From: a bacterium
GTDB lineage: Bacteria; Patescibacteriota; Saccharimonadia; Saccharimonadales; SZUA-47
Direction of reading: 5' to 3'
Length of the DNA stretch: 64,000 bases
Assembly (NCBI GenBank): GCA_030427365.1
Contig: JAUHWW010000002.1
Span: forward strand, 48-64,047
Part shown: positions 1-64,000 of the stretch, one piece after another
Layout: every line of letters begins with the position of its first letter
How positions within the stretch are numbered: position 1 is the first letter of the stretch
Made by a program: the position numbers and the translations under genes
Notes under the pieces: generated by a model
Database searches by the model: none
What the model was told of the DNA's origin: nothing
What the model saw: only the letters and a program-made list of their open reading frames with translations

Positions 1-330
1 CACGACCAATTCTGGTAAAACAAGTCTCCTCTCGTGCTCAAATCTCGATGTTGTGTTGGTTAAATGTGGTTCCTTTTCGTAAGTTCTGCTCAGTGCTACA
101 TCAATTCCAAAAACTTCGCGATGAAAAAATTCCCAAATTTCATAGTTCCAAACAGTGTCTTCTTGTGCTCTCACAGCGGCCATTTGCGCAAGTCGGGCAC
201 GTGTCTCGTCGTCATATTCTGGAGCCTTTATGACTGCTTTTTTAACCGGCATCCACAGCGCTGCCTCGTCCAATAGTTCTGGCTCCAGCTCTTCCTGTGG
301 TATTTCGGTTATTTCTGGTTTTTTCCACAT
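1..330 (-). CDS. hypothetical protein, N-terminal part only (runs off the window edge)
   Basis: Hand translation of the minus strand. ATG at 330-328 directly follows the recA stop (TAAATG). 110 codons stay open to position 1 (MWKKPEITEIPQEELEPELL...). It is absent from the ORF track because no stop lies in the window. Confidence 0.45.
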   Translation of the reverse strand, partial: MWKKPEITEIPQEELEPELLDEAALWMPVKKAVIKAPEYDDETRARLAQMAAVRAQEDTVWNYEIWEFFHREVFGIDVALSRTYEKEPHLTNTTSRFEHERRLVLPELVV

Positions 331-1362
331 TTACTCTTCGCTCACAGTCCTAACTTTTTTGTCGATTTCTTTCAGAACTTTTGGATTGTCTTTGAGATAC
401 TGCTTAGCGGCTTCGCGGCCTTGGGCGACATTTTCGCCGTTATAGGCAAACCACGCACCAGACTTCTCGACAATACCCTTTTCAGTCGCGAGATCGAGTA
501 TGTCTCCTTCGGTTGAAATACCCTGGTTGTACATAATGTCGAACTCGGCTTGGCGGAACGGCGGTGCTATCTTGTTTTTCACGACCTTGACCCGCACACG
601 GTTACCAATGACGTCATCTCCGACCTTAATCTGTGACGTGCGGCGAATATCCATGCGAACGCTGGCATAGAATTTCAGTGCATTTCCGCCGGTCGTGGTC
701 TCGGGATTACCAAACATAACGCCAATCTTCATACGCAATTGGTTGATGAATACAACCGTACACTTGCTGCGGCTAATAATACCGGTCAGCTTGCGGAGGG
801 CCTGGCTCATCAAACGGGCCTGCAGACCCATATGTGAATCACCCATATCACCTTCGATTTCCGCTTGCGGCACCAGCGCAGCAACAGAGTCAACGACAAC
901 GATATCAACAGCATTAGAGCGCACCAGTGTCTCAACGATTTCGAGACTTTGCTCGCCGCTATCAGGCTGGCTGACCAGCAGCTTCTCGATATCGACGCCG
1001 AGTCGTTTGGCATACGCTGGATCAAGTGCGTGCTCAGCATCGATGAATGCCGCCACGCCGCCTTGCTTTTGCACTTCAGCTACCGCATGCAGTGTCAAAG
1101 TAGTTTTACCGCTACTTTCTGGGCCGTAAATTTCAATAATGCGTCCCTTCGGAATGCCGCCGCCAAGTGCAAGATCAAGCGATACGCTACCTGTTGGAAT
1201 CGTCTCAACGTCTATTTTATTATCACCGCTTAGATTCATTATTGAACCTTTACCGAACTGCTTTTCGATCTGATCCATTGCCAGATTTAGCGCTTTTGAC
1301 TTGCCCTCCTCATCTGTCCCTCTCGTTCCCATGCCCTTTACTGCTTTTTCCTTTTTTGCCAT
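331..1362 (-). CDS. recA: recombinase RecA
   Basis: 343 aa. Walker [10 protein letters not shown] and the typical RecA core ([23 protein letters not shown]). Confidence 0.97.
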
Positions 1363-1563
1363 CGTATACCCTCCGATAGTAGTTTACATGTTAATGATTT
1401 ACGCGTTTATTTTTATGCTTACACGATAACGTGACATACCATCATTAATCAACAACATGTTAAGCATTACTACATCTAACTTGCGTTCACTCACTGAGCG
1501 CATCCGTGGTAAAATGACGCTAACGGTTATTCATAGGAGTGGGCACAGCAGCCAAAAACAGAT

Positions 1564-3327
1564 ATGCACATCGCTGAAGAAACACTGATCGATATTCTTA
1601 AAAACAGCAAATCTCTCGATGACGATAAAGTCAGTGAGCTCGTTGAGCAAGCAAAGAATGAAAAAATTGATCTTCAAGAATTGGTCGTTAAACAGAACGT
1701 TCTCAGTGACACTGAGTTAACAAAAGCTTACGCTGAAGAGATTGGCGTGCCTTTCGTCGAGCTTAATATAAAGGAGCTCAACAAAGAGGTTCTGCAGCAA
1801 CTTCCCGAACATATTGCCAAGCTATACAACATGGTTGTCTATGAAGGGTCAATCGATGACAAAGCGGCTGTCCGAAAAGTCGCAATGGAAGATCCTGATG
1901 ATTTGCAAGCCGTGGATGTGCTGCATAAATTATTCGGTCAAAGCCTTGAAATCTCTATCGCGCCACATTTCAATATTCTCGCTGCGCTCGACGCTTACCG
2001 CGGCAATATTGGCAGCGAGATTGATAAAATCGTCACAGACGATGATCCAGAGCCCGACGAAGAAGGTGAAGTTTCTGAGGAAGATATCGCTGAAGACTCC
2101 CCTATTGCCCAAACGGTAAATCTGCTTTTGGAATACGCGATTAAGTCCGGTGCAAGTGATATTCACATTGAACCTCGAAACAAACAAGTGCTTGTGCGCT
2201 ACCGTGTTGACGGTGTGCTTAAAGAAGCCAATCGACTGCCGAAGCGTACACTGGCTGCATTGGTCTCACGTATCAAAATCTTGAGTAATCTAAAAATTGA
2301 CGAACGGCGCGCGCCGCAAGATGGGCGTTTCAAAATCAACATGAATGGCCGCGTTTTCGCATTCCGCGTCTCTACCCTGCCAATTACCGAGGGTGAAAAA
2401 GTCGTTATGCGTGTATTGGATGAATCAAGCGAGCCGCTGTCGCTTGAAACGCTTGGCTTTTGGGGTAAAGCACTTGAAGATATCAAAGCCGCGAGCAGGC
2501 AGCCACATGGCATGATCCTGGTCACAGGGCCAACCGGATCAGGAAAATCAACCACGCTACACAGCGTCCTGCACATCCTCAACAAACCGGATGTGAACAT
2601 TTCTACGATTGAAGATCCAGTTGAATACAAGCTCGAAGGAGTCAATCAAACGCAGGTGAATCCAGTCGCCGGCATGACCTTTGTTGCCGGGCTCAGGGCG
2701 CTGCTCCGCCAAGACCCAAATATCATCATGGTTGGTGAGATTCGAGACGGCGAGACGGCTGGTCTTGCCGTGCAAGCTGCCCTCACAGGCCACCTCGTCT
2801 TCTCTACGCTCCACACGAACAATGCCGCGACCTGTTTACCGCGTTTGCTTGATATGAATATTGAACCGTTCCTTATCGCCAGCGTCGTGCGCGTCGTTAT
2901 CGGACAACGTCTCGTGCGGCGCTTGCAGGCTGAGGATTGTGAAGAATATGCGCCTGATGAGAAGGAAAAGAAAGAGATAGAGCGAGTGTTCGGTCTAAAG
3001 AGCAAGGCCGACTGGGATCAAGTATTCGAGCTTGCAAACGCGGCTCGTGAACATTTTGGCCAAGAAAAAAGTACCAAGCTAACCCTCTGGCGACCAAAAT
3101 CTGATCTCAGCGAAAACAAAACCGGCTATAAAGGCCGAATGGGTATTTATGAGGTGCTCGCGAACGAGGAAGAAATCCAAAAGCTTATCGTCGCCAATGG
3201 TACCGCCGATGAAATTCAGACTGAGGCCATCAATAAAGGTATGGTCACCATGCAGCTAGATGGACTCATTAAAGCTATGATCGGCATGACATCGATAGAA
3301 GAAATCCTAAGGGTGACCCGTGAGTAA
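1564..3327 (+). CDS. pilB: type IV pilus assembly ATPase PilB (GspE family)
   Basis: 587 aa. N-terminal T2SSE_N-like region, Walker A GPTGSGKST, IIMVGEIRD Walker B region. First gene of the pilus operon. Confidence 0.9.
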   Translation: MHIAEETLIDILKNSKSLDDDKVSELVEQAKNEKIDLQELVVKQNVLSDTELTKAYAEEIGVPFVELNIKELNKEVLQQLPEHIAKLYNMVVYEGSIDDKAAVRKVAMEDPDDLQAVDVLHKLFGQSLEISIAPHFNILAALDAYRGNIGSEIDKIVTDDDPEPDEEGEVSEEDIAEDSPIAQTVNLLLEYAIKSGASDIHIEPRNKQVLVRYRVDGVLKEANRLPKRTLAALVSRIKILSNLKIDERRAPQDGRFKINMNGRVFAFRVSTLPITEGEKVVMRVLDESSEPLSLETLGFWGKALEDIKAASRQPHGMILVTGPTGSGKSTTLHSVLHILNKPDVNISTIEDPVEYKLEGVNQTQVNPVAGMTFVAGLRALLRQDPNIIMVGEIRDGETAGLAVQAALTGHLVFSTLHTNNAATCLPRLLDMNIEPFLIASVVRVVIGQRLVRRLQAEDCEEYAPDEKEKKEIERVFGLKSKADWDQVFELANAAREHFGQEKSTKLTLWRPKSDLSENKTGYKGRMGIYEVLANEEEIQKLIVANGTADEIQTEAINKGMVTMQLDGLIKAMIGMTSIEEILRVTRE

Positions 3328-4537
3328 GTTCGAATACACCGCTACAGGTGAAGACAATAAACAGCACTCGGGAACGCTTGATGCAGCTGACGAAAATGCA
3401 GCCCGCACAGCATTGATACGTCTCAAACTTAAGCCAGTCGTCATCAAAGAGCTGAAGAAAAAAGGTGGCTTTAGCATGGAGATTAGCTTCTTAACCAGTA
3501 AAAAGGTAAAGAAGAAAGATCTCGTTGTATTTACGCGGCAATTAGCGACCATGATCAACGCAGGCGTGCCCCTAGTCAGATCACTCGCGACAATGCAGAA
3601 ACAGACTGACAGCGAGCAGCTACAGAAACGGCTAGCTTCGATCAGCAAAGATGTTGAGAGTGGTACTGCGTTTGCAGACGCACTGGAAAAACATGAAGAC
3701 GTATTCGGACCGATTTATGTCAACATGGTTCGCGCTGGTGAGGCTGGCGGCATCTTGGACGAAATCCTCAAAAAACTCGCTACGCAGCAGGAAAAAGACG
3801 CTGCTTTGAAAGCGAAATTTAAAAGCGCTATGACGTACCCAATGGTGCTTGTCAGCATCACGGTGCTAGTATTTATCGCGCTTATGACATTTGTCGTGCC
3901 CACGATCGGTTCGATTGTCGGCGATCTCTCAGGCGGCGAATTACCAACTATGACGAAAGTTCTACTAAAAGTCAGTGACATCATGGTGACCTATTGGTGG
4001 TTGGAGCTTCTTATCGTCTTTGGGGGCGGTTTTTATCTGTTTCGCTTTTTGCGCACTACCCGAGGGCGACAAGTAAAAGACCGCCTGCTACTACGCATTC
4101 CTGGCATCAAAATCATTGTCATTAAAATGGCCGTTGCTCGCTTTGCTCGAATCTTTGCAAGTCTGATGACCGCCGGTGTGACAGTACTTGACTCAATCGA
4201 AATTACGGCAAAAGCGATCGGCAATACCGTTATTGAAAAAGAGCTGATGCAGGCCGCCAAGCAAGTGGCAAACGGAGAACAGTTCTCTGAGCCACTTTCA
4301 AAAAGTTCTGTATTCCCTCCTATCGTGAGCCAGATGTTATCAATTGGAGAAGAAACCGGTCAGACCGATACAGTCCTCTTAAAAGTTGCTGATTTCTATG
4401 AAGAAGAGGTTGACGCAGCCGCTGATAGTTTAAGCTCCATCCTCGAGCCAATTATGATTGTCGTTATGGGCGCTATGGTGGGTGTTATCGCCGCTAGTGT
4501 GCTTGGCCCTATCAGCAGCTTGTCTCAGAATATCTAG
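3320..4537 (+). CDS. pilC: type IV pilus platform protein PilC (GspF family)
   Basis: 405 aa with two T2SSF-like repeats and hydrophobic segments. GTG start overlaps the pilB stop. Confidence 0.9.
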   Translation: MSKFEYTATGEDNKQHSGTLDAADENAARTALIRLKLKPVVIKELKKKGGFSMEISFLTSKKVKKKDLVVFTRQLATMINAGVPLVRSLATMQKQTDSEQLQKRLASISKDVESGTAFADALEKHEDVFGPIYVNMVRAGEAGGILDEILKKLATQQEKDAALKAKFKSAMTYPMVLVSITVLVFIALMTFVVPTIGSIVGDLSGGELPTMTKVLLKVSDIMVTYWWLELLIVFGGGFYLFRFLRTTRGRQVKDRLLLRIPGIKIIVIKMAVARFARIFASLMTAGVTVLDSIEITAKAIGNTVIEKELMQAAKQVANGEQFSEPLSKSSVFPPIVSQMLSIGEETGQTDTVLLKVADFYEEEVDAAADSLSSILEPIMIVVMGAMVGVIAASVLGPISSLSQNI

Positions 4538-4557
4538 TTTTTTGACGCAAAAAACGC

Positions 4558-4586
4558 TTGACTTCTACCCTACTTCATAAGATACT
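4558..4586 (+). promoter_or_regulatory. candidate sigma70-type promoter for the pilin gene
   Basis: TTGACT (4558-4563), 17-nt spacer, GATACT (4581-4586), about 65 nt upstream of the pilin ATG. Confidence 0.4.
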
Positions 4587-4651
4587 CGTAACCATAAGCT
4601 CGATAAAAAGCGGGTTTTACCTATATAACAACAATTAGGAGGTGGGCTCCA

Positions 4652-5125
4652 ATGACCCAAATCAAAAATAAAATGCAGGCCGGTTTCACAATCATCGAGC
4701 TCTTGATCGTGATTGCTATTATCGGTATTCTTGCAACGCTTGTTCTTACGAACTTCCAAGGTGCTCAAGCACGAGGCCGCGACACTGTCCGAAACAGTGA
4801 CATCAACGCAGTCTTCACAAAACTCGAAGAGTACTACACAAACAACCAGAACCAGTATCCTGTTGGGACTGCTGTGACATCAGCTAGCGCAACAACGACA
4901 TTCCCAGGTATTGATCCACAATCACTCGTTGATGAGGATGGCGATGATATTTCAGTGACATACACTGACTCAACCACAGCGCCAACACCTGACCCAGACA
5001 CAGACACCGAGTATATCTTGGCGTTCTACGGCTCAGGCTGTGACAACACCGCACCATGTGACAAGTATGTACTTGCAACATTCCAAGAGACTGGCGCAGA
5101 CATACTCAAGAACAGCTTGAACTAG
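4652..5125 (+). CDS. pilA: type IV (major) pilin
   Basis: Class III signal MTQIKNKMQAG/FTIIELLIVIAIIGILA with G-1, F+1, E+5. C-terminal Cys pair CDNTAPC. AGGAGG RBS upstream. Confidence 0.85.
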   Translation: MTQIKNKMQAGFTIIELLIVIAIIGILATLVLTNFQGAQARGRDTVRNSDINAVFTKLEEYYTNNQNQYPVGTAVTSASATTTFPGIDPQSLVDEDGDDISVTYTDSTTAPTPDPDTDTEYILAFYGSGCDNTAPCDKYVLATFQETGADILKNSLN

Positions 5126-5142
5126 CCAGTTCTAAGCGACTC

Positions 5143-5176
5143 AAAAAACACCCCACTTTTTCCTGGGGTGTTTTTA
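5143..5176 (+). terminator. intrinsic terminator after the pilin gene
   Basis: ACACCCCA / TGGGGTGT stem with an 8-nt loop, followed by TTTTTAT. Confidence 0.7.
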
Positions 5177-5240
5177 TGTTTCGGGCATATCTGATGCTAT
5201 ACTTTAAGCATAACCAATAATAGATAAAGAACAGTAGCAA

Positions 5241-6308
5241 GTGGGCATATTCTATAAAGACAAACCAGTGTTCGGCCTTGACATCGGTCGAAGCTCAATT
5301 AAGGTCATGCAGTTCAGCCGCACGAATAAGCAGACCCAGGTCACCGCTTACGGCTCTGCTACCTTTGACCCGGCCGCACTCAAAGACGGAGTAATTGTTG
5401 ATCACGAAGCCTTTGTAAAGGCTGCCCATAAGCTACTGCAAGAAGGCCTTATCGGCAATATCACCACTTCACATGTTGCGGTCAGTCTGCCAAACTCACA
5501 TAGCTTTAGCCGCGTTTTGACACTGCCGAAAATGGACGACGCTGATATCGCCAATTCGGTGAAGCTTGAGGTCGATCAGTCTATACCGATGCCGATCGAT
5601 GAGTTGTATTACGATTACAGTGTTGTCCAGGAATCATCTGAGGGAGATCGTGAAGTGCAAGTTGTTGCCTCTCCAAGAGCAATTGTTGACTCGTATTTTG
5701 AAGCGTTCCGTCTGCTTGGACTAGATGTGGCGCTCATTGAGCCAAATATCTCTGCGGTTACTCGCATCGTCATGCATGCGGAAGAACATGCTGTTGCAAC
5801 TCTGATTGTTGATATCGGTTCAACCGCGTGTGATCTAACGGTGTACGACGGACAAGCGGTGCGCGTCACGGGCACTGTTGATTGTTCAAGTGAAAAAATA
5901 ACTGACAACATCGCAAAAGCACTTAGTGTTGACCGAGCAAAAGCACAAAATATCAAAACTCGTTATGGATTAGAGGTAAGTAAAAAGCAGAAAGAAATCG
6001 TAGAAGCGGCTAAACCAGAACTCAATAAACTCGTAAACGAAATTCGGAAAGTGATGCGTTATTTTGCCGACAAAGGTCGCGAAGGCAGTGGCAAACCTAT
6101 CGGTCAGATTATCATCCTCGGTGGTGGTGCAAACTTGCCAGGGCTCAGTACGCATCTGACAGATCGCACGCGCGTGCCTACTCGACTTTGTGCACCCTGG
6201 AATAATGTCGACTTTGGTCGTCTGCAACCACCGCATGAACTTGAAAGCACCCTCTATACAACAGCGAGCGGACTTGGTCTCGTCAACATCAAGGAGCTTG
6301 GCTCATGA
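5241..6308 (+). CDS. pilM: type IV pilus assembly protein PilM (actin-like ATPase fold)
   Basis: 355 aa. FGLDIGRSSIKV N-terminus and IILGGGANLPGL motif, typical of PilM/FtsA-like proteins. GTG start. Confidence 0.85.
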   Translation: MGIFYKDKPVFGLDIGRSSIKVMQFSRTNKQTQVTAYGSATFDPAALKDGVIVDHEAFVKAAHKLLQEGLIGNITTSHVAVSLPNSHSFSRVLTLPKMDDADIANSVKLEVDQSIPMPIDELYYDYSVVQESSEGDREVQVVASPRAIVDSYFEAFRLLGLDVALIEPNISAVTRIVMHAEEHAVATLIVDIGSTACDLTVYDGQAVRVTGTVDCSSEKITDNIAKALSVDRAKAQNIKTRYGLEVSKKQKEIVEAAKPELNKLVNEIRKVMRYFADKGREGSGKPIGQIIILGGGANLPGLSTHLTDRTRVPTRLCAPWNNVDFGRLQPPHELESTLYTTASGLGLVNIKELGS

Positions 6309-6940
6309 TTAACCTCATTCCTACCAAGGTAAAACAGATGCGCCAGTACGGTCGTCTTAATCGGCTACTGCTGAAGGTGCTGACTGGTATCTCGGTGATT
6401 GGCGTGGCTGCGACACTGGTCATGCTCTCCGGGTTACAACTAACCAGAAACGACGAGAAATTACTTGATGAGATCATCGCTTCAAAAACAGCTCTTTATG
6501 AAAACAGCAAAATCTATGAGTCTCAGGCAAGCGAGCTCAAAGGTGACCTTGCAACAATACGAAAAGTATTTGATCGCGAAGTGCAGCTATCAAAACTACT
6601 TGTAGAAATTGCCAGTGCAATCCCCGTTAACGTCGAACTAACCAGTCTCTCCCTTACCGGAAATAACACCGCACCGCTGCAGATAACGGCACGTGCAAAT
6701 ACCCAAGAGCTGGCTGGTACGTTGCGCCGTAACTTAGTCGATTCAGGCGTATTTGAAGCTGCTGATATTCAATCTGTTACATTGCAGTCAAGCGAAAACG
6801 GACCAGACACATATAGCGTTTCCATCCTCGCCACTTTGACAGGCGCCGCAGAGCAGTTGCGTCAAGAAAAGGCAGCTGCACAGGCTGAAGCGGCAGCCCA
6901 AGCGGCCCAACAAGCAGAAAATGCACAAGGACAAGAATAA
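6305..6940 (+). CDS. pilN: PilN-like bitopic pilus alignment protein
   Basis: 211 aa. MINLIP N-terminus, one TM, coiled region. ATGA overlap with pilM. Ala/Gln-rich tail. Confidence 0.7.
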   Translation: MINLIPTKVKQMRQYGRLNRLLLKVLTGISVIGVAATLVMLSGLQLTRNDEKLLDEIIASKTALYENSKIYESQASELKGDLATIRKVFDREVQLSKLLVEIASAIPVNVELTSLSLTGNNTAPLQITARANTQELAGTLRRNLVDSGVFEAADIQSVTLQSSENGPDTYSVSILATLTGAAEQLRQEKAAAQAEAAAQAAQQAENAQGQE

Positions 6941-7518
6941 TGAAGCGTCTTTCCCTCACACCAAAAACCGCGTTCTATGGCCTACTCGGCGCACTCGGCA
7001 TCGTACTTCTTGGTGTCGGCTTCATGCTGAACTGGGCAAATGGTCAGCTGCAAGTGCAGGCAGAATCCATCGCTGAAAAGCGTATCGAATCTGAAACGCT
7101 CGAGCGACAAACAGCACAGGCACAACTTTACAAACAAGAGCTTGAAGAACTCGGCGAACTAACTGATGTTGTGGATGCAGTGTTGCCAAACAGTAAATCT
7201 CAAGAAAACATTGTCGGTGAGCTTATCGATATAGCTGCGAAACGTGGCTTGCAACTAGAGAATATTTCGTTCGGCGGGAGTGCTGACGCACAGAACCCAG
7301 AGACTTCTCAAACTGAAAGGGTCGATGGCCTCGCTGGCGTGTTCTCACTCGTCGTGCAAACCCAGATTGAGACAGACTACGAAAACGTTCTGCAGTTCCT
7401 AGAAGACCTCGAAAACAACCGCCGACAGTTTGAAGTGACCAGCCTGTCTATCGCACCGCGTGAGGACGGTGTTAATTTCACCGCAACATTAGCAATAACC
7501 ACCTACATCAAGCCATGA
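6940..7518 (+). CDS. pilO: PilO-like pilus alignment protein
   Basis: 192 aa. N-terminal TM, coiled coil, then an alpha/beta domain. Start overlaps the pilN stop (TAATG). Confidence 0.65.
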   Translation: MKRLSLTPKTAFYGLLGALGIVLLGVGFMLNWANGQLQVQAESIAEKRIESETLERQTAQAQLYKQELEELGELTDVVDAVLPNSKSQENIVGELIDIAAKRGLQLENISFGGSADAQNPETSQTERVDGLAGVFSLVVQTQIETDYENVLQFLEDLENNRRQFEVTSLSIAPREDGVNFTATLAITTYIKP

Positions 7519-8399
7519 AAAGTCTAAAAAACCCACTCGAATCGATCACTCCAAAAAAAATCGCTGATGGCTCATTGCGTATTCTCAGAGATCACACGCC
7601 AGTAGTTCTGACTGTTTTGGCGGCAGGATTGATCGGCTTTGCCCTTTACAGCGTTAGTACACTCACGAGCGATACTTCACAGCAAGTATCACAAGCAGAG
7701 AACGGCACGTTCGAACAGCCAATCACAGGTCTCAACATAGATGAGGATTTAAAGCGGTCCTTAGAATCGTTGAGTGAAGACAGCGACGTTGTTATCTCTA
7801 GTAACATTGCGAGCTACCGTCGAAGCGCGTTCAGTAACGTCACTGCAGAGAGTGACTGGGTACTTAGCGCCGCTCGAGCACTCGAAGATTATTTCGACCA
7901 AAACGAGGCCTACCCTAGAGAAGATCAAATCGTGAGTGTGCTGCGTGATGCCGTCGTGAATCCAGAAGATGCAGGAGGTCGGCTCGTGAACACTGAAGCC
8001 AGTGTATATAGATACCAGCCATCGATTTGCAACGAAACAGGCTGTCAATCATTTAGCCTGAGCGAGAATCTCGGATCGTCAACCTACCAACTTGGAGAAC
8101 GTGACATCGTGAGGCGAACCTGGGTTAACGACACAGCAGAAGCGCTTGCGGCCTATCAAGCTGCAAGTGGTAGCGGCGTGTACCCAACAGAGAAGGAATT
8201 TGTCAGTGACATGAAGGCTTTCTACGAAGCGACGTTTGATCAGCCATTCGAGCCGAATGATCCTCGCGGCAATGAAGTAAATAACGATAACAGCACTTAT
8301 AGTTACATCGGAGTGAACTGCACGTTGAGCGGGTGTCAGAACTTTGTATTGCGCACAACGTTCAATGATGGCGCCCTCTACTTCCAGCAAAGTAACTAG
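7515..8399 (+). CDS. membrane-anchored protein with two tandem pilin-like globular domains (last gene of the pilus operon)
   Basis: 294 aa with one TM (VVLTVLAAGLIGFALYSV). Two internal repeats each carry A.AL..Y......YP ... Y.Y ... C...GCQ.F.L, the same pattern as the pilin C-terminal domain. ATGA overlap with pilO. Confidence 0.5.
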   Translation: MKSLKNPLESITPKKIADGSLRILRDHTPVVLTVLAAGLIGFALYSVSTLTSDTSQQVSQAENGTFEQPITGLNIDEDLKRSLESLSEDSDVVISSNIASYRRSAFSNVTAESDWVLSAARALEDYFDQNEAYPREDQIVSVLRDAVVNPEDAGGRLVNTEASVYRYQPSICNETGCQSFSLSENLGSSTYQLGERDIVRRTWVNDTAEALAAYQAASGSGVYPTEKEFVSDMKAFYEATFDQPFEPNDPRGNEVNNDNSTYSYIGVNCTLSGCQNFVLRTTFNDGALYFQQSN

Positions 8400-8401
8400 T
8401 T

Positions 8402-9046
8402 TTATCGAGAATTAATGAGGTGCTCGCTTGGGCTGTCTTTCGCTGAGTGATTGAGTACTTCACGGCCGAATGGCTGAACGGTCTTGCGCTTTTCATGTAC
8501 GGCGTTCTTTTTCATCTGACCGAGTAATTTTTCACGACCATCAAGAATAATCTTGGCGTAATACCCAGGGCGAGGACAGTAGGTAAAGCGGAAATTAGCT
8601 TGCTCACCAGCTGTCTCGATTGTTAGAACACCGAATCCAAACATCGTTGCCAAAAAACCATCCTCAGTCGCCGTCACGTCCTCAACGCTGTAGAGATTGA
8701 GCTGTGACGTTTTGCGAGTAAATAAGCCGCTCTGGAGCACTTGGGTGATGTTGCGATCAGTAATAATCAGGCGATTCTGCTTGTAGATGAATGTACCTGC
8801 AAAGATAACAATTAATGCAAAAATAAATACCAAACCGCCGAATATACTTGCCAGAAGAAATGCCTGGTCGAGATCGCCGACGAGTGCCGGTAGTAAAAAG
8901 AACGGCAACACGGCTGCAATCGTCATGCCAACAATAACCTGCGCGTACAGCGCCACAAGCCCAAAACCATGCTTCTGCACTTCGCTGAGCTTTACTTCGT
9001 CGGCATCTACGGCTGACATTATGTTGTTTTTTGTACGATGAACCAT
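8402..9046 (-). CDS. bacterial PH-domain (YdbT/bPH_2-like) membrane protein
   Basis: 214 aa. Two TM helices followed by NRLIITDRNITQV...GVLTIETAG, typical of bPH_2. Confidence 0.6.
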   Translation of the reverse strand: MVHRTKNNIMSAVDADEVKLSEVQKHGFGLVALYAQVIVGMTIAAVLPFFLLPALVGDLDQAFLLASIFGGLVFIFALIVIFAGTFIYKQNRLIITDRNITQVLQSGLFTRKTSQLNLYSVEDVTATEDGFLATMFGFGVLTIETAGEQANFRFTYCPRPGYYAKIILDGREKLLGQMKKNAVHEKRKTVQPFGREVLNHSAKDSPSEHLINSR

Positions 9047-9055
9047 TGGAGTGTA

Positions 9056-10114
9056 TTATAGCAGCTTTTCTTGAGGTGAGCTGTCATCTTTATCACGTAA
9101 ATGCTGTGATTTCCCGAGGTGCTTGTATGCCTTGTTTGTTGCTTTACGTCCACGCGGTGTGCGCTCTAAGAATCCAATCTGCATCAAATACGGCTCATAA
9201 AAGTCCTCAACGGTGCTAATCTCATCACCAAGAACTGCAGCTAAGGTGTTGAGGCCAACAGGGCCGCCGCCGTGATTGTCAATAATTGCCGCCAGCAACA
9301 TCCTGTCAGCCGGATCGAGACCATGCTCATCGACCTCTAATAGTTCTAGCGCACTGCTGGTGACAACAGCATCGATAATACCGTCTCCATTCACATCAGC
9401 ATAGTCGCGTACACGCTTTAGAAGCCTATTAGCAATACGCGGCGTCAGGCGTGAACGTACTGCCAGGCTATTTGCTGCGTCTTGCTTTATGTCTGTGTCA
9501 AGTAACTTTGCTGAGCGTTGCACGATCTTGGCAATTTCCTCCGGGTTGTAGTATTCCAGTCGGTGTAGCATGCCGAAGCGGTCACGAAGTGGTGCTGCTA
9601 GAGCGCCAGTTCGAGTCGTAGCGCCAATCAGTGTGAACTTTGGGACATCGAGCCGCAGTGAACGTGCGCTTGGCCCTTTGCCAAGCATAATATCAATCGC
9701 GTAATCTTCCATCGCGGAATACAGCACTTCTTCAACTGATCGGTTGAGGCGATGAATTTCATCGATGAACAACACGTCACCATCGCCAAGGTTTGTCAGG
9801 ATACTTGCCAAATCCGCCGCGCGATCAATTGCTGGGCCACTCGTCACACGTATTTGAGCACCCATTTCGCGGGCAATAATATTCGCAAGTGTTGTTTTCC
9901 CAAGTCCAGGCGGCCCATAAAGCAGGATATGATCAAGCGGCTCACCACGCTTTTTTGCCGCATCAATTGAGACTTTTAGCACCTTTTTTATGCGATCTTG
10001 CCCCACATAATCTTGGAATGAGGTTGGGCGCAAAATATTCTCAATGCGCTGCTCATCCTGCGAATTCTCATCCGCCTCGTCAAGTTCTGGGTTTACAATC
10101 CGCTCAATCGCCAT
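9056..10114 (-). CDS. ruvB: Holliday junction helicase RuvB
   Basis: 352 aa. AAA+ Walker [10 protein letters not shown], Walker B FIDEIHRL, RuvB C-terminal winged helix. Confidence 0.97.
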
Positions 10115-10686
10115 TATCTTGACCTTAATGCGTGTTTTATACGCTCATTTGTTGGGAGTGACTGATCAACGCCTCGCAGCATTTCAGCCGCGTCTTGGGG
10201 GCTATGACCAAGGGCGACGAGGGCTTCAACCGCTTCATCGGTGCTCGCCGCGTCGCCTAAGAAGTCAGTTGCGTCGTCGCTTGCTTCTAAACCAACCTTG
10301 TTCTTCAGATCAACAACTGCTCGTTCAGCGACTTTTTTACCAACGCCCTTAGCTGCGGTAATGAATTTTGTATCGCCTGATGCGATTGCACTACGCACCT
10401 GGCCTTCGGAGCCTATGTTCAAAATTGCCATGGCTGCTTTTGGCCCAATGCCATTCACGCTCGTCAGCAAGTCGAATAGCATCTTGCGAGACTTTCCAGA
10501 AAACCCAAACAGATCGTGTGCATCCTCTTTTATATGTTCAGCGATAAATAGATCAGCAGGCGAGCCAACCGGCAGCTTTGACTGCTCATCCACAGGAATC
10601 AGCACGCCGTAGCCAATGCCATTACAGTCAACAACAATGCTGTTACCATCGTGCTCTATCACTTGCCCTCGAAGTCTTGCAATCAT
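10114..10686 (-). CDS. ruvA: Holliday junction DNA-binding protein RuvA
   Basis: 190 aa. MIARLRG N-terminus, HhH motifs ([18 protein letters not shown]). Overlaps the ruvB start. Confidence 0.93.
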
Positions 10687-10752
10687 TCTAGAGTTATTTT
10701 ACAGGAATTACCCAGCACATCACAGTAACAGCGATAGATTGCGAAAGCGGAT

Positions 10753-11241
10753 TTAAATCCGCTTTAAATCCGCTTTCGGTGCGGCGAGGTGAGTCAATGC
10801 AACAGCAAGCGCGTCAGCGGCGTCATCGGGCGTGGGCTTTTTCTTTAGACCAAGCTGCACACGCACCATCTCCTGAATCTGCGCTTTCTTGGCATGGCCG
10901 TAGCCTGTCATCGCCATTTTTATTTCATTCGGCGCATACTCATAAATTGGAAGAGCGTGTTCTATCAGTGCGAGCAGGATGACACCACGTGCCTGACTGA
11001 CTTGCATGCCGGTCGTAATATTTTGCACGAAGAATAATTTTTCTACTGCTGCAACATCTGGATTTAGTTCTGCGATCAACTCCTTCAGGGATTCATATAG
11101 CTCGAGCAAGCGTACGGCGTCATCTGCCCCCTTTGTAGTCGTAATCACCCCGCCGTCAATCATTTTTGGCGTGCGGCCACTGCCGTCAACCAGCCCAAAG
11201 CCGATCGTCCCTGAACCTGGATCAATTCCTAGTATTTTCAT
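10753..11241 (-). CDS. ruvC: crossover junction endodeoxyribonuclease RuvC
   Basis: MKILGIDPGS... RuvC-type N-terminus. I chose the internal ATG at 11241; the track ORF extends to 11283. Confidence 0.9.
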   Translation of the reverse strand: MKILGIDPGSGTIGFGLVDGSGRTPKMIDGGVITTTKGADDAVRLLELYESLKELIAELNPDVAAVEKLFFVQNITTGMQVSQARGVILLALIEHALPIYEYAPNEIKMAMTGYGHAKKAQIQEMVRVQLGLKKKPTPDDAADALAVALTHLAAPKADLKRI

Positions 11242-11662
11242 TTTTTCCTGGTTTCCTTCTGTGTCTATACAACAGTAGCCCAACCACGGTAACGAGAAAC
11301 CAGATCATAAAATTTAGAACCCGTCCAAGAGGGTAAGATATTCGATCTAGTTGTGCTGTTTTTTCGACGCTTTCAAAGTCAATGCTATACCAAGGTACTA
11401 GATCTGCTGATATTACACTTCGATAGTCATCGGTCATATTTCGCACATCGTCAATATTAGCTGAGACTACAAAGGGTAAGCCAGACCTTCGCTCTACATG
11501 CATACCACTTCTTACACAAAGAACCCCAGTGCATTCTTTATTTTCACCTACATCAATAAAAACAGATTTTTTATATGACACTAACGTACTAAGGTAAGTT
11601 GTTACAAGAGCAAGCACAAACAGCTTTGCGATTATTTTTCTATTTAGGTCCCATTTTTTCAT
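11222..11662 (-). CDS. hypothetical bitopic membrane protein inserted between yebC and ruvC
   Basis: 146 aa with an N-terminal anchor and a C-terminal TM. Visibly AT-rich. Overlaps both the yebC stop and the ruvC start. Confidence 0.5.
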   Translation of the reverse strand: MKKWDLNRKIIAKLFVLALVTTYLSTLVSYKKSVFIDVGENKECTGVLCVRSGMHVERRSGLPFVVSANIDDVRNMTDDYRSVISADLVPWYSIDFESVEKTAQLDRISYPLGRVLNFMIWFLVTVVGLLLYRHRRKPGKNENTRN

Positions 11663-12360
11663 GCGAGGTTTGTGTACGTGTTTACAACGTCGTCAAGTTC
11701 TTCGAGCGCTTCCATCAGATTCATGACTTTTTCCTGCTTTTCGTCATCGAGCTCAACGGTCGTGTTCGGTTCGTAGCTCAACTCTGCATCGCCGATCTCT
11801 AGGCCAGCTTCTTTTATCGCATCACGAACTTTTGCGAGATCCGTCATCGCGGTATAGACAATAATTTCCCCATCTTCTTCTTGAGCGTCTTCAGCGCCCG
11901 CATCTAATACAGTGAGAAGCGCATCTTCGCCACTTGCTTTCACGGTTATGACACCCTTGCGGTCAAACTGAAACGCCACGCTGCCCTTTTCACCCAAGGA
12001 TCCACCCTTTTTACTAAACGTGTGTCGAACTTCAGGGTATGTACGATTGGTATTGTCAGTCGCAGTCTCGACAATGATTGCTACGCCGCCCGGTCCATAG
12101 CCCTCATAGACAACTTCTTGCAGCTGCGCCGCATCTTTGTCTTTTACGCGATCGATTGAACGCTCGATATTGCTATTTGGCATGTTCGCAGCCTTTGCTT
12201 TATCGATGGCAAGTGCTAAAGCTGGGTTCATACTAGGGTCAGTTCCACCACGAGCTGCCAATGCGATCTGGTTTCCCAGCCTCGTGAAAACCGCTCCCCG
12301 CTGCGCGTCGGCAACTGCTTTGCCTCGTTTGATTTTTGACCACTTGTTATGTCCAGCCAT
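11659..12360 (-). CDS. yebC: YebC/PmpR family DNA-binding regulator
   Basis: 233 aa with the MAGHNKWSKIKRGKA signature N-terminus. Confidence 0.93.
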   Translation of the reverse strand: MAGHNKWSKIKRGKAVADAQRGAVFTRLGNQIALAARGGTDPSMNPALALAIDKAKAANMPNSNIERSIDRVKDKDAAQLQEVVYEGYGPGGVAIIVETATDNTNRTYPEVRHTFSKKGGSLGEKGSVAFQFDRKGVITVKASGEDALLTVLDAGAEDAQEEDGEIIVYTAMTDLAKVRDAIKEAGLEIGDAELSYEPNTTVELDDEKQEKVMNLMEALEELDDVVNTYTNLA

Positions 12361-12401
12361 GTTTGCCTTTCTGCTCTATTCCCTCTATTTTAACAGATTG
12401 A

Positions 12402-12430
12402 TTGCAGTCAAATAGTAGCGATGCTATAGT
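12402..12430 (+). promoter_or_regulatory. candidate promoter for the YggT-like gene
   Basis: TTGCAG (12402-12407), 17 nt, TGcTATAGT extended -10 (12425-12430), then AGGAGG at 12441 and ATG at 12453. Confidence 0.45.
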
Positions 12431-12452
12431 GAAACGAAACAGGAGGCGTTCT

Positions 12453-12875
12453 ATGGCACAGAAAAAAGATCAGGTAGAAGTACCGAGTTACTTAAAAATA
12501 TCAAAGGTAGTAGTGTGGTTTCTCTACTTCTTTATCTTGCTTGGAATAATATCGCTTATTTTTAGAGTTTTCTTGCTCTTATTCAGCGCGGATCGAAGTG
12601 CAGGGTTTTCTCAATTCGTTGGCAATGTATCTAATGATTATTTGCAGCCGTTTCGAGGTATTTTCCCACCAAAAACAATTGGTGAAACGGGTTATTTGGA
12701 TGTAGCGGCATTGTTTGCAATTCTCGTGTATCTATTCCTACTTTGGGGCGTCCACTCTCTTATTGAGTATGTCCAAGGGAAAATCGATATCGAAAAAGCC
12801 GAACAGCAAAAGCAGCTTGCAGCTGCACAGCGTCGCACCACTACCTCGACGGTGAAGCGTCAGAGCACTAGGTAA
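12453..12875 (+). CDS. YggT-like small membrane protein
   Basis: MAQKKDQ start behind AGGAGG (the track ORF starts earlier, at 12402). Two TM segments and an LQPFRGIFPP motif resembling YggT. Confidence 0.5.
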   Translation: MAQKKDQVEVPSYLKISKVVVWFLYFFILLGIISLIFRVFLLLFSADRSAGFSQFVGNVSNDYLQPFRGIFPPKTIGETGYLDVAALFAILVYLFLLWGVHSLIEYVQGKIDIEKAEQQKQLAAAQRRTTTSTVKRQSTR

Positions 12876-12878
12876 TTT

Positions 12879-12951
12879 AGGGCCCACCGGGGGAGTGACC
12901 TAAATAATCTGCGCGCCGAGCAGGACTCGGGCGACAGACTATTTAGCGAAC
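12879..12951 (-). repeat. tRNA-Lys 3'-end duplicate (14 nt) fused to palindromic module Z
   Basis: 12879-12892 is identical to 13024-13037 (the tRNA-Lys acceptor/T-stem 3' strand). 12893-12951 is the reverse complement of 56344-56396, with the same 12-nt inverted termini CTAAATAGTCTG/CAGATTATTTAG. Confidence 0.75.
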
Positions 12952-13020
12952 CGCGGCCCGTGTTCAAAATCTCAAGTGAGATTCTCCAAAATAAAAACTC
13001 CCAAACGGGAGCTCTCATTT

Positions 13021-13096
13021 TGGAGGGCCCACCGGGGCTCGAACCCGGGACACACGGCTTAAAAGGCCGTTGCTCTACCAACTGAGCTATAGGCCC
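13021..13096 (-). tRNA. tRNA-Lys (anticodon UUU), CCA encoded
   Basis: Hand-folded cloverleaf: GGGCCTA/TGGGCCC acceptor, GCTC/GAGC D stem, ACGGC-CTTTTAA-GCCGT anticodon arm, CCGGG-TTCGAGC-CCCGG T arm. 76 nt. Confidence 0.95.
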
Positions 13097-13157
13097 ATTT
13101 TGCTATGCAAAATGGTCGATTTACAGAGGTTAATTTTATCCTTTAACAGAGATAAAG

Positions 13158-13637
13158 TCAATGCTTTGACTTTTTATGTGGTTTCTTGCTCGATAGCATC
13201 ACGGCGACCAAACTAAGTGCAAAGGTAAGTGCGAGAATCAGCATGCTGAAACCGTCAATAAACCGCCGCATATCATCGTCGACCGTATCAAGTAGCCAAG
13301 ATAGACCTGTCGCCTCCGGGAGCAACAGCGTAATGACGAGGGCAATAAGCAGCGCAATCAATATATGCAGCATCACAAAGCTGCCCTTTATCGTGTGCCG
13401 AAACAGCATAACGGCCAGTGCAATCGGCAAGGCTACCACTGCAAGTCGGACGTAGCCTTCGCCTTCTGACGGCAACAAAGAGCCGGCTGTTGTCAGCACA
13501 ACAGGATCAACTGTTGACAACAGCAGCAATGAGGCACACGTAGCAAAGAAGATCATGCCGGCGTTTGTGCGAAAGTAATACACAACAAAGGCTAGCAACA
13601 ACGATAAGGCGCCGAGCACAATAAAAAATACGCTCAT
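13158..13637 (-). CDS. hypothetical polytopic membrane protein
   Basis: 159 aa with 4-5 hydrophobic helices. No recognisable motif. Confidence 0.55.
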   Translation of the reverse strand: MSVFFIVLGALSLLLAFVVYYFRTNAGMIFFATCASLLLLSTVDPVVLTTAGSLLPSEGEGYVRLAVVALPIALAVMLFRHTIKGSFVMLHILIALLIALVITLLLPEATGLSWLLDTVDDDMRRFIDGFSMLILALTFALSLVAVMLSSKKPHKKSKH

Positions 13638-13661
13638 GCTTTCAGTCTACCACTGTTTCAG

Positions 13662-14150
13662 TTAGAAGCGCAGTTCGCTACCTGGCGAGATGTCTAGCTC
13701 CTGAGCTCTGCCAGCATTAATCTCAAGACCAAATGCTGCTGGTTGCTCCGGACAAAAAGACGTCGGAAAGGTGTCGGGTGTTATATTTTGTTCCACAGTG
13801 ACGACTATCTTATTCTCATCTAGCCAGATCATGTCGAGTGGGATCAGCGTATCTTTCATCCAGAAGCAATTCTCAGTCGACGTTTGGTCAAAGACGAATA
13901 GCATGCCCTCGTTTTTGTCGAGATACTCTCTGTCTGACAGCCCCTTCGCCCGCTCTTCTGGCTCATCAGCCACCTCAACACTAATATAGCCTTTTGGCGT
14001 CAGTAGACGCGTCTTGTTATCAAGTAGTGAAGAAATGCCGCTGCCAACGGCAAACAACCCAAACACTATCATGGCGCCGCCAATCCAAAGACCAAGTGGA
14101 TTTTTCTGCTTTTTCTTCGCTTCAGCCATACGTGAATCAGTATAGCGCAA
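13662..14150 (-). CDS. DUF192 (COG1430) family protein with N-terminal anchor
   Basis: GMLFVF...FWMKDTLIPLDMIWLD matches the DUF192 signature. Confidence 0.8.
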   Translation of the reverse strand: MRYTDSRMAEAKKKQKNPLGLWIGGAMIVFGLFAVGSGISSLLDNKTRLLTPKGYISVEVADEPEERAKGLSDREYLDKNEGMLFVFDQTSTENCFWMKDTLIPLDMIWLDENKIVVTVEQNITPDTFPTSFCPEQPAAFGLEINAGRAQELDISPGSELRF

Positions 14151-14161
14151 GCATGAGCACT

Positions 14162-15493
14162 TTACTGAGCTGTTGCTCTTTTTCGTTTGCCCTTTGGCTT
14201 TACCACGATATCGATTGCTTTTTCCATACGGCGAATATCCGCGAGCAGATCTGATCTAGTCTTATTAAACAGGACAATCTCCATCACCGGCTTTCCGCCA
14301 TTTTTTGCAAACAACAGTTGATCGCCTTTGTTTTTTCGCTGAGTTAAATTTACAAAAGAGGTCAAAGACCTGACTTTTCTAATGCCAGAGACCGACTCAA
14401 GCGTACCTTCTTTTCGTGCATACATATTGAAGACAGCTGTATAGCCCTTGTGTTTTTTTGGGATGACAGGCTTTTGTGGAATCCGGATGAGAATATCATT
14501 CAAAATGTGATTGATACCATAAGACCAGCTATACATTGTGTGTCTAAACCCTCCCATGCGAGGGGCGAGCTCTATAACTTTCCACGCGGTGGCGGTTTTC
14601 ATTAGCTCAATATGACATGATGTACTCCGAAGTCCTAGCGCCTTAATTGACTTTACAGCGACTTTATTGGCATCCTCTATCTTTGGTTTTGTCAATTTAG
14701 TTGGCGTTAATCGCTGATAACCAAAGAAGTCATCAAAACCAATCGCTCGACCGGTTTTCACATGGACTGGAGGTGTTAAATAGATGTTGCCTCTATCATT
14801 AACATAGCCATCGATAGAATACATCTCACCTTCCATTAGTTGCTCTACGAGCACCTGGGGTGTCCCGCGGCCATGCCGCTCAGCGTAGACTTTATTTAAA
14901 CGTTTAAATACAGCTTTTAACGCTTCCTCGAGTTCTTCGCGGTGGTACACAATAGTCACAAGCAAACTTGCTGCAAGCCCGGCAGGCTTCACAACACACG
15001 GATAGCCTACGTTCTTCTCAACTGTCTCAATGGATTCTTGAGTTGCATCTCTCACGACAGTATAAAGCGGCGAAATAGCTGGATCGTGAGCCTTTAAAAG
15101 TCGGCGCATCTTAATTTTATCCGTTGCCCAATCAAGTGAATCTTTAGTCGGGCCGTTCAGATAAGGGAGAAACGGTTGCAGTTTCTGCAATGTAGGTATA
15201 GAGTCTTCGAACTGACTCGAAAAGGCAAGAAGTCTATCAACGTACGGCGCAAGAGCTCTTTTCAGCTTAATTGGTTCGTCTACATTAACGGTAATGATTG
15301 TTACACGTTTAAGCTTGCTGAATTGCTCAGCCGCTTTGATTTTATCTTTTTTCGTAGCATCGATTACGATAAGGATGTTAACTTCTTTTCCATATCTAGT
15401 TCGATATGTATCAATAGCCTCAATAGTAGAATGGCGTATGCCGTTCACAAATAATATCGTATCGCGATGAGTCGCTTCTCTAAATAATGACAT
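14162..15493 (-). CDS. ATP-grasp domain ligase (large, with unique N-terminal domain)
   Basis: 443 aa. GYPCVVKPAGLAAS..., EQLMEGEMYSIDGY, VIELAPRMGG fit an ATP-grasp fold. Confidence 0.7.
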   Translation of the reverse strand: MSLFREATHRDTILFVNGIRHSTIEAIDTYRTRYGKEVNILIVIDATKKDKIKAAEQFSKLKRVTIITVNVDEPIKLKRALAPYVDRLLAFSSQFEDSIPTLQKLQPFLPYLNGPTKDSLDWATDKIKMRRLLKAHDPAISPLYTVVRDATQESIETVEKNVGYPCVVKPAGLAASLLVTIVYHREELEEALKAVFKRLNKVYAERHGRGTPQVLVEQLMEGEMYSIDGYVNDRGNIYLTPPVHVKTGRAIGFDDFFGYQRLTPTKLTKPKIEDANKVAVKSIKALGLRSTSCHIELMKTATAWKVIELAPRMGGFRHTMYSWSYGINHILNDILIRIPQKPVIPKKHKGYTAVFNMYARKEGTLESVSGIRKVRSLTSFVNLTQRKNKGDQLLFAKNGGKPVMEIVLFNKTRSDLLADIRRMEKAIDIVVKPKGKRKRATAQ

Positions 15494-15550
15494 ATTGATA
15501 TTTCAACTAATAGGTATCTCCTCGTAGGGTAACGCTACAAGCATTCTTTG

Positions 15551-16480
15551 TCAAGCGGTTAATAGATCTGCGAGTCGATTTTGATACTGCTCTGCTTGGG
15601 TATGATAGCTACTTGGCCACATTGCCGGACGCGAATTTAGCTCAATTAGCCTTGCATCGCCAGAACTGTCAAATGCCATATCGACTGAGTACGCTCTATC
15701 ACCTTGTTCATTAAAGTGCTCATCGACTAATTTTGCTATCTCTAAAGCGGACGCGGGGAGATCTTCAGCAGGGACAAAGTGTAACTTTCCGCCCTGAGAA
15801 ACGTTTACCAGCAAGCTACCCTCAGGAGGTGTGCGGAAAAAACTCATTACAATGTCCCCATTCATAATTACTAAACGAAGTTCATGTACACCTTCTATCA
15901 AGCCCTCGACACCGCCAGATGAGTCGATAAATTCTTGGACAATTACTGGGTAGTGCTGTTGATCAATTTCAAGATCATCTTCAGGCTTTACTATTTGCAC
16001 GCCCACTCCCTCAAAGCCACTATATGGCTTAACTACGACCTTTTTCTCCGCACCAAACGTTGCTCTGGCTGAAGCAGCCTCCCCATAATTTTGGGCAAGA
16101 ACACTCTTCGGGGAAAATTGAGGAAAAAGTTTATATGTTTTGTCTTTATCAAAACATATTTCGTTTATATACCTAGGGTTGATAAGCTTTTTCGCATCAG
16201 TAAAGCGGAACGTGTCTTTGTCACCCTTGTCAAAGACGACATCAGCGACAACCTCACCGCTTTCCTCTAACACACCCTTTTCTGAGAATCTATACGTCTT
16301 TTTAAAGACACTTTTAGCGTCATATGATTTCGGCGAGCGAGCGATAAAGCAGTTAGCTCCGCGGTTTTTTATCTTTTCTGATAACTCATAGTAAGATGTT
16401 AGGTATTTTTCCTGTGTAAAAGGGTAGTCATACACCCCAGGATCATCAAGATAAATTACTATATTAAGAGGTTTTTTCAT
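15551..16480 (-). CDS. ATP-grasp domain ligase (RimK/YheC-like)
   Basis: 309 aa. KKVVVKPYSGFEGVGV, VIVQEFIDS, ELRLVIMNG, LIELNSRP motifs. Confidence 0.7.
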   Translation of the reverse strand: MKKPLNIVIYLDDPGVYDYPFTQEKYLTSYYELSEKIKNRGANCFIARSPKSYDAKSVFKKTYRFSEKGVLEESGEVVADVVFDKGDKDTFRFTDAKKLINPRYINEICFDKDKTYKLFPQFSPKSVLAQNYGEAASARATFGAEKKVVVKPYSGFEGVGVQIVKPEDDLEIDQQHYPVIVQEFIDSSGGVEGLIEGVHELRLVIMNGDIVMSFFRTPPEGSLLVNVSQGGKLHFVPAEDLPASALEIAKLVDEHFNEQGDRAYSVDMAFDSSGDARLIELNSRPAMWPSSYHTQAEQYQNRLADLLTA

Positions 16481-16523
16481 CTAAATCTTATCCTTTTTCT
16501 ATCAATTTTAGCAATGTGTCACA

Positions 16524-16628
16524 TCAATTTGAGACGTTCTGGAACGCGAAAAAAACTACCAGCCCAACGATCAATAGCATGAGAACAATCATGGTGATAA
16601 AACCAGATTCGGTATCTTTTCGGTTCAT
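16524..16628 (-). CDS. possible 34-aa single-TM microprotein
   Basis: Hand-translated MNRKDTESGFITMIVLMLLIVGLVVFFAFQNVSN. Below the ORF track cutoff and has no strong RBS. Confidence 0.3.
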   Translation of the reverse strand: MNRKDTESGFITMIVLMLLIVGLVVFFAFQNVSN

Positions 16629-16666
16629 GGCTGCATCATAGCTTGCACGTACCCATTGCGCAAGAG

Positions 16667-17779
16667 CTAATTAAACAGGCCTTTTTTCTTAGCTTCGCGG
16701 AATTCTTCAAGTAGTTCTTTCTGCTTTTTGGATAGTTTTTCTGGGGTATCGACATTAACCGTCACGATGTGTGCACCACGCCCCGTTCCGCGAACGTGCG
16801 GCACACCATGCCCAGAGAGCTTAAAGTCAGTACCGCTCTGCGTACCGGCTGGAACTTTCATCTTGACGAGTCCATCAACCGTCTCAACCTCGACTTCAGT
16901 GCCAAGCGCGGCATCAACCATCGGAATGTGTACTTTACTGAGTATTAGATCACCCTCGCGCGTAAATTCTTTGTGCGCTTTTACGCGTACGTGTACATAG
17001 AGATCGCCTTTCGGACCATCTGCAGTTGCTTCCCCGTAGCCGCTAAGACGAATTGTAGCGCCGTCATCAATGCCCGCGGGAACTTTGATCTTCACCTTTT
17101 TCTCTACGCGCTGCGTTCCGCGCCCGCCGCACACGCTGCACTCTTCTTCCGGGACTTTCCCGCGGCCGCCACACTTTGAGCACGTGACGGCTTGCTGGAT
17201 ATTCCCAAGAATCGTTTTTGCGACGCGCACTTCTTGGCCTGAGCCGCGGCAGACATCACATGTTTTGAGTTCATGTCCTGGCTCAGCTGTTGTGCCCTTG
17301 CAGTGCTCACAGGTGTCATCAAGGTTCAGCTGCACTTCAGTCTCAACACCAAATACCGCTTCTTCAAAATCAAGCTCGAGCATGACTTCAACGTCGCGGC
17401 CACGTTTTTTGCGGCGACTTCTTTGTCCACCCGCTTGACCACCGAAGAAACTACCGAATAAATCACCAAAGCCGCCCAAATCATCAAAATCGAAATTAAC
17501 TGAGTGGCCTTGACCGCCAAACCCTGTAAATGGGTTACCGCCCGCAGAGCCGCCTGAGCCGCCAACACCAGCGTGTCCAAACTGGTCATAGCGTTGACGC
17601 TTCTGCTGGTCTTTCAGTACCTCGTAGGCTTCATTGACTTCTTTGAACTTCACCTCATCGCCACCCTCTTTATCTGGGTGCAACTCGATTGCTTTACGCC
17701 GAAATGCTTTTTTTATTTCATCATCACTGGCGCCTTTTGACACGCCCAAAACTTCGTAATAATCACGTTTCTCAGCCAT
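16667..17779 (-). CDS. dnaJ: chaperone DnaJ
   Basis: 370 aa. J domain with HPD, G/F-rich linker, four CxxCxG zinc repeats. Confidence 0.97.
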
Positions 17780-17788
17780 TACTTTATT

Positions 17789-17815
17789 TTAGCACTTAAG
17801 CCTATTGAGTGCTAG
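17789..17815. promoter_or_regulatory. CIRCE (HrcA operator) upstream of dnaJ
   Basis: TTAGCACTT-N9-GAGTGCTAG against the consensus TTAGCACTC-N9-GAGTGCTAA. Lies 10 nt upstream of the dnaJ ATG. Confidence 0.8.
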
Positions 17816-18402
17816 CCAAAATAGTAGTCCTGGAACTTGATAAAGAACAGCGCAATCATGACGCCGTACAGCAACAAAACAGCGGTGAAGGCGTGCTGAT
17901 TGAGCAGATCGCGCTTCCATTTGACGATACCTTGTGGTTTTTTTATCGTATTGAGAAAATCTTGCGCGCCATATATGCCAATCGGTACGCTTGCTGCCCA
18001 TATAAACACGCAGAATATACAGATTTTGCCGAGCACATACAGACTTACCCAGAAAAACCATAGACTAAATAGCAAAATAATCGTACTCAGTCCAACTACT
18101 ACCTTCTGGACGACTGAGGTCCAGCTACCGCCGCTTAGTCGTTGCAAGCCAAACGCAAGCAGCAATGAGAAGACAACGACCCCAATCAATGCATTTGGCG
18201 GGCCAAATACTGCTGCGAGTTTGTCTCCAAGCACGCCGCCGCAATCAACGACCGGGCTTAAATTGCAGCTAAGCTCCTGCGCTGGATACTTCAGCATATG
18301 CACGCGCTCGGCGGCCTGCCAAAACGACGCAACCAGTCCAACAAGTGAAGCGCCAACCAATAGCCGAGGATACAGTTTTGAGTTATTTTGATTTTTTGCC
18401 AT
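17812..18402 (-). CDS. vitamin K epoxide reductase (VKOR) family thiol oxidoreductase
   Basis: 196 aa with 4-5 TM. Loop cysteines CNLSPVVDCG and a CIFC (CxxC) in a TM helix. Confidence 0.75.
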   Translation of the reverse strand: MAKNQNNSKLYPRLLVGASLVGLVASFWQAAERVHMLKYPAQELSCNLSPVVDCGGVLGDKLAAVFGPPNALIGVVVFSLLLAFGLQRLSGGSWTSVVQKVVVGLSTIILLFSLWFFWVSLYVLGKICIFCVFIWAASVPIGIYGAQDFLNTIKKPQGIVKWKRDLLNQHAFTAVLLLYGVMIALFFIKFQDYYFG

Positions 18403-18511
18403 CTTTGATCTCCATTATCTTTAGTAGTATACGCGAACTTTTATCTGCCGTTGTTCGCTGCAATCATGGACAAAAACCTAGACATGTAGTATATGGAAAG
18501 CGGAGGTACCT

Positions 18512-18781
18512 ATGTCACACGGTAAAGAATTTACAAAGGAAGAAGCAAAAGAAATCGGCGATGCAATCGGTGTTCGCTGGGAAGAAACGGATCTTGAGCA
18601 GTTCCGGCTCGGGCTGGCTGTTGAGCTCGAGCATGGCAGCCACGACCCTGAAACTGACGTGATCGGCGATGACTATCATCTCGCAGGTAAAATCACGTGG
18701 GCTCACCTAAAGGAGCTGCCGGACTACTACACGCGACTCATAAAGATGGAGGAAGAGGCCGAAGCGGAGCTTGATAGCTAA
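18512..18781 (+). CDS. small acidic protein (DUF5661-like by recollection)
   Basis: 89 aa. GGAGG RBS. LEQFRLGLAVELEHG...AHLKELPDYY motif. Confidence 0.5.
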   Translation: MSHGKEFTKEEAKEIGDAIGVRWEETDLEQFRLGLAVELEHGSHDPETDVIGDDYHLAGKITWAHLKELPDYYTRLIKMEEEAEAELDS

Positions 18782-20310
18782 GCTTCACTGTCAAACACAT
18801 CATCCCCGAGCAGCTTTTTCAGCCGAGCACGTATGCTGCCGGTATGCCTGCCGAACTGCGAACTGAGTTCTTTCACTCCAAGTCCGCGTCCAAACAATTT
18901 CGTTAGTTTCTTATCGTCTGCTTCCGACCAAGGTTTGTAGGCATTCGGGTGCTCTTCGCGCATTTTTTCGATTTTTTCCTGCCAGGACGCACTACTGTTA
19001 TTCTTTGATGCGATCTTCTTCTTTTTTCTTTTTTGTTCATAGTCTTTTTCTAGATGGGCATGTTTTTCAGCGTCTTTTTTGGATTTTTTGCGCATCATTC
19101 GATCAATCTCATAGGCCTCTTCGTGCATCATCAAAGCGACGCGGTTTAGTCCACCAAGCGTGAGCGTATCAAGCGAGCGCACGCGGCTCAGTGCGACATA
19201 GCCCATGCCTGGCACAAACGCTTTTGACAGGTCGACATGCGCGGCATCGAGCGTCATTCCTTGACTTTTATGGACGGTAATCGCCCAGGCAAGGCGCAGC
19301 GGCAATTGCACCAAACCTGCGACTTTCTTATCACCATCACGCATTTCCCATGAATCACGATCAACAACTATTTTCCTGCCATCGAGTGTTTTTACAATAG
19401 GCAAGTCTGTTTCTTCGTCGAAATCAACGACCGTGCCCAGCGTGCCATTCACGTACTTTTTATCTAACGAATTCTTCACAAACATAACGAACGCGCCTTT
19501 TTTGAGCCGCAGCAGCTCTGGCGCTAAACAGGATTTCTTCAAGCCTTCTACCCGGCCGGCACTACCGGTCGTTGTCATTTCATACTCATGTACATCGCCC
19601 TCCATCGCCGCCAAACGAGAATTATTTATCGAGTCGACATCGGCGTTTGTCGTGTAGAGCTCGGTGACCGGTTCATCAAACGGCGTTCGCACTTTTTTGC
19701 GCGTCAGCAGGGCCTCAGCATGTCGGCGACGAATGTCATTATCGCGTAGAGCGGTGAGGATGTCGCTTAAACTATCATCATCTTGCCGGTGTTGTTCTTC
19801 GAGATAACAAACAATCGGATCAAGCTCCTCCCAGGCGCTAGAATGCACGACAAATCCACCCTCTTTGCTGTCCACGCGGTTCACCGGGGGCAACTGATAA
19901 AAGTCTCCACTCATCACCACCTGCAGTCCGCCAAACGGCGCTGAATCACCTCGCACCTCACGGCATATCTGATCCACCATATCTAATCGGAAATCGTGCA
20001 GCATAGAGATTTCATCAATCACGAGAATATCTGCATTGATAATCTTATCCTGCCGAGTTTTACTCATGTCACTCGCAGTGCGTTTATGCAGCTCATCCGC
20101 GATGCCGATACCTGACCATGAATGAATTGTTGAGCCGCCGAGGTGCGTAGCCGCGAGGCCTGTCGATGCAGTCACGGCAACTGATTTTCCATCAGCTCGA
20201 GCATTACGAACAAACTCGTTCAACACATAGGTTTTCCCTGACCCCGCAGGACCAGTAAGAAAAACCGAATGCCCTGCATCAAGCAGCGCTAAAGCAAGTG
20301 TTTGTTTCAT
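18778..20310 (-). CDS. Pif1/RecD-like SF1 helicase with C-terminal HTH tail
   Basis: 510 aa. Walker A GPAGSGKT, LVIDEISM, SGDFYQLPPV, TVHKSQG motifs. Lys-rich linker, then an HTH-like tail. Confidence 0.85.
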   Translation of the reverse strand: MKQTLALALLDAGHSVFLTGPAGSGKTYVLNEFVRNARADGKSVAVTASTGLAATHLGGSTIHSWSGIGIADELHKRTASDMSKTRQDKIINADILVIDEISMLHDFRLDMVDQICREVRGDSAPFGGLQVVMSGDFYQLPPVNRVDSKEGGFVVHSSAWEELDPIVCYLEEQHRQDDDSLSDILTALRDNDIRRRHAEALLTRKKVRTPFDEPVTELYTTNADVDSINNSRLAAMEGDVHEYEMTTTGSAGRVEGLKKSCLAPELLRLKKGAFVMFVKNSLDKKYVNGTLGTVVDFDEETDLPIVKTLDGRKIVVDRDSWEMRDGDKKVAGLVQLPLRLAWAITVHKSQGMTLDAAHVDLSKAFVPGMGYVALSRVRSLDTLTLGGLNRVALMMHEEAYEIDRMMRKKSKKDAEKHAHLEKDYEQKRKKKKIASKNNSSASWQEKIEKMREEHPNAYKPWSEADDKKLTKLFGRGLGVKELSSQFGRHTGSIRARLKKLLGDDVFDSEA

Positions 20311-20324
20311 ACAACTAGTGTAGC

Positions 20325-20642
20325 CTAGCGAGACAAGATAAAATCAATATAGTGCCTGAATCCAGATCTGTTGTCTTGCTCATCCTGGGGCCGGGGCTGC
20401 CTATCTTGACATAGGTTACCTAACCGCTCAAAGTCCACTCCATCTGTATCGCCAATGACCTGAAATTCTGCTGTGACATCCATGCTCGGCTGTAAGAGCG
20501 GGTCGCCAGGGATGACTTGAGCATTTCCTTCACCATCAGCAAAAATCTGCTCAGTTATTTCACGTACCCCTTCACCTGGCACAATATCCACATCAAGAAC
20601 CCTAATCAGTATTTCGGGCGTTACTCGTGAATTGTCTCCCAT
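20325..20642 (-). CDS. hypothetical protein
   Basis: 105-aa acidic ORF. Stops 15 nt before the helicase start. No motif recognised. Confidence 0.4.
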   Translation of the reverse strand: MGDNSRVTPEILIRVLDVDIVPGEGVREITEQIFADGEGNAQVIPGDPLLQPSMDVTAEFQVIGDTDGVDFERLGNLCQDRQPRPQDEQDNRSGFRHYIDFILSR

Positions 20643-20684
20643 AGAGATAGCTTAAAATAATGAAAAGTTTGATGCTAGTAATGC

Positions 20685-21494
20685 TTATTGGGGGCGCAAA
20701 GGGATAGCGGTGCGCTGGAGTTTTTCTGGCAATTCGCGCGTTGCTGCTGCCTCCTCACCGAGAGCGGCAAGTGTTTGGTCGACTGCCTCAATATGCTGCT
20801 CAATATCACTTGCGAACTGTTCGATATTGCTATCATTTCCCTGTAAGCTCTCGCCCAACGCCACAAAATGATCATTCAATGCTTTATGAACCTTTCCGGC
20901 AGCATCCGGAATCCGATTGATAGCTTTGAACTGCTGATAGGCCGATTCAAACCGTACTAAATAATTTTCTAGCTGATTCGGCTGCAGTGCCGAAATACCT
21001 TCAACTGTTGAGAGCTCACGCAAAAACCACATATTTGATAGTGTTTCTGCCACCGATGCACAATACTGCAGCATCGTGCTCGGTTGCGATAGCTTTTGAA
21101 GTGCGATTTTAGATACGGCAATTTCGCTGTGAAGCTCCCTTGCCTCAACAACGCGCGGGAGAAGCACGCTGGCGGAGTAAAATTCTGGGAACGGTGTCAC
21201 CGAGATCGAAGTTTCGAGCTGCTGTAGTGCAGCTATCGAGCTATGTTCGTAGCCTTGCAGCAGCAAGATTTCCGATGTCAGGTCGCATAACTGCGAGGCG
21301 CTGCTTTGCTCGATTGAGTTGATAACAGCGAGGGTAGCTTGTGTTGAGGCATCCTGCCGAAATTCTTCGACGGCATCAATGTAGCGCTCTGCGCGCGCGT
21401 GCTCAACCAGCGAATACACCCCAAAAAGTAGCAAGGACACTAGCACAGCAATGAGCCATGGCTCCCGCCGCAAAAACTTCCACACCCTAGTCAT
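20685..21494 (-). CDS. hypothetical N-terminally anchored helical protein
   Basis: 269 aa. One TM (WLIAVLVSLLLFGVYSLV), then a long helical region. Confidence 0.5.
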   Translation of the reverse strand: MTRVWKFLRREPWLIAVLVSLLLFGVYSLVEHARAERYIDAVEEFRQDASTQATLAVINSIEQSSASQLCDLTSEILLLQGYEHSSIAALQQLETSISVTPFPEFYSASVLLPRVVEARELHSEIAVSKIALQKLSQPSTMLQYCASVAETLSNMWFLRELSTVEGISALQPNQLENYLVRFESAYQQFKAINRIPDAAGKVHKALNDHFVALGESLQGNDSNIEQFASDIEQHIEAVDQTLAALGEEAAATRELPEKLQRTAIPLRPQ

Positions 21495-21522
21495 GCTTGT
21501 AGTGTAGCACCCCTATAATAAA

Positions 21523-21963
21523 TTATCGTGAATCAGTAATCCACGCAGCTGTCTGTCTCACCGAGCCATTAACGAGTCGACTACCGAAAATTCTGTAGAA
21601 TTCTCGCAATCCTACATCTGTTGGTGCGCCTGATTCGTATCGATTTAGGTCAAAAAACTCTCCCGCAGCACGATCAATACGCGCACTTACTTCCATAGTT
21701 GGGTCGTCGAACAGCTCTGATGACATTACTCTTCCTAGGAATGACCACGCAGTCTGCCAGCCCATCTCTGCAGCATCTGAAACCTCAACTCCACCAATTT
21801 CGACTAAATTTTGCTCAAGGTATCTGGCGTGTGATCTAACGACTGCGATAAGTGATTCTAGAGTGCTAGATTCAGTCGAAGTTCCAGCAGTTCGTGCTAA
21901 TTCAAGATACCTTTGCTCAAGGCTTTCTTTCGCCTCTGGTTGAAAAATACTATTTTCACTCAT
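21523..21963 (-). CDS. hypothetical cytoplasmic protein
   Basis: 146-aa ORF with no recognised motif. Confidence 0.5.
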   Translation of the reverse strand: MSENSIFQPEAKESLEQRYLELARTAGTSTESSTLESLIAVVRSHARYLEQNLVEIGGVEVSDAAEMGWQTAWSFLGRVMSSELFDDPTMEVSARIDRAAGEFFDLNRYESGAPTDVGLREFYRIFGSRLVNGSVRQTAAWITDSR

Positions 21964-22027
21964 TTAAGGATATTTAAACACATTATTTTAATACAAGCAA
22001 TTAATGTAAGGCTCGCTACCCGAAGTG

Positions 22028-22369
22028 CTACTCATAGCTAACTTTACACCTAGAACAATACTCCCCATTGATTAAAGGAGCTGGAGCACGAAGTTTAACT
22101 GTGCAAATTGGACATAGCGGTCGATCAGGGCTGGACGGGTCGATAAAGTATTGATGTTTATCTGCAAAATCGTATTTCTTATACTCTTTCAGTAGTTCTA
22201 CTTCTTTTTCAAGCTTTGTTATTTTATCTTTAAGAATCTGTTTTTCTTCTTGCATGTCTAGCATCAGTTTCTGCGCATCAATTAATGAAGTTACCAATTC
22301 TATATTATCCTTAAGTCTTTCTGGGGCTTGGTAATAATCGATAATTTCTCTTATATTTCTAAAATTCAT
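22028..22369 (-). CDS. hypothetical coiled-coil protein with C-terminal zinc ribbon
   Basis: 113 aa. CPIC...CSRC pair and a heptad-rich centre. Very AT-rich. ATG lies only 7 nt after the dnaK terminator T-run. Confidence 0.5.
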   Translation of the reverse strand: MNFRNIREIIDYYQAPERLKDNIELVTSLIDAQKLMLDMQEEKQILKDKITKLEKEVELLKEYKKYDFADKHQYFIDPSSPDRPLCPICTVKLRAPAPLINGEYCSRCKVSYE

Positions 22370-22375
22370 ACTTCA

Positions 22376-22400
22376 AAAACGGGGCTTTTCAGCCCCGTTT
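22376..22400 (-). terminator. intrinsic terminator after dnaK
   Basis: Minus strand reads AAACGGGGC-TGAAAA-GCCCCGTTT followed by TTGAAG. Confidence 0.7.
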
Positions 22401-22407
22401 CCTTTCT

Positions 22408-24318
22408 TTATTTGTCTTCTTCGTCGACGACTTCGCCTTCGACAGGCTCATCTTTGTCGTCTTTCTTTTCGTCACCATCGGCTTTTTCAGCTTCGGATTC
22501 TTTCGCTGCTTCTTCGTAGATCTTGCTACCGATTGGCATCATCTTCTCAGATAACTCTTTGGCTGCTGCTTCTAGTGAGTCTTTGTCAGCGTTCTCATCT
22601 TCGAGGGCTTTCTTAGCCTCTTTTACCGCGTCGTCCAGCGTTTTCTTGTCTTCATCAGACACTTTGTCCTTGTTGTCTGACACGAATTTTTCAGTCTGGT
22701 AGACCGTATTTTCTAGCCCGTTACGCGCTTCGATAGATTCACGCTTTTTCTTATCTTCTTCAGCGTGGGCTTCGGCTTCTTTCGCCATCTTCTCAACTTC
22801 ATCTTTGTCGAGGTTGCCGCTGTTTTGGATCGTGATTGACTGCTCTTTGCCAGTGCCTTTGTCCTTTGCAGTCACGTTTAGGATACCGTTGGCGTCGATA
22901 TTAAAGGTCACCTCAATTTGCGGCATACCGCGCGGTGCAGGTGCAATGCCGTCGAGGATGAATCGACCAAGCGATTTGTTATCTGCAACCATTTCGCGCT
23001 CACCCTGCACCACATGAATCTCAACCTGCGGCTGGTTATCAGCAGCGGTAGAGAATACTTCACTCTTTGAGGTCGGGATAGTAGCGTTACGCTCAATAAG
23101 CTTCGTTGCGATACCGCCCATGGTCTCAATACCAAGTGATAGTGGGGTTACATCTAGGAGCAATACGTCCTTGACGTCACCAGCGAGCACGCCGCCCTGG
23201 ATAGCCGCGCCGACAGCAACGACTTCATCAGGGTTCACGCCCTTCATTGGCTCTTTACCGAAGATGTCTTTTACCTTTGCCTGCACAGATGGCATGCGAG
23301 TCATTCCACCGACTAATACCACGGCGTCAATGTCGCTGGCCTTCACGCCGGCATCTTTCATGGCTTTTTTGCACGGCTCAGCTGTCTTGTCGATCAAATC
23401 ACTAACAAGACTTTCGAGCTTGCTGCGCGTCATTTTGTACTCAAAGTGCTTTGGCCCATCAGCATCAGCGGTCAAGAACGGCAAGTTAATATCAACTGAT
23501 TGCGCGGTTGATAGCTCAATCTTTGACTTCTCAGCCTCATCACGCAATCGCTGCATGGCTGCATTATCTTCAGTGATGTCCATGCCGTGTTCTTTTTTGA
23601 ACTCATCAGCCAAATGGTTGATGATAGCGCGGTCAAAGTCTGCTCCACCGAGGTGCGTGTCGCCGTTCGTGCTCTTTACTTCAAATACCCCGTCACCGAG
23701 CTCGAGGATTGATACGTCGAACGTACCACCACCAAGGTCATAGACAGCAATCTTCTCGTCTTTTTTGCCTTCTTTGTCGAGACCGTAGGCGAGCGCTGCG
23801 GCAGTTGGCTCGTTAATGATTCGCTTTACTTCAAGTCCAGCAATCTTACCAGCATCTTTGGTTGCCTGACGCTGTGAATCATCAAAGTAGGCAGGCACGG
23901 TGATGACCGCTTCGGTCACAGGCTCGCCGAGGAAGCTTTCAGCGTCTGCCTTCAGCTTCGAGAGTACCATTGCAGATAGCTCTTCGGGTGTATATTCCTT
24001 ATCGGCCATTTTGACCTTTACGCCAGTGCCACTTTTCACCATCTCATACCCCATGAGTTTGATGTCTTTTTGCACCTCTTTGTCGGTCCATTTGCGGCCG
24101 ATCAAGCGCTTCATTTCATAAATGGTGTTCTTTGGGTTCGTCACCTGTTGACGACGTGCCACCTGACCCACAAGTCTCTCACCCTTCTTATTCACCGCAA
24201 TAACTGACGGTGTCGTGCGGTTACCTTCCGCGTTCTCAATAATTGTCGGCTTTCCTGACTGCATAACAGCCATTGCCGAGTTGGTTGTACCTAAGTCAAT
24301 ACCGATTATTTTCGACAT
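22408..24318 (-). CDS. dnaK: chaperone DnaK (Hsp70)
   Basis: 636 aa. [18 protein letters not shown], acidic C-terminal tail. Confidence 0.98.
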
Positions 24319-24395
24319 GTGTATTCCCTCTTATCATTATTCTGTTGATTAGCACTCGTTAAGTGCTTCTGCTAGAAATTGTAGCAGACCAAAAT

Positions 24396-24422
24396 TTAGC
24401 AGTCAAGTACTTAGAGTGCTAA
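24396..24422. promoter_or_regulatory. CIRCE (HrcA operator) upstream of dnaK
   Basis: TTAGCAGTC-N9-GAGTGCTAA. Abuts the stop of the upstream gene. Confidence 0.8.
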
Positions 24423-25217
24423 TTACTGTATTACTATGAACGGTAGCGCACCATCAGTTTTGATAGTGTCACCACCGCCGTTACGGTGGTGGTAGCCGCT
24501 TGAATAGTCTTTAACGACCTTAACTCTGACTACTGGATTGTGCTTTTTGAGTGTATTAATGACAAAATCACGTTCAATGTCAGTATTTTCTTCTATTTTA
24601 TGAGTAATTTGGAAGGTATACAGTGATAACCCAACAGATGTATCATACGTCGCGGCGCCGAGATAGTCAGCCTGAAACCCACCTGGCAGCTTCCAGCCCT
24701 TTGGACATTTCCAAAACCGCACATGATGACGTTCTTTTGTACTGCCGCCAACTTCTTGCTGAAAGGCAACGGCCTGCTTATTCCCAAATAGAAATAGTGA
24801 GCTTACTGGCGCATTTGGATAGCTACGCCCTCGAAGCGTGGAAGTAATCATTTTGCGGGTACTGCGCCAATTGAGTTCATCAGCTTCTATCCAGCCTGAC
24901 TGTTTCATCGCTTTCTTCAAATCAACTAAAGAACCGTTGTAAGCAAGATTAATCGGATCGCCAAGAATACCCTCGCCGGTACGCGCCCGTCCAATAAAGT
25001 AATCCGGCAAATATAGCTTCGTGAGAATCCTATGCATGCGTGGCAGGAGCAAGTAGGCGACTGCAAACCATGCCGCCAAAAGTCCTAAGACCGTACTCTG
25101 CGAGAAAATATTGATAGTTAACCGATATATGAGCAGTGCTGCGGCAACCGTAACGGCAAACAGCAGCAATCGCTTAAGAAAGACTGTCCGATCGAACAGC
25201 TCACGTAAGTGCTTCAT
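24423..25217 (-). CDS. LssY C-terminal domain-like membrane protein
   Basis: 264 aa. Two N-terminal TM, then DPINLAY...GW...RHHVRFW...ITHKIEENTDIERD, resembling LssY_C. Confidence 0.6.
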   Translation of the reverse strand: MKHLRELFDRTVFLKRLLLFAVTVAAALLIYRLTINIFSQSTVLGLLAAWFAVAYLLLPRMHRILTKLYLPDYFIGRARTGEGILGDPINLAYNGSLVDLKKAMKQSGWIEADELNWRSTRKMITSTLRGRSYPNAPVSSLFLFGNKQAVAFQQEVGGSTKERHHVRFWKCPKGWKLPGGFQADYLGAATYDTSVGLSLYTFQITHKIEENTDIERDFVINTLKKHNPVVRVKVVKDYSSGYHHRNGGGDTIKTDGALPFIVIQ

Positions 25218-26278
25218 TTTGCGGATGGCATATCGTCTTTTACTTTGACGTATACCTGCATTGTTGTGAGCGCGATGATAAACAGCACTGGTCCGGCAAC
25301 AATACCCAAGAAGCCAAATAATGCGAGACCTGAGAACACCGCTACCATCGTCAAGGCAGGATGAAGCTCAGCTTCTTTTGGAACGAGTTTTGGCCGAATA
25401 ACGTTATCAATGTTGGTAACGACAAGAAAATGCGTTATAAGCACAATCAATCCGCCCGGGACGTTGCCGGCGAGTATCATGATGAAGCCGATGGGGATTG
25501 TCAGTAACCCTCCGCCGAGCGGGATAATGGACAGCACCGTGAGTATCAAAAAGAAGAACGCGAAGTAGTGAATACCGGCGATCTGTACAGATAGAGCACC
25601 GACAAAGCCTTGCGCGAGTGCCACGACAAACTGACCCTTAACCATTGCATTTGTCATGTCTCTTGCTTTTTGCATGTAGAGATTCGACACTTCATCGCCG
25701 AGCGGATTCAACTTGCGTAAAAAATTGAGAAGTTTCTTGTAGTTACCGAGCAGAGCCACGAACACATAAAAGAAAATAATAATTTGCGTAATGAGCTGCG
25801 GGATACTACCGATAGTACTCTTCAAGAAATTAAGCGTCCCTTCTCCTATCGCTTTGGCTGCATTTAGCGAAGCTGTTTGTATGTCCTCAATTGACAGTTC
25901 AACCCGACCATTCGTCCAGCTATCAAGACGCTCATTGAGGGATACAAGAACTTTGTCTTCCTGCAAGAACTCGCTGCCACTTTCAATCGCCGTATCGACA
26001 TCACTCACAAGCGTTTGCACTTGAGCGACGCTGACCCAGACAACCAATATAACGGGGATTATCAGTACTAAAATACTGATGAGTGTCGTTAGTGTCACTG
26101 ACAACCCGGCTTTTTTGGTTTTTTTCGTGAGCCAGTTATTCAGCGGTACGAAAATAACCGCAGCTATTGCGGCAGCAATAATAGCAGATAGAAATTGCCC
26201 AAGTATGAGAACGGCGACAAGTGCAGCGATGCCAACTGCAACGTTCAATGCGCGGCGCTCTTGTAGATTCAGCTTCAT
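25214..26278 (-). CDS. AI-2E family transporter (PerM/UPF0118)
   Basis: 354 aa, polytopic, with a typical C-terminal FGFLGIVAGPVL segment. Confidence 0.85.
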   Translation of the reverse strand: MKLNLQERRALNVAVGIAALVAVLILGQFLSAIIAAAIAAVIFVPLNNWLTKKTKKAGLSVTLTTLISILVLIIPVILVVWVSVAQVQTLVSDVDTAIESGSEFLQEDKVLVSLNERLDSWTNGRVELSIEDIQTASLNAAKAIGEGTLNFLKSTIGSIPQLITQIIIFFYVFVALLGNYKKLLNFLRKLNPLGDEVSNLYMQKARDMTNAMVKGQFVVALAQGFVGALSVQIAGIHYFAFFFLILTVLSIIPLGGGLLTIPIGFIMILAGNVPGGLIVLITHFLVVTNIDNVIRPKLVPKEAELHPALTMVAVFSGLALFGFLGIVAGPVLFIIALTTMQVYVKVKDDMPSAK

Positions 26279-26616
26279 GATTTTTCCTTCGTTTCTGCAT
26301 TGTTAAGAACGCGGCGAGCCATCGCATAGCGAAGCAGGTTATTTACAAACGCCGCTAAAATAGCAATCCCAACGAGCAGGTACCCCATGACAAATAGTTT
26401 TCCGCCCGTTGTTTCTGGAGAAATATCGCCGAAGCCTACGGTCGTTAGCGCTACAACAGAAAAATACGCTGCATCAAGATAGGTAAGTCCTTCAAGATAC
26501 CGCATCATAAACGTACCGATCAGGATAATAACGAGCGCTGTCAGCGCAATGATAACAAAGACCACCCGCACCTTCTTAGCTTCATCTACTGTCATTTGTG
26601 GCGTTGGTTTTTTCAT
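26275..26616 (-). CDS. two-TM potassium channel
   Basis: 113 aa. Selectivity filter TTVGFGD between two TM helices. Confidence 0.8.
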   Translation of the reverse strand: MKKPTPQMTVDEAKKVRVVFVIIALTALVIILIGTFMMRYLEGLTYLDAAYFSVVALTTVGFGDISPETTGGKLFVMGYLLVGIAILAAFVNNLLRYAMARRVLNNAETKEKS

Positions 26617-26619
26617 CGG

Positions 26620-27108
26620 CTAGCTTTCGATATAAGAGTTAAGCTTTTGTGCCACTTGGGATGGGTGCTTTACCCCGCGGAGCACGACCGTTTCTGTTGA
26701 TCCGCTTTTTGCAAACTCCAGTGTGACGTCTCCATGATCACGAGATTTCATCATGCGATAAGCATTTGATGAGGAGACTTTATGCAAATTTTTCAATGAT
26801 CGACTACTGCTAGAGTGCTGGCGTGAGTTGCTTTGAATAATGAGCTTATTATTAGCAACGAAATAACTAACACGCGCCCACCCATCAATCAAGCTATACA
26901 GCGCCATGACCGATGTGAGCGAAATCCCAACAAACAAGAGTATCGACAGCCAAATGAGCGTTGCATCAATGCCAAGTGCGCGCCGAATGGCAACGACAAC
27001 TAATAATGTACCCAGTATCATCGCGTAGCTTGTTAGCACCATCGCAATAACGTTTGCGATAAACGGCTTCGTGCTACGCTCAATCAGAAAGTCTCTCTGC
27101 TCACTCAT
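26620..27108 (-). CDS. membrane protein with probable PH (YdbS-like) domain
   Basis: 162 aa. Two TM helices plus a C-terminal beta-rich region. Confidence 0.45.
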   Translation of the reverse strand: MSEQRDFLIERSTKPFIANVIAMVLTSYAMILGTLLVVVAIRRALGIDATLIWLSILLFVGISLTSVMALYSLIDGWARVSYFVANNKLIIQSNSRQHSSSSRSLKNLHKVSSSNAYRMMKSRDHGDVTLEFAKSGSTETVVLRGVKHPSQVAQKLNSYIES

Positions 27109-27153
27109 GTCTTATCTGTTAGTAAAGCAGATAATCTCTTTTGTTGCAAAATA

Positions 27154-27477
27154 CTATTTGTCGTCTTCTAGACGAAGGCTGATGCCGCCTGATGATTCAG
27201 CGATAAGGTTAAACACTACACCATGCAAATACCCGATGAGCCAACCGAGTCCAAAATAGAGAAACGGTAAGACGAGTATGCTGACGACGCCAGTTGCGAG
27301 ACCGAAGGCCATACCACTTAGAACACTTTGCGTTTCCTCAGCGATGTCAACCGTCGCACGTAAGCTATGGATGATGGCTACACCGAGGCCGATAGCCCCA
27401 AAAAATGTTCCTTCAAATAGTGCTACTGATGAAGCTTTTACTCCAACAACTCTTTTGTTCATGTTTGACTTTGCCAT
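27154..27477 (-). CDS. small membrane protein
   Basis: Start chosen at MAKSNMNK (the track ORF extends to 27519). Three hydrophobic segments. Confidence 0.5.
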   Translation of the reverse strand: MAKSNMNKRVVGVKASSVALFEGTFFGAIGLGVAIIHSLRATVDIAEETQSVLSGMAFGLATGVVSILVLPFLYFGLGWLIGYLHGVVFNLIAESSGGISLRLEDDK

Positions 27478-27487
27478 ACTAAACTCC

Positions 27488-28135
27488 TTATTTCTTACTT
27501 TCAACATACGCATATGCATCTAATCCAAAATCACGCATTGCAATTTTTGCTTGAACATTCATTGCAACGACCGAACCGGCAATCCAGACGAAGAACCAAA
27601 GGAATGATTGATCAACGGTGTCGAGTACAGAGCGGATAACTCCTTGATCATGTAGTTGGTCAAGCGTCACTTCTCCGGCGAATAAGAACACGCCCCCGAG
27701 AATTAGCGCAACGCCGAGCATTGCAGTCACAGTGAAAACGAGTGTCACTGATATTTGACTTCCTGAGCCGTATGCCAGTCCCAGCACAGCTCCAGACAAG
27801 CCAAGCAGCGTCAGCACAAAGCCATTATCTTCAAGCCCGAGCGCGATGCCTAGATAAGTTAACGCCGTGGCGCCAAGTACTGCCATCAATACAGTAATTG
27901 CAACCCCGTAAAACGCAAACGATAACAGTCCCATAATGATTGCCACAATGATGGCCATCAGTATCGCGATAGTCAAACTAATCGCTCCAGATCCAAAAAT
28001 AGCTTGGACGCCACCAAATCCCACCATTGCACCAACGATCAACCCTGTGATCGGCAGCATAATACGAAACAAACGCTGACCATAGACAGCGAGAATCCCG
28101 CCCACGAGCATAAGCCCGGTCGCGAAAACTAACAT
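27488..28135 (-). CDS. Gly/Ala-rich polytopic membrane protein
   Basis: 215 aa, about 6 TM. AGGAGGTG RBS upstream. Confidence 0.55.
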   Translation of the reverse strand: MLVFATGLMLVGGILAVYGQRLFRIMLPITGLIVGAMVGFGGVQAIFGSGAISLTIAILMAIIVAIIMGLLSFAFYGVAITVLMAVLGATALTYLGIALGLEDNGFVLTLLGLSGAVLGLAYGSGSQISVTLVFTVTAMLGVALILGGVFLFAGEVTLDQLHDQGVIRSVLDTVDQSFLWFFVWIAGSVVAMNVQAKIAMRDFGLDAYAYVESKK

Positions 28136-28215
28136 GTAACACCTCCTAGTTAACTTGTTAACGACATAGTAGCATTAATTCGTTAACGCGCCTCATAATG
28201 TGATGAAAATCACAC

Positions 28216-28404
28216 CTAGTTGGTGTCTAGCGGTCTGAACACATCATTTAGCTTCCCAGCCGCCGCATCTTCTTCGCGCCAAGCCTGGACAGCCGCCGCA
28301 TTTGACCTAGAGTACTGCGTCAAATCACCATCCGCCCACTCGCCAGTGAAACCCCTGACCAAGAACTCTTCTGTTTCAATTGTTCCTTTTTCGAAGTCAT
28401 ACAT
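28216..28404 (-). CDS. hypothetical small protein
   Basis: 62-aa ORF directly downstream of grpE. Confidence 0.35.
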   Translation of the reverse strand: MYDFEKGTIETEEFLVRGFTGEWADGDLTQYSRSNAAAVQAWREEDAAAGKLNDVFRPLDTN

Positions 28405-28418
28405 TTTTCCCTCTTTTC

Positions 28419-28895
28419 TTAGCTTTTTACTCGCACCATTGCCGGGCGAAGCAGTTGATCACCAAGCATATAGCCGCTCTGAAGTTCTTCGGAAACGACT
28501 TCATCGCCATCACCCTCTTCGTGGCTGACAGCTTCCATGGTGTTTGGATCAAAGTGTTCGCCAACCGTTTTAATGCGAGTGACCCCTATTTTCTCAAGTG
28601 TTTGCAGGAATTGTTTATGGATCCCGGACACTCCTTTGGCAAATTCGGAATTATCAGCCTGCTGCATAGCACGATCGAAATTATCAATAATCGGCAAAAG
28701 CTCTTTGATCGCAGAACCCTTGAAGAAGTTTGCCAAGGCCGCTCGCTCTGATTCAGCTCGCTTGCGCACATTCTCAGCATCAGCTCGTTCACGCAGCAAG
28801 GCTTCATTCAGCCGAGCATTTTCCTCAGCTAGCTCTTCGGCGACTTTTTTATAATCAACTTCTTCTTGCTTTTTGTCGTCTTTTTTCTTTGTCAT
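28419..28895 (-). CDS. grpE: nucleotide exchange factor GrpE
   Basis: 158 aa. Lys-rich N-terminus, coiled coil, and the C-terminal beta domain typical of GrpE. Confidence 0.93.
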   Translation of the reverse strand: MTKKKDDKKQEEVDYKKVAEELAEENARLNEALLRERADAENVRKRAESERAALANFFKGSAIKELLPIIDNFDRAMQQADNSEFAKGVSGIHKQFLQTLEKIGVTRIKTVGEHFDPNTMEAVSHEEGDGDEVVSEELQSGYMLGDQLLRPAMVRVKS

Positions 28896-29212
28896 GAATT
28901 GATCTCCAAAAGTGCTTCTCCGCCAAGTTCCACTGCTGTCGCTATAGGCTCCACATCGGGAGCTGAACCATAAAGAGGCTTACCTGATGAGCTAAAAGCC
29001 CAAGTACCTCGACGAGGCAAAGCATCTAAATCAGAAGGATTTTTCATACTTAGGAATGAAGCATACAACCCAGAAAACCTTGCTAATCTAGCTGCTTCTG
29101 TCGGATTTACTCCGGCTTCGATATTCAGCCTGAGGGTTTCTGCGTAGCACTGACTTGGTGACCTCAGCTCAGGCATACAATGCATCCTCCAGCATCTTTC
29201 CGGCGTTGCCAA
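28892..29212 (-). CDS. possible small ORF between hrcA and grpE
   Basis: 106-aa track ORF. Its stop overlaps the grpE ATG (ATGA) and its 5' end overlaps the hrcA 3' end. The real start may be an internal Met. Confidence 0.3.
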   Translation of the reverse strand: MATPERCWRMHCMPELRSPSQCYAETLRLNIEAGVNPTEAARLARFSGLYASFLSMKNPSDLDALPRRGTWAFSSSGKPLYGSAPDVEPIATAVELGGEALLEINS

Positions 29213-29882
29213 CGAGGCCCATGACTTCCTTGTAACTTTGACGCGTTGGGCCGATAACCCCGATGAAACTCTTATCAGAATACGGACTGCGGAACTTGCT
29301 GATGATTAGCGAACAGCCTGCACTGCGGCCAATTGGGTTTTCAGAGCCAATATAGACACTAAGCGGTTTGTTCGGTGCAGCTTCACGAAGCCATGGCTCA
29401 AGATTATCAAGCAGCCGGGCGACTTCTTGCACCTGACCAGCTTGCATAAATTCAGGCTGTCCAAACAAGTTTGACAGTCCACTCATATACAGCTGCTTGC
29501 CAATTGTCGCCACGCCCAGATTCTGCGTAAGTTCGACCAATGTATCAACAGTATTGCGAATAGCACGCTCAGGGACACTACCTTCACCGATACGCGCTGT
29601 CAATGCACGCTCTGCCCTGGTTGTCGGCCCTATATCACCTGATTCAGCCGTCTGGTTTACGTAAAAACGATACCCCTTATCTGTTGGAACGCGGCCAGCA
29701 CTGGTGTGGGGCTGTTCGATAAAACCCATATCCTCAAGACGCGCCATTTCAGCGCGAATCGTCGCACTCGATACGTTAAAGATTTTGGCCAGAAGCTGCG
29801 ATCCAACAGGGCTGGCAACTTCAGCGTACTCTTCAACAATAGCGCGCAGGATTTTTTCTTGTCTCTCTGTCATTGTCGACAT
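29169..29882 (-). CDS. hrcA: heat-inducible repressor HrcA (compact form)
   Basis: 237 aa. N-terminal wHTH (ERQEKILRAIVEEY...SSATIRAEMARLEDMGF) and a canonical C-terminus (GVIGPTRQSY). Confidence 0.9.
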   Translation of the reverse strand: MSTMTERQEKILRAIVEEYAEVASPVGSQLLAKIFNVSSATIRAEMARLEDMGFIEQPHTSAGRVPTDKGYRFYVNQTAESGDIGPTTRAERALTARIGEGSVPERAIRNTVDTLVELTQNLGVATIGKQLYMSGLSNLFGQPEFMQAGQVQEVARLLDNLEPWLREAAPNKPLSVYIGSENPIGRSAGCSLIISKFRSPYSDKSFIGVIGPTRQSYKEVMGLVGNAGKMLEDALYA

Positions 29883-29894
29883 AATGCACTAATT

Positions 29895-29921
29895 ATAGCA
29901 CTTGCGGCTTGAGAGTGCCAA
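29895..29921. promoter_or_regulatory. CIRCE-like operator upstream of hrcA
   Basis: ATAGCACTT-N9-GAGTGCCAA. The halves match the consensus at 7/9 and 8/9 positions. Lies 13 nt upstream of the hrcA ATG. Confidence 0.6.
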
Positions 29922-30656
29922 TTAGGCAAGGAGCTTGTCAAAATTTTGCTCATAATCGTCAAGGACATCGCCAACTTCTCGACGCTGATCCTTCGATTGC
30001 TCTTTGCCGGCTACAAAGTCTGCGATTTCTGCTGCAGCTTCATGATAATCATGGTTAATGACGACTCGCACGCGCGGCTCACTGCGAATAAGATCAATGA
30101 CCTTTTTGCCCGTGCGAATCCGGTTCAAAAATTCAGTCTTAGTAATCTCCTCTCGGCCTTCAAATCGCTTGCGCCATTCTTCAAAGCTTGGTGGCAGTAT
30201 GGCGATAATTTTTGTATCAGGCTTTGCCGCTAGCACATTCTTCGCGCCCCCAAATTCAATTTCATTGATGGCTGGCTTACCAGCTGCTGCAGCCTTTTCG
30301 AGTTCTCGTATGCTCGTTCCGCTTACTTGTTGATCATGTATAAGCTCTGCTTCAAGAAACTCACCAGCTCGTAAATCTTCTAACATGCCCTCCTCCGTGC
30401 GGAAAAAGTAATTAACACCATGCTGCTCGGTCTTGCCATCGCGAAACTTCGGAGGTCGCGTAGTATCAGAGACAATCTGCTGAAAATCGTGCTGGCTCAC
30501 AAGCTGATTAATGATAGTATTGCGTCCTGCAGCAGCAGGCCCGATAAGCACCACATATTCAACGCTGTGAAGAACTTTCCGCGCATGTTCTGATACGTGG
30601 TAATCACGTAAAACGTCAATAAAAGCTTGTTTTTGTTTGAGTACAATCTCTTCCAT
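29922..30656 (-). CDS. guanylate kinase-like protein with degenerate P-loop
   Basis: 244 aa. SDTTRPPK and ILPPS motifs of the Gmk fold, but Walker A reads GPAAAGRNT (Lys to Arg, Ser/Thr to Asn). Confidence 0.6.
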   Translation of the reverse strand: MEEIVLKQKQAFIDVLRDYHVSEHARKVLHSVEYVVLIGPAAAGRNTIINQLVSQHDFQQIVSDTTRPPKFRDGKTEQHGVNYFFRTEEGMLEDLRAGEFLEAELIHDQQVSGTSIRELEKAAAAGKPAINEIEFGGAKNVLAAKPDTKIIAILPPSFEEWRKRFEGREEITKTEFLNRIRTGKKVIDLIRSEPRVRVVINHDYHEAAAEIADFVAGKEQSKDQRREVGDVLDDYEQNFDKLLA

Positions 30657-30699
30657 AGGGCAAGTATAGAGCTCAGGGGTAGCACGCGCAAGCTTTCAG

Positions 30700-31395
30700 T
30701 TAAAACAAGTCGTCAGCGTCCCCAAGCTTCTCGAGCAAGTCACCACCTATTTTCCTTGCCATTTCTTGTCGTTCGGCAGGCACTTCACCGCCACTAATTG
30801 CAAGTTTGATGTCACTCACAGCGTTCTCTAGAAGGTCATTCAGTATAAGTATGTAATCGTCCTGTAGCGCTGCATGTAGGGACTTTTTCGCTTCATCTAA
30901 GCGCCGAAGAAATGTGTCACTATCGCCTCTGCCACCAATTCGCCGCATCCACTCTTTATAGCCAGGCGGCATAATATACAGCCTGTAGATCTTTCCGAAG
31001 CCCAATGTTGCGAAGTGATCTATTTGATCGGCACGAATCGCCATCGAAGCCTGGCCATCATTGGGATATGACTTGCGGCGTGTTCCATAAAATTCGTCGG
31101 TTTCCGCAATCAGAAACTGGACGTACTCACCCTGTTTGATGTCATTCAGAATACTCGGCAAATCATCTCGGAAAAAGTAATCTCGTTTGTCTTTTTCACC
31201 CTGACGAGGTGGACGCGTAACATCACTTAGTACCTGCTGGATGCCAAGTTCTTTCATGAGTGTCGTTTTACCAGCCCCGGTTGGCCCAACAAGAGCAACC
31301 AGCTCTACTCCTTCAAGTTCGCGTCGAACTCGCTCATTAGGTTTGTACCCATCGACCAGTACGCGCGCTATCCGTAGAAAATACTCTTTTTCCAT
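30700..31395 (-). CDS. guanylate kinase-like protein
   Basis: 231 aa. Walker A GPTGAGKTT, SDVTRPPRQGE, FYGT, DYILILND. Confidence 0.65.
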   Translation of the reverse strand: MEKEYFLRIARVLVDGYKPNERVRRELEGVELVALVGPTGAGKTTLMKELGIQQVLSDVTRPPRQGEKDKRDYFFRDDLPSILNDIKQGEYVQFLIAETDEFYGTRRKSYPNDGQASMAIRADQIDHFATLGFGKIYRLYIMPPGYKEWMRRIGGRGDSDTFLRRLDEAKKSLHAALQDDYILILNDLLENAVSDIKLAISGGEVPAERQEMARKIGGDLLEKLGDADDLF

Positions 31396-31424
31396 TACCT
31401 TCCATTGTAGCTTAACGCGCTATT

Positions 31425-33203
31425 TTAATCTCTTTTCAACAATACCGTAAATGCTTCAGCAGGAATATCAACTTTGCCAAATCGTTTTAGGCGTTCTTTA
31501 CCACGTTTTTGTTTGGCGAGCACTTTTTTCTTACGTGACACGTCGCCGCCGTACAGACCGCTTGTAACATCCTTGCGGTAGGCACTTAAATCTTCGCGGG
31601 CGATAAACTTACCGCCGATTGCCGCCTGCAAAGCTACCTTAAAGTTCTGCCGTGGAATGATGTCTTTTAACTTTTCGACTGTTGTACGACCCAGCGCCTG
31701 TGCTTCGCTGCGGTGACACATGACACTTAGCGCCTCTACTATGTCACCGGCGACATAGAAATCTAACCGCACCAGATCTTCAGCGCGGTAGTCAGCCAGT
31801 TCATAATTAAACGAACCATATCCCGAGGTTTGACTCTTAAGTTTGTCATAAAAATCCGTAAGCAAGTTCGCCAACGGTGCCTCAAAGGCGACTTGAGCAA
31901 GATGGTCGTCTACATAACTAACATTTTTTTGTAGGCCTCTCGATCCAGTTATCAGCTGGATAACGGTACCGACATATTCCTTTGGAACGACGATTTCACC
32001 GTTAATCCACGGCTCCCGGATAGCTTCAATTTCATTGGCAGCCGGCATGTTGCTTGCGGCCGTCACATCAACTTCCTCTCCATTCGATAACATCACTTTG
32101 TAATCAGTCGACGGGTTCGTTACGATGAGATCAATTTCAAATTCTCGCTCAATGCGCTCGCGAATAATATCGAGATGCAGCAGGCCAAGAAAGCCAACGC
32201 GGTAGCCATGACCAAGCACCGGTGAATTTTCCGGCGTATACTCAAGAGCTGAATCGCTTAGCTTTAGCTTGTCCATCGCATCTTTGAGCTGCGGGTAAAA
32301 CTCGTTGCTACTCGGGAAAAAGCCGGCGTAGACAAATGGCTTTACTTCTTTATAGCCGGCAAGCGGCTGCGGCGATTGTTTTGTTAAGGCTACCGTATCA
32401 CCGACGCGAGCTTCGGACGTATCGTGAAAATTCGTAACTATGTATCCAATTTCTCCAGTGCTCAAAGCTCCTGCCGGCCGCATATCTGGAGAGAGCGATC
32501 CAACTTCAAGCGCATCACCCTGTGCGCCCGTCGCCATCATCTTGATGGCGCTACCTTTGCTAATCGTTCCGTCAATAACTCGCACATACAAAACAACACC
32601 TCGGTATTCGTCATAAAAGCTATCGAATATTAACGCTCGTGTATCAGAGCTTTCTTCACCCTTCGGTGGGTTTACTTTCTCAACAAGCTCATCAAGAACT
32701 GCTTCAACGCCATCACCTGTTTTCGCGCTGATCGATAAAATATCCTCCCGGGCACAACCAAGCAAGCTCATGACTTCACGGCTAACTTTCTCAACATTCG
32801 CCGCTGGCAAATCGATTTTGTTCAGCACCGGGATTATCGTCAAGTCGGCTTCCATAGCAAGATACACGTTCGCAATCGTCTGAGCCTGTATGCCTTGGGA
32901 GGCATCTACGACAAGGATTGCACCTTCACACGCCTGCAAACTGCGTGATACCTCATAACTGAAATCGACGTGACCCGGTGTATCGATGAGGTTGAGCTGC
33001 GTTCCCTTGTACTCCATGCGCACTGGGGCGAGCTTAATAGTGATGCCGCGTTCACGCTCTAGATCCATCTTATCGAGCAGCTGCTGTTTCATGGCGCGCT
33101 TCTCCACCGTGCCGGTTATTTCCAGCAGGCGATCGGCAAGTGTGCTCTTTCCATGATCAATGTGAGCAATGATGCAGAAGTTACGAATAGTTGCTTGTGA
33201 CAT
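31425..33203 (-). CDS. lepA: elongation factor 4 (LepA)
   Basis: 592 aa. G motifs AHIDHGKST, DTPGH, NKID. LepA C-terminal domain. Confidence 0.97.
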   Translation of the reverse strand: MSQATIRNFCIIAHIDHGKSTLADRLLEITGTVEKRAMKQQLLDKMDLERERGITIKLAPVRMEYKGTQLNLIDTPGHVDFSYEVSRSLQACEGAILVVDASQGIQAQTIANVYLAMEADLTIIPVLNKIDLPAANVEKVSREVMSLLGCAREDILSISAKTGDGVEAVLDELVEKVNPPKGEESSDTRALIFDSFYDEYRGVVLYVRVIDGTISKGSAIKMMATGAQGDALEVGSLSPDMRPAGALSTGEIGYIVTNFHDTSEARVGDTVALTKQSPQPLAGYKEVKPFVYAGFFPSSNEFYPQLKDAMDKLKLSDSALEYTPENSPVLGHGYRVGFLGLLHLDIIRERIEREFEIDLIVTNPSTDYKVMLSNGEEVDVTAASNMPAANEIEAIREPWINGEIVVPKEYVGTVIQLITGSRGLQKNVSYVDDHLAQVAFEAPLANLLTDFYDKLKSQTSGYGSFNYELADYRAEDLVRLDFYVAGDIVEALSVMCHRSEAQALGRTTVEKLKDIIPRQNFKVALQAAIGGKFIAREDLSAYRKDVTSGLYGGDVSRKKKVLAKQKRGKERLKRFGKVDIPAEAFTVLLKRD

Positions 33204-33229
33204 TCACGCTATTATAACAGAGGTGGCTC

Positions 33230-34810
33230 CTACATCTTGATTGGTTTTAGGATTAAGCGCGTCAACTTGTTTATAGCTTGCTGGGCTTCTTTGAAGCCAA
33301 ACAACGTTGAAACAGCGATATGCACCGCGAAAGTGGCAGCGACAATTGCACCAAGCTTGGTACCGAGAACAAAGAAACCAACATCGTTTGCTTGTAGCGG
33401 CAAAATCGTCACCATGATAAAAGCTGTTACCATCGTGAATCCGGTTACCGATATTAAGCGCACAATTGTGTGCAGCAATTCAACCGTAAATAATTTCGGG
33501 TCGCGCAAATGGATAACGATTCCCAGCACAGTCACCTCTGCGATAGCGGTGATTGACTGCGCGATGGCCAGCCCGGCGGCGCCGTATGCCTCAGGACGCG
33601 CTAGGGCAAACACCAGAATGATGTTCAGAGCGATCGCAAATACGGAAATGATCAGCGGCGTAGACGTATCTTTGTAAGCATAGAAATATCGTGTCAGCAA
33701 TGTAAAAACAATGCGGAAGAATATCGCTACGGCTAAGAAGCCGAGAATCAGCGCAATCTCTGGCGACCCTCTCTTAAAAATCAAACGTGCCAAATATCCC
33801 CGCGTGAAATACGTCACCACCATAATCGGCAGTGCAATCCACATCAAAATGCGGAGCACGTCTATAAACTCTTTGCGGAACAAATCCGGCCTGCCCTGCG
33901 ACAGGCGCTCGGTCAAACGCGGAAAAGCCGCCGTTGAAATCGATGAGCCAATTAATAAAATCGGCGCTGTGTGAAGAATGAAAGCGTTTTCATAGTTACT
34001 GACGACTCCTTGTCCGATTACCGTTGCGCGGTTCGTCTCGACGATGGAGTTCACTGAGTCAACTCCTTGATCAAGCGAGCGAGCTGGGAGCAAGCGAAGA
34101 ATCTTTCGAAAATCTGGTGATTTAAAACGAATTTCCGGCTTGTAGTGGAATGACAATCCCTTGACACCTATTAGTGCAACCAGAAACTGTGCAAACGCCC
34201 CAATCGCAGCTCCGATTCCGAGTCCGGTTATCCCGATTGTGTCATCAAAAACAAATATGCTGACGATAATGAACGCGTTATACACTATCGGGGTTAGCGC
34301 AAAAATGAAAAATCGCCCGAAGACCTGCTGCGTGCTGGTTAGGATGCCAGATAAGGTAAAGAAAAACGGGTTAAACGCGATATAGCGCATGATAGTAACA
34401 GCGTCGTCATGTGTCTGGGGAGGCAAGTCAGCGATCAAATGAATCAGAGGGTCGGCAAAAATCAGTATGGCGATCCCAAGGATAAACGTGATGATTCCCA
34501 GGAGATTCATCAGACTGTTTGACAGCTGCCACACGCCCCGGCGGTCACCTTTGCTCATCCGGTCGCTCAAAACAGGTATGAGTACGACACTCAGAACACC
34601 CGCTGCCAACACATAGAAAAAGAAGTCAGGAACTTTAAAAGCAGTAAAGTAGGCATCTGTGCTCTCTGACCCGTAGAGGTCGAAGTTCCCGTTGACGAGC
34701 ATGGTACGCAAGAAGCCAAGCAACTGCGCAAACAACATGCTGACCACGAGCAAAGTGGCCGCACCAGGAAGAGAGATCCGCTTGGCTCTGCGGGTTAATG
34801 TATTCGCCAT
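33230..34810 (-). CDS. murJ: lipid II flippase MurJ (MviN)
   Basis: 526 aa, about 14 TM, MurJ-like N-terminal region. Confidence 0.88.
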   Translation of the reverse strand: MANTLTRRAKRISLPGAATLLVVSMLFAQLLGFLRTMLVNGNFDLYGSESTDAYFTAFKVPDFFFYVLAAGVLSVVLIPVLSDRMSKGDRRGVWQLSNSLMNLLGIITFILGIAILIFADPLIHLIADLPPQTHDDAVTIMRYIAFNPFFFTLSGILTSTQQVFGRFFIFALTPIVYNAFIIVSIFVFDDTIGITGLGIGAAIGAFAQFLVALIGVKGLSFHYKPEIRFKSPDFRKILRLLPARSLDQGVDSVNSIVETNRATVIGQGVVSNYENAFILHTAPILLIGSSISTAAFPRLTERLSQGRPDLFRKEFIDVLRILMWIALPIMVVTYFTRGYLARLIFKRGSPEIALILGFLAVAIFFRIVFTLLTRYFYAYKDTSTPLIISVFAIALNIILVFALARPEAYGAAGLAIAQSITAIAEVTVLGIVIHLRDPKLFTVELLHTIVRLISVTGFTMVTAFIMVTILPLQANDVGFFVLGTKLGAIVAATFAVHIAVSTLFGFKEAQQAINKLTRLILKPIKM

Positions 34811-34855
34811 AAGTACCTACAGTATAAGCGCTTTCACACAGATAACGAAGGCGTT

Positions 34856-36739
34856 TTAATACAGCGCTGCTGCTTTTGGCATCTTTGTTCCCTCGAAGAG
34901 CTCTTTCACTTCAGCATCTTCCAGCGTTTCTTTCTCGAGAAGCGCATCTTTGAGTTCCTCGAGTTTTTTGCGGTTTGCCGTAATCACAATACGTGCGCGG
35001 TTTGCCGCCTCACTAATGAGTGCCTCAACTTCATCATCAATCACCTTTGCTGTCTCATCAGAGTATTGCCGCTCGTGCATCATTCGATCCATGATCATGC
35101 CGTCATCAACATGAAAGACTTGGTTGCGCAGTTTTTTACCCATTCCTTGATTCGTCACCATTTCTCGGGCAAGTTCTGCAGCTTTCTGCAAGTCGTTCCC
35201 AGCACCAGTTGTCACGCGGTCCTCGCCATAGATGATTTCTTCAGCAATGCGGCCACCGAGCATCCGCGCCAAAATATCTTTGTACTCAACAATGCTGTGG
35301 TAGCTGCGATCCTCCGGCGGGATAAACCACGTCACGCCGCCAGTACCACCGCGCGGAATAATTGTCACTTTATGGACGTCATCGCTGTCAGGCATGACAT
35401 GACCAACAATGGCATGTCCTGCTTCATGGTAAGCCGTGAGTTCTTTCTCCTTCTCGTTCATGACCTTGCTCTTGCGCTCAGGTCCGATAGCCACCTTCTC
35501 AAAGGCTGCCGTCACGTCGTCATTCGTAATCGTTTTGCGGTTATTTTTGGCAGCGACGATTGCGGCCTCGTTCATGATGTTGGCTAGGTCAGCACCGCTC
35601 GTGCCGGCTGTTTTTCCAGCCAGAGCGTCGAGGTTGACCGCTTTTTCAAGAGGTTTTTTCTTGGCGTGCACTTTTAGAATTGCTTCACGGTCTTTTCGAT
35701 CAGGCAGACCGATATTCACGCGGCGATCGAATCGTCCGGGACGAAGCAATGCTGGATCAAGCACGTCCGCGCGGTTTGTCGCTGCCAAGACAATAACGTT
35801 TTGGCCTTGCTCAAAACCATCCATTTCAACCAAGATTTGGTTTAGCGTTTGTTCACGCTCGTCATGCCCGCCTCCCATTCCTGAGCCGCGGCGGCGACCT
35901 ACTGCATCGATTTCATCGACGAAAATAATTGCTGGCGCATTTTTCTTTGCCTTGGCGAACAAATCACGGACACGTGACGCACCAACACCGACAAACATCT
36001 CAACAAATTCTGAACCGGAAAGTGAAAAGAACGGCACATCCGCTTCGCCGGCCACCGCGCGCGCCAGCATTGTTTTACCGGTTCCCGGCGGACCAACAAG
36101 CAACATACCTTTTGGAATGCGGGCGCCGTTTGATTCATACTTTTTCGGACTTTTTAGGAAATCGACAATCTCCTCTAAGTCTTCCTTCGCCTCGGCGGAA
36201 CCAGCGATGTCTTTGAAGGTGACTTTATCTTTCTCGTTGCCGTACAATCGAGCTTTTGAACGGCCAAAACTCATTGCCTGGTTACCTTGACCCTGAGCTG
36301 AACGCATCATCCAAAAGAGCAAACCACCAATGAGGAACACAGGTAACAGTCCAATCGCGAGGTCGCGCCATACCTGACCTGAGGTATCAGGCTCTTCAAT
36401 ACTCACCTTAACATCACGATTCTCAAGTCCTTGCTCATAGATCGATGAGCCCGGTTCTTTTTGAGATTCCTGCGTTGGTTCTTCTTCACCGTTTGGGGTA
36501 ATTTTCAGCTTGTTTCCTTGCACGACAATCTCTGACACTTCGCCGTTATTGGCTCTTTGCAGAACATCAGAAAACGCGACCTGCTCTAGCTCTGGATCAG
36601 GCGAATAGCTGCTAAACCCAAGCGCTAAGAATCCGACAATCGCAACGATAAATAGCGCTGTTCGAATATTACGGTTATTTCCCCCTTTGCGGCCGCCTGG
36701 CCCAAGTGGTTTTTTTGGTGGTTTCATCTTTTTATCCAT
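34856..36739 (-). CDS. ftsH: ATP-dependent zinc metalloprotease FtsH
   Basis: 627 aa. Two TM, AAA Walker [14 protein letters not shown] zinc motif. Confidence 0.97.
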
Positions 36740-36807
36740 GTACTCTCTTCCTTTTTGGAATACTGACCTTTTTGCCAGCTTGTCTCTATAGTGAAGATTA
36801 TACCGTC

Positions 36808-37674
36808 TTACCCTCGACTTTTTGGTACAGCCTTCACAGTTTTTTTCTTACTTTCGAGCCAGAGGCTTTCGTCGACATCGACTTTCTTGCCAGCAGGCAG
36901 GGTTTTTGCAGCTACCGCTAGACGCTCGATTGCTTGCCTGTCCAGATGTACTGCGCCGCGCGAAACAAGCCACGTGCGCATAATTTCTCGCTGAACTGGC
37001 CATGAAAAATGCAGCAACGGCCAGCGCGGCAACTCATCACTCTCCGGCACGACATACTCAAGCAGCCCATCGACTTCAAAATATATGTCCTCAATCCTTT
37101 TTCGTGCAGCCAACAGATCATGACGCTTTGTTTCAAGCTTTGGCATGACATGATGGCGAACATAATTACGTAGATAATCATCGGACTCGTTGCTCGGATC
37201 TTCGCGCCACGTTAGGCTATTTTCATGCGCGTACTCGATTAAAGCGGATTTCGTTACCTGCAACAGCGGCCGAAGGATATCGTTAGTATTCCGCAAACTA
37301 ACCAACCCTCGTGGCCCTGTCCCGCGCAAGATATTAATAATCATCGTTTCTAAAACATCATCTTGATGATGCGCCGTAATAATGCGGTCAGCTTGATACT
37401 TCTCCATAATCTGGTGCAGAAACTCGTAGCGCTTTTCGCGCGCAAGGGCCTCGCTGGTATTCTCACCAAGCTTCCCCTCTTCTGCCTCAAAGGCTAATTG
37501 CAAGTTTTTTGCAATTTGCTCAACAAACTCCCTGTCTTTGGTTGAATCAGGACGCATGCCGTGGTCGTAGTGCGCTACAACGTAACGAACGTTTTCAGGC
37601 TTCCTCGCAACCAATTTGTGCAGCAAAGCAACTGAATCCACTCCGCCACTGACTGCGACAATAAACTTCTTCAT
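36808..37674 (-). CDS. tilS: tRNA(Ile)-lysidine synthase TilS
   Basis: PP-loop SGGVDS near the N-terminus. Start taken at MKKFIVAVSGG. Confidence 0.9.
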   Translation of the reverse strand: MKKFIVAVSGGVDSVALLHKLVARKPENVRYVVAHYDHGMRPDSTKDREFVEQIAKNLQLAFEAEEGKLGENTSEALAREKRYEFLHQIMEKYQADRIITAHHQDDVLETMIINILRGTGPRGLVSLRNTNDILRPLLQVTKSALIEYAHENSLTWREDPSNESDDYLRNYVRHHVMPKLETKRHDLLAARKRIEDIYFEVDGLLEYVVPESDELPRWPLLHFSWPVQREIMRTWLVSRGAVHLDRQAIERLAVAAKTLPAGKKVDVDESLWLESKKKTVKAVPKSRG

Positions 37675-37690
37675 GTACACTTTATAGTAG

Positions 37691-38314
37691 ATGAGTGAGC
37701 CCGATTATAAAAAACTCTCTGAGCGTATGCTGGAATTTCAGAAATTCTTGGATATGTTTTGGGATATCGAGCGACGAATCTTTCTGCCTGACCATGCGCG
37801 GAAAGACCGACTGGAAACCGACACCGAGCACTCGTATCATCTGGCGATGCACGCATGGTTTCTCAGCCAGCACTTTCCTGGGCTTAACAAAGAAAAAATC
37901 TTAAAATATGCCCTCGCGCACGACTTGGTAGAAATTTACGCTGGTGATGTCATGGCGATTGGCCGCACTGATAAAGAACAGGCCGCAAAAGAGGCACGTG
38001 AAAAAGAAGCGTTTGAGCGAATTACCGCAGAGTGGGCTGATTTCCCAGAAATGCTAGAAGCGCTTAAGGCCTACGAAGAAAAATCTGATGCAGAAGCAGT
38101 ATTTGTAAACGCGCTCGATAAGATAACTCCGATACTTCATCAGTTCAACTCTAAAGGTAAAACGTGGAAAAAGTGGGATATGGACCGCGCCGAAGTGCTC
38201 CATCACAAAGATACAAAAACGAAGCATTCTAAAGAGGTCAATGCTCTATGGAAAGAGCTGAGAAAGGTGCTCCTCGAACATCCAGAATGGTTCAACGAAG
38301 GGAAAACATCATGA
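37691..38314 (+). CDS. HD-domain phosphohydrolase (YfbR-like)
   Basis: 207 aa. H...HD metal motif (TEHSYHLAM ... AHDLVEIYAGD). Confidence 0.8.
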   Translation: MSEPDYKKLSERMLEFQKFLDMFWDIERRIFLPDHARKDRLETDTEHSYHLAMHAWFLSQHFPGLNKEKILKYALAHDLVEIYAGDVMAIGRTDKEQAAKEAREKEAFERITAEWADFPEMLEALKAYEEKSDAEAVFVNALDKITPILHQFNSKGKTWKKWDMDRAEVLHHKDTKTKHSKEVNALWKELRKVLLEHPEWFNEGKTS

Positions 38315-38749
38315 AGTACACGGGGCCATCAGCAAAACCTCATGATAGCGGAGTCGCCGTCGGTATTGTCGTAATCCAGCACGGCAAGCTGTTACTCATG
38401 AAGCGAACAGGCGGTAGCACAGGAGAAGGAACCTGGGCGATACCTGGTGGTGCGGTAGATTTCATGGAAGACCCTGAAGACGCCGCAGCGAGAGAGCTTG
38501 CAGAGGAAACCGGCCTCAAGGCGCAGTCATTCCAGATGCTCGGGTACACAAACGACCAGCACATTAAAGAAAAGTTGCACTACATTGGCTTCCGACTCTT
38601 TTACTGGCGAGCCAAAAATTATGGAGCCCCACAAAGCAACCGAAATAGGATGGTTCGATATCAGTGAGTTACCTTCACCACTATATCGACCAACAGAAAT
38701 AAAGTTAGCGGATCCTAATGTGTTGCGGTTTATAAAGGAAAAGTCATGA
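38311..38749 (+). pseudogene. NUDIX hydrolase interrupted by a frameshift
   Basis: The Nudix box GGAVDFMEDPEDAAARELAEETGL is in the frame of ORF 38248-38667. The conserved C-terminal part (GEPKIMEPHKATEIGWFDISELP) is in the frame of ORF 38498-38749. The switch is near the T-run at about 38598-38604. Total length is 439 nt, which is not divisible by 3. Confidence 0.7.
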
Positions 38750-39306
38750 AACATCTCTATTTCGTTCGTCACGGTCAAGCTGTAAATAACTTAAAGAATA
38801 ATGAACTCGTTGGCGGCCACTTCGATGCTCCCCTGACTGAAAAAGGGATAACACAAGCAAGGGATGTTGCCAGTGAAATCGTAAACTCAGGGTTAACGTT
38901 CGATGTGATACTGAGCTCACCACTTCAGAGAGCACATCACACTGCAAAAATAATCGCAGAATCCATTAGCTTCCCCAAAAGTAACATCGAGTTGCTTGAC
39001 ATTCTGAAAGAACGTGATTTTGGCGAACTGGCTGGCAAACCATTCGAAGAAGCGCTTGGCATGACAATGAGCGAATATCTAGCAAACCCACTTTCTGCGG
39101 ATAGCATCGAAGGTGTGGAAACATTGGCAGAGTTACATAATAGAGCAGGAAAGATAGTTCAGATAGTAAGAGAAAGGCCTGAGGAATCAGTGCTGATAGT
39201 GGCACACGGGGCGCTTGGTAGGTCCATAAAAAAGAACATTGAAGGTGTGCCTTACGACAAAGAAGTAGAAAAGATACCAAACGCTAAGCTCATAAAGCTT
39301 ATCTAG
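38746..39306 (+). CDS. histidine phosphatase (phosphoglycerate mutase-like) family protein
   Basis: 186 aa. RHGQ catalytic motif at the N-terminus. ATGA overlap with the upstream gene. Confidence 0.85.
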   Translation: MKHLYFVRHGQAVNNLKNNELVGGHFDAPLTEKGITQARDVASEIVNSGLTFDVILSSPLQRAHHTAKIIAESISFPKSNIELLDILKERDFGELAGKPFEEALGMTMSEYLANPLSADSIEGVETLAELHNRAGKIVQIVRERPEESVLIVAHGALGRSIKKNIEGVPYDKEVEKIPNAKLIKLI

Positions 39307-39330
39307 AGAATGCAATTAATCGTTACAATG

Positions 39331-39354
39331 AAAAAAGACCCACAGATGTGAGTC
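39331..39354. terminator. bidirectional intrinsic terminator between the phosphatase gene and the tRNA
   Basis: GACCCACA-GA-TGTGAGTC stem flanked by an A-run and a T-run. Confidence 0.65.
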
Positions 39355-39362
39355 ATTTTTCT

Positions 39363-39439
39363 TGGTAGCAGGAGCCAGGATTGAACTGGCGACCTCAGGC
39401 TTATGAGTCCTGCGCTCTAACCGACTGAGCTATCCTGCC
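39363..39439 (-). tRNA. tRNA-CAU, elongator type (probably Met), CCA encoded
   Basis: 77-nt cloverleaf: GGCAGGA/TCCTGCT acceptor, GCTC/GAGC D stem, CTCATAA loop, GCCAG-TTCAATC-CTGGC T arm. Confidence 0.92.
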
Positions 39440-39503
39440 ATATGTTGAACGTGAGCTTGATTTTATCAAATTGACATCTGTTTTGCTAGTATCGGCACAA
39501 TTA

Positions 39504-39551
39504 AAAACTTCTTTGGGAGAGGACTGACCCTTACATTCCCAAAGAAGTTTT
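39504..39551 (-). terminator. strong hairpin, likely minus-strand intrinsic terminator
   Basis: Perfect 15-bp stem AAAACTTCTTTGGGA/TCCCAAAGAAGTTTT with an 18-nt loop. On the minus strand it is followed by TTTTTAATT. Confidence 0.5.
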
Positions 39552-39980
39552 GTGGTATCTATTCAGCTGATTGATAGATGTATTGGTCGGCGCTTGTTCA
39601 CGCGTCGAATAGTTTGTCGTAGATCTTTACAAGAAAGCTCTTCGAATCTGATCGTTCGTAACTCATGTGGGTTGTTTGCCCTGCTCGTTTTCCTTTTTAT
39701 GCGAGGGAAAAGGAACTAAAAGCTACTCCTTTCGCTGATATTTGTTTTTGTTATGTCTAAAGCGAAAACTAATTTTGGCTTTGCTTTAGTGTTTTTGTTT
39801 TTGCTTACGCTTGGACTAGTATCGCATAAACACATTCTGAAAAACAACTAGTTTTATGCACATTTTTCAGAACTGCTGTCGAACTGATTGTTCGCAGCTC
39901 ATTTTGTTGGGTTGCGAGCAATTCTATCGGCAGATAAAATTACTCGTTCTCTCCAAAATGGCTGTGCTTGGGTGAGAGGA

Positions 39981-40010
39981 GATGCGCTATCTCCTCTCAC
40001 TTGCATATAG
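39981..40010. other. perfect 12-bp hairpin just downstream of the microprotein stop
   Basis: GTGAGAGGAGAT-GCGCT-ATCTCCTCTCAC. No clear U-tract on either strand. Confidence 0.5.
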
Positions 40011-40018
40011 CTGGGTGC

Positions 40019-40177
40019 CTAACAAAAGGCACATTCGTCGCCCTGCTTCTTCTCTTCCATTTTCTTGAGAATCGCAGCGGCTTCGTCGGCCTGGCTTCCG
40101 CCAGACGATTTCTTGCTTGATTTGCTTGACGACTTTGTTGCTTTGTCGTCTTTCTTTGATCCTAGGCCAAAAACCAT
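40019..40177 (-). CDS. 52-aa Lys/Ser-rich microprotein ending in CxxC
   Basis: Hand-translated MVFGLGSKKDDKATKSSSKSSKKSSGGSQADEAAAILKKMEEKKQGDECAFC. AAGGA RBS 8 nt upstream. Driven by the consensus promoter at 40257-40285. Below the ORF track cutoff. Confidence 0.5.
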   Translation of the reverse strand: MVFGLGSKKDDKATKSSSKSSKKSSGGSQADEAAAILKKMEEKKQGDECAFC

Positions 40178-40256
40178 GATGGGATCCTTTCTCGCAGTTT
40201 TATTTTATATTGTTTGTTTTGTTGAAACTTTGTTTGTTTTATTCAACAATAGCTAC

Positions 40257-40285
40257 ATTATAGCTTATGCTTTTAATTTTGTCAA
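40257..40285 (-). promoter_or_regulatory. consensus sigma70-type promoter
   Basis: Minus strand reads TTGACA, a 17-nt spacer (AAATTAAAAGCATAAGC), then TATAAT. Lies 13 nt after the ATPase stop. Confidence 0.65.
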
Positions 40286-40297
40286 TAGTATTTTTAT

Positions 40298-43222
40298 TTA
40301 TGCTTTTCTGGGTTGGTTCTCGAGACCGACTGTGCGATCCAGAATAGGGTTGATGAGCTTCATCATGACAAACAGTGCAACGGAACCAATCGCCATAAAG
40401 ACCCAGTCGTGAGCAGATAGCGGTCCAACTTCGAAATAATCTGCAATAGCAGGTACATACAAAACTGCCAACTGCAGCGCAACTGAAATAATCATTGCGA
40501 CGGTGAGCATCGGATTGGCAAACCACTTTATCTTATAGTCAGTGCGGATATCGACAAGTCGTACGAGCTCATACACGACCATGGCGGTGAATGCTGCGGA
40601 GACAGCGGCCAGCTGACTCTCATGGTGTACGTTGTACCAGTACTGAAGCAGCATCGCAACTGTCATCAGCGCACCGAAAACGAATATTTCTGTCCACACT
40701 CGCTTGGTGAGAATCGCTTCTTGGAATCGATTTGGCTTGGCTTTGAGCACGTCGCGGCGAGCTGGATCACTACCAAGCGCGATCGCTGGCAAGCCATCGG
40801 TCACAATGTTAATGAATAGTAGCTGCGCTGCGGTAAGAAGCAGGTTGTTAAAGAACAAGATGCCGAAGAGAATGACAAGAACCTCGGCGATATTACAGCT
40901 AATGAGGAAGTTGACGAACTTGCGGACGTTATCGAATATGCCGCGCCCCTCCTCTATTGCGTTAATAATTGTCACGAACTTGTCATCAAGCAAAATGAGA
41001 TCTGCCGCTTCTTTGGCAGCGTCAGTACCTGTTATCCCCATCGCGATGCCAATATCTGCGGCCTTGATTGCCGGTGCATCATTCACGCCGTCACCTGTCA
41101 TCGCAACTTGATGGCCGTGCTTCTTCAAAGCTTTCACGATGCGGATCTTGTGCTCCGGATTAACGCGGGCATAGACAGATATTTCTTCTACCTTTTGCTC
41201 AAACTCCTTTTGGCTCATAGCTTCAAGTTCGTGGCCGCTGATAGCCTCGCCTTGGATACCAATTTCCTTTGCCACCGCTTTGGCCGTCTCAATATAGTCG
41301 CCGGTAATCATAACAACGCGCATACCTGCCTCAGATTGCACCTGATGAATCACCTGCACCACTTCTTCGCGCGGTGGATCCATCATCGCTTGCAAACCAA
41401 TGAACACAAGATCTTTTTCTATCTGTTTTTCACCTGACGGCTGCGCTTTTACTTCTTTGTAGGCAAAGCCAAGCACACGCAAAGCCTGCGCGGCTAAAGC
41501 TTTATTCTGCTCAAGGATGGCTTGCTTATCCTGTGCTGATAGTTTTACCTTCTTCCCGTTTGCATCAAGCATGTGGCTGCTGCGATCAAGACAAGCTTCG
41601 ACAGAACCCTTACTCGCGACAATGAACCCGTCCTTTGTGTTGTGCACGGTACTCATAAATTTACGGTCACTCGTAAAGGGCACTTCATCGACACGCTTAT
41701 TTTCTTTCTGAGCGTGCTCATACATAAGCTGCGCTTTGCCTGCACTGACCAGTAGAGCCGCTTCGGTTGGATCGCCAAGTGCTTGATCATCTTTCAGGCG
41801 GGCGTTGTTACACAGCGCCCCCACAAGTAGTAGTTGCTCGTGTGCTTTACTGAGTTTGGCCTTTTTGCCGTCAGACGTGAATTCTCCTTGCAGCCCATAT
41901 CCGCCGCCGCTCACGTCTACCTGCTTGCCGCCGGCAACAATTGAGCGAACTGTCATTTCACCGCGCGTTAAGGTGCCGGTCTTATCCGAGCAGATGACAT
42001 CAGTTGAGCCCAGTGCTTCGACCGCGCTTAGACGTCGCACTAACCCGTTCTTTGCCGCCATACGGCGAGCGCCGAGCGCCAGAGAGATACGCACCACAAA
42101 GGCTAAGCCCTCCGGTATCGCGGCCACCGCTAAGGCAACTGCAGCGGTAAAGGCAAAAATAAGTCGCTGCAACATATCTTTGTCACGCGCTTCGTCCACG
42201 AGGAACACGACAATGACAAAAACGACAAGGCAGATGACGAGAATCATCAGACCAAGTTTTTTACCGAGGTCATCAAGCTTCTTCTGCATCGGTGTCTGCT
42301 CAGTTTCGACGTCGTTCACGAGGCTGGCGATTTTACCGAGTTCTGTGGTCTGAGCCGTTTCTACCACCACACCCTCGGCAGTTCCTTGGGTTGCAAACGT
42401 ACCAGCAAACGCCATATTTTTCTGATCACCCAGAGCGGCATCTTTCTCAACTAAAGTGTCCTGCTTGCTTACCGGCAAGCTTTCGCCGGTCAAGCTAGCT
42501 TCGTTCACTTGCAGGTTATGCACCGTAAGCAAACGCATATCAGCAGGAACTTTTTGTCCTTCTTCTAGAATGACAATGTCACCAGGGACAATTTGCGCGG
42601 CGTCAATTTCTACTAGTTTGCCACCTCGACGCACGGTTGCTTTTTGACCAACTAATTTCTTTAGTGCTTCAACGGTTTTTTCAGCTTTGTACTCGTTAAA
42701 GAAACCAATCAACGCGATAGCGAAGACGATAGCAAAAATGAGCAATGCTTCTTGCGCACCTTCACCTGATTCAGCCTGCGTTTCCGTGCTGTTAATGACT
42801 GACTCACACGCAATATTTAACTTTGCTGCTTGGGCCGCTTCACTCTCAGACAGCTCTAGGTCAAAACATATTTTCTCAACGAGACCACATGAATTTGTTT
42901 CTTCACATACAGGGGCTGCATCCCCCTCTCCCACCAACCCAACCGCGTAGGAAACAACAGCTGCAACCAGCAAAATAACTATCAATACATCCTTGAATTG
43001 CCCTAAAAATAGCGTGAGGGGATTAATTTTCTTACCAGCCTCAAGCTTGTTCTCGCCATACTGACTCAGGCGTTTTTCTGCCTCACTATTAGATAGCCCC
43101 TGCGACTGTTCAACATGCTGCTCTTTGAGCACATCTTCAGCGTGTTTCGTAAACCAAATATTCACAAGTTGTTGTCCACCTTTTCCATACATGTTATATT
43201 TCTTTCTAGACATAAGCAACAT
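40298..43222 (-). CDS. P-type (P2, Ca2+/cation-type) ATPase
   Basis: 974 aa. DKTGTLT phosphorylation site, [22 protein letters not shown]. Carries an unusual insertion of about 60 aa between TM1 and TM2. Confidence 0.93.
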
Positions 43223-43250
43223 GAATAACCTTAGGTGGGCCTAAACAAAA

Positions 43251-44321
43251 ATGCATTCACTTCTGACCTTATTCGCAGCAGCAGCCGAACGACAAGACAT
43301 CAACGGAGACGTGAAGTCTCTAAGCATACGCGTCATCGGTGCGGCGTCACTTGCACTCGTTGTCCTACTCGTTTTGGCAGCAATCACCGTTAAGAATAAA
43401 CGGTTCCATTCCTTTAAGACGCCGCTATTCGTAGCAATTGCCGCTACGATAATCGTGCCGTCACTCCTACTTGTCGGATCAACGATATACGTCAACGTGC
43501 AGTCAGAGTCAAAGGGACCAGTACACTGGCATACTGACATTGAGTTCTGGGTATGTGGGCAGGAAATCGAGCTGCGCGATCCTTATGAATTTCTGAGTAA
43601 CAAAGTCGGTACCAGCACCTATCACGAACATGATGACAAGCGTATCCACCTTGAGGGAGTTGTATTTGAAAAATCATATGATGCGTCTTTGGAGAAATTC
43701 ATGATAGTCACCGGTGGAGGCATCACTGATGACCAATTAGTTATTCCAACCGACCCACAACTATTCGAAAACGACGTCGATGGTGACACGGTAAGCGGCA
43801 GCGAGGATGACGTACGTCAATTCGTTGACGCTGACAAAGACGGAAGGCCAACCATTAATGTGCGCAACGGCGACCGCTGTAACGACAGCAGTGATCCTGG
43901 TGAAATCCAGGCATTTTTGATGCGGTTTGACGGCACAACAAATACGTACGAGCAGATCAAGCTTGAGGATCCAAAAAGCTACTTAATGCGTGATGAGTCC
44001 ATTGTTCCTCCTGGCGACTGCTTAATTGTTGAGTTTGGTCCTTCAAAAGACTTCACCGACAAGCTCTGTCAACAATATGGCGTCAGAGACGCTGAGCGAT
44101 GCACTGAGTTCGGAGTGAGTGAATACAACGAAGAGCTGTGTAATATTCGCCAAGTACGTGATAGTGGCCAAAGCGATGAAGATGATGCATCAGCTGCCGA
44201 ATCTCAGAATAATCAGAATGCGGAAGTTCCAGCCGTACCAGAAGAAGAAGGTACACCTGAGGAAGATAATGCCCCAGTCGAAGTACAAGAAGTTATTGAG
44301 GGAGAGGTGGAGCAACTGTAA
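43251..44321 (+). CDS. membrane-anchored extracytoplasmic Cys-rich protein with acidic tail
   Basis: 356 aa. N-terminal TM helices, VHWHTDIEFWVCGQ motif, at least 6 Cys, Asp/Glu-rich C-terminus. The start codon is uncertain. Confidence 0.55.
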   Translation: MHSLLTLFAAAAERQDINGDVKSLSIRVIGAASLALVVLLVLAAITVKNKRFHSFKTPLFVAIAATIIVPSLLLVGSTIYVNVQSESKGPVHWHTDIEFWVCGQEIELRDPYEFLSNKVGTSTYHEHDDKRIHLEGVVFEKSYDASLEKFMIVTGGGITDDQLVIPTDPQLFENDVDGDTVSGSEDDVRQFVDADKDGRPTINVRNGDRCNDSSDPGEIQAFLMRFDGTTNTYEQIKLEDPKSYLMRDESIVPPGDCLIVEFGPSKDFTDKLCQQYGVRDAERCTEFGVSEYNEELCNIRQVRDSGQSDEDDASAAESQNNQNAEVPAVPEEEGTPEEDNAPVEVQEVIEGEVEQL

Positions 44322-45025
44322 TGCTTGATTTGCCACAATTATCTATTGTCCTAGGAGCAGCTGCCATAGACTCAATCAATCCGTGTGCTATCGGCGTGCT
44401 TATCCTCATGGTGTCAGTTGTTCTCGGTCAAGGAGGAAGCCCTGCGCGACTATTGAAGGTCGGTGGCGCCTACATCTTTGCGATCTTTGCAACCTATCTG
44501 ATTGCCGGACTTGGACTTATCTACTTCTTCTCTTCTATTCCGATCGTTTTGGCAGAATACCTGTCAATCGCCGTCGGTCTGCTTGTCATCTTTGCTGGAA
44601 TCCTCGAGGTAAAAGACTTCTTCTGGTACGGCAAAGGCTTTAGCCTGCAAATACCAAAGAAATACGCTGACAAAATCCATGACTGGTCAACGAGTAGCCG
44701 ATCAGTGTGGAGTGTTATGTTGCTTGGCGCGTTCGTAGCGGCCGTCGAATTACCGTGTACAGGCGCGCCGTATCTTGCGATCCTTACCATTCTGCGTATC
44801 GATTTCACTATCTGGGCGTTCCTACTCATGGTGCTCTACAACGTCGTCTTTGTTCTTCCACTCATCATTATTCTTATTATGGTGGCGAGTGGCACGAAGA
44901 TCAGCACCGTCAGTAAATGGAAGGAAGACTCCAAAGGCAATATGCGCCTCGCCATGGGTCTAATGTTCGTCGCACTCGGCTGGATATTGATACTTATTGC
45001 AAACGGAACCATAAACTTCGGTTAG
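44321..45025 (+). CDS. ccdA: CcdA/DsbD-family thiol:disulfide electron transporter
   Basis: 234 aa, 6 TM. Conserved Cys in TM1 (SINPCAIGVL) and TM4 (ELPCTGAPYL). TAATG overlap with the upstream gene. Confidence 0.8.
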   Translation: MLDLPQLSIVLGAAAIDSINPCAIGVLILMVSVVLGQGGSPARLLKVGGAYIFAIFATYLIAGLGLIYFFSSIPIVLAEYLSIAVGLLVIFAGILEVKDFFWYGKGFSLQIPKKYADKIHDWSTSSRSVWSVMLLGAFVAAVELPCTGAPYLAILTILRIDFTIWAFLLMVLYNVVFVLPLIIILIMVASGTKISTVSKWKEDSKGNMRLAMGLMFVALGWILILIANGTINFG

Positions 45026-45034
45026 GGGGAGCTG

Positions 45035-45304
45035 ATGCGTCACATTGTTAAACGAGCAGGTCACACCGAGCCTTTCGACGAGAAAAAAGTCTACGCGGCG
45101 GTTTTTTCTGCATGCACCGCACTACGTGAACCAGCTGCAAGCGCAGAATTAATCGCTGATAAAGTGGTCAAAGAAGTCAATCAGTGGATTGAGAAGAAGC
45201 ATGAAGTAACCGCCAACGATATTCGCAACCAAGCGAGCAAGCATCTCGAAAACTACAATCCTGATGCTGCTTATTTGTTCAAGCACCACAGGATCGTGAG
45301 CTAA
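45035..45304 (+). CDS. stand-alone ATP-cone domain protein
   Basis: 89 aa. MRHIVKRAGHTEPFDEKKV... matches the ATP-cone pattern. No zinc ribbon or RNR domain is attached. Confidence 0.7.
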   Translation: MRHIVKRAGHTEPFDEKKVYAAVFSACTALREPAASAELIADKVVKEVNQWIEKKHEVTANDIRNQASKHLENYNPDAAYLFKHHRIVS

Positions 45305-46701
45305 TGCAGTCTATGAAAGCACGTGAACCAAAAAAGACAGATTATGATTTGATCGTCATCGGCACAGGCTCCGGAGGCGGTACTGCTGCACACATGACGA
45401 ATCTCAATGGTAAGAAGGTTGCCGTTGTCGAGCAAGAAGTCATGGGCGGTGAATGCCCAAACTTTGGCTGCATCCCAACCAAAGCCCTCCTGCAGGCTGC
45501 AGAAACCCTTGATACTATCCGCAGAGCTGATGACTTCGCTATTAAAGTTAAAGGTGAGCCAGAAGTAGACTATCCTGCCCTCAAAAAGTGGAAAGATAAA
45601 GCCGTGTGGAACACCGGAACACACGCTGGTGAGGAAAGTTATAAAGAAGACGGCATTGATGTTCTGAAAGGTCACGCCCACTTCATTGATCCCTGGACAC
45701 TGTCAGTCAAAGGCAAGCGCTATACTGCGCGTCGTTTCTTGATTGCGACAGGAACACACGACTTTGTCCCGCCTATTCCTGGCCTGAAAGAATCAGGCTA
45801 CATCGGCTACCGCGAAGCGCTTGATTTTACCAAAGCGCCGAAGAAGCTGTTTATTATTGGTGGTGGCGCAATCGGCTGTGAGTTCACAGAAATATTCTCG
45901 ACATTCGGCGTGCAGGTGCACATCGCTGAAGCTGGTGAGCGACTGCTCGGGAAAGAGGACAAAGAGATTGGCGAGCTGGTAGAAGCTCTATTCGAACACA
46001 AGGGCGTATCGGTACACGTCGACTCAAAAGTCATCAAAGTCGAGAAGAAGGGGTCTCAAAAAGTCGTTCATGTCGAAACACACGGTAAAGTCAGTAAAGT
46101 GACCGTCGATGAAGTGATGCTGGCTGCTGGGAAGCTGCCAAATATAGACCTCGGACTTGAAAATGCTGGCGTTGATTACGACGAGCGTCGAGGCATAAAG
46201 GTCAACCGTGAAATGCAAACGACAGCTGATCATATTTACGCAGCTGGCGATGTCACTGGTGGCTACATGTTTACGCACACAGCCACGTATCAGAGTCGTA
46301 TTGCTGCCAGCAACATGTTCAGTAATCTCAAACACCACGCAGACTACAGCGCTGTTCCCCGCTGCGTCTTTATTTCTCCGGAAGTTGCTGCCGTTGGTAA
46401 AACAGAGGCTGAGCTGAAAGAAGCTGGTGTTGACTATCAAGTTGGAGCCGTGCCAATCAGTATCCTCGGCCGTGCTAATACCTCTCAAGCTGATACAGGA
46501 TTCGTGAAATTACTGGCAGATAAAAAAGGCCGGTTGCTCGGCGGCAGCATTGTTGCGCCGCGTGCTGGCGAGATGATCCACGAACTTACCTTAGCTGTTC
46601 AGTGGAGGATGAAAGCCAGCAAACTCGTCTGGACTATCCACGCCTTCCCTACCTGGTCGCAGGCAGTGCGCACTGCTGCTAATAAGATCACCTGTCGATA
46701 A
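45304..46701 (+). CDS. pyridine nucleotide-disulfide oxidoreductase (Lpd/GR/MerA class)
   Basis: 465 aa. FAD motif VIGTGSGGG, redox-active GGECPNFGCIPTK, NAD motif IIGGGAIGCE, dimerisation-domain HAFPTWSQ. Confidence 0.9.
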   Translation: MQSMKAREPKKTDYDLIVIGTGSGGGTAAHMTNLNGKKVAVVEQEVMGGECPNFGCIPTKALLQAAETLDTIRRADDFAIKVKGEPEVDYPALKKWKDKAVWNTGTHAGEESYKEDGIDVLKGHAHFIDPWTLSVKGKRYTARRFLIATGTHDFVPPIPGLKESGYIGYREALDFTKAPKKLFIIGGGAIGCEFTEIFSTFGVQVHIAEAGERLLGKEDKEIGELVEALFEHKGVSVHVDSKVIKVEKKGSQKVVHVETHGKVSKVTVDEVMLAAGKLPNIDLGLENAGVDYDERRGIKVNREMQTTADHIYAAGDVTGGYMFTHTATYQSRIAASNMFSNLKHHADYSAVPRCVFISPEVAAVGKTEAELKEAGVDYQVGAVPISILGRANTSQADTGFVKLLADKKGRLLGGSIVAPRAGEMIHELTLAVQWRMKASKLVWTIHAFPTWSQAVRTAANKITCR

Positions 46702-46707
46702 TCGCAA

Positions 46708-48399
46708 TTATAGCTTGGTCGCGTCGATTCGTTGTTGAATCTTTGCGCGCTCAGCCGGTGTTTCTGCACTCCGCAGTAGTTTTTTGTATTTTTCCCTCAT
46801 TTTTGCAAGCTTTTTGACTTTACGCTCCGGCAAGTCAGAAGCGAAAGCGTTTCTCAACAAGTGTAGGTGTACTTTGATTTCTCGAGGATCCGTCTGTTTG
46901 CTGGGGTTTCCTTGTTGATCTAGTTCCGTAACTTTAATCTGCAATGCACTACCCTTTTTCGTTATAAGTGCGTGTGTTCTGACCGCATCGGGTCCGCTGC
47001 CGCGTAACAAGGTTGCTTCGTAACGAATAACTTCATCGTCGCCACTACGAGATCCAACGCTGCGCCGGTAAAGGCTGTAGAGTAACCCCTCTGTTGCATC
47101 TTTGGAAACGTCAAAATTGACTGGGGATCTTAGTTCTATACTCTCTGGGTTTACATCACTCTCATCAAGACGTGCCTGCAAAACTGAGAAATAGCTAGAA
47201 ACAATTGGACCATTCGTATCAAGCAAAAGCTCAAAAACGTCGATATCTGAAGCAAGTGCCGGGTCAGCGAGCATCTTTTCTTCCCCAAGAGACTGCTTTG
47301 AACCTTCGGTCAATGGTGTAATGAGAGGCAGCTTTCGGATAGGTTTTTGTTGGTCACTAGGCTTTTTCTCTGGGTGATCTTCATAGTATTTTCTTACAGC
47401 TACTTCACGTCTTTCTTGCTCTTCTCGCTGTCGTTCTATCTGTCTTTTTGCCGCTTCACTACTAGCTTCATGGTTTCTTTTACGCTCTTTTGCTTTTTCT
47501 TTCATAAATTTCTTGCGCTTTTTTGTCTTTTTCGGTATTCGTTCTTGTGGTATACCTCGCTTCATTACGAGCACGAAGTCTTCACCGAGCGCTTCTGCAA
47601 TCTCTTGCTCACTCATATCCAACGCTTTCATAGCCCAGTATCGTGTTGATTTTGGCTGTTCGGCGTCTCCTGCTTTTTGCTGTAGTTCTTTTCTACGCGA
47701 AGCTTTCGAAGATAATGTGTCCCTTGGAATTGAAGACCCCAAAATATGCTTGAGAACGTTGCTGTGTAGCTGCTGTAGCCGTAATGCCTTATGTAGAATA
47801 GCCTGATCCTGCACACCCGTCCCGCTTGAAAGGTCAACTTCTTGGTAACCACTTTGTGTCAATTCATGAACAATGATGCCAATTTCTTGACCGAACTTCT
47901 TAATTTCAGCGATAGATCGAGAAGGAAAATCATAGTTTGGCAGCTCACCTGCCTCAACCTGAGCAGCTAAGAGGCCAGGCGACATATCGAGGAATCTTTT
48001 GCCGTCGATCGTGACTATTCTATTTGCATCTCTCCGCTCGTTACCTGTATCAGCTTCTTGGCCATCTACGCTTGTGTAGCCTTCCGCTATTTCATACAGC
48101 AGGCTTTGTGCCGTTTCATCCTCAGTGCGTGCTGTGATACTTGTCATGTATGCAGCTTCATTGGGATCGGGATCATACGTCACGATTACTCTTGATTGGC
48201 CCCAGGCAAGTGCACTGTTTGTAGCCGCTTCAAAATCTAATCTTTGAGTCGTGGGGTTCAGTCTGGCGAGGTCAGACGTTTTTACAATGCAATTCGCAAT
48301 AACAACTGTCCCAATTCCCATAACACCATCGTGCTTATATGACAGCGCTTCAAACCTATCCATTCGTTGCGGCAAATCTCTTGCCTCGATTGTTCTCAT
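46708..48399 (-). CDS. large hypothetical protein with a highly charged central segment
   Basis: 563 aa. The central Lys/Arg/Glu block (KKTKKRKKFMKEKAKERKRNHEASSEAAKRQIERQREEQERRE) separates two globular halves. No motif recognised. Confidence 0.6.
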   Translation of the reverse strand: MRTIEARDLPQRMDRFEALSYKHDGVMGIGTVVIANCIVKTSDLARLNPTTQRLDFEAATNSALAWGQSRVIVTYDPDPNEAAYMTSITARTEDETAQSLLYEIAEGYTSVDGQEADTGNERRDANRIVTIDGKRFLDMSPGLLAAQVEAGELPNYDFPSRSIAEIKKFGQEIGIIVHELTQSGYQEVDLSSGTGVQDQAILHKALRLQQLHSNVLKHILGSSIPRDTLSSKASRRKELQQKAGDAEQPKSTRYWAMKALDMSEQEIAEALGEDFVLVMKRGIPQERIPKKTKKRKKFMKEKAKERKRNHEASSEAAKRQIERQREEQERREVAVRKYYEDHPEKKPSDQQKPIRKLPLITPLTEGSKQSLGEEKMLADPALASDIDVFELLLDTNGPIVSSYFSVLQARLDESDVNPESIELRSPVNFDVSKDATEGLLYSLYRRSVGSRSGDDEVIRYEATLLRGSGPDAVRTHALITKKGSALQIKVTELDQQGNPSKQTDPREIKVHLHLLRNAFASDLPERKVKKLAKMREKYKKLLRSAETPAERAKIQQRIDATKL

Positions 48400-48589
48400 C
48401 GGAAATCATTATTACAGCGCATGTCGGAAAACCAAAGCATAAGCATTTGAATTAGGTATATTTCAAATTTTATGGTTTAATGATGCGTGCAAGAGTTAGT
48501 AAGAGTGAAAATTAGACAACAATACGTTACACAATCTTTCCTCAAACAATCAAGGTCGAATTGCCTAAGTAAATTTGAGGAGAGAATAC

Positions 48590-48838
48590 ATGGCTAAGTT
48601 ATTTATCGGCGGTTTGCCGTTTTCTACAACTGATGATGAGCTCGCAGAAGCTTTTTCACAGTTTGGTAACGTCAAAAGCGCTAAAGTAATCACTGATCGC
48701 GAGACTGGAAAGTCACGTGGATTTGGTTTTGTAGAGTACGAGAGCGACGAAGAAGCGAAAGCTGCTATCGAAGGTCAGGACAACAAAGAACTCGGCGGCC
48801 GCACTATTCACGTAAGTGAAGCCCGCGAACGACAATAG
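48590..48838 (+). CDS. RRM-type RNA-binding protein
   Basis: RNP-2 LFIGGL and RNP-1 RGFGFVEY. GGAGAG RBS. Start taken at MAKLFIGG. Confidence 0.9.
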   Translation: MAKLFIGGLPFSTTDDELAEAFSQFGNVKSAKVITDRETGKSRGFGFVEYESDEEAKAAIEGQDNKELGGRTIHVSEARERQ

Positions 48839-48933
48839 ATTAACTATTGTTCCAAAAAGAATCGAGACTAACCTCTCGATTCTTTTTTTATCTTAATCAG
48901 TTTATTCTCAGGCTCGGACGTATACTGATAGGC

Positions 48934-49614
48934 ATGCGAATACTTGTTGTCGAAGACGATCCGAAGATTTTAGCGGCGCTCAAGCGCGGGCTTGAGCGGC
49001 AAAGCTACGCCGTTGATGCAATCGGCAACGGCGACGAGGGTGAGGCCATGGCCACAACTGAAGAATATGACCTGGTTATCCTTGATCGCATGCTACCGGG
49101 CACTGATGGCGTCAGTATCCTGAAAGCAATGCGCGAAAACTCAATCCAAACGCCAGTGTTGTTGCTCACTGCCAAAGATAAAGTACTTGACCGAGCAGAG
49201 GGGCTAAACGCCGGTGCAGACGACTACCTCGTGAAGCCATTTGCTTTTGTTGAGCTCATTGCCCGCGTCCGTGCCCTGCTTCGCCGCAATCCACAATCGA
49301 TCGATAGCAATATAGAATCACACGGCGTGGAACTTGACCGCGATTCCTTCACTGCTCGCCGCAATGGCACATCTATTGAGCTAACCGCAAAAGAATTTGC
49401 CCTGCTGGAATACTTACTCACCCATACTGGCCGAGTGTTTTCTAAAGATCATTTGATGCAGCACGTCTGGGATTATGACGCAGATATTTTGCCGAATACT
49501 GTCGAAGTCTATGTCGGCTACTTGCGCTCGAAAATTGATAAGGCTTTTCCTGATCAGCCTCCTCTGATTCATACGCGCCGCGGATTTGGCTACGTGTTTG
49601 GAGAAAAGAAATGA
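48934..49614 (+). CDS. OmpR/PhoB-family response regulator
   Basis: MRILVVEDD receiver domain with DLVILDRMLPG, and a C-terminal winged-helix domain (RRGFGYVF). Confidence 0.93.
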   Translation: MRILVVEDDPKILAALKRGLERQSYAVDAIGNGDEGEAMATTEEYDLVILDRMLPGTDGVSILKAMRENSIQTPVLLLTAKDKVLDRAEGLNAGADDYLVKPFAFVELIARVRALLRRNPQSIDSNIESHGVELDRDSFTARRNGTSIELTAKEFALLEYLLTHTGRVFSKDHLMQHVWDYDADILPNTVEVYVGYLRSKIDKAFPDQPPLIHTRRGFGYVFGEKK

Positions 49615-50621
49615 CAAATAAAAATCTATTTCACAATACTTCTCTGCGCCTGACTGCAAAATACTTACTGATCATCATGACGATTAGCCTGCTATTTAGT
49701 GTTGATTCTTACAGAAACTACGCTCGTGAGACGGATCTAGCACTTTCGCGTCCCGTTCCCCAAGCCGTCCGAAGACTCGAAAATCGAGACATTCGGGAGT
49801 ATTTTAATGGTCTAGAAGGTATCAGTGAGACTATAAAGCGAAACTACCAATACCGGCTTATAGTTATTAACGTTTTCATACTTATTGCTGGAGGATTGGT
49901 CAGTTATTACTTCGCACGTCGTACTCTGCGCCCAATAGAAGAGGCGCATGAAGCGCAAAGCCGCTTTACTGCCGACGCATCTCATGAATTGCGCACACCG
50001 ATAACTGCCATGCGCGTCGAAACTGAGCTGACGTTAACTGACCCAAAACTCTCATTGAAAAAAGCCAAAGCCCAGCTCGAAAGTAACATTGAAGAGCTCG
50101 ATAAGCTGACGTCACTTTCTGAAGGGCTATTGCAACTCGCGCGTGTTGAAGGGGGCGAGCTCACAACGAAACCATGCTCACTTGATTTAATCGTCGAGTC
50201 CTCTGTGCAGCGAGTGTTGAAGACTGCCGAAGTTAAAAAGCAAATTATTACAGTGAAGGGTGATAAAAATATACAACTGAAAGCGCATGAAGCTTCATTG
50301 ATCGAAGCACTCGTCGCAATTCTCGATAATGCTGCAGTGTACTCCCCTGCCGGCTCTGAAATCGTTATTGCAAAAAATTTGCAATTAGGAAATGTGGAAC
50401 TATCCATAACTGATAAAGGCCCAGGGATAAAACCATCTGATCAAAAACGAATATTTGAGCGGTTTTACCGCGGTGACTCTTCCCGCACCTCCAGCTCTGA
50501 AAACGGCTATGGAATCGGCCTATCGCTAGCAAAGGCTATCGTTGTTGCTCACGGCGGCAGTATCAGCGTGAAAAGCTCACAAAAGAAGGGCTCAACCTTT
50601 ACACTCACCCTTCCCCAGTAA
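49611..50621 (+). CDS. sensor histidine kinase
   Basis: 336 aa. Two TM, H-box SHELRTP, HATPase boxes (DNAAVY, DKGPGI, GYGIGLSLA). ATGA overlap with the regulator. Confidence 0.9.
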   Translation: MTNKNLFHNTSLRLTAKYLLIIMTISLLFSVDSYRNYARETDLALSRPVPQAVRRLENRDIREYFNGLEGISETIKRNYQYRLIVINVFILIAGGLVSYYFARRTLRPIEEAHEAQSRFTADASHELRTPITAMRVETELTLTDPKLSLKKAKAQLESNIEELDKLTSLSEGLLQLARVEGGELTTKPCSLDLIVESSVQRVLKTAEVKKQIITVKGDKNIQLKAHEASLIEALVAILDNAAVYSPAGSEIVIAKNLQLGNVELSITDKGPGIKPSDQKRIFERFYRGDSSRTSSSENGYGIGLSLAKAIVVAHGGSISVKSSQKKGSTFTLTLPQ

Positions 50622-50635
50622 GGTATACTTCCAGC

Positions 50636-51085
50636 ATGAAAATAGATAGCAGACTAGACGATGTGATCGATTGCTTGTACCGCGTGGCAGTAAAAGCAGT
50701 CATTATTCGCGATGGCAGGGTATTGTTAACGCGGGATGAGCGTGACACTGGCTGGACCTTCCCGGGTGGTGGTATCGATGTTGGTGAATCGCCTGAGCAA
50801 GCTTTGGCTCGGGAGTTGGAGGAAGAAATTGGCGTACCTCAAAGCGCTGTCGTTATTGAAGACATACATTTGCCAATCTCAATAGGACATATTAAAAAGG
50901 AAATTCCGCGCTGCAATATCCATTACGCTGTTATGTTAAACACTGATGACATTAAAGGAGTTGGAGAAATCGTTGATCTCAAATGGATAGCTATCGATGA
51001 ACTTGAAGATCAAGAGTTTGATACTTCTGCTGGAAATAAAAACGAGTTCATCCAAATCGTTAAACTCGCTCTCAGCAAAAACTAA
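50636..51085 (+). CDS. NUDIX hydrolase
   Basis: 149 aa. Nudix box GGGIDVGESPEQALARELEEEIGV. Confidence 0.85.
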   Translation: MKIDSRLDDVIDCLYRVAVKAVIIRDGRVLLTRDERDTGWTFPGGGIDVGESPEQALARELEEEIGVPQSAVVIEDIHLPISIGHIKKEIPRCNIHYAVMLNTDDIKGVGEIVDLKWIAIDELEDQEFDTSAGNKNEFIQIVKLALSKN

Positions 51086-51179
51086 GCCAAGATTAAGTAC
51101 CCTATCAGTAACTCTACGGATAATGAGACTGTTCACTAGGCTCATTGGTGAACGAAGCAACTAAACGATAGGAGAATCT

Positions 51180-51704
51180 ATGAGTAAAGCAAAAAATATC
51201 ACCCAAACAGCAGGCATCAGCCTGGCAGTGCTTGTCGCATCGCTATTAGCAGTCAGTGCAGCCAGTGCCCACTTTGGTGGCGGCAACAATGAACAGCAGC
51301 AAGAACGCGTTGCTGAACTCGCAGAGCGGTTCAATCTCGATGAGAGTGAGGTGGAAAGCTATTTTGAAGAAAAGCGAGCTGAACATGAAGCTGAGCGTGA
51401 ACAAAAACGGGCTGAGCACATTGCATCGCTTGTCGAAGCAGGTACGCTGACACAAGAACAAGCCGATGAGCTGACTGCGATGCGTGAGGCAGCTCACGAG
51501 GAAGTAAAAGCGCTGCGTGATTCTGGTGCTAACCGAGATGAAGTGAAAGCACTCATGGATGAAAATCGAGCGGAGATTAAAGCTTGGGCTGATGCGCAGG
51601 GTCTTTCTCTCGATGACATTCGACCAGAACATGGTCGTCGCCATGGTCATGGTCACGGTCACGACGATGATAGTGGTGTTGAAGACGACAGCGCCGAGTC
51701 ATAA
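51180..51704 (+). CDS. secreted helical protein with His-rich tail
   Basis: 174 aa. Signal-like N-terminus ending AASAHF, Glu/Ala/Arg-rich helices, C-terminal HGRRHGHGHGHDDD. Confidence 0.55.
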   Translation: MSKAKNITQTAGISLAVLVASLLAVSAASAHFGGGNNEQQQERVAELAERFNLDESEVESYFEEKRAEHEAEREQKRAEHIASLVEAGTLTQEQADELTAMREAAHEEVKALRDSGANRDEVKALMDENRAEIKAWADAQGLSLDDIRPEHGRRHGHGHGHDDDSGVEDDSAES

Positions 51705-51720
51705 GTAAAGACATCGAAAA

Positions 51721-51762
51721 AGAACGGACGAGGTGGATTAATCCAATCCTCTCGTCCGTTCT
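51721..51762. terminator. long hairpin between convergent genes
   Basis: AGAACGGACGAG / CTCGTCCGTTCT 12-bp stem enclosing a GGATTAATCC palindrome. A-run on the left, giving a T-run for the minus-strand gene. Confidence 0.55.
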
Positions 51763-51816
51763 ACTCTTCTATTTAACAACGCTTACACGTTTTTCGCTGT
51801 TAAAATAATTACGCTT

Positions 51817-52062
51817 TTAGACTTTTAGCACCCGTAGTTTCACAAACAGCACGAGGCACGCACCACCGATTGCAACAAGTGTCGTGTAGAGCAGTCCGCC
51901 GCCGTCGCTTCCAAGTGCGTTCATTATGAAACCACCAACTAGTCCACCGACGATTCCGACAATGATGTTACCAATGGCACCTTGTGATTCTTCATTTCCC
52001 ATTATCATTGATGCAATCCAGCCTGCCAAAGCGCCGACAATAATCCATGCAATAATTCCCAT
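51817..52062 (-). CDS. GlsB/YeaQ/YmgE family small membrane protein
   Basis: MGIIAWIIVGALAGWIASMIMG... signature. Start chosen at the internal Met. Confidence 0.8.
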   Translation of the reverse strand: MGIIAWIIVGALAGWIASMIMGNEESQGAIGNIIVGIVGGLVGGFIMNALGSDGGGLLYTTLVAIGGACLVLFVKLRVLKV

Positions 52063-52267
52063 TCGTAATCCTTTCATTAGGGTTGAGGCTGTCATAATAC
52101 CAAGGAAGCAAAAGGAATTCTGTAAAGCTTTTTACGAATCGAGCTCGAAAGCACCCCGTATAACGCAAAAGAACTCGGGGAAAGCTTGCGAAACGAGCTC
52201 TCCCTGTCGAGTTCTAGGATGTTACAGTATCATGTGCGTGACGGACATGCTGTAAACACGCTTACGA

Positions 52268-52702
52268 TTATTTTGTTTTCTTTTTCACAGCTATCTTTTT
52301 CGGCTTTGGAAGTTCTTTAAATGGAACCGTAACTTTCAGGACGCCGTCTTCCATATGAGCGGAGACTGCATCTTGGTCAGCGTGCTTCGGCAAACGAACG
52401 CTGCGATAAAAGCTGCTTGACGACTCCCGCACAACATACTTTTTCTTTTTATCCTCTTCCTTTTCGTGTTTCTCAGCACGAATGACCAAATTGCCATTGT
52501 CGACGTGAACATCTATATCCTTTTCTTCAAAATTAGGCATGTGCGCCTCTACGACGAGCTCTTTGTCCTCGTTCGTGTAAACGTCGGTTGTGGGCAAAGC
52601 AAGCGTACTCGCGCTACTAAGACCCCACTCATCACCAAAGAATTGCTTTTGCAATGCTCGCATCTCTGCAAAAGGATCCCATCTTTGCAAACCGTTACTC
52701 AT
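52268..52702 (-). CDS. small heat shock protein (Hsp20/alpha-crystallin)
   Basis: 144 aa. Alpha-crystallin domain (DVYTNEDKELVVEAHMPN...GVLKVTVP). Confidence 0.93.
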   Translation of the reverse strand: MSNGLQRWDPFAEMRALQKQFFGDEWGLSSASTLALPTTDVYTNEDKELVVEAHMPNFEEKDIDVHVDNGNLVIRAEKHEKEEDKKKKYVVRESSSSFYRSVRLPKHADQDAVSAHMEDGVLKVTVPFKELPKPKKIAVKKKTK

Positions 52703-52765
52703 AGTATTTCCTCCTTTGTTTAGTTAAAAACGCGCGGGAGAAACCCGTAGTTCTATTGTAGATAA

Positions 52766-52792
52766 TTGGCACTCGCATGTCAAGAGTGCTAA
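52766..52792. promoter_or_regulatory. CIRCE (HrcA operator) upstream of hsp20
   Basis: TTGGCACTC-N9-GAGTGCTAA. Confidence 0.8.
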
Positions 52793-52860
52793 TTATCGCA
52801 ATCCTTACCTCTGTTGACAAAAGATTTATTCTCTGCTAATCTAATACATCTACCAGATAT

Positions 52861-52935
52861 CGCGGGGTGGAGCAGCGGCAGCTCGCGTGGCTCATAACCA
52901 CGAGGTCGCAGGTTCGAGTCCTGCCCCCGCTACCA
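52861..52935 (+). tRNA. tRNA-CAU, initiator-like (fMet), CCA encoded
   Basis: 75-nt cloverleaf. C1 is unpaired with position 72, and A11:U24 sits in the D stem (GAGC/GCTC); both are initiator hallmarks. CTCATAA loop, GCAGG-TTCGAGT-CCTGC T arm. Confidence 0.92.
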
Positions 52936-52948
52936 AGTGAAACTTTGG

Positions 52949-52971
52949 AACCATCCTCCGGGATGGTTTTT
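52949..52971 (+). terminator. intrinsic terminator after the tRNA-fMet
   Basis: AACCATCC-TCCG-GGATGGTT followed by TTTTTAAG. Confidence 0.7.
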
Positions 52972-52999
52972 AAGTTTCGCTTAGTTTCGGCGAGCAGTG

Positions 53000-53088
53000 C
53001 TCGAGCCAAAAAGGTTCGCACAACAGTCACAGCCCCCAGCGATAGCGGGCGGCTGGATTGGAGTGGTCACTCTTCCTGCCCCCGCTAC
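53000..53088 (+). repeat. repeat unit A: module Y plus an exact 15-nt copy of the tRNA-fMet 3' end
   Basis: 53000-53019 is identical to 54493-54512 (CTCGAGCCAAAAAGGTTCGC). 53074-53088 is identical to 52919-52933 (TCCTGCCCCCGCTAC). Followed by its own hairpin plus T6 at 53099-53122. Confidence 0.8.
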
Positions 53089-53255
53089 TACGACAAGAGT
53101 CCATCGCAAGATGGGCTTTTTTCGTGTTACTGAGACAGGCTCCAGCTAGCGACCTCGCGAGGTCGGAGGTGAGAAATGCCAGCGGCATTTCGGAAACGAA
53201 TCTTCTCTTGCAAACTTGTTTGCAAAGATGAAGTTCGGGGGTCGCCGAAGGTGAC

Positions 53256-53267
53256 CGAGTCCTGCCC
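53256..53267 (+). repeat. second partial copy of the tRNA-fMet T-arm
   Basis: CGAGTCCTGCCC is identical to 52915-52926. Preceded by a variable-loop-like GAAGGTGAC. Confidence 0.55.
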
Positions 53268-53333
53268 TTCTTCTTGAAGCTTATCTCGCTACTGCTTGTG
53301 AACTGATAAGGATAATGAGAACATACATCCATT

Positions 53334-54362
53334 ATGCAAATGATTGAGTTAAATCCCGAAGTTTCTATTTCACGATTGGGCTTGGGGACGTACCACTTAA
53401 CCGACCGATTGTCTGAGATTGATGCGATTGAAGCATTGCGTGCTGCAGAACACGCAGGAATTACATTAATCGATACTTCTAACAACTACCGTAGTGAAGC
53501 AGTTATTGGGCTCGCGCTGCGAGATGGCGTTTTACACGAAGCCGACACGTTTATCGCGACAAAAGCAGGATTGGCAATTACATGGCCGCAGCATCAAAAG
53601 CTGCGTACACAAGGCAGGACTGCTGACAGCACTCCTGAATACTTACGCTCTAGTGTCGATGGGAGCATTAGTGTACTTGGAGTGAAAGCGCTTGACCTGT
53701 TCCAACTACATGACATCGACGAAACGGTGACTCCTCTCTCGATAGCTTCGACAATGACTGAGCTGGTTGAAAGTGGCAAGGTGCGCCAGTGGGGTGTGAC
53801 GAACTATAGTAAAGAAGCAGTTGATGATCTGCTATCTGCTTGTGACAAGTACGATGCAGTTCGGCCTGCAACGGCGCAACTGCCCCTTGATTTGGTTACT
53901 GGTGTTACGGACGCTGTGCAGATAGCACGCGATGAGGGCATGATTGTACTCGGCAGATCACCGCTTGGGTATGGACTTTTTACGGATTCTGGTATCGATC
54001 AAGCCAGAGACATAATCGAGCAGGCTGATCCAGAAAAGAACATCAAAGACGCACTTTTGATCACATTAGATAAATTAGACGAAATAAGAGACCAAGCACA
54101 CAGCGTCGGAGTTGCTTTTGAAGAACTAGCTCTTGCGTGGGTAATGAGCCACGACCGTACAGCTGTGCTAAACAGCTGCTACTTGCCAGAGTATTTACAG
54201 CGTAGCGTCAGAGCAGAAAGATGGGATGCTCCCCAGGCATTATTTGATACTGCCAATGAACTCCATGAAAATCCATTGTATAGAGAAATGGGCAATCGTC
54301 TTATACGCGTGATGCACAGTACCAGACCGCAGCTGAATCGCTCAGCCCACCCACCGCAGTAA
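53334..54362 (+). CDS. aldo/keto reductase
   Basis: 342 aa. LGLGTY...GITLIDTSNNY...ATK... AKR pattern. Confidence 0.88.
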   Translation: MQMIELNPEVSISRLGLGTYHLTDRLSEIDAIEALRAAEHAGITLIDTSNNYRSEAVIGLALRDGVLHEADTFIATKAGLAITWPQHQKLRTQGRTADSTPEYLRSSVDGSISVLGVKALDLFQLHDIDETVTPLSIASTMTELVESGKVRQWGVTNYSKEAVDDLLSACDKYDAVRPATAQLPLDLVTGVTDAVQIARDEGMIVLGRSPLGYGLFTDSGIDQARDIIEQADPEKNIKDALLITLDKLDEIRDQAHSVGVAFEELALAWVMSHDRTAVLNSCYLPEYLQRSVRAERWDAPQALFDTANELHENPLYREMGNRLIRVMHSTRPQLNRSAHPPQ

Positions 54363-54387
54363 TAATTATTGCGTAGTCTTGCACAAA

Positions 54388-54476
54388 ATAGCACCTATAG
54401 AAGGCAGTCTTATGTATCCCCCAGGGCGAACCCGCTACCAAGAAAACAGACTCAGCAACCTGCTGGGTCTTTTTTC
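54388..54476 (+). pseudogene. degenerate tRNA-CAU-like pseudogene plus a copied terminator (paralog of the 39.3 kb tRNA locus)
   Basis: ATAGCACCTATAGAAGGCAGTCTTATGTA... aligns to the D and anticodon arms of the tRNA at 39363-39439. GCTACCAAGAAAACAGACTCAGCAACCTGCTGGGTCTTTTTT parallels that tRNA's 3' end and terminator (GCTACCAAGAAAAATGACTCACATCTGTGGGTCTTTTTT). Confidence 0.65.
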
Positions 54477-54492
54477 TTTGTCGGAGACTAGA

Positions 54493-54682
54493 CTCGAGCC
54501 AAAAAGGTTCGCTATTCCCCCCGCAAAGCGTTGCTTTACGGACGGGCGGATTACATTCATAGCTCCTGCCACGGTCTTACTTGAAACATGTTTCAAATCA
54601 GCCGTCGCCACATCTCAACTCGGCCAGGGCCGGGTTTCCGATCTTGCAGAATTTCACTGAACTTCCTCACCCCGCTACCAAG
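54493..54682 (+). repeat. repeat unit B: module Y, a perfect 16-bp palindrome, and a tRNA-fMet 3'-end copy
   Basis: 54493-54512 equals 53000-53019. TTGAAACATGTTTCAA lies at 54581-54596. 54663-54682 matches tRNA 52918-52937 at 17 of 20 positions, including CCAAG. Confidence 0.75.
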
Positions 54683-54718
54683 CATAAGCATTTTGAAATC
54701 CGTAAACTGGTGTCATTT

Positions 54719-55516
54719 TTATTGAAGAAATTGATTTGTTGCTTCGGCTACCCAAGCGTATTTATCGGCAACAAAATCAAGAGGCTGGCCGTCACGATAT
54801 AGCTGCTTGTCAACCATCTGATTTGAATCACCGCCTGGCCATATACGCCACGAATCATTATCGATTACATCCGCTACTACAAATCCATTGGGTGTTCTAC
54901 CGCATTCGATTTTCATATCGACCAAAGTTACGTCCTGCTCTGCCCAGGCGGCTTCAATAACTTCAAATGTGGCTACAGAAAGATCGCGTAATTGACTAAT
55001 TTCGTGGTCACGTAGGCCAAACGGAGACTGAACGATATTTTGTTGATCGATAAGTGATGGTTCGTCTATTGGCTGTTTTGGATGGTAACGAAAAACCATG
55101 TCGCAGGAGTAATCTAGATACGGGTCATGATTTTCGTCATCTTTAGCGAACATTTCGAATAAAGGTGGTTCAAATCTGGCTCCTTCTGCCACGCCAGGGT
55201 TTCGTTTTAGGTACGATCCGTATGCTAATCTTCTAGTCACTAATTCAATTGGCACCATGTCTACTCTCAGCGCACGAAACACAACATCGCTTCCAGCTAG
55301 TCGACCTTGATAGTGCGTAGGGATTCCATTTCTTTCCAGTAGTTCAAAGCAGTTAGATGTTGTTTGTGTTGCAAGAGCTGCCTTGCCCTCGATTTGATCA
55401 CGTCTAGCCCCATCACCTGCTGTTATATCATCCTTGCTCTCTATTAGTACCGTTGGTTCTTCTGCATATATTCTTTTTGTTTTGCCTTCAGCAATTACCT
55501 CGCCGGATACTATCAT
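54719..55516 (-). CDS. purC: SAICAR synthetase PurC
   Basis: 265 aa. GKTKRIY N-terminal motif and SAICAR_synt-like layout. Confidence 0.88.
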   Translation of the reverse strand: MIVSGEVIAEGKTKRIYAEEPTVLIESKDDITAGDGARRDQIEGKAALATQTTSNCFELLERNGIPTHYQGRLAGSDVVFRALRVDMVPIELVTRRLAYGSYLKRNPGVAEGARFEPPLFEMFAKDDENHDPYLDYSCDMVFRYHPKQPIDEPSLIDQQNIVQSPFGLRDHEISQLRDLSVATFEVIEAAWAEQDVTLVDMKIECGRTPNGFVVADVIDNDSWRIWPGGDSNQMVDKQLYRDGQPLDFVADKYAWVAEATNQFLQ

Positions 55517-55615
55517 ACTAACTTCCCCATTACATAAATCTAGGATATGCTAGTTATACAAAACAAACAAGTTAAGCAAACTAGTATCAAATGCCTAATC
55601 CTAATGGGAGACACA

Positions 55616-56155
55616 ATGACTAAACAAGCCGAACAAGAGCCAATTGTAGGAGTAATTATGGGTTCTGACTCAGACTTGAAAACCATGAAGCCAGCCTCAG
55701 ATATATTGCACCTGTTTGGTGTGCCGCACGAAGTAAGAGTGAAATCTGCGCATAGAACGCCCGAGATGATGGCAGAATATGGTAGAACTGCATTAGATAG
55801 AGGAATAAAAGTAATAATAGCAGGAGCAGGCGGATCTGCTCACCTGCCTGGCATGGTAGCTTCTGAGACTAGGCTTCCGGTGCTTGGTGTAGCTATCGAA
55901 AGTTCTGCGGATGTTACAAATGCCGCCCTAGGCTCAATGATAAGAATGCCAAAGGGCATTCCACTCGCTACAATGGGCAAAGGTGAAGCGGCTGCGGCAA
56001 ATGCAGGATTAGAGGCAGTTAGAATATTAGCCTTAAGTGACGATCAGTTAGGACAAGCATACGAGAATTACGTCGAGAGGATGGCCGCAGAAGTCATGGC
56101 GAAGGATCAAAGGCTAGTAGAGTTAGGCGTAGATACATACTTGCAGCAAATGTAG
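55616..56155 (+). CDS. purE: AIR carboxylase / N5-CAIR mutase PurE
   Basis: VGVIMGSDSDL, SAHRTP, AGGSAHLPGMVAS motifs. Start at MTKQAEQ behind GGAGA. Confidence 0.93.
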   Translation: MTKQAEQEPIVGVIMGSDSDLKTMKPASDILHLFGVPHEVRVKSAHRTPEMMAEYGRTALDRGIKVIIAGAGGSAHLPGMVASETRLPVLGVAIESSADVTNAALGSMIRMPKGIPLATMGKGEAAAANAGLEAVRILALSDDQLGQAYENYVERMAAEVMAKDQRLVELGVDTYLQQM

Positions 56156-56206
56156 TTCCACTCCCAGCTGCTAGTCCAAGTCATATCTTTTGCAATCCCT
56201 AGAATA

Positions 56207-56301
56207 GCTTTCCATCTGTTAAGCTATTTTGCAGATTAGGTTCCAATCCGATTTCAAACGCGCTACCAAGAATAAAAGCTCAGGATTTATCCTGGGCTTT
56301 T
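56207..56301 (+). repeat. tRNA-pseudogene-like direct repeat C1 with copied terminator
   Basis: 56207-56267 aligns with 58140-58198 at about 48 of 61 columns by hand. A D-arm-like GCTT...AAGC and a T-arm-like GGTTCCAATCC end in CGCTACCAAG. The terminator GCTCAGG-ATTTAT-CCTGGGC-TTTT is homologous to those at 39331-39354 and 54448-54476. Confidence 0.7.
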
Positions 56302-56343
56302 GTTCTTGATGACCGAAGGTCGTGACTCGTACCTTCGCGCAGT

Positions 56344-56429
56344 GTTCGCTAAATAGTCTGTTGCCCGATTCGGCGCACAGATTATTTAGGACACTCGTCC
56401 TCCCACACTTCCAAGCATAAGCTATTTGA
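56344..56429 (+). repeat. palindromic module Z followed by a tRNA 3'-end/trailer-like fragment C2
   Basis: 56344-56396 matches the reverse complement of 12893-12951. 56398-56429 (TCCTCCCACACTTCCAAGCATAAGCTATTTGA) is homologous to 54664-54697. Confidence 0.7.
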
Positions 56430-56493
56430 CCATATAAGCATCTTGATGATGTAGCATCTCATTCAAAAGGGTTGGTGCGGTATACTATTCTTG

Positions 56494-57945
56494 ATGAGCT
56501 ATGACCACAAAGAATTGACTGCCCTAGTCGATGAGCTTAGAAATCTAGGCTCAGAACAAGAGTGGATTGAGTTCAAGAAAGATAATTTCCAGCCAGATGT
56601 AATCGGGCAAGCCATTTCAGCCCTTTCGAACGCTGCAGCATTACACGGTAAGGACAAGGCTTACCTAGTTTATGGCATAAAAGATGACACTCACGAAGTG
56701 ATAGGCACTATATTTGACCTCGCGAAGGAACGCGTTGGAGCCGAGGAGCTTGAAAACTGGCTAAATAAGATGCTCGACCCCAAGATAAACTTTATTTGTC
56801 ATGAGTTTGAGTACGTACCGGGAACTAAAGTTGTAGTGATAGAGATAGATGCCGCCTCATCTTACCCAGTCAGCTTCAAGAAAGCATGTTACATTCGTGT
56901 TGGTAGCTACACGAAACCAATCTCAGCCCACCGTGGAAAAGAAAAAGCACTCTGGAGCAAGCTTGAAAAGAAAACTTTTGAGCTCGAGCTGGCAAAAACA
57001 AACCTCAGCAATGACGAGGTGCTTACACTACTAGATTACAATGAGGCCTTCAAAAAGCTCGGCATTCGCCTGCCAGATGACAAGTCTAGCATTATAGAAA
57101 AACTCATTGAAAATGAACTCGTAACTAAGTCCAAAGGTCGGCTAGCCATTACAAACCTGGGGGCGGTGCTGTTTGCAGTCGATCTGACAAAGTTTGATGG
57201 TTTAGCAAGACGTGCAGTACGTGTAGTCAAGTACGATGGTAAGGACAAGCTCGAGACCGAGCGAGAGTTTCGTGGCAAAAAAGGCTATGCGTTAGGTGTT
57301 GACAATATTGTCAGCCTTATAGCTACAATAACCCCGGCAGAGGAGGTTATGGAAGGTGCTTCACTAATAAAAAAGTTTGCATACCCTCAACGTGCAGTAC
57401 GTGAGCTAGTCGCCAACGCATTAATCCACCAAGACTTTAGCATTGGTGGTGCTGGCCCAATGATAGAAATCTTTGACAACCGAGTTGAAATATCAAACCC
57501 AGGTACGCCACTAGTTGATGTACAAAGAATCATTGACCATAGCCCGAGGAGTAGAAATGAAAAGCTTGCTGGCACAATGGCCAGAATGGGTATTTGTGAA
57601 GAACGTGGCAGTGGTGTAGATAAGGTTGTTATTGAGTGTGAGATGAGCCAGTTACCGGCTCCCGAATTCATCGTTGAAGATGATTTTACACGTACGAAAC
57701 TATTCGCTTATAGAACACTTAGAGACATGACGAGGGAAGATAAAATACGAGCTACCTACTATCATGCTGTAATTAAATACATTACTGATGGTTATATGGA
57801 AAACAATACACTCCGGGAACGTTTCGGTATTGCCAAGGAAAACTATCCCACTGCTTCCAACATTATCAGACTAGCTTTAGACGCAGGTGCCATTAAGACA
57901 CGTGACTCAGATACCGCGACAAAGTACGTGCCGTTTTGGGCGTAA
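56494..57945 (+). CDS. Schlafen/AlbA_2 domain plus HATPase_c_4 plus wHTH protein (COG2865-like)
   Basis: About 483 aa. N-terminal AlbA_2-like EWIEFKKD...YLVYGI. Central RELVANALIHQDF...IEIFDNRVEISNPG. C-terminal HTH-like region. The track ORF starts at TTG 56491. TATACT at 56481-56486 lies 7 nt before the ATG, so the mRNA may be leaderless. Confidence 0.85.
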   Translation: MSYDHKELTALVDELRNLGSEQEWIEFKKDNFQPDVIGQAISALSNAAALHGKDKAYLVYGIKDDTHEVIGTIFDLAKERVGAEELENWLNKMLDPKINFICHEFEYVPGTKVVVIEIDAASSYPVSFKKACYIRVGSYTKPISAHRGKEKALWSKLEKKTFELELAKTNLSNDEVLTLLDYNEAFKKLGIRLPDDKSSIIEKLIENELVTKSKGRLAITNLGAVLFAVDLTKFDGLARRAVRVVKYDGKDKLETEREFRGKKGYALGVDNIVSLIATITPAEEVMEGASLIKKFAYPQRAVRELVANALIHQDFSIGGAGPMIEIFDNRVEISNPGTPLVDVQRIIDHSPRSRNEKLAGTMARMGICEERGSGVDKVVIECEMSQLPAPEFIVEDDFTRTKLFAYRTLRDMTREDKIRATYYHAVIKYITDGYMENNTLRERFGIAKENYPTASNIIRLALDAGAIKTRDSDTATKYVPFWA

Positions 57946-57948
57946 TCC

Positions 57949-58034
57949 ACATGTAATCGAGCATCGGTATTTCGTACAACAACAATTTTTCACCCCTGTA
58001 AAAAATACTTATACACATGTAATCAACATGTAAT
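57949..58034 (+). repeat. three direct copies of ACATGTAAT
   Basis: Copies at 57949-57958, 58015-58024 and 58026-58034, just downstream of the AlbA_2 gene. Confidence 0.6.
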
Positions 58035-58056
58035 TGGAAGAGGATGGGGTTGCTGA

Positions 58057-58136
58057 GACTGGGAGCCTTTACTGAGAGAGCCGGCAGTTCTAGACCCAGC
58101 TGCCTGTCTCTGTTAACTGGGGTACTGCTCCCAGTC
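58057..58136. other. about 80-nt imperfect long hairpin
   Basis: Outer perfect 10-bp stem GACTGGGAGC/GCTCCCAGTC. Inner AGAGA/TCTCT and GGCAG/CTGCC stems. Confidence 0.55.
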
Positions 58137-58139
58137 ACT

Positions 58140-58198
58140 GCTTCCACCTGTTAAGCTCTTTTGCAGATGAGTTGTAGTTCGATTTTAGACGCGCTACC
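58140..58198 (+). repeat. tRNA-pseudogene-like direct repeat D1 (partner of C1)
   Basis: GCTTCCACCTGTTAAGCTCTTTTGCAGATGAGTTGTAGTTCGATTTTAGACGCGCTACC. Its last bases overlap the ftsB-like stop codon. Confidence 0.7.
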
Positions 58199-58637
58199 CG
58201 CCGAAAAAGAAGTTCATCCAAGCTTCAAAGTTGCGCTGGTAGGCTGGTTTCGTAGACTCAGGCTCAATGGTTTCGCTATCGAGCGGCGTTTTAAGCGCGG
58301 CAAGAGCTGTTTCTTCAGTAATGGTATAGACACGCTCACCTTCGGCAGCAACGCCGTTCACGCGGCGCGCCTTCAGCTCTGCAAATTCCGGCGTTTTATA
58401 GTACTCAATTTCCAGCTCTCGGTTGCGGTTCTGCAGCTCGAGAACGCGGTTTTCTTCTTCTAAAATTGCAATCTTCTCAGTCAGCTCGTAGTTCTGCTGC
58501 ACCACTTTCGCACCGTTGTAAACAACCGCTAATCCAATCAGCCCAAGTAGCAACACGCCAAGCAAGCGGGGGTCGTCTAAGCCCTTTTCGGCCAGCTTAT
58601 TGCGAATGATTTCTATTTTTGTGCGGATAAGATCCAT
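58194..58637 (-). CDS. septum formation initiator (FtsB/DivIC-like)
   Basis: 147 aa. One TM followed by a leucine-zipper-like coiled coil (LTEKIAILEEENRVLELQNRNRELE). Confidence 0.75.
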   Translation of the reverse strand: MDLIRTKIEIIRNKLAEKGLDDPRLLGVLLLGLIGLAVVYNGAKVVQQNYELTEKIAILEEENRVLELQNRNRELEIEYYKTPEFAELKARRVNGVAAEGERVYTITEETALAALKTPLDSETIEPESTKPAYQRNFEAWMNFFFGG

Positions 58638-58662
58638 ACCTGTATTCTAGCAAAAGTGCTTT

Positions 58663-58738
58663 TGGTGGGGGTACCTGGATTTGAACCAGGGACCAATCGG
58701 TTATGAGCCGACTGCTCTAACCCCTGAGCTATACCCCC
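58663..58738 (-). tRNA. tRNA-CAU, elongator type (Ile2-lysidine or Met), CCA encoded
   Basis: 76-nt cloverleaf: GGGGGTA/TACCCCC acceptor, CTCATAA loop, CCTGG-TTCAAAT-CCAGG T arm. The variable and T region resembles E. coli ileX as I recall it. Confidence 0.92.
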
Positions 58739-58811
58739 ATCAAAAATACTTTTAATCCGCCCAATTATACCTTGGGAAGGTCATTTTCGCTAGGAGTAGC
58801 GATAAGATGAA

Positions 58812-59354
58812 TTACTCGCTCAAGGTCTTCACTGCTGCGACGAAGTCGTCTTTGATGCTAGAAAGCGATTCGTCAATGTTCTTGAACTGTCCCTGTTCAT
58901 CAAATGTCTCTTGCGTCAGTTGAACGGCCATGTCGCGCTCAAGTGTCTGCACCTTCAACCAACCGAGGATGTCTTTCAGATGTGATGAGGCACTTTTGCC
59001 ACCATCGACATAGCCATAACTGACAATAGCTGCTGGCTTATCGTTCCATTCAGCGACGAGATAGTCGAGTGCGTTCTTCAGCGACGCATTTATACTGCGG
59101 TTGTACTCTGGCGTCACAAACACAAACGCTTCAGCCTCGGCGATTTGTGCAGCCCAGGCCTTACCTTCTTCTGTTTCTGTTGGCATGTAAGCCGGTGGCA
59201 CCATGGCGTCAAAAAACGGCAAATTAATTTCCTGCAGATCTAGCACCTGAAGATCAACGCCAGCTTCTTTTGCAGTAGAGACGAGCCAATCAGCGATTGG
59301 TTTACCGACGCGGCCTTTGCGAGTTGATCCGATAATGAGTTTGATTGTTTTCAT
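58812..59354 (-). CDS. NADPH-dependent FMN reductase
   Basis: 180 aa. MKTIKLIIGSTRKGRVG N-terminus typical of FMN_red. Confidence 0.85.
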   Translation of the reverse strand: MKTIKLIIGSTRKGRVGKPIADWLVSTAKEAGVDLQVLDLQEINLPFFDAMVPPAYMPTETEEGKAWAAQIAEAEAFVFVTPEYNRSINASLKNALDYLVAEWNDKPAAIVSYGYVDGGKSASSHLKDILGWLKVQTLERDMAVQLTQETFDEQGQFKNIDESLSSIKDDFVAAVKTLSE

Positions 59355-59452
59355 AAGATGCCCTTTTCATTTAACTTTACTTTGTATAGTAACTATCGTA
59401 GCGCACGTAGCTATACTTTGTAAAGTTAGTTCATGCTAAACTATACACAATT

Positions 59453-59806
59453 ATGTCGTTTGAAGAAGCAACTGATACGAAAACAAGCGTCGAGTCATCG
59501 CCCGGCTGTATTCAGGCTGCACTGCATATTCTGGGCGATAAATGGACTCCCCTTCTCATCGGACAGCTCGTCGAAAGCAAACGAACATTCAGCGACCTGG
59601 AGAAACACTTAACCGGCATCAGCCCACGTACATTAAGCGCACGCCTCGAGAAGCTCCAAACCGAAGGCATTATTGCAAAAAGCCAATACTCCGACCATCC
59701 ACAACGCTTTTCATATGAGCTGACAGGCAAAGGCCGCGGCCTGACCGACATCCTCGCCTCAATGGCAAAGTGGGGTGAAACGCATAAACCAGCAGATCGC
59801 GCCTAA
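59453..59806 (+). CDS. HxlR-family transcriptional regulator
   Basis: 117 aa. LGDKWTPLLIGQL...FSDL...ISPRTLSARLEKL pattern. Divergent from the FMN reductase. Confidence 0.9.
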   Translation: MSFEEATDTKTSVESSPGCIQAALHILGDKWTPLLIGQLVESKRTFSDLEKHLTGISPRTLSARLEKLQTEGIIAKSQYSDHPQRFSYELTGKGRGLTDILASMAKWGETHKPADRA

Positions 59807-60741
59807 GCGAGAAGTTCTAGCGCCTCTTCCGCAGAAGTGGGTTCCATAATTTTGGCGCGCAGCTCTGATGCGCCTGGGAAATCGGAAATATAAATCTTAG
59901 CGAATTTCTTTAGCGGGTTGAAGGGACGCTCACCATTGGGATACTTTTCCCTGTGCATTTCGATTTGCTTTTTTAGAAGAGCGATTCGATCTTCTTTGGA
60001 TGTGCCTTGCCAGATTTCTTCTGCATTCTCTGCAAAACAGTACGGGTTGTGAAACACCCCACGCCCAATCATCACGCCATCGACACCGTACTCTTCTACC
60101 AGTTGCTCACCATGCGCTCGATCGCGAATATCGCCATTCAGAATAATCTTGGTCTCCGGCGATAACGTATTTCTTAGCTCAACAATCGGCTTGATATCTT
60201 CCCAGCGTGCTGGCACTTTGCTCATTTCTTTGGTCGTGCGGACATGCACGGTGAGCACCCATGGTTTGTAATGCAGCAAGAACTCATGCCACGAATAGTC
60301 AAGCTCATGGAACCCTAGCCGCGTTTTGAAACTCACTGGAAAATCACCAGCTCCCTCAAGCGTGGCTTCAATGATATCTGCCGCTTGCGGACGAAGTTCA
60401 ATCTGCTGGAGTGCGGAACAACAACCTGCTTTTACCTCAGATTTAGCCGGGCAACCAAAGTTCAAATCGATTCCGGAAAATCCAGGGATCGTGCCGTCAG
60501 CAATTTCACTGGCAATCTGCCTAAAATTCTCTGATTTCTTTCCCCAAATCTGAGCAATGACAGGGGCAGTATCAAGTGAAGCATCCAGTTTGCGCATAAG
60601 TTTCGGGCGGCCTGGGCTGCAGAGTCCATCGACGTTCACAAACTCGGTCATCGTGTAATCAGGGGTAGCGCAATCAGCAACAACACGGCGAAATACCGTA
60701 TCCGTCACATCATCCATTGGTGCTAGGAGAAAAAATCCCAT
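59803..60741 (-). CDS. dus: tRNA-dihydrouridine synthase
   Basis: 312 aa. LAPMDDVTD N-terminus, GIDLNFGCP catalytic Cys region, TIM-barrel layout. Confidence 0.9.
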   Translation of the reverse strand: MGFFLLAPMDDVTDTVFRRVVADCATPDYTMTEFVNVDGLCSPGRPKLMRKLDASLDTAPVIAQIWGKKSENFRQIASEIADGTIPGFSGIDLNFGCPAKSEVKAGCCSALQQIELRPQAADIIEATLEGAGDFPVSFKTRLGFHELDYSWHEFLLHYKPWVLTVHVRTTKEMSKVPARWEDIKPIVELRNTLSPETKIILNGDIRDRAHGEQLVEEYGVDGVMIGRGVFHNPYCFAENAEEIWQGTSKEDRIALLKKQIEMHREKYPNGERPFNPLKKFAKIYISDFPGASELRAKIMEPTSAEEALELLA

Positions 60742-60747
60742 TGACTA

Positions 60748-61563
60748 TTAACTTTTTGTTGTAGAGGTATCAGACTTGTGTAAATCTATACCTTCCGTTT
60801 CACAGAAATTTCTTATTGCGCCCAATTTTTTACCCCACAATGCGAGCTGCTTCCTGGTATAACCAACTGAAGCGTACAAAATTTTTCTATAGTCTCGAGG
60901 GTTTACCGCACCCCTTTCTAGCTCATTAGCAAAGGCAAGGATACTGTTGGCAACAGTGCGCGCACGTGTATCGCCCCCCTGGAATGCATCATCCATGTTC
61001 GCTGCTATACCATTCGCTAGTTCTTGAAGTAACTCAATCATTACACCTACATCTTCGTCGTTAAGTGCTTCGCCTTCTTTGACTTTAAGCATTACAACTG
61101 CCCCTGTTTCAACTCTTTCTTTGGCAGCTTTAAAGTGCAGTGCTGTCATCCTTCTATTAGTGTGTACGGCGGCACGGCCTATTTCACCTAGTTTTTCAGG
61201 TGTCCTCTCAGACGGGTCTAGGTTCTTCCCTGAACGTTGCTGGCTTCCGTAATAGACATTCTCTGGGGTGGCTCGACCTTCAGCTCTTTGAATCAGGTCA
61301 AAAGGCTTTTTAACTCTTCCTATCCAGTTTGAAACTTCTTGCTGAAGCTCCGGTGTTAGATCAATGCTCTGATCTGTTTCCGGTGAATAACCGATTTCCC
61401 TCGCGAGCGGTTCAAACGGTATAGTTGGTTGTTGGGATCGAGGAGTTGTTAACTCGTTCAGACGACGTGCTTCAGCCCAATCTGGCCAGTTGAAGTATAA
61501 TTCATCGTAGTATTCACCTACTCTGGCTTCTAGTACTTCTGGTGAAAAATCACTGTCGCTCAT
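60748..61563 (-). CDS. hypothetical protein
   Basis: 271-aa ORF with no recognisable motif. Confidence 0.55.
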   Translation of the reverse strand: MSDSDFSPEVLEARVGEYYDELYFNWPDWAEARRLNELTTPRSQQPTIPFEPLAREIGYSPETDQSIDLTPELQQEVSNWIGRVKKPFDLIQRAEGRATPENVYYGSQQRSGKNLDPSERTPEKLGEIGRAAVHTNRRMTALHFKAAKERVETGAVVMLKVKEGEALNDEDVGVMIELLQELANGIAANMDDAFQGGDTRARTVANSILAFANELERGAVNPRDYRKILYASVGYTRKQLALWGKKLGAIRNFCETEGIDLHKSDTSTTKS

Positions 61564-61591
61564 GAACTAATTATACCTATAGCAAACAAAA

Positions 61592-61918
61592 CTAGCTTTT
61601 GTTGTTAAAAAAGGCTCTAGCAGCAAGCTGCCCTGACTGTTGCGATGTTGTTAATCGCTGTGGACTTCTTCCCCTCATTGCATCTACCTTGGCTTTTACA
61701 TCATCGGGCATACCCACAATTAGGTCATCTTTTGTCTGCTCATCTACCGCCTCTGCAGCATCACTCAGTCTTGCACCAGGAAAGTCCTGTCTACCATGAT
61801 CACTTGGTAGTTCATCGCTTTTTATTGCACCAGTCATATCTGCTGCTGCTCTTTGCTGCGCTTGGGCAATAAGATCTAACTGATCTTGAGTAAAATTAGG
61901 AGAATTACTTGATTCCAT
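61592..61918 (-). CDS. hypothetical small protein
   Basis: 108-aa ORF, polar and likely disordered. Confidence 0.45.
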   Translation of the reverse strand: MESSNSPNFTQDQLDLIAQAQQRAAADMTGAIKSDELPSDHGRQDFPGARLSDAAEAVDEQTKDDLIVGMPDDVKAKVDAMRGRSPQRLTTSQQSGQLAARAFFNNKS

Positions 61919-61956
61919 TTTTTTATTATATCACACTTATGCTAGTAAATCAATGT

Positions 61957-63063
61957 CTACTCCCAGCGGAAGACTTTGAAGGCAATGAAATAGATGATTA
62001 CCGTCCAGGCGCCAATCACCGCAAGCTGCGGGCCGAGATCAAAAATAGTCTGCCCTTCAGCCATAATGAAGCGTAATCCATCAACGACCGGCGTCAGTGG
62101 AATAAAACGTGTAATCGCTTGCAGCCATTCCGGCATCAAGAAAACTGGGAAAAACACGCCTGATAGGAACATCATTGGGAAGCTGACGAGGTTCGATAGC
62201 GGTGCTGCTTGGTTTGCGTCCCGTGCCCAGCCAGCAATCGCCATGCCAAAACCAAACAGACACGTCGTCGAGAGAATCGTAAACAGCGACAAGCTGATAA
62301 TATCTCCCCGAATCGTGAAGTCAAAGAACAGCAAGGCAACCGCAATCTGCAGCGCAACTGCAATGATGCCAACAAACACTCGGTTTATCCCTGTCGCGAC
62401 AATCAGCTGCCACGTCTTAATCGGTGAGACCCGCATGCGGCGCAATGCACCAGCCTTTTTATCACCGGTAAATCCTTCACTCATGCTGAAAATACCCAAG
62501 GAGAGAATAGAAAATCCGATAAGGCCAGACACGGTGTAATCAAGCCGAGATAGATCTGATGTTTGAATTGGCTGGGCATTTACGGTGAACGGTTCTGGCT
62601 GCTGACCAACTAGCTCACTGTTGATTGACGAAAATACCGAATCAAGCACCGCCTGCAATGTCGCCGAAAGTTGCTCGTCACCCTGATCATAAAATACTTC
62701 TAGCTCGCCGGATGGCGTGCCTGCTTCGCTGACCTCACCAAAAGATTCTGGCATGACTAAAATTGCGTCCAGCTCACCGCGTCCGAGCTTTTCCTCGGCG
62801 CTCTCCCTGTCTGCGGCGTCCTCATCGATTGTGAAAACATCACTGCCGCCCAGATTCTCTACAAAATTACTCGAAAACTCACTCTGTGAGTTGTTGATAA
62901 GCGCAACATCAAAGTTCGGCCCATCGCCGCCACTGAAAATCGTGCCAAAAATCAATAAGAAAATAAGCGGAAAGAGAAAGGTGAAAAACAGCGCGACTTT
63001 ATCGCGAAAATAGCGCTTGGTAAAGGCCGTGGCCATGCTGAGCACTTGCTTCATGTCTTTCAT
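61957..63063 (-). CDS. ABC-2 type exporter permease
   Basis: 368 aa. N-terminal TM, a large extracytoplasmic loop, then 5 TM. Confidence 0.85.
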   Translation of the reverse strand: MKDMKQVLSMATAFTKRYFRDKVALFFTFLFPLIFLLIFGTIFSGGDGPNFDVALINNSQSEFSSNFVENLGGSDVFTIDEDAADRESAEEKLGRGELDAILVMPESFGEVSEAGTPSGELEVFYDQGDEQLSATLQAVLDSVFSSINSELVGQQPEPFTVNAQPIQTSDLSRLDYTVSGLIGFSILSLGIFSMSEGFTGDKKAGALRRMRVSPIKTWQLIVATGINRVFVGIIAVALQIAVALLFFDFTIRGDIISLSLFTILSTTCLFGFGMAIAGWARDANQAAPLSNLVSFPMMFLSGVFFPVFLMPEWLQAITRFIPLTPVVDGLRFIMAEGQTIFDLGPQLAVIGAWTVIIYFIAFKVFRWE

Positions 63064-63818
63064 TCGCGCAAATCCTTTCCGGTGAGATCAATAAATACGT
63101 CTTCAAGGTCTGCTTGTTTGACCTCTTTCGTTTTCTTAAAGCCCTTCTTGAGCAGATTCTTAATCAGTTTGTCCGGCGTATCGAGCGCAATAATCTCCCC
63201 CTCATCCATAATTGCAATGCGGTCACAGAGCAGCTCTGCCTCCTCCATGTAGTGAGTCGTCATGACTACCGTAATGCCCTTTTTCTTGATTGACTGCACG
63301 AGCTCCCATAAATTACGGCGAGCCTGCGGATCGAGGCCTGTTGTCGGCTCATCGAGAAATAGCACTTTCGGCTTATTCACAAGCGCCGACGCCACTGAAA
63401 AACGTTGCTTCTGTCCGCCCGAAAGCTCTTTCACTTGCGCTTTGGCCTTTTCTTCTAGATTGACCTCTGCAAGCAATTCATCAGGGTGCGCAGATTGGTT
63501 GTACAGCCCAGCAAACATAATAAGTAGCTCGCGAAGTGTGAGATTGTCATAAAAACCGCTACTTTGCAGCTGGACACCGATGATCTCTTTGACCTTGTTC
63601 GGATGCTTGGCAACGTTGATGCCTTCGAGCACTACTTCTCCGCCGTCGATTGGTCGGAGCGCTTCGATCATCTCGAGCGTTGTCGTTTTCCCTGCGCCGT
63701 TCGGGCCAAGGATGCCAAAGACTTCCCCACGCTCAACAGTAAAATCAACGCCTTTTACAACGGTTGTCTTGCCGTATTTCTTTGTTAGGCCCTCTACCGT
63801 GATCGCTACTTTGCTCAT
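63060..63818 (-). CDS. ABC transporter ATP-binding protein
   Basis: Walker A GPNGAGKTT, signature LSGGQKQR, Walker B LFLDEPT. Overlaps the permease start. Confidence 0.95.
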   Translation of the reverse strand: MSKVAITVEGLTKKYGKTTVVKGVDFTVERGEVFGILGPNGAGKTTTLEMIEALRPIDGGEVVLEGINVAKHPNKVKEIIGVQLQSSGFYDNLTLRELLIMFAGLYNQSAHPDELLAEVNLEEKAKAQVKELSGGQKQRFSVASALVNKPKVLFLDEPTTGLDPQARRNLWELVQSIKKKGITVVMTTHYMEEAELLCDRIAIMDEGEIIALDTPDKLIKNLLKKGFKKTKEVKQADLEDVFIDLTGKDLRE

Positions 63819-63845
63819 CGCTATTTAGTATACCGACTGCGGTGG

Positions 63846-63877
63846 AAATAAAAAGACCCCGGTTGCCCAGGGTCTTT
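63846..63877 (-). terminator. intrinsic terminator upstream of the ABC operon
   Basis: Minus strand reads AAAGACCC...GGGTCTTT followed by TTTATTTCC. Confidence 0.6.
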
Positions 63878-63894
63878 CTGCAATCATTATATGA

Positions 63895-64000
63895 TTATTT
63901 CTTGCGGCTGACGGTAAGGAATCCGTTTCGTGGATTCTCATTAACCTGCATACCAGCTGGTACTGAATCAACACCAGTGTCTGGACGCTCGTCTTTTGAG
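63895..64000 (-). CDS. 3' end of an unidentified gene (partial)
   Basis: The minus-strand frame is open from the window edge to TAA at 63897-63895 (...PAGMQVNENPRNGFLTVSRKK*). Confidence 0.4.
   Translation of the reverse strand, partial: SKDERPDTGVDSVPAGMQVNENPRNGFLTVSRKK

Follow-up and report, generated by a model that had tools for sequence, protein, structure and literature searches.

A protein-less unit made of tRNA-Lys-derived sequence and a hairpin module belongs to a class of units that accompany tRNA genes of Saccharibacteria and other metagenomic lineages

The DNA analyzed here, referred to as the window, is a 64,000-nucleotide chromosomal stretch of a Saccharibacteria (TM7) genome with a G+C content of ∼47%, whose genes include ruvABC, yebC, dnaJ, recA, and type IV pilus genes. 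On its minus strand, an intact gene for tRNA-Lys is followed by a short tract composed largely of hairpins and of pieces of this same tRNA, up to a convergent protein-coding gene. In the direction of tRNA transcription, the features are as follows:

13133–13161, minus strand: promoter-like site upstream of tRNA-Lys (TTGACT, 17-nt spacer, TAAAAT; 10 of 12 consensus positions, a consensus match only)
13021–13096, minus strand: intact tRNA-Lys(UUU) with encoded CCA (ARAGORN and Rfam tRNA, 70.6 bits)
12984–13025, minus strand: terminator hairpin with 19-nt arms (84% complementary), the lower stem of which takes in the CCA end of the tRNA
12968–12983, minus strand: hairpin A (AATCTCA CT TGAGATT), also present behind tRNA-Lys in the relative L123
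12957–12967, minus strand: antisense stub TTGAACACGGG, reverse-complementary to the T-loop and the 5′ strand of the T-stem of the tRNA
12946–12956, minus strand: sense stub CCGCGGTTCGC, which covers the 5′ strand of the T-stem and the T-loop bases TTCG and contains the family-invariant GTTCGC
12901–12945, minus strand: type-1 module, a long hairpin of 45 nt (hairpin B) by which the T-loop in the partial tRNA copy is interrupted
12893–12900, minus strand: GGTCACTC box between hairpin B and the copy of the tRNA 3′ strand, with a second occurrence at 53065–53072
12879–12892, minus strand: CCCCGGTGGGCCCT, an exact 14-nt copy of the tRNA (identical to 13024–13037), not followed by CCA
12453–12875, plus strand: convergent yggT-family gene, a neighbor outside the unit, with its stop codon 3 nt from the 14-nt copy

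The initial annotation, which was made from the sequence alone, had described two hairpins behind the intact tRNA-Lys, and these correspond to the terminator hairpin, which is terminator-like on both strands, and to hairpin A. On the tRNA strand, hairpin A is followed by TTGAACACGGG-CC-GCGGTTCGC and then by the 45-nt hairpin, in good agreement with the palindromic module of about 50 nt that had been proposed to split a T-loop-like context. The intervening stretch had been taken to resemble the variable/T-arm region of the tRNA. Its derivation from the T-arm was corroborated, but it had to be re-read as an antisense segment (TTGAACACGGG, 9 of 11 positions matching TCGAACCCGGG, a value reached by 7 of 1,000 shuffles) followed by a sense copy (CCGCGGTTCG, 8 of 10 positions matching CCCGGGTTCG of the tRNA, as read from the sequence). 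The duplicate that ends the unit, CCCCGGTGGGCCCT, comprises the last base of the T-loop, the 3′ strands of T-stem and acceptor stem, and the discriminator, and its exactness was confirmed; the observed number of matches was reached by 0 of 100 dinucleotide shuffles. The whole Lys unit was identical in one ENA and three Logan assemblies (from different runs), and is thus not an assembly artefact. A direct repeat of the 3′ part of a tRNA, of the kind found at attL/attR sites and combined with an intact tRNA, is present at tRNA-Lys. Judging from the sequence (only 14 nt kept, CCA absent, abutting yggT), the Lys copy is probably old and inert. The region folds more stably than shuffled sequence, both when the tRNA is included (z = −8.5) and when the unit is considered as DNA (z = −4.0).

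Homologous units were found elsewhere in the window, notably behind tRNA-fMet, all on the plus strand:

52936–53088, plus strand: type-1 unit behind tRNA-fMet (tRNA at 52861–52935); terminator and a short hairpin, then stubs and the 45-nt hairpin
52994–53004, plus strand: antisense stub of this unit
53013–53019, plus strand: GGTTCGC of this unit, followed by its hairpin
53065–53072, plus strand: GGTCACTC of this unit
53074–53088, plus strand: 15-nt copy of the tRNA 3′ end, last part of this unit
53158–53268, plus strand: second unit behind tRNA-fMet, with another module (M, see below); sense stub CGAGGTCGGAGG, M at 53170–53256, then CGAGTCCTGCCC, which corresponds to the 3′ part of the T-loop plus the T-stem 3′ strand
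54444–54575, plus strand: decayed type-1 unit, with the 20-mer CTCGAGCCAAAAAGGTTCGC in common with 53000–53019
56273–56420, plus strand: type-1 unit between a pseudo-tRNA 3′ end and the 3′ strand of a different tRNA (ending in CACACTTCCA)

The window thus holds four homologous units of type 1 (one behind tRNA-Lys, two behind tRNA-fMet, and one at 56.3 kb; nhmmer E-values between 2e-11 and 4e-8). They follow a common layout, consisting of a tRNA 3′ end, a terminator, an antisense T-arm stub, a sense T-stem/T-loop stub with GTTCGC, a long hairpin, and a tRNA 3′ strand, and their consensus reads (G)GTTCGC, then a long hairpin that is A/T-rich at its base, 7–11 nt, and the T-stem 3′ strand of the upstream tRNA. 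That the architecture at tRNA-fMet is the same as at tRNA-Lys, as had been claimed, was borne out by the span from GGTTCGC over 45 nt to GGTCAC, which has an equal length of 58 nt in the Lys unit (12895–12952, minus strand) and in the fMet unit (53013–53070, plus strand); two matches to this pattern were obtained in 0 of 100 shuffles. The antisense stub of the fMet unit matches its tRNA at 9 of 11 positions, a value reached by 25 of 1,000 shuffles. The closest paralogue of the Lys module, as determined by BLAST against the window, is 56344–56396, with 83% identity over 59 nt and a deletion at the hairpin tip. Outside the window, type-1 units were found behind tRNA-fMet in the relatives L135 and L137 and behind tRNA-Arg(UCU) in L035. 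In total, type 1 amounts to at least seven cargo-less copies in four genomes, at tRNA-Lys, tRNA-fMet, and tRNA-Arg. A scan of 185,579 representative genomes with the strict type-1 pattern yielded no true copy; the sole match was a chance one, inside a coding region of a high-GC metagenome-assembled genome with no tRNA nearby.

When the tRNA-Lys loci of relatives were inspected, the slot occupied by the type-1 hairpin in the window was found to hold a different module. In L005, for example, the T-loop of a partial tRNA-Lys copy is split by an 87-nt insert that starts with TGAGAAATGCC. This element, designated M, folds into three hairpins. Its single copy in the window, the one at 53170–53256 behind tRNA-fMet, is recognized by the M covariance model with 94.7 bits (E = 3.7e-23). 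A scan of metagenomes for the M motif (20 specified bases) yielded 119 loci, most of which contain a full M and a few of which are chance matches; as this set was chosen by the motif itself, frequencies derived from it are biased, and placement in Saccharibacteria covers the window and the loci with shared yebC or HSP20 synteny; a protein search starting from L043 yielded no named close relatives. The covariance model gave 115 matches at E ≤ 0.001 in 100 loci, several of which hold two to four. M adjoins more than 15 types of tRNA, at a stereotyped distance, and shares the strand of the nearest tRNA in 96 of 104 cases. Nearly all copies lie within tRNA-derived sequence; those that do not are a longer subtype of M with non-tRNA repeats on its flanks and a few chance matches.

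The structure of M is conserved. Compensatory changes were observed for 20 of the 33 predicted pairs, P1 covaries in L015 as well, and a G.U pair, which makes the structure strand-specific, is kept in 52 of 59 sequences. Where M occupies the orthologous site behind tRNA-fMet (window, L116, and L068), the differences between the copies are compensatory changes. When Rfam 15 was searched with M and the Lys unit up to E ≤ 10, no family, introns and ribozymes included, rose above the noise, and at the gathering threshold as well as at E ≤ 10, Rfam returned only tRNAs and noise. Thus, M is a widespread, structure-conserved element that is absent from Rfam 15. Its covariation also bears on a point raised by the initial annotation, according to which a conserved, covariation-supported structure would speak against a decayed or mobile origin: such covariation exists for M in relatives and indicates that the class is not simply decaying DNA, whereas for the hairpin of the Lys unit itself comparable support is limited to the tip. 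The consensus fold of four type-1 sequences retained only seven apical pairs at the hairpin tip (four with double changes), and the outer stems pair TAAATAGTCTG with CAGATTATTTA versus TAATTCCCCG with CGGGCGAATTA in different registers, in a comparison of few sequences. Type 1 is not a diverged form of M, given that the M covariance model had no match on any type-1 unit even at E ≤ 10. With seven known copies, no match to the M model, and a consensus fold that supports only the tip, type 1 is weaker than M as an active module. Scanning viral contigs for type 1 and for M returned nothing.

Units with M and units with type 1 are built alike. In the downstream form, the tRNA is followed by a terminator, an antisense T-arm, a sense variable loop plus T-stem 5′ strand, M, and the part of the tRNA from T55 to CCA, the latter usually as an exact repeat of 21–22 nt. 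A mirror form, situated on the upstream side of the gene, comprises a copy of the tRNA 5′ part, then M (located in the D-loop, the variable loop, or the T-loop), a short sense-plus-antisense stub, and finally the intact gene. The repeats range from 14 to 76 nt overall; the longest, an exact one of 76 nt in L123, and one of ∼60 nt in L124 both extend beyond the tRNA, and these units are apparently young. The sense and antisense stubs correspond in sequence to the particular tRNA that they accompany, and the antisense stub, which the initial annotation had not described, has statistical support in 33 of the 50 M units in addition to the type-1 units at tRNA-Lys and tRNA-fMet of the window. Among 117 tRNAs surveyed in the fetched loci (a sample biased toward M), 46 were trailed by a 3′ copy of at least 11 nt. 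The T-loop of this copy was split by M in 33 cases and by type 1 or a third module (type 3) in the remaining 13, and an uninterrupted T-loop was absent from all 46; what had been noticed as a T-loop-like context split by a palindromic module was accurate and turned out to be the general rule. The repeat-bounded units measure ∼130–190 nt and recur at more than 15 types of tRNA, and the folds predicted for whole units are multi-helix junctions closed by the antisense stub. Units of this class accompany many tRNA genes, in Saccharibacteria as well as in other metagenomic lineages, and the working tRNA gene stays intact.

Three explanations for parts of this anatomy were rejected. An acceptor/T-arm minihelix (GGGCC with GGCCC, in L007 and the Lys unit) dissolved into the common plan, its 5′ strand being the antisense T-arm stub that all units have. 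The complement of CCA, which a primer-binding site would provide, is absent beside the copy. A casposon-like target duplication (14–15 bp) does not apply, as terminal inverted repeats were not found and the repeats are of variable length (14 to 76 nt).

As had been suggested, the tRNA-Lys locus was compared between relatives, the loci next to yebC being fetched through yebC homologues. Where the window has type 1, L123, L005, L036, and L038 have an intact M, L012, L009, and L007 have remnants, L014 has the antisense stub alone, and in L013 the site is unoccupied. The yebC of the four relatives with an intact M is 57–91% identical to that of the window. As the window and L123 have hairpin A and the antisense stub in common, their backbones are orthologous although their modules differ. 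The unit behind tRNA-Lys is kept over yebC identities of 57–92%. Next to His_Phos_1, the elongator tRNA-Met is accompanied by an M unit in L137 and by none in the window (tRNA-Met at 39363). Behind tRNA-fMet, type 1 precedes M in the window, M precedes type 1 in L137, L136 has M only, and L135 has type 1 only. Two tandem M units lie downstream, and one upstream, of tRNA-Pro in L111. M was also found in reversed orientation inside tRNA fragments (L073 and L137), and in 30 of 30 cases, antisense insertions included, its left flank on its own strand ends in ..RGG. Together, the reversed copies and the constant flank argue for insertion at the level of DNA. A pair of empty and filled sites with identical flanks was not found within one species, the site being filled in all four assemblies of the species of the window.

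The gene content behind tRNA-Lys and tRNA-fMet differs in every relative examined, and in the window, cargo genes at 52.9–58.2 kb have pseudo-tRNA ends on either side. At tRNA-Lys, the variable cargo lies outside the repeat-bounded unit. No protein was found to be linked to the units. None of the 28 window ORFs scanned has a recombinase domain (Pfam); clustering of the ORFs within 3 kb of M at 119 loci revealed neither a recombinase nor a conserved protein, the best cluster being present at 9 of 119 loci; the called genes of the relatives' loci include no integrase; no TnpA, TnpB, or RAYT gene was seen; and no autonomous partner of M was seen in the fetched loci.

On balance, and by a modest lean, the preferred reading of the stretch 12879–13020 is that of a small insertion unit, protein-less and non-autonomous, that is associated with the 3′ part of tRNA-Lys. 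One of the two original proposals had been a very small non-autonomous element targeting tRNA 3′ ends, and it is supported by the family, the stacking, and the empty or differently filled sites. Mechanistically, a site-directed event in the T-loop region would restore or duplicate the tRNA 3′ end, comparable to the tRNA regeneration by tRNA-targeting integrative elements. Insertion and tRNA restoration may be one coupled event, and we infer that the work would be done either by an enzyme acting in trans or by way of an RNA or single-strand intermediate. Each new unit would be placed next to the tRNA, so that earlier units come to lie farther away. The conserved transposable payload would then consist of the modules (the type-1 hairpin, and M in relatives), with M behaving like a miniature inverted-repeat transposable element (MITE) whose insertion site, read on the strand of M, invariably follows ..RGG. 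Points against an insertion unit are that no mobile intermediate, no enzyme, and no empty/filled pair within one species were found, that the strict type-1 pattern had no true match in the representative genomes, and that known integration mechanisms offer no account of the antisense stub.

MITEs, the palindrome-associated elements (PATEs) of single-strand DNA transposons of the IS200/IS605 type, and REP/REPIN sequences are short, protein-less, hairpin-rich, and multi-copy. M and type 1 resemble MITEs and PATEs in being short, non-coding, and present in multiple copies at unrelated sites. M additionally shares with them a single orientation relative to its flanking target motif (..RGG), a strand-specific structure with a G.T/G.U pair, and presence/absence between relatives (L137 versus the window at tRNA-Met; L013 versus the others at tRNA-Lys). 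Unlike MITEs and PATEs, the modules are found almost only in tRNA-derived sequence, and we know of no transposon of the MITE, PATE, or REP type that makes a partial tRNA duplication or an antisense stub.

If the insertion-unit reading is true, the tiny genomes of Saccharibacteria and of other lineages hold hidden small tRNA-linked elements that are ignored by standard annotation, and these units would explain many of the "tRNA fragments" of these genomes and mark sites where foreign genes accumulate. Two questions would become accessible to experiment, namely, how protein-poor symbionts come by genes without obvious integrases, and whether small structured nucleic acids can be directed to tRNA genes without impairing the function of these genes. 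The annotation of tRNAs and pseudo-tRNAs in bacteria of the Candidate Phyla Radiation (CPR) would benefit from a covariance model of M.

A more far-reaching alternative, which we put forward tentatively, is a class of tRNA-templated elements in which a module (M, type 1, or type 3) is written into a partial tRNA copy that carries a guide-like antisense stub, possibly via an RNA or single-strand intermediate. Such elements might spread selfishly or be maintained as tRNA-specific small RNAs of CPR bacteria, and M might represent a new class of RNA, be it a ribozyme or a protein-recruiting scaffold, rather than the end of a transposon. The literature nearest to M concerns group I introns that interrupt the anticodon loops of tRNAs in Patescibacteria, and it also mentions T-loop introns of tmRNA (PMC13011429). 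As in these introns, a structured element interrupts tRNA sequence at a defined loop, and this in the same phylum. Unlike them, M has only 87 nt, matches no intron family of Rfam, and sits in truncated copies beside an intact gene. That M is the intron of a working gene was rejected, since a predicted tRNA is regained in no more than 2 of 123 copies once M is taken out; in the Lys unit, the sequence 5′ of the module consists of stubs only, so the exons are incomplete.

The main rival of the insertion unit is a structured non-coding RNA under host selection, that is, a tRNA-derived small RNA gene acting on or with its cognate tRNA, which we consider possible but rather improbable. Helices formed by the two stubs together with the 3′ strand would present the module, and the tRNA copy would be a functional scaffold; examples of such a role are a mimic or decoy of the T-arm and acceptor end, or an element of processing or termination. 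The covariation of M is of the RNA type, with its strand-specific G.U pair, and M prefers the strand of the nearest tRNA (96 of 104). The compensatory changes by which the M copies of the orthologous fMet site (window, L116, and L068) have diverged and the persistence of the unit behind tRNA-Lys over yebC identities of 57–92% fit a host-selected RNA and a mobile element equally well. The predicted multi-helix junction with the antisense stub as its closing strand and the folding of the Lys region far beyond shuffled sequence (z = −8.5 and −4.0) speak for an RNA. However, a maintained gene is hard to reconcile with orthologous sites that are empty (L013; tRNA-Met at 39363 in the window), reduced to a remnant, or filled with another module, with antisense insertions of M within tRNA fragments, with the redundant stacking of units, and with a Lys copy of only 14 nt that has neither a CCA nor a terminator of its own. 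tRNA-like small RNAs such as the Y-RNA-like YrlA likewise combine sequence derived from T-arm and acceptor with extra helices; unlike these mimics, the units have no D-arm and no acceptor 5′ strand, and their T-loop is disrupted. A sub-threshold match to YrlA beside tRNA-fMet (21.4 bits versus a gathering score of 69) overlaps the real tRNA. The insertion-unit and small-RNA readings are not fully exclusive.

A second rival holds that a tyrosine-integrase element once entered the T-loop/3′ end of tRNA-Lys, duplicated this 3′ end as attL and attR, and later lost almost all of its interior, with the hairpin and the GTTCGC box as left-over attP arm sequences, as in cis-mobilizable elements (CIMEs). 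tRNA gene fragments left by tRNA-integrating elements are documented (PMC9897764), CIMEs and tandem accretion have been reviewed (PMC5704250), and tandem ssrA repeats have been described (PMC3146451); within this literature and that on tRNA introns, no description of the units was found. The likeness to attL/attR remnants and CIMEs is considerable, as the tRNA is intact and the downstream direct repeat from T-loop/T-stem to discriminator/CCA is the classic signature of tRNA integration, and as in tandem accretion, repeated events stack units, the newest beside the tRNA, at a locus that is a hotspot for foreign genes. The differing gene content behind tRNA-Lys and tRNA-fMet in every relative examined, and the cargo bracketed by pseudo-tRNA ends at 52.9–58.2 kb of the window, agree with this. 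Even so, an island scar appears unlikely. No integrase was found among the window ORFs tested, beside the 119 M loci, or in the relatives' loci; independent deletions would not yield cargo-less units of ∼130–190 nt at more than 15 tRNA types; a contiguous attR core, that is, an uninterrupted T-arm, was seen in 0 of 46 trailing copies; and at tRNA-Lys the variable cargo is not enclosed by the repeat. Unlike islands, the units have stubs tailored to each tRNA, an antisense T-arm stub, a module that splits the T-loop, and a mirror form on the 5′ side of the tRNA. The fully decayed integration scar, originally offered as the other explanation of the Lys unit, is not favored as a plain scar, since the Lys unit is a member of a cargo-less family in four genomes.

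Finally, a chance repeat in a GC-rich intergenic region or a mis-assembly around the tRNA, conceivable for a short (14 nt), GC-rich repeat on a metagenome-assembled contig, is practically out of the question and is refuted by the shuffles (0 of 100), by four identical assemblies, and by homologous units at other tRNAs and in other genomes.

In the window, a partial copy of tRNA-fMet has its T-loop interrupted by M, the 87-nt three-hairpin module found in such copies beside tRNA genes; this M, at 53170-53256 (+), is intact (94.7 bits, E=3.7e-23). No family matching M was present in Rfam 15, and a motif scan for the module returned 119 metagenome loci. In one locus fetched for comparison, L137, M lies reversed at 8358-8444 (+), within a type-1 unit (tRNA T-arm stubs, a long hairpin and a copy of the tRNA 3′ strand) at 8441-8502 (-). 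The acceptor 3′ strand of this older unit is interrupted, reading CCTGGCC, antisense M and then CCCGCTACCA. This arrangement shows that movement of M does not depend on the formation of units.

The mechanism is best worked out from two units with long exact repeats, both of which probably formed recently. That of L123, at 1138-1397 (-), has a 76-nt repeat that extends past the tRNA and takes in the terminator and hairpin A (a small hairpin after the tRNA-Lys terminator, common to the window and this locus); that of L124, at 1238-1500 (-), repeats 15 nt of upstream flank together with tRNA positions 1-46.

Further modules were observed. A longer M subtype, beginning CAAGGCCGGA and carrying an additional hairpin, occurs in L020, L056, L117, L119, L126 and L129; its flanking repeats, for example CCTCCAGAGGG or GGGCACCGCTT, are non-tRNA. 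A third module type occupies the split-T-loop slot that M and type 1 fill elsewhere, in trailing copies of tRNA-Asp, tRNA-Phe and tRNA-Val (L047, L063, L134 and L062), with a common GCAGAAGyTTrCTTCGAG-like motif.

Downstream of tRNA-fMet lies a 5.3-kb patchwork (52936-58200), in which units and pseudo-tRNA 3′ ends alternate with genes (aldo/keto reductase, purC, purE and Schlafen/AlbA_2). The pseudo-tRNA 3′ ends are located at:
54425-54443
54668-54682
56200-56272
56401-56420
58140-58199
The gene content of the matching interval in L135, L136 and L137 is unrelated to that of the window. Judged from its sequence, this initiator-type tRNA-Met (52861-52935, + in the window) has C1 facing U72, and its anticodon stem is without the usual three consecutive G-C pairs.

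The interval that separates yebC from a conserved gene for a 159-aa membrane protein (12402-13160 in the window) was compared with L005, L007, L012, L014 and L015, and its gene content also differs from one relative to the next: yggT; fasciclin and GDSL lipase; adh_short and abhydrolase; a 119-aa ORF; and DUF1801 and DUF4287. L005, L007 and L014 have tRNA-Lys in inverted orientation, and in L015 this interval lacks it.

The hairpin terminators of tRNA genes reach into the encoded CCA (e.g., CTCCAAAATGAGAGCTCCC / GGGAGTTTTTATTTTGGAG), both in L005, L012, L013 and L014 and in the window at:
12984-13025
39325-39369
52933-52975
These terminators look bidirectional, since A and T runs flank both sides.

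What the first reader, a model, noticed from the sequence alone, without database searches (positions are those of the whole stretch)
39440..40297. Consensus promoter driving a 52-aa Lys/Ser-rich CxxC microprotein, followed by about 470 nt of hairpin-rich noncoding DNA ending in a strong terminator
A perfect TTGACA-17-TATAAT promoter (minus strand, 40285-40257) sits 13 nt after the P-type ATPase stop. It precedes an unannotated 52-aa ORF (40177-40019) with an AAGGA RBS. The protein is MVFGLGSKKDDKATKSSSKSSKKSSGGSQADEAAAILKKMEEKKQGDECAFC, with a basic Ser/Lys-rich N-terminus and a C-terminal CAFC.

A perfect 12-bp hairpin without a U-tract follows at 39981-40010. After it comes an unusually long noncoding stretch for this genome, 39552-39980. 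That stretch contains interleaved inverted repeats with pseudoknot topology. GCATAAA at 39824-39830 pairs with TTTATGC at 39853-39859. TTCTGAAAAA at 39835-39844 pairs with TTTTTCAGAA at 39863-39872. It ends at a 15-bp perfect hairpin plus T5 (39551-39504) just before the tRNA. This could be a highly expressed microprotein with a long structured 3' UTR, or a separate ncRNA. The CxxC next to a cation ATPase hints at a metal-related role.
Basis: partly seen in the sequence, partly recalled or inferred. Interest (0 to 1): 0.55.

Follow-up and report, generated by a model that had tools for sequence, protein, structure and literature searches.

The report
Two microprotein genes behind a calcium-pump gene
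Downstream of a calcium-pump-like gene, a small-genome bacterium of the Saccharibacteria group carries one strongly promoted, hairpin-rich transcription unit that encodes two conserved tiny proteins (52 and 22 residues), and the 52-residue one accompanies that pump gene across its bacterial order.

Summary
The sequence features are real; the reading needs correction. One hairpin lies about 10 nt off.

The "470 nt of noncoding DNA" is not all noncoding. It holds a second conserved gene, ORF2 (22 aa, window 39666-39598). ORF2 is present in 18 of 18 related loci, with pN/pS 0.33. It also holds a conserved RNA hairpin with covariation support, element 3 (39960-39900).

ORF1 (52 aa, ending C-x-F-C) is a real protein: pN/pS is 0.15, and 62 cluster representatives were found, all but one small. 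It matches no Pfam, NCBIfam or PDB entry.

ORF1 tracks the upstream ATPase, which is a Ca-type P2A pump and not a heavy-metal pump. In one sample of 201 genomes of the order, 48 have the pump and 35 have ORF1. Of those 35, 34 also have the pump. Four more divergent ORF1 copies lie directly behind pumps.

ORF2 and element 3 are an add-on found in one family only.

Best reading: a stabilised two-microprotein mRNA whose first product is a soluble companion of the pump. No expression data could be obtained. The function is inferred.

The parts
40298..43222 (-). Context gene: 974-aa P-type ATPase, class P2A (Ca-type). It ends 12 nt before the -35 box.
   Evidence: Pfam finds E1-E2_ATPase and Cation_ATPase_N/C. 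The best NCBIfam matches are PMR1-type and SERCA-type Ca ATPases, both below their cut-offs; heavy-metal models score far lower. AIPEGL is invariant in 14 aligned orthologues.
40257..40297 (-). Promoter: an A/T-rich stretch, -35 TTGACA (40285-40280), a 17-nt spacer and -10 TATAAT (40262-40257).
   Evidence: It scores 12 of 12 and is single-copy in the own genome. TTGACA and AAAGCATAAGCTATAAT are invariant in 17 genomes of family f1. Other families carry a related promoter, TTGACAAnTAAGCAAAAGCGGTATATAAT, before ORF1.
40219..40249 (-). 5'-terminal stem-loop of the transcript, followed by an A/CA-rich leader. The start site is inferred, not mapped.
   Evidence: The stem is in the MFE fold. An equivalent GUUGAU..AUCAAC hairpin occurs in 16 of 17 related leaders. 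The stem hardly varies, so covariation evidence is weak.
40019..40177 (-). ORF1, a 52-aa microprotein. It has MVFGLG at the start, a Lys/Ser-rich disordered linker, one helix (residues 28-48), and ends in C-A-F-C. The SD sequence AAAGGA is at 40190-40185.
   Evidence: For the last 24 codons pN/pS is 0.15, and third-position entropy is 1.05 against 0.23 and 0.21 (12 sequences). All three antisense frames are closed in 12 of 12. AlphaFold2 gives a low-confidence model, pLDDT 61. There is no membrane-spanning segment: the highest 15-residue Kyte-Doolittle window is at most 0.58 in 37 members.
39972..40000 (-). Perfect 12-bp stem-loop (GUGAGAGGAGAU / AUCUCCUCUCAC) with no U tract, just after ORF1.
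   Evidence: (I3). Similar GAGAGG../..CCUCUC stems follow ORF1 in G001, G007, G011 and G081. A role as an RNA-stability or processing barrier is inferred.
39900..39960 (-). Element 3, a conserved long hairpin. It has an outer helix UUUUGG/AUCAAAA, a GG/CC step, an internal loop (AA opposite CAA), an inner helix CGAG../..CUCG, and a variable tip.
   Evidence: In 14 sequences, 87.3% of cells are paired, against 33-48% when the partners are slid. Ten of 21 pairs show changes on both sides, which 0 of 500 shuffles reach. Covariance model R1 hits the window at 56.3 bits, E 3.8e-13. It also hits G011 and G012, which were not in the seed. The element is single-copy. In a sample of 141 genomes of the order it was found in the own genome and in 2 of 3 other f1 genomes, and in 0 of 137 from other families.
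39667..39899 (-). Variable hairpin-rich spacer.
   Evidence: Repeats are listed and the hairpins appear in the MFE. The stretch is poorly alignable even within the genus, and the repeats were not recovered in G002 or G001. The distance from element 3 to ORF2 ranges from about 60 to about 400 nt in relatives.
39598..39666 (-). ORF2, a 22-aa microprotein MSYERSDSKSFLVKIYDKLFDA (stop TGA at 39600-39598).
   Evidence: It is present in 18 of 18 f1 loci examined. It is always 22-23 codons long. The start is ATG, except GTG in G005; in G012 an in-frame ATG directly precedes a TTG. pN/pS is 0.33 and third-position entropy is 1.11 against 0.65 and 0.52. The other sense frames carry stops in 18 and 16 of 18. 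A profile search finds it single-copy in the own genome and 5 of 6 other f1 genomes; outside f1 only two borderline hits (E about 0.01) turned up among 194 genomes.
39556..39579 (-). Small stem-loop between ORF2 and the terminator (AUCUAU..AUAGAU).
   Evidence: Sequence. G002 has AUCUAC..GUAGAU, one compensatory pair. It is absent in G001, so support is weak.
39499..39551 (-). Intrinsic terminator: a 15-bp stem, an inner hairpin or bulge carrying the conserved unpaired UCAGUC, then a U run.
   Evidence: (I2). The AACUUCU/AGAAGUU base and the GGUCAGUC motif recur across genera. G004 and G007 have plain terminators without the motif.
39363..39439 (-). Context gene: tRNA with anticodon CAT, read here as a separate unit. 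A TGnTAAAAT-like extended -10 lies at about 39468-39460.
   Evidence: The TGATAAAAT / TGTTAGAAT / TGTTAAAAT box is conserved in the three congeneric genomes. In other genera the tRNA lies farther away or on the other strand.

Best explanation
This is one strongly promoted transcription unit of about 750 nt. It starts about 7 nt after the -10 box near 40250 and ends at the terminator at about 39500. It is an mRNA for two lineage-restricted cytosolic microproteins, buffered by stable hairpins.

Shown:
- Both ORFs are under purifying selection as proteins.
- The promoter, the 5' hairpin, element 3 and the terminator are conserved.
- ORF1 plus its promoter is the older module and is present in at least 20 families of the order.
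- ORF1 sits directly behind, and shares its patchy distribution with, a P2A (SERCA/PMR1-like, Ca-type) ATPase.
- Element 3 plus ORF2 is an add-on found in one family (f1) only. It keeps the promoter even in genera that have lost ORF1, and in some of them the pump as well.

Inferred:
- ORF1 is a soluble accessory factor of that pump, about 0.5 likely. It would have a basic disordered arm, one amphipathic helix and a free C-terminal C-x-F-C knuckle. The knuckle would bind a metal ion (most likely Zn, shared with a second CxxC) or act as a redox-sensitive dithiol, about 0.35 likely.
- The 5' stem-loop and the stem after ORF1 would protect the mRNA.
- Element 3 would be a protein-binding or processing site that controls ORF2.
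- ORF2 would be a short helix-forming peptide that binds a protein partner.
For: Coding:
- ORF1 has pN/pS 0.15 (66 pairs). Its linker has in-frame indels and its ends are invariant.
- 62 cluster representatives were found at E<=1e-3; all but one 706-aa partial hit are 32-84 aa, and in the 34 sequences read the motif sits at the C-terminus in all but P0013.
- ORF2 has pN/pS 0.33, is open in 18 of 18 loci, and tolerates alternative start codons.

Promoter: 12 of 12, invariant with its spacer in 17 genomes, single-copy.

Structure: z = -13.6. Element 3 covariation is and the model hits are.

Link to the pump, using the same 201-genome sample of the order:
- The pump is in 48 genomes (this tally includes the unpublished G056).
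- ORF1 is in 35. Both are in 34, ORF1 alone in 1 (G205), the pump alone in 14.
- Of the 34 with both, 31 have ORF1 on the same contig and strand downstream of the pump, with gaps of 35-1510 nt. The other 3 are split over contigs.
- Of 11 'pump-only' genomes inspected, 4 carry a divergent small ORF ending C-x-F-C right behind the pump.
- The upstream neighbour is the pump in 11 of 12 loci from other families. The downstream neighbour varies: NUDIX, methyltransferases on either strand, DivIC-like, or unknown.
- No terminator separates the pump's stop from ORF1's promoter.
- In a 401-genome sample of the phylum, ORF1 was found in only 3 genomes, all of the same order.
Against: - There are no expression data: no RNA run was listed.
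- Kin are not independent, and gene order in these genomes is generally conserved. Part of the co-occurrence could therefore be plain linkage.
- ORF1 has its own strong promoter, and the pump exists without it in G016 and G022 and in G103, G117, G128 and G177. It is therefore not an obligate subunit.
- Cysteine ligands do not suit Ca2+, so the chemistry of any link is unclear.
- A lone CxxC cannot form a metal site by itself.
- The AlphaFold2 model is low-confidence, pLDDT 61.
- ORF2's amphipathicity is unremarkable: the hydrophobic moment is 0.17-0.53 and exceeds the shuffles (p<0.05) in only 2 of 16 sequences.
- The Shine-Dalgarno-like sequences before ORF2 are weak and distant.
- The 5' hairpin stem hardly varies, so structure and sequence conservation cannot be told apart there.
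Confidence: 0.6

Rival explanations
1. Linkage only. ORF1 is an abundant small basic protein, for example one that associates with nucleic acid or the ribosome or responds to stress. It has nothing to do with the pump, sits next to it by descent, and is lost together with it in the same deletions.
For: ORF1 has its own strong promoter. The N-terminal half is Lys-rich and disordered. Synteny around the locus is generally conserved in the family. The pump occurs without ORF1 in at least 6 genomes.
Against: Both genes have a patchy distribution over about 20 families, yet ORF1 occurs without the pump in only 1 of 35 genomes, while the reverse occurs in up to 10. The downstream neighbour is not conserved while the upstream pump is.
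Confidence: 0.3
2. Dual-function regulatory RNA, in the manner of RNAIII/hld or SgrS/SgrT (recalled examples). The structured transcript itself would regulate other genes by base-pairing or by titrating a protein. Element 3 and the unpaired UCAGUC in the terminator would be the active sites, and the ORFs would be secondary.
For: The fold is very stable, z = -13.6. Element 3 has covariation support. The unpaired GGUCAGUC is conserved in the 3' hairpin across genera. A/CA-rich single-stranded linkers separate the hairpins.
Against: Most of the RNA between the conserved blocks varies in length and sequence. The best-conserved blocks are the two ORFs, and their substitutions follow a coding pattern. 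There is no Rfam match. A search for the complement of the loop motif in the own genome gave nothing telling. G004 and G007 lack the UCAGUC motif.
Confidence: 0.15
3. One reading: one microprotein gene with a long structured 3' UTR, or a separate non-coding RNA in 39552-39980 that includes a pseudoknot.
For: Hairpins and the interleaved repeats are present. Element 3 is a conserved RNA structure.
Against: The best-conserved block of the stretch is a 22-codon ORF with a coding substitution pattern, present in 18 of 18 loci. The scan found no other promoter-like site on this strand within the stretch. The pseudoknot repeats are not recovered in congeners. Rfam gives nothing.
Confidence: 0.05
4. 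ORF1 is a precursor peptide whose invariant C-terminal C-x-F-C is modified after translation, as in a RiPP, a peptide-derived cofactor, or a lipid or prenyl anchor of the CaaX kind.
For: The motif is invariant and sits at the extreme C-terminus, preceded by a variable linker. It combines a polybasic stretch with a terminal Cys motif.
Against: Pfam named no modifying enzyme in the window's flanking ORFs; the methyltransferases among the first downstream ORFs of 10 other-family loci are not a conserved neighbour. The genomes are only 0.6-1.3 Mb. The only constant neighbour is the pump.
Confidence: 0.05
5. ORF2 is a leader peptide that controls read-through of the terminator into downstream genes (attenuation).
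For: It is a short ORF placed 45-130 nt upstream of a strong terminator.
Against: The downstream genes differ and are often on the other strand. The tRNA appears to have its own promoter. An alternative pairing between ORF2 and the terminator arm seen in the window is not kept in other genera (sequences). The peptide sequence itself is conserved over its whole length.
Confidence: 0.03

Closest known systems
Small-protein partners of P-type ATPases: phospholamban, sarcolipin, myoregulin and DWORF for SERCA, KdpF for KdpFABC, MgtS for MgtA. Read as passages of bioRxiv 10.1101/2024.02.28.582502.
   Same: A very small protein tied to a P-type ATPase; here it is encoded directly behind a SERCA/PMR1-like pump and shares its distribution among genomes. 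Its length of 52 aa is in the same range.
   Different: From recall, the known partners are single-pass membrane helices that bind the pump inside the membrane. ORF1 has no hydrophobic segment, is predicted to be half disordered, ends in C-x-F-C and has its own strong promoter. Binding is not shown.
Intermolecular CxxC metal sites: the Rad50 zinc hook and the CD4/CD8-Lck zinc clasp (recalled, not tested here).
   Same: A lone CxxC, often CPxC, sits next to a helix. It can form a four-ligand site only together with a second chain.
   Different: There is no coiled coil or known partner. The motif is at the very C-terminus, and half of the family has CAFC rather than CPFC. Metal binding is untested.
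Dual-function RNAs that encode a small peptide: S. aureus RNAIII/delta-haemolysin, E. coli SgrS/SgrT, B. subtilis SR1/SR1P (recalled).
   Same: A strongly transcribed, hairpin-rich RNA of several hundred nucleotides carrying a peptide ORF of 20-50 codons.
   Different: No regulatory target or base-pairing region is known here. There are two ORFs, and the conservation is mainly in the coding parts.
Glutaredoxin-type CPYC/CPFC redox motif (recalled).
   Same: The C-P-F-C tetrapeptide occurs in about half of the family.
   Different: There is no thioredoxin fold. The motif follows a helix instead of starting one. There is no match to any Pfam family.

Membership tests
Any Pfam-A or NCBIfam family, or any solved structure (ORF1, ORF2) | A significant profile match | tested here: not met
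   ORF1 matches 0 Pfam families and 0 NCBIfam families. The best PDB E-values are 2.8 for the ORF1 profile and 0.59 for the ORF2 profile, which is chance level. The ESM Atlas gave no usable hit. ORF2 is too short for most libraries.
Any Rfam family (the RNA between promoter and terminator) | A covariance-model match at or near the gathering score | tested here: not met
   In 38500-41000 only the tRNA passes. The other matches (Teg49 at 18.8 bits against a cut-off of 186, CrcZ at 11 against 95) are noise.
Heavy-metal (P1B) ATPase, as the basis for a 'metal-related' partner | P1B signature: best match to heavy-metal models and a CPx motif in the transport helix | tested here: not met
   The best models are PMR1-type (648 bits) and SERCA-type (615 bits) Ca ATPases. 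The heavy-metal subfamily scores 253 bits, below its cut-off. Cation_ATPase_N and Cation_ATPase_C domains are present. The invariant motif is AIPEGL, not CPx.
P2A Ca-type ATPase (the upstream gene) | A score above the curated equivalog cut-off | tested here: inconclusive
   The best hits are of this class but fall below the equivalog cut-offs (648 against 798, 615 against 703). The general P-type model passes. Ion specificity is therefore inferred.
Membrane micropeptide regulators of P-type ATPases (regulins, KdpF, MgtS) | A single transmembrane helix | tested here: not met
   The highest 15-residue Kyte-Doolittle mean is at most 0.58 in 37 family members. The only predicted helix (residues 28-48) is charged.
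Membrane micropeptide regulators of P-type ATPases (regulins, KdpF, MgtS) | Physical binding to the pump | not testable with these tools
   This needs co-purification or an activity assay.
Intrinsic (Rho-independent) terminator | A G+C-containing stem directly followed by a U run at the end of the unit | tested here: met
   A 15-bp perfect stem at 39504-39551 is followed by a T run. Equivalent hairpins with U runs follow ORF2 in every related locus that was printed. The consensus scan missed it because the loop is longer than 8 nt.
Leader-peptide attenuator | Conserved alternative pairing, and a regulated gene downstream on the same strand | tested here: not met
   The downstream genes vary in identity and strand. 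The candidate anti-terminator pairing is not conserved (sequences).
Signal recognition particle RNA (considered because none is detectable in the genome) | A match to the SRP RNA models, and an Ffh M domain present to bind the RNA | tested here: not met
   RF00169 and RF01854 give no hit in the own genome. PF02978 gives none. The region shows no SRP match.

The most novel reading that the evidence does not exclude
ORF1 founds a class of soluble, non-membrane microprotein partners of bacterial SERCA-like Ca pumps. A disordered basic arm and a helix would dock on the pump or the membrane surface. The free C-terminal C-x-F-C would act as a redox or thiophilic-metal switch that couples pump activity to the cell's state. 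In one family the same promoter was later recruited to drive a second peptide (ORF2) behind a dedicated RNA control hairpin.
Probability: 0.25. Interest if true: 0.75.

Novelty: new variant of a known kind. Interest (0 to 1): 0.55.

Why it matters
Small proteins are routinely missed in genome annotation. ORF2, at 22 codons, falls below the size that I recall gene callers using as a cut-off, and ORF1 carries no family name. In these very small genomes (0.6-1.3 Mb), genes that are kept under a strong promoter are likely to matter.

If ORF1 acts on the pump, it would be a soluble counterpart of the membrane micropeptides that tune P-type ATPases in animals and enterobacteria. It would also give a handle on ion homeostasis in Saccharibacteria, whose physiology is largely unknown. 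Element 3 is a candidate new cis-regulatory RNA. The locus also shows how one promoter can be re-used when the gene behind it is lost.

Tried and rejected
- RNA evidence: the look-up of sequencing runs with window:36000-44000, kind rna, listed no RNA holder.
- Complex prediction of the pump (residues 30-973, alignment A7) with ORF1 (alignment A2) gave no verdict: score 0.00 against a mark of 0.32, and the controls were not run. This is no evidence either way.
- SRP RNA idea: rejected, because the genome has no detectable Ffh M domain or SRP RNA. Motif regexes gave only sites that read as coding sequence.
- 6S RNA: RF00013 was not found in the genome, and no 6S match appeared in the region.
- ORF2 as a PSM- or delta-toxin-like membrane-active peptide: mean hydrophobicity is negative in 15 of 16 sequences, and the hydrophobic moment exceeds the shuffles in only 2 of 16. 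This is kept only as a remote possibility.
- Target search for the UCAGUC loop: the complement occurs 8 times in the genome, with no telling location.
- RNAalifold on the promoter/leader alignment found only a trivial 3-bp stem, because the 3' arm was out of register. Per-sequence folds were used instead.
- Plus-strand ORFs overlapping the region (39552-39719, 39968-40120, 40065-40412) are rejected. Antisense frames carry stops in 12 of 12 sequences for ORF1, and in 18, 18 and 9 of 18 for ORF2.
- Cluster look-up of 10 divergent ORF1 relatives returned no names.
- Literature: five searches returned no paper describing these peptides or this RNA in their listings. Only listings were seen, except for passages of two papers. 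Supplements were not seen.
Full report
**What the window is.** The window lies on contig C23 of a 0.935-Mb genome rated 99.35% complete. A relative of ORF1 (60% identity) is named by its source as a Candidatus Saccharimonadales bacterium. I therefore take the organism to be a member of that order (Saccharibacteria, TM7). Genomes and families are cited below by handle (G..., f...).

**Checking the observation.**
- The minus strand reads TTGACA, 17 nt, TATAAT at 40285-40257, a 12 of 12 match.
- The upstream 974-aa ORF stops at 40300-40298, 12 nt before the -35 box.
- The perfect 12-bp hairpin is at 39972-40000, about 10 nt from the stated place.
- The two interleaved repeats and the 15-bp terminator stem are exactly as stated.
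- RNA 40250-39500 folds at -224 kcal/mol, against -157.6 (sd 4.9) for 20 shuffles, z = -13.6. 'Hairpin-rich' is therefore an understatement.
- Two qualifications apply. Perfect consensus promoters are common in this genome: 22 perfect sites and 20 with one mismatch. And the 'noncoding' stretch contains a gene (see the section on ORF2 below).

**The promoter and leader are conserved.**
- A DNA search of the own genome plus 40 relatives found matches in 19 of 41 (18 of 24 in the own family f1). That tally includes the unpublished G009, which I did not use further.
- In 17 f1 genomes from at least 15 genera, TTGACA and the 17 bases AAAGCATAAGCTATAAT are invariant.
- The site is single-copy in the own genome.
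- A 5' stem-loop (GUUGAU..AUCAAC) followed by an A/CA-rich leader is present in 16 of 17. Its stem barely varies, so it carries little covariation evidence.
- Similar A/CA-rich leaders follow other strong promoters in this genome, so the leader type is general.

**ORF1 is a real protein family.**
- A word-index search gave 11 homologues of 49-76 aa.
- A profile search of 1.84 billion representatives gave 62 at E<=1e-3. All are 32-84 aa except one 706-aa partial hit.
- The 34 sequences I read share a variable Lys-rich linker with in-frame indels, a helix of the type DEAxxxLxKMxxK, and C-[A/P/M/V]-F-C. The motif ends the protein in all but P0013, which runs on.
- Over the last 24 codons in 12 f1 genomes, pN/pS is 0.15 and third-position entropy is 1.05 against 0.23 and 0.21. 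Antisense frames are closed in 12 of 12.
- AlphaFold2 predicts disorder for residues 1-27 and one helix for 28-48, at low confidence (pLDDT 61).
- No member has a hydrophobic stretch compatible with a membrane helix.
- Pfam, NCBIfam, PDB and the ESM Atlas give nothing.
- The family was found in 35 of 201 genomes of the order, one copy each. In a 401-genome sample of the phylum it was found in 3, all of the same order.

**ORF2 is the second gene.**
- An alignment of the three congeneric genomes showed a block at 39666-39598 that starts with ATG, ends with a stop and changes mostly at third positions.
- The 22-aa ORF (MSYERSDSKSFLVKIYDKLFDA in the window) is present in 18 of 18 f1 loci examined.
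- It is always 22-23 codons long. G005 starts with GTG, and G012 has ATG followed by TTG.
- pN/pS is 0.33 over 153 pairs, and third-position entropy is 1.11 against 0.65 and 0.52. The other two sense frames carry stops in 18 and 16 of 18.
- A profile of it finds one copy in the own genome and in 5 of 6 other f1 genomes of the order sample. Outside f1 it gives only two borderline hits at E about 0.01.
- It is hydrophilic overall with a hydrophobic C-terminal half. Its helical moment is not exceptional.

**Conserved RNA elements.**
- Element 3 (39960-39900) is a long hairpin with a conserved internal loop and a tip of variable length.
  - On 14 sequences, 87.3% of cells pair (33-48% when slid), and 10 of 21 pairs have changes on both sides, which 0 of 500 shuffles reach.
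  - A covariance model built from these sequences finds the element in two further f1 genomes that were not in the seed (E 9e-10 and 3e-7).
  - The model finds it once per genome. In a 141-genome sample of the order the matches were the own genome and 2 of 3 other f1 genomes, with 0 of 137 elsewhere.
  - It always lies between the promoter (or ORF1) and ORF2.
- The stem after ORF1 (GAGAGG../..CCUCUC) recurs in several genera and in another family.
- The terminator has a conserved base and, in most genera, an unpaired GGUCAGUC. G004 and G007 lack that motif.
- Rfam matches nothing but the tRNA.

**Architecture and history.**
- In f1 the order is pump, promoter, 5' hairpin, [ORF1, stem], element 3, ORF2, terminator.
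- ORF1 is present in 12 of the 17 f1 loci that have the promoter. It is missing in G022, G016, G005, G006 and G020, where ORF2 follows the promoter after 270-460 nt.
- A genome-wide search confirms that G005, G006 and G016 have no ORF1 anywhere.
- In other families ORF1 has a related promoter (TTGACAAnTAAGCAAAAGCGGTATATAAT). Its stop is often followed directly by what reads as a stem plus T run (by eye; not scanned), with no ORF2.
- The promoter plus ORF1 is therefore the old module, and element 3 plus ORF2 is a family-specific extension that can survive the loss of ORF1.

**The pump.**
- The upstream gene has E1-E2_ATPase, Cation_ATPase_N and Cation_ATPase_C domains.
- It scores best against PMR1-type and SERCA-type Ca ATPases, below their equivalog cut-offs. 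Heavy-metal models score far lower.
- AIPEGL is invariant in 14 orthologues.
- It is a P2A, Ca-type pump, not a heavy-metal pump.

**Co-occurrence.** The counts below come from the same 201-genome sample of the order.
- The pump (E<=1e-150) is in 48 genomes (this tally includes the unpublished G056, not read further). ORF1 is in 35.
- 34 genomes have both, 1 has ORF1 only (G205), 14 have the pump only, and 152 have neither.
- In G205 the pump appears to be missing between ORF1 and a homologue of the gene that flanks the pump in the window.
- Of the 34 with both, 31 have ORF1 downstream on the same strand and contig, with 35-1510 nt between the match ends; 27 of them are within about 420 nt. 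The other 3 are split over contigs.
- I fetched the DNA behind the pump in 11 of the 14 'pump-only' genomes. I did not fetch G016 (already seen), G056 (unpublished) or G098 (contig end).
  - 4 of the 11 (G162, G122, G111, G062) carry a divergent small ORF ending C-x-F-C there.
  - G048's contig ends 95 nt after the pump.
  - G145 and G188 have only 39-41% identical pumps.
- In 12 loci from other families the upstream neighbour is the pump in 11. The first downstream gene varies: NUDIX, methyltransferases on either strand, DivIC-like, or unknown.
- Kin are not independent and I ran no tree-aware test. Still, the asymmetry is what an accessory factor would show: ORF1 almost never occurs without the pump, while the pump sometimes occurs without ORF1.

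**Interpretation.**
- I read the locus as a stabilised mRNA for two microproteins, not as a microprotein plus an ncRNA.
- ORF1 is most likely a soluble companion of the Ca-type pump (about 0.5). Its terminal C-x-F-C is most likely a half metal site or a redox dithiol (about 0.35). Neither is shown.
- Small proteins that tune P-type ATPases are known (SERCA regulins, KdpF, MgtS; passages read). From recall these are membrane helices, which ORF1 is not.
- ORF2 and element 3 remain without a function. I infer a peptide that binds a protein partner, and a cis-acting control or processing hairpin.
- Rival readings: plain linkage, a dual-function regulatory RNA, a modified precursor peptide, and an attenuator. 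Each is scored in its own section.

**What is missing.** There are no expression data. The complex prediction gave no verdict. No paper on these elements turned up in five searches.

Noticed in passing
whole genome G000 and the order sample: The SRP pathway is not detectable. Small SRP RNA (RF00169) was found in 0 of 41 genomes of the order, including the own genome. Large SRP RNA was not found in the own genome. The Ffh M domain (PF02978) was not found in the own genome. The SRP54-type GTPase (PF00448) gave only two hits of about 20 bits in the own genome, and 0 of 61 genomes of the order had a hit at E<=1e-10, while all 14 control genomes did. The SRP genes mentioned in a TM7x transcriptome paper carry a locus-tag prefix (APY09) that I take to be the host's (passages).
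   Followed up: partly
window 39363-39439 (-) and 36808-37680 (-): The tRNA with anticodon CAT beside the locus lies 1.7 kb from a PP-loop gene (Pfam ATP_bind_3) that I take to be TilS. This neighbourhood is kept in relatives. The tRNA may be the lysidine-modified tRNA-Ile2 rather than a tRNA-Met. The window has three CAT tRNAs.
   Followed up: no
genome G000, 42 sites listed: There are 22 perfect and 20 one-mismatch TTGACA-N16-18-TATAAT promoters in 0.935 Mb, most with TGn before the -10 box. Many have an ATG 7-10 nt after the -10 box, which suggests leaderless mRNAs. Others have a short stem plus an AAAACAAAAA leader.
   Followed up: partly
L035-L044 (G197, G171, G099, G140, G050, G087, G208, G122, G068, G093): In other families a near-identical promoter drives unrelated genes, often apparently leaderless. 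Its spacer core is GCTTATGC, the reverse complement of GCATAAGC. Two of the genes have a type IV pilin-like N-terminus. The spacer may be a general feature of promoters in this order.
   Followed up: partly
L034 (G178:C1:608800-611900), promoter at +560 of the reversed locus: In a genome of family f29, a promoter with one mismatch and a 5' hairpin drive a 29-aa ORF (MSLLKALAYEFLPTSDKSILSVDRDIAKL) followed by a terminator. A tRNA(CAT) lies 1.1 kb downstream. The peptide loosely resembles ORF2 but did not reach E 0.01 with the ORF2 profile.
   Followed up: partly
L054, L059, L061, L028 (G033, G155, G081, G011), downstream of ORF1: Hairpins followed by C-rich tails of the type CUGCUCACCACCCAAAU recur, up to three times in G155. 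They resemble the 3' half of element 3. Model R1 did not score them.
   Followed up: partly
loci of G005, G011, G015, G016 and G022 near ORF2: The palindrome CTGCAG recurs a few tens of nucleotides before or after ORF2 in several genera.
   Followed up: no
window 39677-39691 (-) and genome C7 near 21734 (-): A 15-base string (GAAAACGAGCAGGGC) just upstream of ORF2 is shared with a site on contig C7 that reads like coding sequence. This is probably chance.
   Followed up: no

Follow-up and report, generated by a model that had tools for sequence, protein, structure and literature searches.

Downstream of a tRNA-Met(CAU) gene in the 64-kb window (the whole stretch of DNA analysed, 64,000 nucleotides of a Saccharibacteria genome), short direct repeats of the tRNA 3' end bound three cargo-less modules and three gene cassettes. 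The cassettes carry an aldo/keto reductase (AKR) gene, purC and purE (purCE), and an AlbA_2/HATPase_c_4 gene. We read the array as tRNA-anchored island accretion, integron-like in form, for which the mechanism is a proposal. The 3' end of an initiator-like tRNA has probably served here as an integration hot spot, where repeated site-specific recombination at the core CGCTACCAAG, with a recombinase encoded elsewhere, built the array.

The tRNA anchor and the core repeat

The anchor tRNA (52861-52935, + strand) was called tRNA-Met(CAU) by both ARAGORN and Rfam (tRNA, 60.6 bits), in agreement with the first-pass annotation, and is probably initiator-like because its sequence has a C1-U72 mismatch. 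The core CGCTACCAAG comprises the last bases of this tRNA plus AG (52928-52937). The core repeats are strand-specific and far above chance: the exact 10-mer occurs four times in the window, on the + strand only and always within 52928-56270, against an expectation of about 0.1 by our own estimate. Weaker copies are located at 53074, 53256, 56406 and 58192; of the eight core copies in total, three are weak. Every copy has one orientation and the same end base after CCAAG, and is followed by a terminator-like hairpin. The four best + strand matches to the tRNA, covering tRNA positions 55-77, score 29.5, 25.7, 23.8 and 23.8 bits, whereas the top score in nine other 5.7-kb chunks of the window never exceeds 19.9 bits. 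The best of these hand-found matches also exceeds the shuffled background (n=100; mean top score 18.7 bits, maximum 27.6). An assembly artefact was ruled out, with contigs of three independent runs 100% identical across 52908-58718.

Most of the fragments listed in the first-pass annotation were recovered as described. The 15-mer at 53074-53088 and the 12-mers at 53256-53267 and 54431-54442 are exact, and the related end at 56261-56270 is an exact 10-mer. A claimed 17/20 match at 54663-54682 was found as 17/19 at 54664-54682. The ends placed near 56398-56414 and 58192-58198 correspond to an 8/10 match at 56406-56415 and a 7-mer, each non-significant alone, which are supported because their flanks are homologous. 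Stem-loops with T-runs, said to follow most fragments, were detected by a scan at 53095-53120 and 54448-54470 and read from the sequence at about 52949-52973 and 56277-56301.

Order and structure of the units

Each unit has its own terminator just after the core; its far end is an arm made of a decayed partial tRNA copy, after which the core recurs. A cargo-less module consists of a terminator and a partial tRNA copy whose T-loop carries a hairpin; the three such modules were additional to the earlier description of the array. Cargo-less hairpin modules are always tRNA-proximal, and cargo-bearing units hold one to three genes. Terminator 1 (52937-52977, + strand), directly 3' of the tRNA, was read from the sequence as an inverted repeat, with hairpin AACCATCC/GGATGGTT and a T-run. 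The cargo-less module X1 (52996-53125, + strand), delimited by repeat, terminator and tRNA-match scans, contains the T-loop-left mimic CTCGAGCCAAAAAGGTTCG, a 55-nt hairpin insert and the tRNA 3' copy TCCTGCCCCCGCTAC (53074-53088), and ends with terminator 2 (53095-53120). Its A' element is AGGTTCG and its B element corresponds to tRNA positions 59-75. Module E (53157-53267, + strand; alignment, RNAalifold) is a partial tRNA copy (GAGGTCGgAGGT ... CGAGTCCTGCCC) with a T-loop insert of about 85-95 nt that forms three hairpins. An RNAalifold alignment of this insert with L004, L007 and L019 displays compensatory changes in 19 of 39 pairs; the insert matches no Rfam family, and in L019 it is inverted relative to the tRNA.

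The copy in module E is interrupted within the acceptor stem by insertion of the AKR unit (53268-54442, + strand). This unit contains the aldo/keto reductase gene (53334-54362; Pfam PF00248, E = 6e-42), terminates in the exact 12-mer CCCGCTACCAAG (54431-54442) and has no homologue at E <= 1e-20. The earlier partition of the region into three cassettes by tRNA fragments is refined here, in that AKR lies within the acceptor-stem copy of a cargo-less module and not between two clean repeats. The cargo identities proposed from translations were borne out by Pfam (Aldo_ket_red, SAICAR_synt, AIRC and SLFN_AlbA_2+HATPase_c_4).

Terminator 3 (54448-54470) and module X2-Z together occupy 54448-54682 (+ strand; repeat and terminator scans). 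X2-Z has an exact 20-mer, CTCGAGCCAAAAAGGTTCGC, in common with X1, and further comprises a hairpin, the truncated copy TCCTGCC, a 93-nt Z segment and the end TCCTCACCCCGCTACCAAG; a homologous module is present in L007 and in a second strain, S2 (L190/L191). The purCE cassette (54683-56270, + strand, 1588 bp; Pfam and junction alignments) starts with CATAAGCATTTTG, a hairpin and a T-run (54683-54718). It continues with purC (54719-55516, - strand; Pfam SAICAR_synt), purE (55547-56155; Pfam AIRC) and a right arm (56156-56260, TTCCATCTGTTAAGCT...AGGTTCCAATCCGATTTCAAACG), and ends in the core CGCTACCAAG (56261-56270). Terminator 4 and module X3 follow (56271-56415, + strand), recognised by sequence comparison with the tRNA-Lys hairpin and S2. 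X3 contains GTGTTCG, then the hairpin CTAAATAGTCTGT...ACAGATTATTTAG (56349-56389), and ends in the degenerate core CACTTCCAAG. Its hairpin is 83% identical to that after tRNA-Lys (12893-12952), and the tRNA-proximal module of S2 matches terminator 4 with the left part of X3 at 87% identity.

The AlbA_2 cassette (56416-58198, + strand, 1783 bp; Pfam SLFN_AlbA_2+HATPase_c_4) is composed of the left end CATAAGCTATTTGA, the gene (56494-57945), ACATGTAATCG repeats (57942-58034), a right arm (58086-58191) and the core remnant CGCTACC (58192-58198). Its right arm is 83% identical to 56210-56267, and a 69% homologue in L112 has CAAAGCATAAGC in front of it. The distal anchor (58194-58738, - strand; Pfam PF04977, ARAGORN) consists of a DivIC/FtsB-like gene (58194-58637), whose stop codon overlaps the last core remnant, and a 76-nt tRNA-Met(CAU) (58663-58738), and is syntenic with L002, L004 and L007.

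Cassette variation, relatives and recombinase genes

The purCE cassette was found at 97.3% identity in the second strain, in two independent assemblies (L190/L191), with homology to window positions 54673-56275 only and a length of 1588 bp in both strains. The 10-mer marks the exact limit of homology at either side, with different neighbours beyond it. Identity between the window and L190/L191 is 21/60 outside the core against 64/70 inside at the left junction, and 23/70 against 69/70 at the right junction, where the partners have only the 10-13-bp core in common. In the second strain purCE is flanked by a 421-bp cassette A and by a cassette C with a 237-aa ORF, with a single core at each joint. 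Since purCE has other neighbours in a related strain, cassettes move as units. Between strains, identity is about 98% in the non-coding parts of the cassette against 83-90% in the modules around it (72% for the longest flanking alignment, X1 into the tRNA), which fits transfer of purCE as a unit; that purCE as a whole keeps 97% amid such modules implies that it moved recently, with no integrase in cis. The first-pass annotation regarded the repeats as scars of site-specific integration bounding recombinase-free cassettes, and the purCE breakpoints at the repeat, together with the differing cargo, support this. The cassette polymorphism at repeat boundaries for which it asked was observed for purC+purE against L190/L191, one of the three cassettes. 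Strain variants were found for neither AKR nor AlbA_2, and circular junctions and empty sites were not seen either. In the window, the purCE left end appears to combine two left ends of S2, so homologous recombination between 45-nt repeats may explain some rearrangements.

Cassettes have conserved ends of about 45 nt and 110 nt, which directly adjoin the cargo in units of 421 bp, 1588 bp and 1783 bp. The left end CATAAGCATTTTG plus hairpin is common to the purCE, A, C and AlbA_2 cassettes. The right arm (TTCCAYCTGTTAAGCT ... AGGTTCC..TCCGATTT) is common to purCE, A and AlbA_2, and for C only the start of the arm is on the contig. Copies of the left ends and of the right arms share 80-90% identity, and L002 and L112 have partial matches. 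The purCE ends in the window, CCGATTTCAAA and TTTTGAAATCCG, surround a 20-bp centre with its midpoint between CCA and AG. The S2 cassettes show this symmetry only weakly, and the core was read as enclosed by an 11-bp inverted repeat in one cassette only. For large serine recombinases, att sites span some 40-50 bp and are imperfectly symmetric about a central dinucleotide. The left and right halves of X modules reassort at GTTCGC, and the inserts of X and N modules keep hairpins while their sequences differ.

The same tRNA, with repeats and unrelated cargo, was found at eight further Saccharibacteria loci representing seven distinct arrays, none with an integrase; L002, L004, L007, L028, L107 and L110 carry other cargo at this tRNA without an integrase. 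Instead of an identical cassette order in all relatives, which the first-pass annotation had named as counter-evidence, the relatives share the tRNA anchor and their cargo is entirely different. A second instance in the window is tRNA-Lys with a terminator and an X-type module (12880-13096, - strand), composed of GGTTCG, a 54-nt hairpin and the tRNA-Lys 3' copy CCCCGGTGGGCCCT. For 48 tRNAs in 728 kb, 20 downstream same-strand 3'-end copies were counted (287 kb) against one control match (917 kb). These copies lie at 16 of the 48 tRNAs, of seven species, and are not specific to tRNA-Met(CAU).

As first reported, the array has no recombinase gene (Pfam, all array ORFs). The search was extended to the scanned ORFs of at least 186 aa in the window (Pfam, NCBIfam) and to 10 kb around any tRNA-fMet array, and none was found. 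Integrase remnants were absent from all tRNA-fMet arrays by tblastn with both serine recombinases and from the arrays of the window, L002, L004, L007, L028, L107 and L110 by Pfam, and none of the tRNA-fMet arrays holds ICE/IME genes or remnants. The DNA examined yielded neither an Xer gene nor, at the core, a recognisable dif-like dyad. About 780 kb was put through crude motif screens, which returned only serine recombinases at tRNA-Asn, the sole location at which large serine recombinases were seen in the phylum. An intact one overlaps the tRNA-Asn 3' end in L046. C-terminal remnants adjoin tRNA-Asn in L114/L115 and in L021, where aa 404-518 of the intact L046 gene are matched at 95% identity; integrase loss therefore does happen in the phylum.

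Proposed mechanism, alternatives and known systems

We propose that repeated site-specific recombination at the short core CGCTACCAAG would stack units behind the tRNA. The two joined ends of a circular unit would form an attP of roughly 150 bp, and a recombinase from elsewhere in the genome or from a helper element could insert, excise and reshuffle units. Intact large serine recombinases abut tRNA-Asn in relatives, which makes this class of enzyme the leading candidate. The longer conserved ends may in addition undergo homologous recombination, giving deletions and hybrids. More tentatively, Saccharibacteria and perhaps other CPR bacteria might possess integron-like gene capture at tRNA genes, with a docking module, cassettes and a trans or helper recombinase. 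The docking module would be permanent and follow the tRNA, as a terminator and a tRNA 3' half with the T-loop or anticodon loop replaced by a structured element. Small promoter-independent cassettes would be taken up there, each with compact att ends. If true, gene capture at tRNAs would rank among the main routes of gene flux for these reduced and naturally competent epibionts.

A stack of decayed islands, whose units came with their own integrase, later lost the genes and are now fixed, is unlikely. Decay followed by accretion is the textbook origin of integrase-less elements (PMC5704250; PMC3146451), and the recombinase remnants at tRNA-Asn in L021 and L114/L115 agree with it. However, no integrase remnant was detected in any tRNA-fMet array, the units are very small with conserved ends directly against the cargo, and the identity of purCE amid more divergent modules implies recent movement. 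Natural transformation with RecA-dependent recombination between conserved modules might also shuffle units, with no site-specific enzyme at all. The window does encode RecA, RuvA/B and type IV pilus/competence genes, and the repeated ends, the chimeric-looking purCE left end and the reassorting X halves point the same way. We consider this account improbable, since efficient RecA exchange needs a longer shared stretch than the core at the right purCE junction offers, all copies have one orientation and the same end base, and the origin of tRNA-specific copies at seven tRNA species is left unaccounted for.

It is very improbable that the repeats are functional tRNA-derived RNA or terminator modules, local duplications kept to punctuate transcription between unrelated genes. 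Neither the breakpoints of purCE at the core with other neighbours nor the complete cargo difference among relatives would be accounted for, the E insert is inverted in L019, and no promoter was identified. Still, the hairpins after every core copy, the strong covariation in the E insert on the tRNA-sense strand and the hairpins kept in X and N inserts despite differing sequences would suit such a role.

Site-specific accretion at the tRNA, the reading we prefer, resembles several known systems. Integrons are arrays of one- or two-gene promoter-poor units with a docking site fixed at one end; each unit ends in a recombination site that is conserved more in structure than in sequence, and integrase-less attC clusters occur. 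The present array likewise has small units, structured end sites, a fixed docking end and no adjacent integrase. It differs in that its sites derive from the tRNA 3' half rather than attC, whose R''/L''/L'/R' boxes fold into an imperfect hairpin, and a terminator starts each unit. An integron has an IntI-type tyrosine recombinase beside the array; none was found in the window, nor in relatives over 10 kb around their arrays. IMEX elements and dif modules are tandem integrase-less units bounded by dif-like XerC/XerD binding sites, copies of the host recombination site, and moved by host Xer recombinases; the units of this array would likewise depend on an enzyme encoded elsewhere, but here the target is a tRNA end, with neither dif-like dyad nor Xer gene found.

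Tycheposons of Prochlorococcus, 10-20 kb in size, are defined by the recombinase that they encode, tyrosine or large serine, usually together with a replication module (bioRxiv 10.1101/2020.12.28.424599). They are alike in the streamlined genome, the islands beside tRNAs including tRNA-Met, the partial tRNA copies between elements, older insertions pushed outward by newer ones, and much island material without an integrase. Here, in contrast, the units are 0.4-2.8 kb without a recombinase, with compact conserved ends and cargo-less structured modules beside the tRNA; Pfam found no element with integrase and replication module in the window or the relatives' arrays. Dehalococcoides ssrA islands span many kb, most of them with a six-gene integration module, and are inserted in the T-loop of tmRNA; the integrase is a serine recombinase, and some islands lack the module and were proposed to be cis-mobilizable (PMC3146451). 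They too lie in tandem, between 20-bp repeats copied from the tRNA-like gene's 3' end, with an extra conserved motif per repeat.

CIMEs keep attL and attR without integration or transfer genes, in tandem at a tRNA 3' end, and are decay products of ICEs or IMEs that move with an adjacent functional element (PMC5704250). Att sites without such genes are also present here (Pfam; purCE junctions), but there is no adjacent functional element or remnant, and the units look purpose-built, not decayed; no trace of an origin by ICE/IME decay was seen, the tRNA-fMet arrays holding no ICE/IME genes or remnants. tDNA-integrating genomic islands in the Islander definition have an intact tRNA, a displaced 3' fragment in direct orientation at the far end and an integrase inside (PMC4383910). 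Here, no integrase was found inside by Pfam, NCBIfam, motif screens or tblastn, while the intact tRNA and displaced direct 3' fragment are present, and presence/absence polymorphism with ends at the repeats is observed for purCE, one of the three cassettes.

Organization of the array

The window belongs to a Saccharibacteria (TM7) contig. The array (52861-58198) begins with a tRNA-Met(CAU) gene (52861-52935, + strand, 75 nt), next to an Hsp20 gene (52268-52702, - strand), and ends at a DivIC-like gene (58194-58637, - strand) and a second tRNA-Met (58663-58738, - strand). The anchoring tRNA is probably the initiator, judging from its C1-U72 mismatch and its 75-nt length; two other CAU tRNAs of the window are 76 and 77 nt long. 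Genes in the array encode an aldo/keto reductase (AKR; 53334-54362, + strand), PurC (54719-55516, - strand), PurE (55547-56155, + strand) and an AlbA_2/HATPase_c_4 protein (56494-57945, + strand). In line with the first-pass annotation, no recombinase or transposase domain was detected in the array region or in the scanned window ORFs of at least 186 aa. A composition anomaly was rejected, GC being flat over the region. The array was seen at 100% identity in contigs of three independent sequencing runs. Exact-protein look-ups with Hsp20, DivIC, AKR and AlbA_2 returned no contigs except ones identical to the window, and the homologue search with AKR returned nothing beyond AKR itself.

The 3' end of the anchoring tRNA plus AG forms a 10-mer core, CGCTACCAAG, with four exact copies in 64 kb (52928, 54433, 54673 and 56261), all on the + strand. 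Every exact tRNA 3'-end match claimed in the first-pass annotation is present in the sequence; among the related ends that it added, the one at 56261 proved to be an exact core, whereas those at 56406 and 58192 would not be convincing by themselves. When the tRNA and the 40 nt after it were aligned locally with 52937-58660, four + strand matches of 23.8-29.5 bits emerged, all falling on tRNA positions 55-77, compared with never more than 19.9 bits in nine control chunks of the window and an average top match of 18.7 bits in shuffles. The final core remnant, CGCTACC (58192-58198), overlaps the stop codon of the DivIC-like gene (CTA on the + strand), and thus the end of the AlbA_2 cassette and the end of this gene have bases in common.

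Reading the sequence beside its relatives revealed two kinds of unit between the core copies, cargo-less modules and gene cassettes, and a terminator is present after every core copy. Modules X1 (52996-53125), E (53157-53267), X2-Z (54489-54682) and X3 (56302-56415) share one order, in which a terminator directly after the previous core is followed by a short spacer and a partial tRNA copy running from the variable loop or T-stem onward. A structured insert, 46-98 nt long, breaks the T-loop of this copy behind GGTTCG or GGT; past the insert, the copy picks up again at the 3' strand of the T-stem and runs through the acceptor strand to CCAAG. A gene cassette is composed of a left end (CATAAG(C/T)ATTTTG, a hairpin and a T-run), the cargo, and a right arm of ~110 nt (GGTTCTAGTCC...TTCCAYCTGTTAAGCT...AGGTTCCnnTCCGATTTnAnACG) with the core next to it; the right arm resembles a degenerate copy of the tRNA that sets in at the anticodon arm. 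Divided in this way, the purCE cassette occupies 54683-56270 and the AlbA_2 cassette 56416-58198. The AKR unit is without cassette ends and is lodged within the acceptor-stem copy of module E, between 53267 and 54431.

Three ACATGTAATCG repeats lie 3' of the AlbA_2/HATPase_c_4 gene, at 57942-58034. Similar repeats follow AlbA_2 homologues in four Saccharibacteria comparison loci (L112, L114, L116 and L118), so the repeats move with the gene; their role may be that of an operator or RNA element. The nearest homologue, 69% identical, resides in a different array (L112), with CAAAGCATAAGC ~80 nt upstream of its start.

Simple target-site duplications and arm-type protein-binding sites were rejected as readings of the inserts, which have a diverged copy of a tRNA on their left side but sequence identical to the adjoining tRNA on their right. 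The E element of ~95 nt (53165-53262) is predicted to form three hairpins closed by the T-stem. Further copies are located at L004:16110-16194, L007:9601-9751, L007:16748-16800 and L019:15819-15906, in partial copies beside tRNA-fMet, tRNA-Met(77) and tRNA-Phe, with inverted orientation at tRNA-Phe; on either side of the one in L004 stands a perfect 52-bp repeat that comprises the tRNA 3' end and terminator. Compensatory changes among four genomes affect 19 of the 39 predicted E pairs, and the G-U pairs suit one strand. This covariation indicates that the inserts fold as nucleic acid rather than bind protein, and they could act as folded DNA or RNA. In the X-module alignment 3 of 10 pairs covary, which is too noisy for a covariation claim. 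Rfam contains no family matching E, and only chance-level matches to the modules; tmRNA, a Y-RNA-like RNA and known ribozymes were considered for E and dropped.

Probable movement of the purCE cassette and its explanation

Two contigs assembled from other samples, L190 (ENA) and L191 (Logan), encode a PurC protein 99% identical to that of the window; they represent a second strain, S2. Their similarity to the window (97.3% identity) is limited to 54673-56275. On the left of purCE, the strains share 21 of 60 bases outside the core but 64 of 70 on its inner side. On the right, they share 69 of 70 as far as the core end and 23 of 70 past it. Both strains have a cassette of 1588 bp. These counts establish for purCE a cassette polymorphism exactly at the repeat boundaries, as expected from the first-pass annotation of a cassette array. 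In S2 the order is tRNA, terminator, X-Z module, cassette A (421 bp; ORF of ~85 aa), purCE and cassette C (a 237-aa ORF), with one core between units. The tRNA-proximal terminator and X-left half of S2 match window terminator 4 and X3-left (87%), and the X-right half matches window X1 (90%), so modules also reassort at GTTCGC. The non-coding arm of purCE is ~98% identical between the strains, in contrast to 83-90% for the modules around it and 72% for the alignment spanning X1 into the tRNA, a difference that fits recent movement of purCE as a unit. The circular purCE junction, expected as ...CCGATTTCAAACGCGCTACCAAG joined to CATAAGCATTTTGAAATCCG, is absent from the window chromosome; the sequence expected for an empty site after excision is ...CTTCCTCACCCCGCTACCAAG joined to AATAAAAGCTCAGGATTT.

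Motif screens of 1505 ORFs in ~780 kb detected no tyrosine recombinase signature and did yield large serine recombinases (Pfam Resolvase+Recombinase+Zn_ribbon_recom), none of them for the tRNA-fMet site. In L046 (15197-16786) an intact gene of this kind ends within the 3' end of tRNA-Asn. Only the last 115 codons of an L046-type recombinase are found beside the same tRNA in L021 (14369-14713), and a similar C-terminal remnant adjoins an intron-bearing tRNA-Asn in L114/L115 (L114:7422-7745), just upstream of an AlbA_2 cassette. Therefore the phylum has tRNA-end-specific recombinases, and loss of integrases occurs. A second large serine recombinase type is present in L024 (16745-18040), L034 and L044. 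Viral contigs were scanned with the L046 recombinase, the right-arm motif, CTACCAAGCATAAGC, the E hairpin and the 3' end of the tRNA; whatever matched was an unrelated phage tRNA, a hairpin arising by chance or a coincidence in coding sequence.

The reading best supported by these sequence comparisons, and in our opinion a fairly probable one, is that the array was built by successive events of site-specific recombination at the core of the tRNA 3' end, with units that would retain compact att-like ends and depend on a recombinase encoded elsewhere. Its main rival, that each unit formerly carried its own integrase and has since lost it, has a precedent in the tRNA-Asn recombinase remnants; we regard it as unlikely, since no integrase remnant was found in any tRNA-fMet array, the ends are compact and uniform, one unit is only 421 bp, and purCE is highly similar in arrays that have diverged elsewhere. 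Some of the array changes are certainly due to homologous recombination, and the left end of purCE in the window resembles a hybrid of two S2 left ends. Shuffling of the units by this process is nevertheless hard to reconcile with a junction sharing only 10-13 bases, and is a rather improbable account of the array. A role of the modules purely at the RNA level would fit the insert covariation and the terminator after every core, but it leaves the cassette polymorphism unaccounted for and seems very improbable.

Related arrays and other tRNA genes

The closest genome in the species collection, L002, has an Hsp20 86% identical to that of the window and retains Hsp20, the tRNA, DivIC, the second tRNA-Met and FMN reductase. 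Between these anchors its cargo is a pilin-like protein, two unknown proteins, MarC and an ATP-grasp/FGase protein, likewise separated by CTACCAAG plus terminator. Other arrays carry peptidase S51, unknown proteins and a cupredoxin-like protein (L007), a MacB-type ABC transporter (L004), a HAD hydrolase and a virginiamycin B lyase-like protein (L107), or an EamA transporter (L110), and none of these five arrays contains an integrase. The tRNA-adjacent position is taken by a cargo-less module in the window, S2, L002, L004, L007, L028 and L110; in L107 no more than a decayed module remnant is seen at this place. The DivIC metagenome scan gave seven loci, none of them close, but showed the tRNA-Met(76)-DivIC-tRNA-fMet neighbourhood to be ancestral. 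The closest relatives of Hsp20 are from Saccharibacteria MAGs; it is also 55-68% identical to proteins of Microbacteriaceae (Leifsonia, Agromyces, Lacisediminihabitans) and one Streptomyces. These actinobacterial matches are as close as many Saccharibacteria homologues and hint at exchange with actinobacterial hosts.

The last 16 nt of each of 48 tRNAs were searched in the window and 50 Saccharibacteria loci (728 kb). A total of 20 downstream same-strand copies were found in 287 kb, versus one match in control sequence totalling 917 kb. Sixteen of the 48 tRNA genes (fMet, Met, Lys, Phe, Leu, Ser and Asn) have such copies behind them, and all copies found adjoin tRNA genes. Twelve copies lie 110-172 nt downstream and correspond to cargo-less modules. 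The other eight lie at 0.3-2.8 kb; three of them, at ~0.3 kb, are second cargo-less modules, and those beyond ~0.9 kb enclose gene cargo. At least three structured families (X, E and N) occur as inserts. The tRNA-Lys of the window (13021-13096, - strand) is followed by a terminator and an X module with a partial tRNA-Lys copy (12880-13020), whose T-loop contains a hairpin of 54 nt that shares 83% identity with that of X3 (56349-56389) but lies between flanks of tRNA-Lys sequence. In L110, an insert of another family occupies the anticodon loop of a partial tRNA-Met copy. Integrases that target tRNA genes classically cross over in the T-loop or the anticodon loop. Canonical integration sublocations in tRNA genes have been cited and T-loop insertion reported (PMC3146451). 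Group I introns were detected in the anticodon loops of tRNA-Met(76) (L007:4044-4740; Rfam 76 bits; ORF on the opposite strand) and tRNA-Asn (L114:7046-7455; 89 bits).

Comparison with known systems

Tycheposon islands (bioRxiv 10.1101/2020.12.28.424599), Dehalococcoides ssrA islands (PMC3146451) and cis-mobilizable elements (PMC5704250) resemble the array in tRNA-anchored island accretion, and an integron array is similar in form. The array departs from each family wherever its definition requires a recombinase in cis, and integron membership was rejected as there is no IntI. No description of such a system in Saccharibacteria or Patescibacteria was found in the literature.

Saccharibacteria have genomes of ~1 Mb with few recognised mobile elements and strain-variable gene content. 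A cassette system at tRNA ends would account for their gain and loss of accessory genes, such as reductases, transporters, partial purine genes, resistance-like enzymes and defence-like proteins. The core, left end and right arm provide precise sequence handles to find such genes in metagenomes, and the structured inserts in partial tRNA copies, present after a third of the sampled tRNAs, are uncatalogued elements. Units moving without an integrase raise the question of a trans-acting recombinase, which is now testable because the phylum has cultivated, transformable members.

Same-strain Logan contigs end within both tRNA-Met genes flanking the array (window 52888-52908 and 58718), and MAG contig L003 likewise terminates at the tRNA; given such breaks, arrays of this type may often be lost or split by assembly. 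In the window, purC and purE (54719-56155) form an isolated divergent pair, a partial purine pathway as mobile cargo. The pair is common across Saccharibacteria and Patescibacteria, and lies beside purK and purM in L194 (7306-11125). After tRNA-Asn in L116 (4718-6560) there are two single-gene units, inositol monophosphatase-like and MliC-like, both finishing with a near-identical arm (ATAATGGCATTATAGTAATCTCGTGTTCTAAATATAT) and then CTAGCCCGCGGAGCCA; this is a second family of cassette ends.
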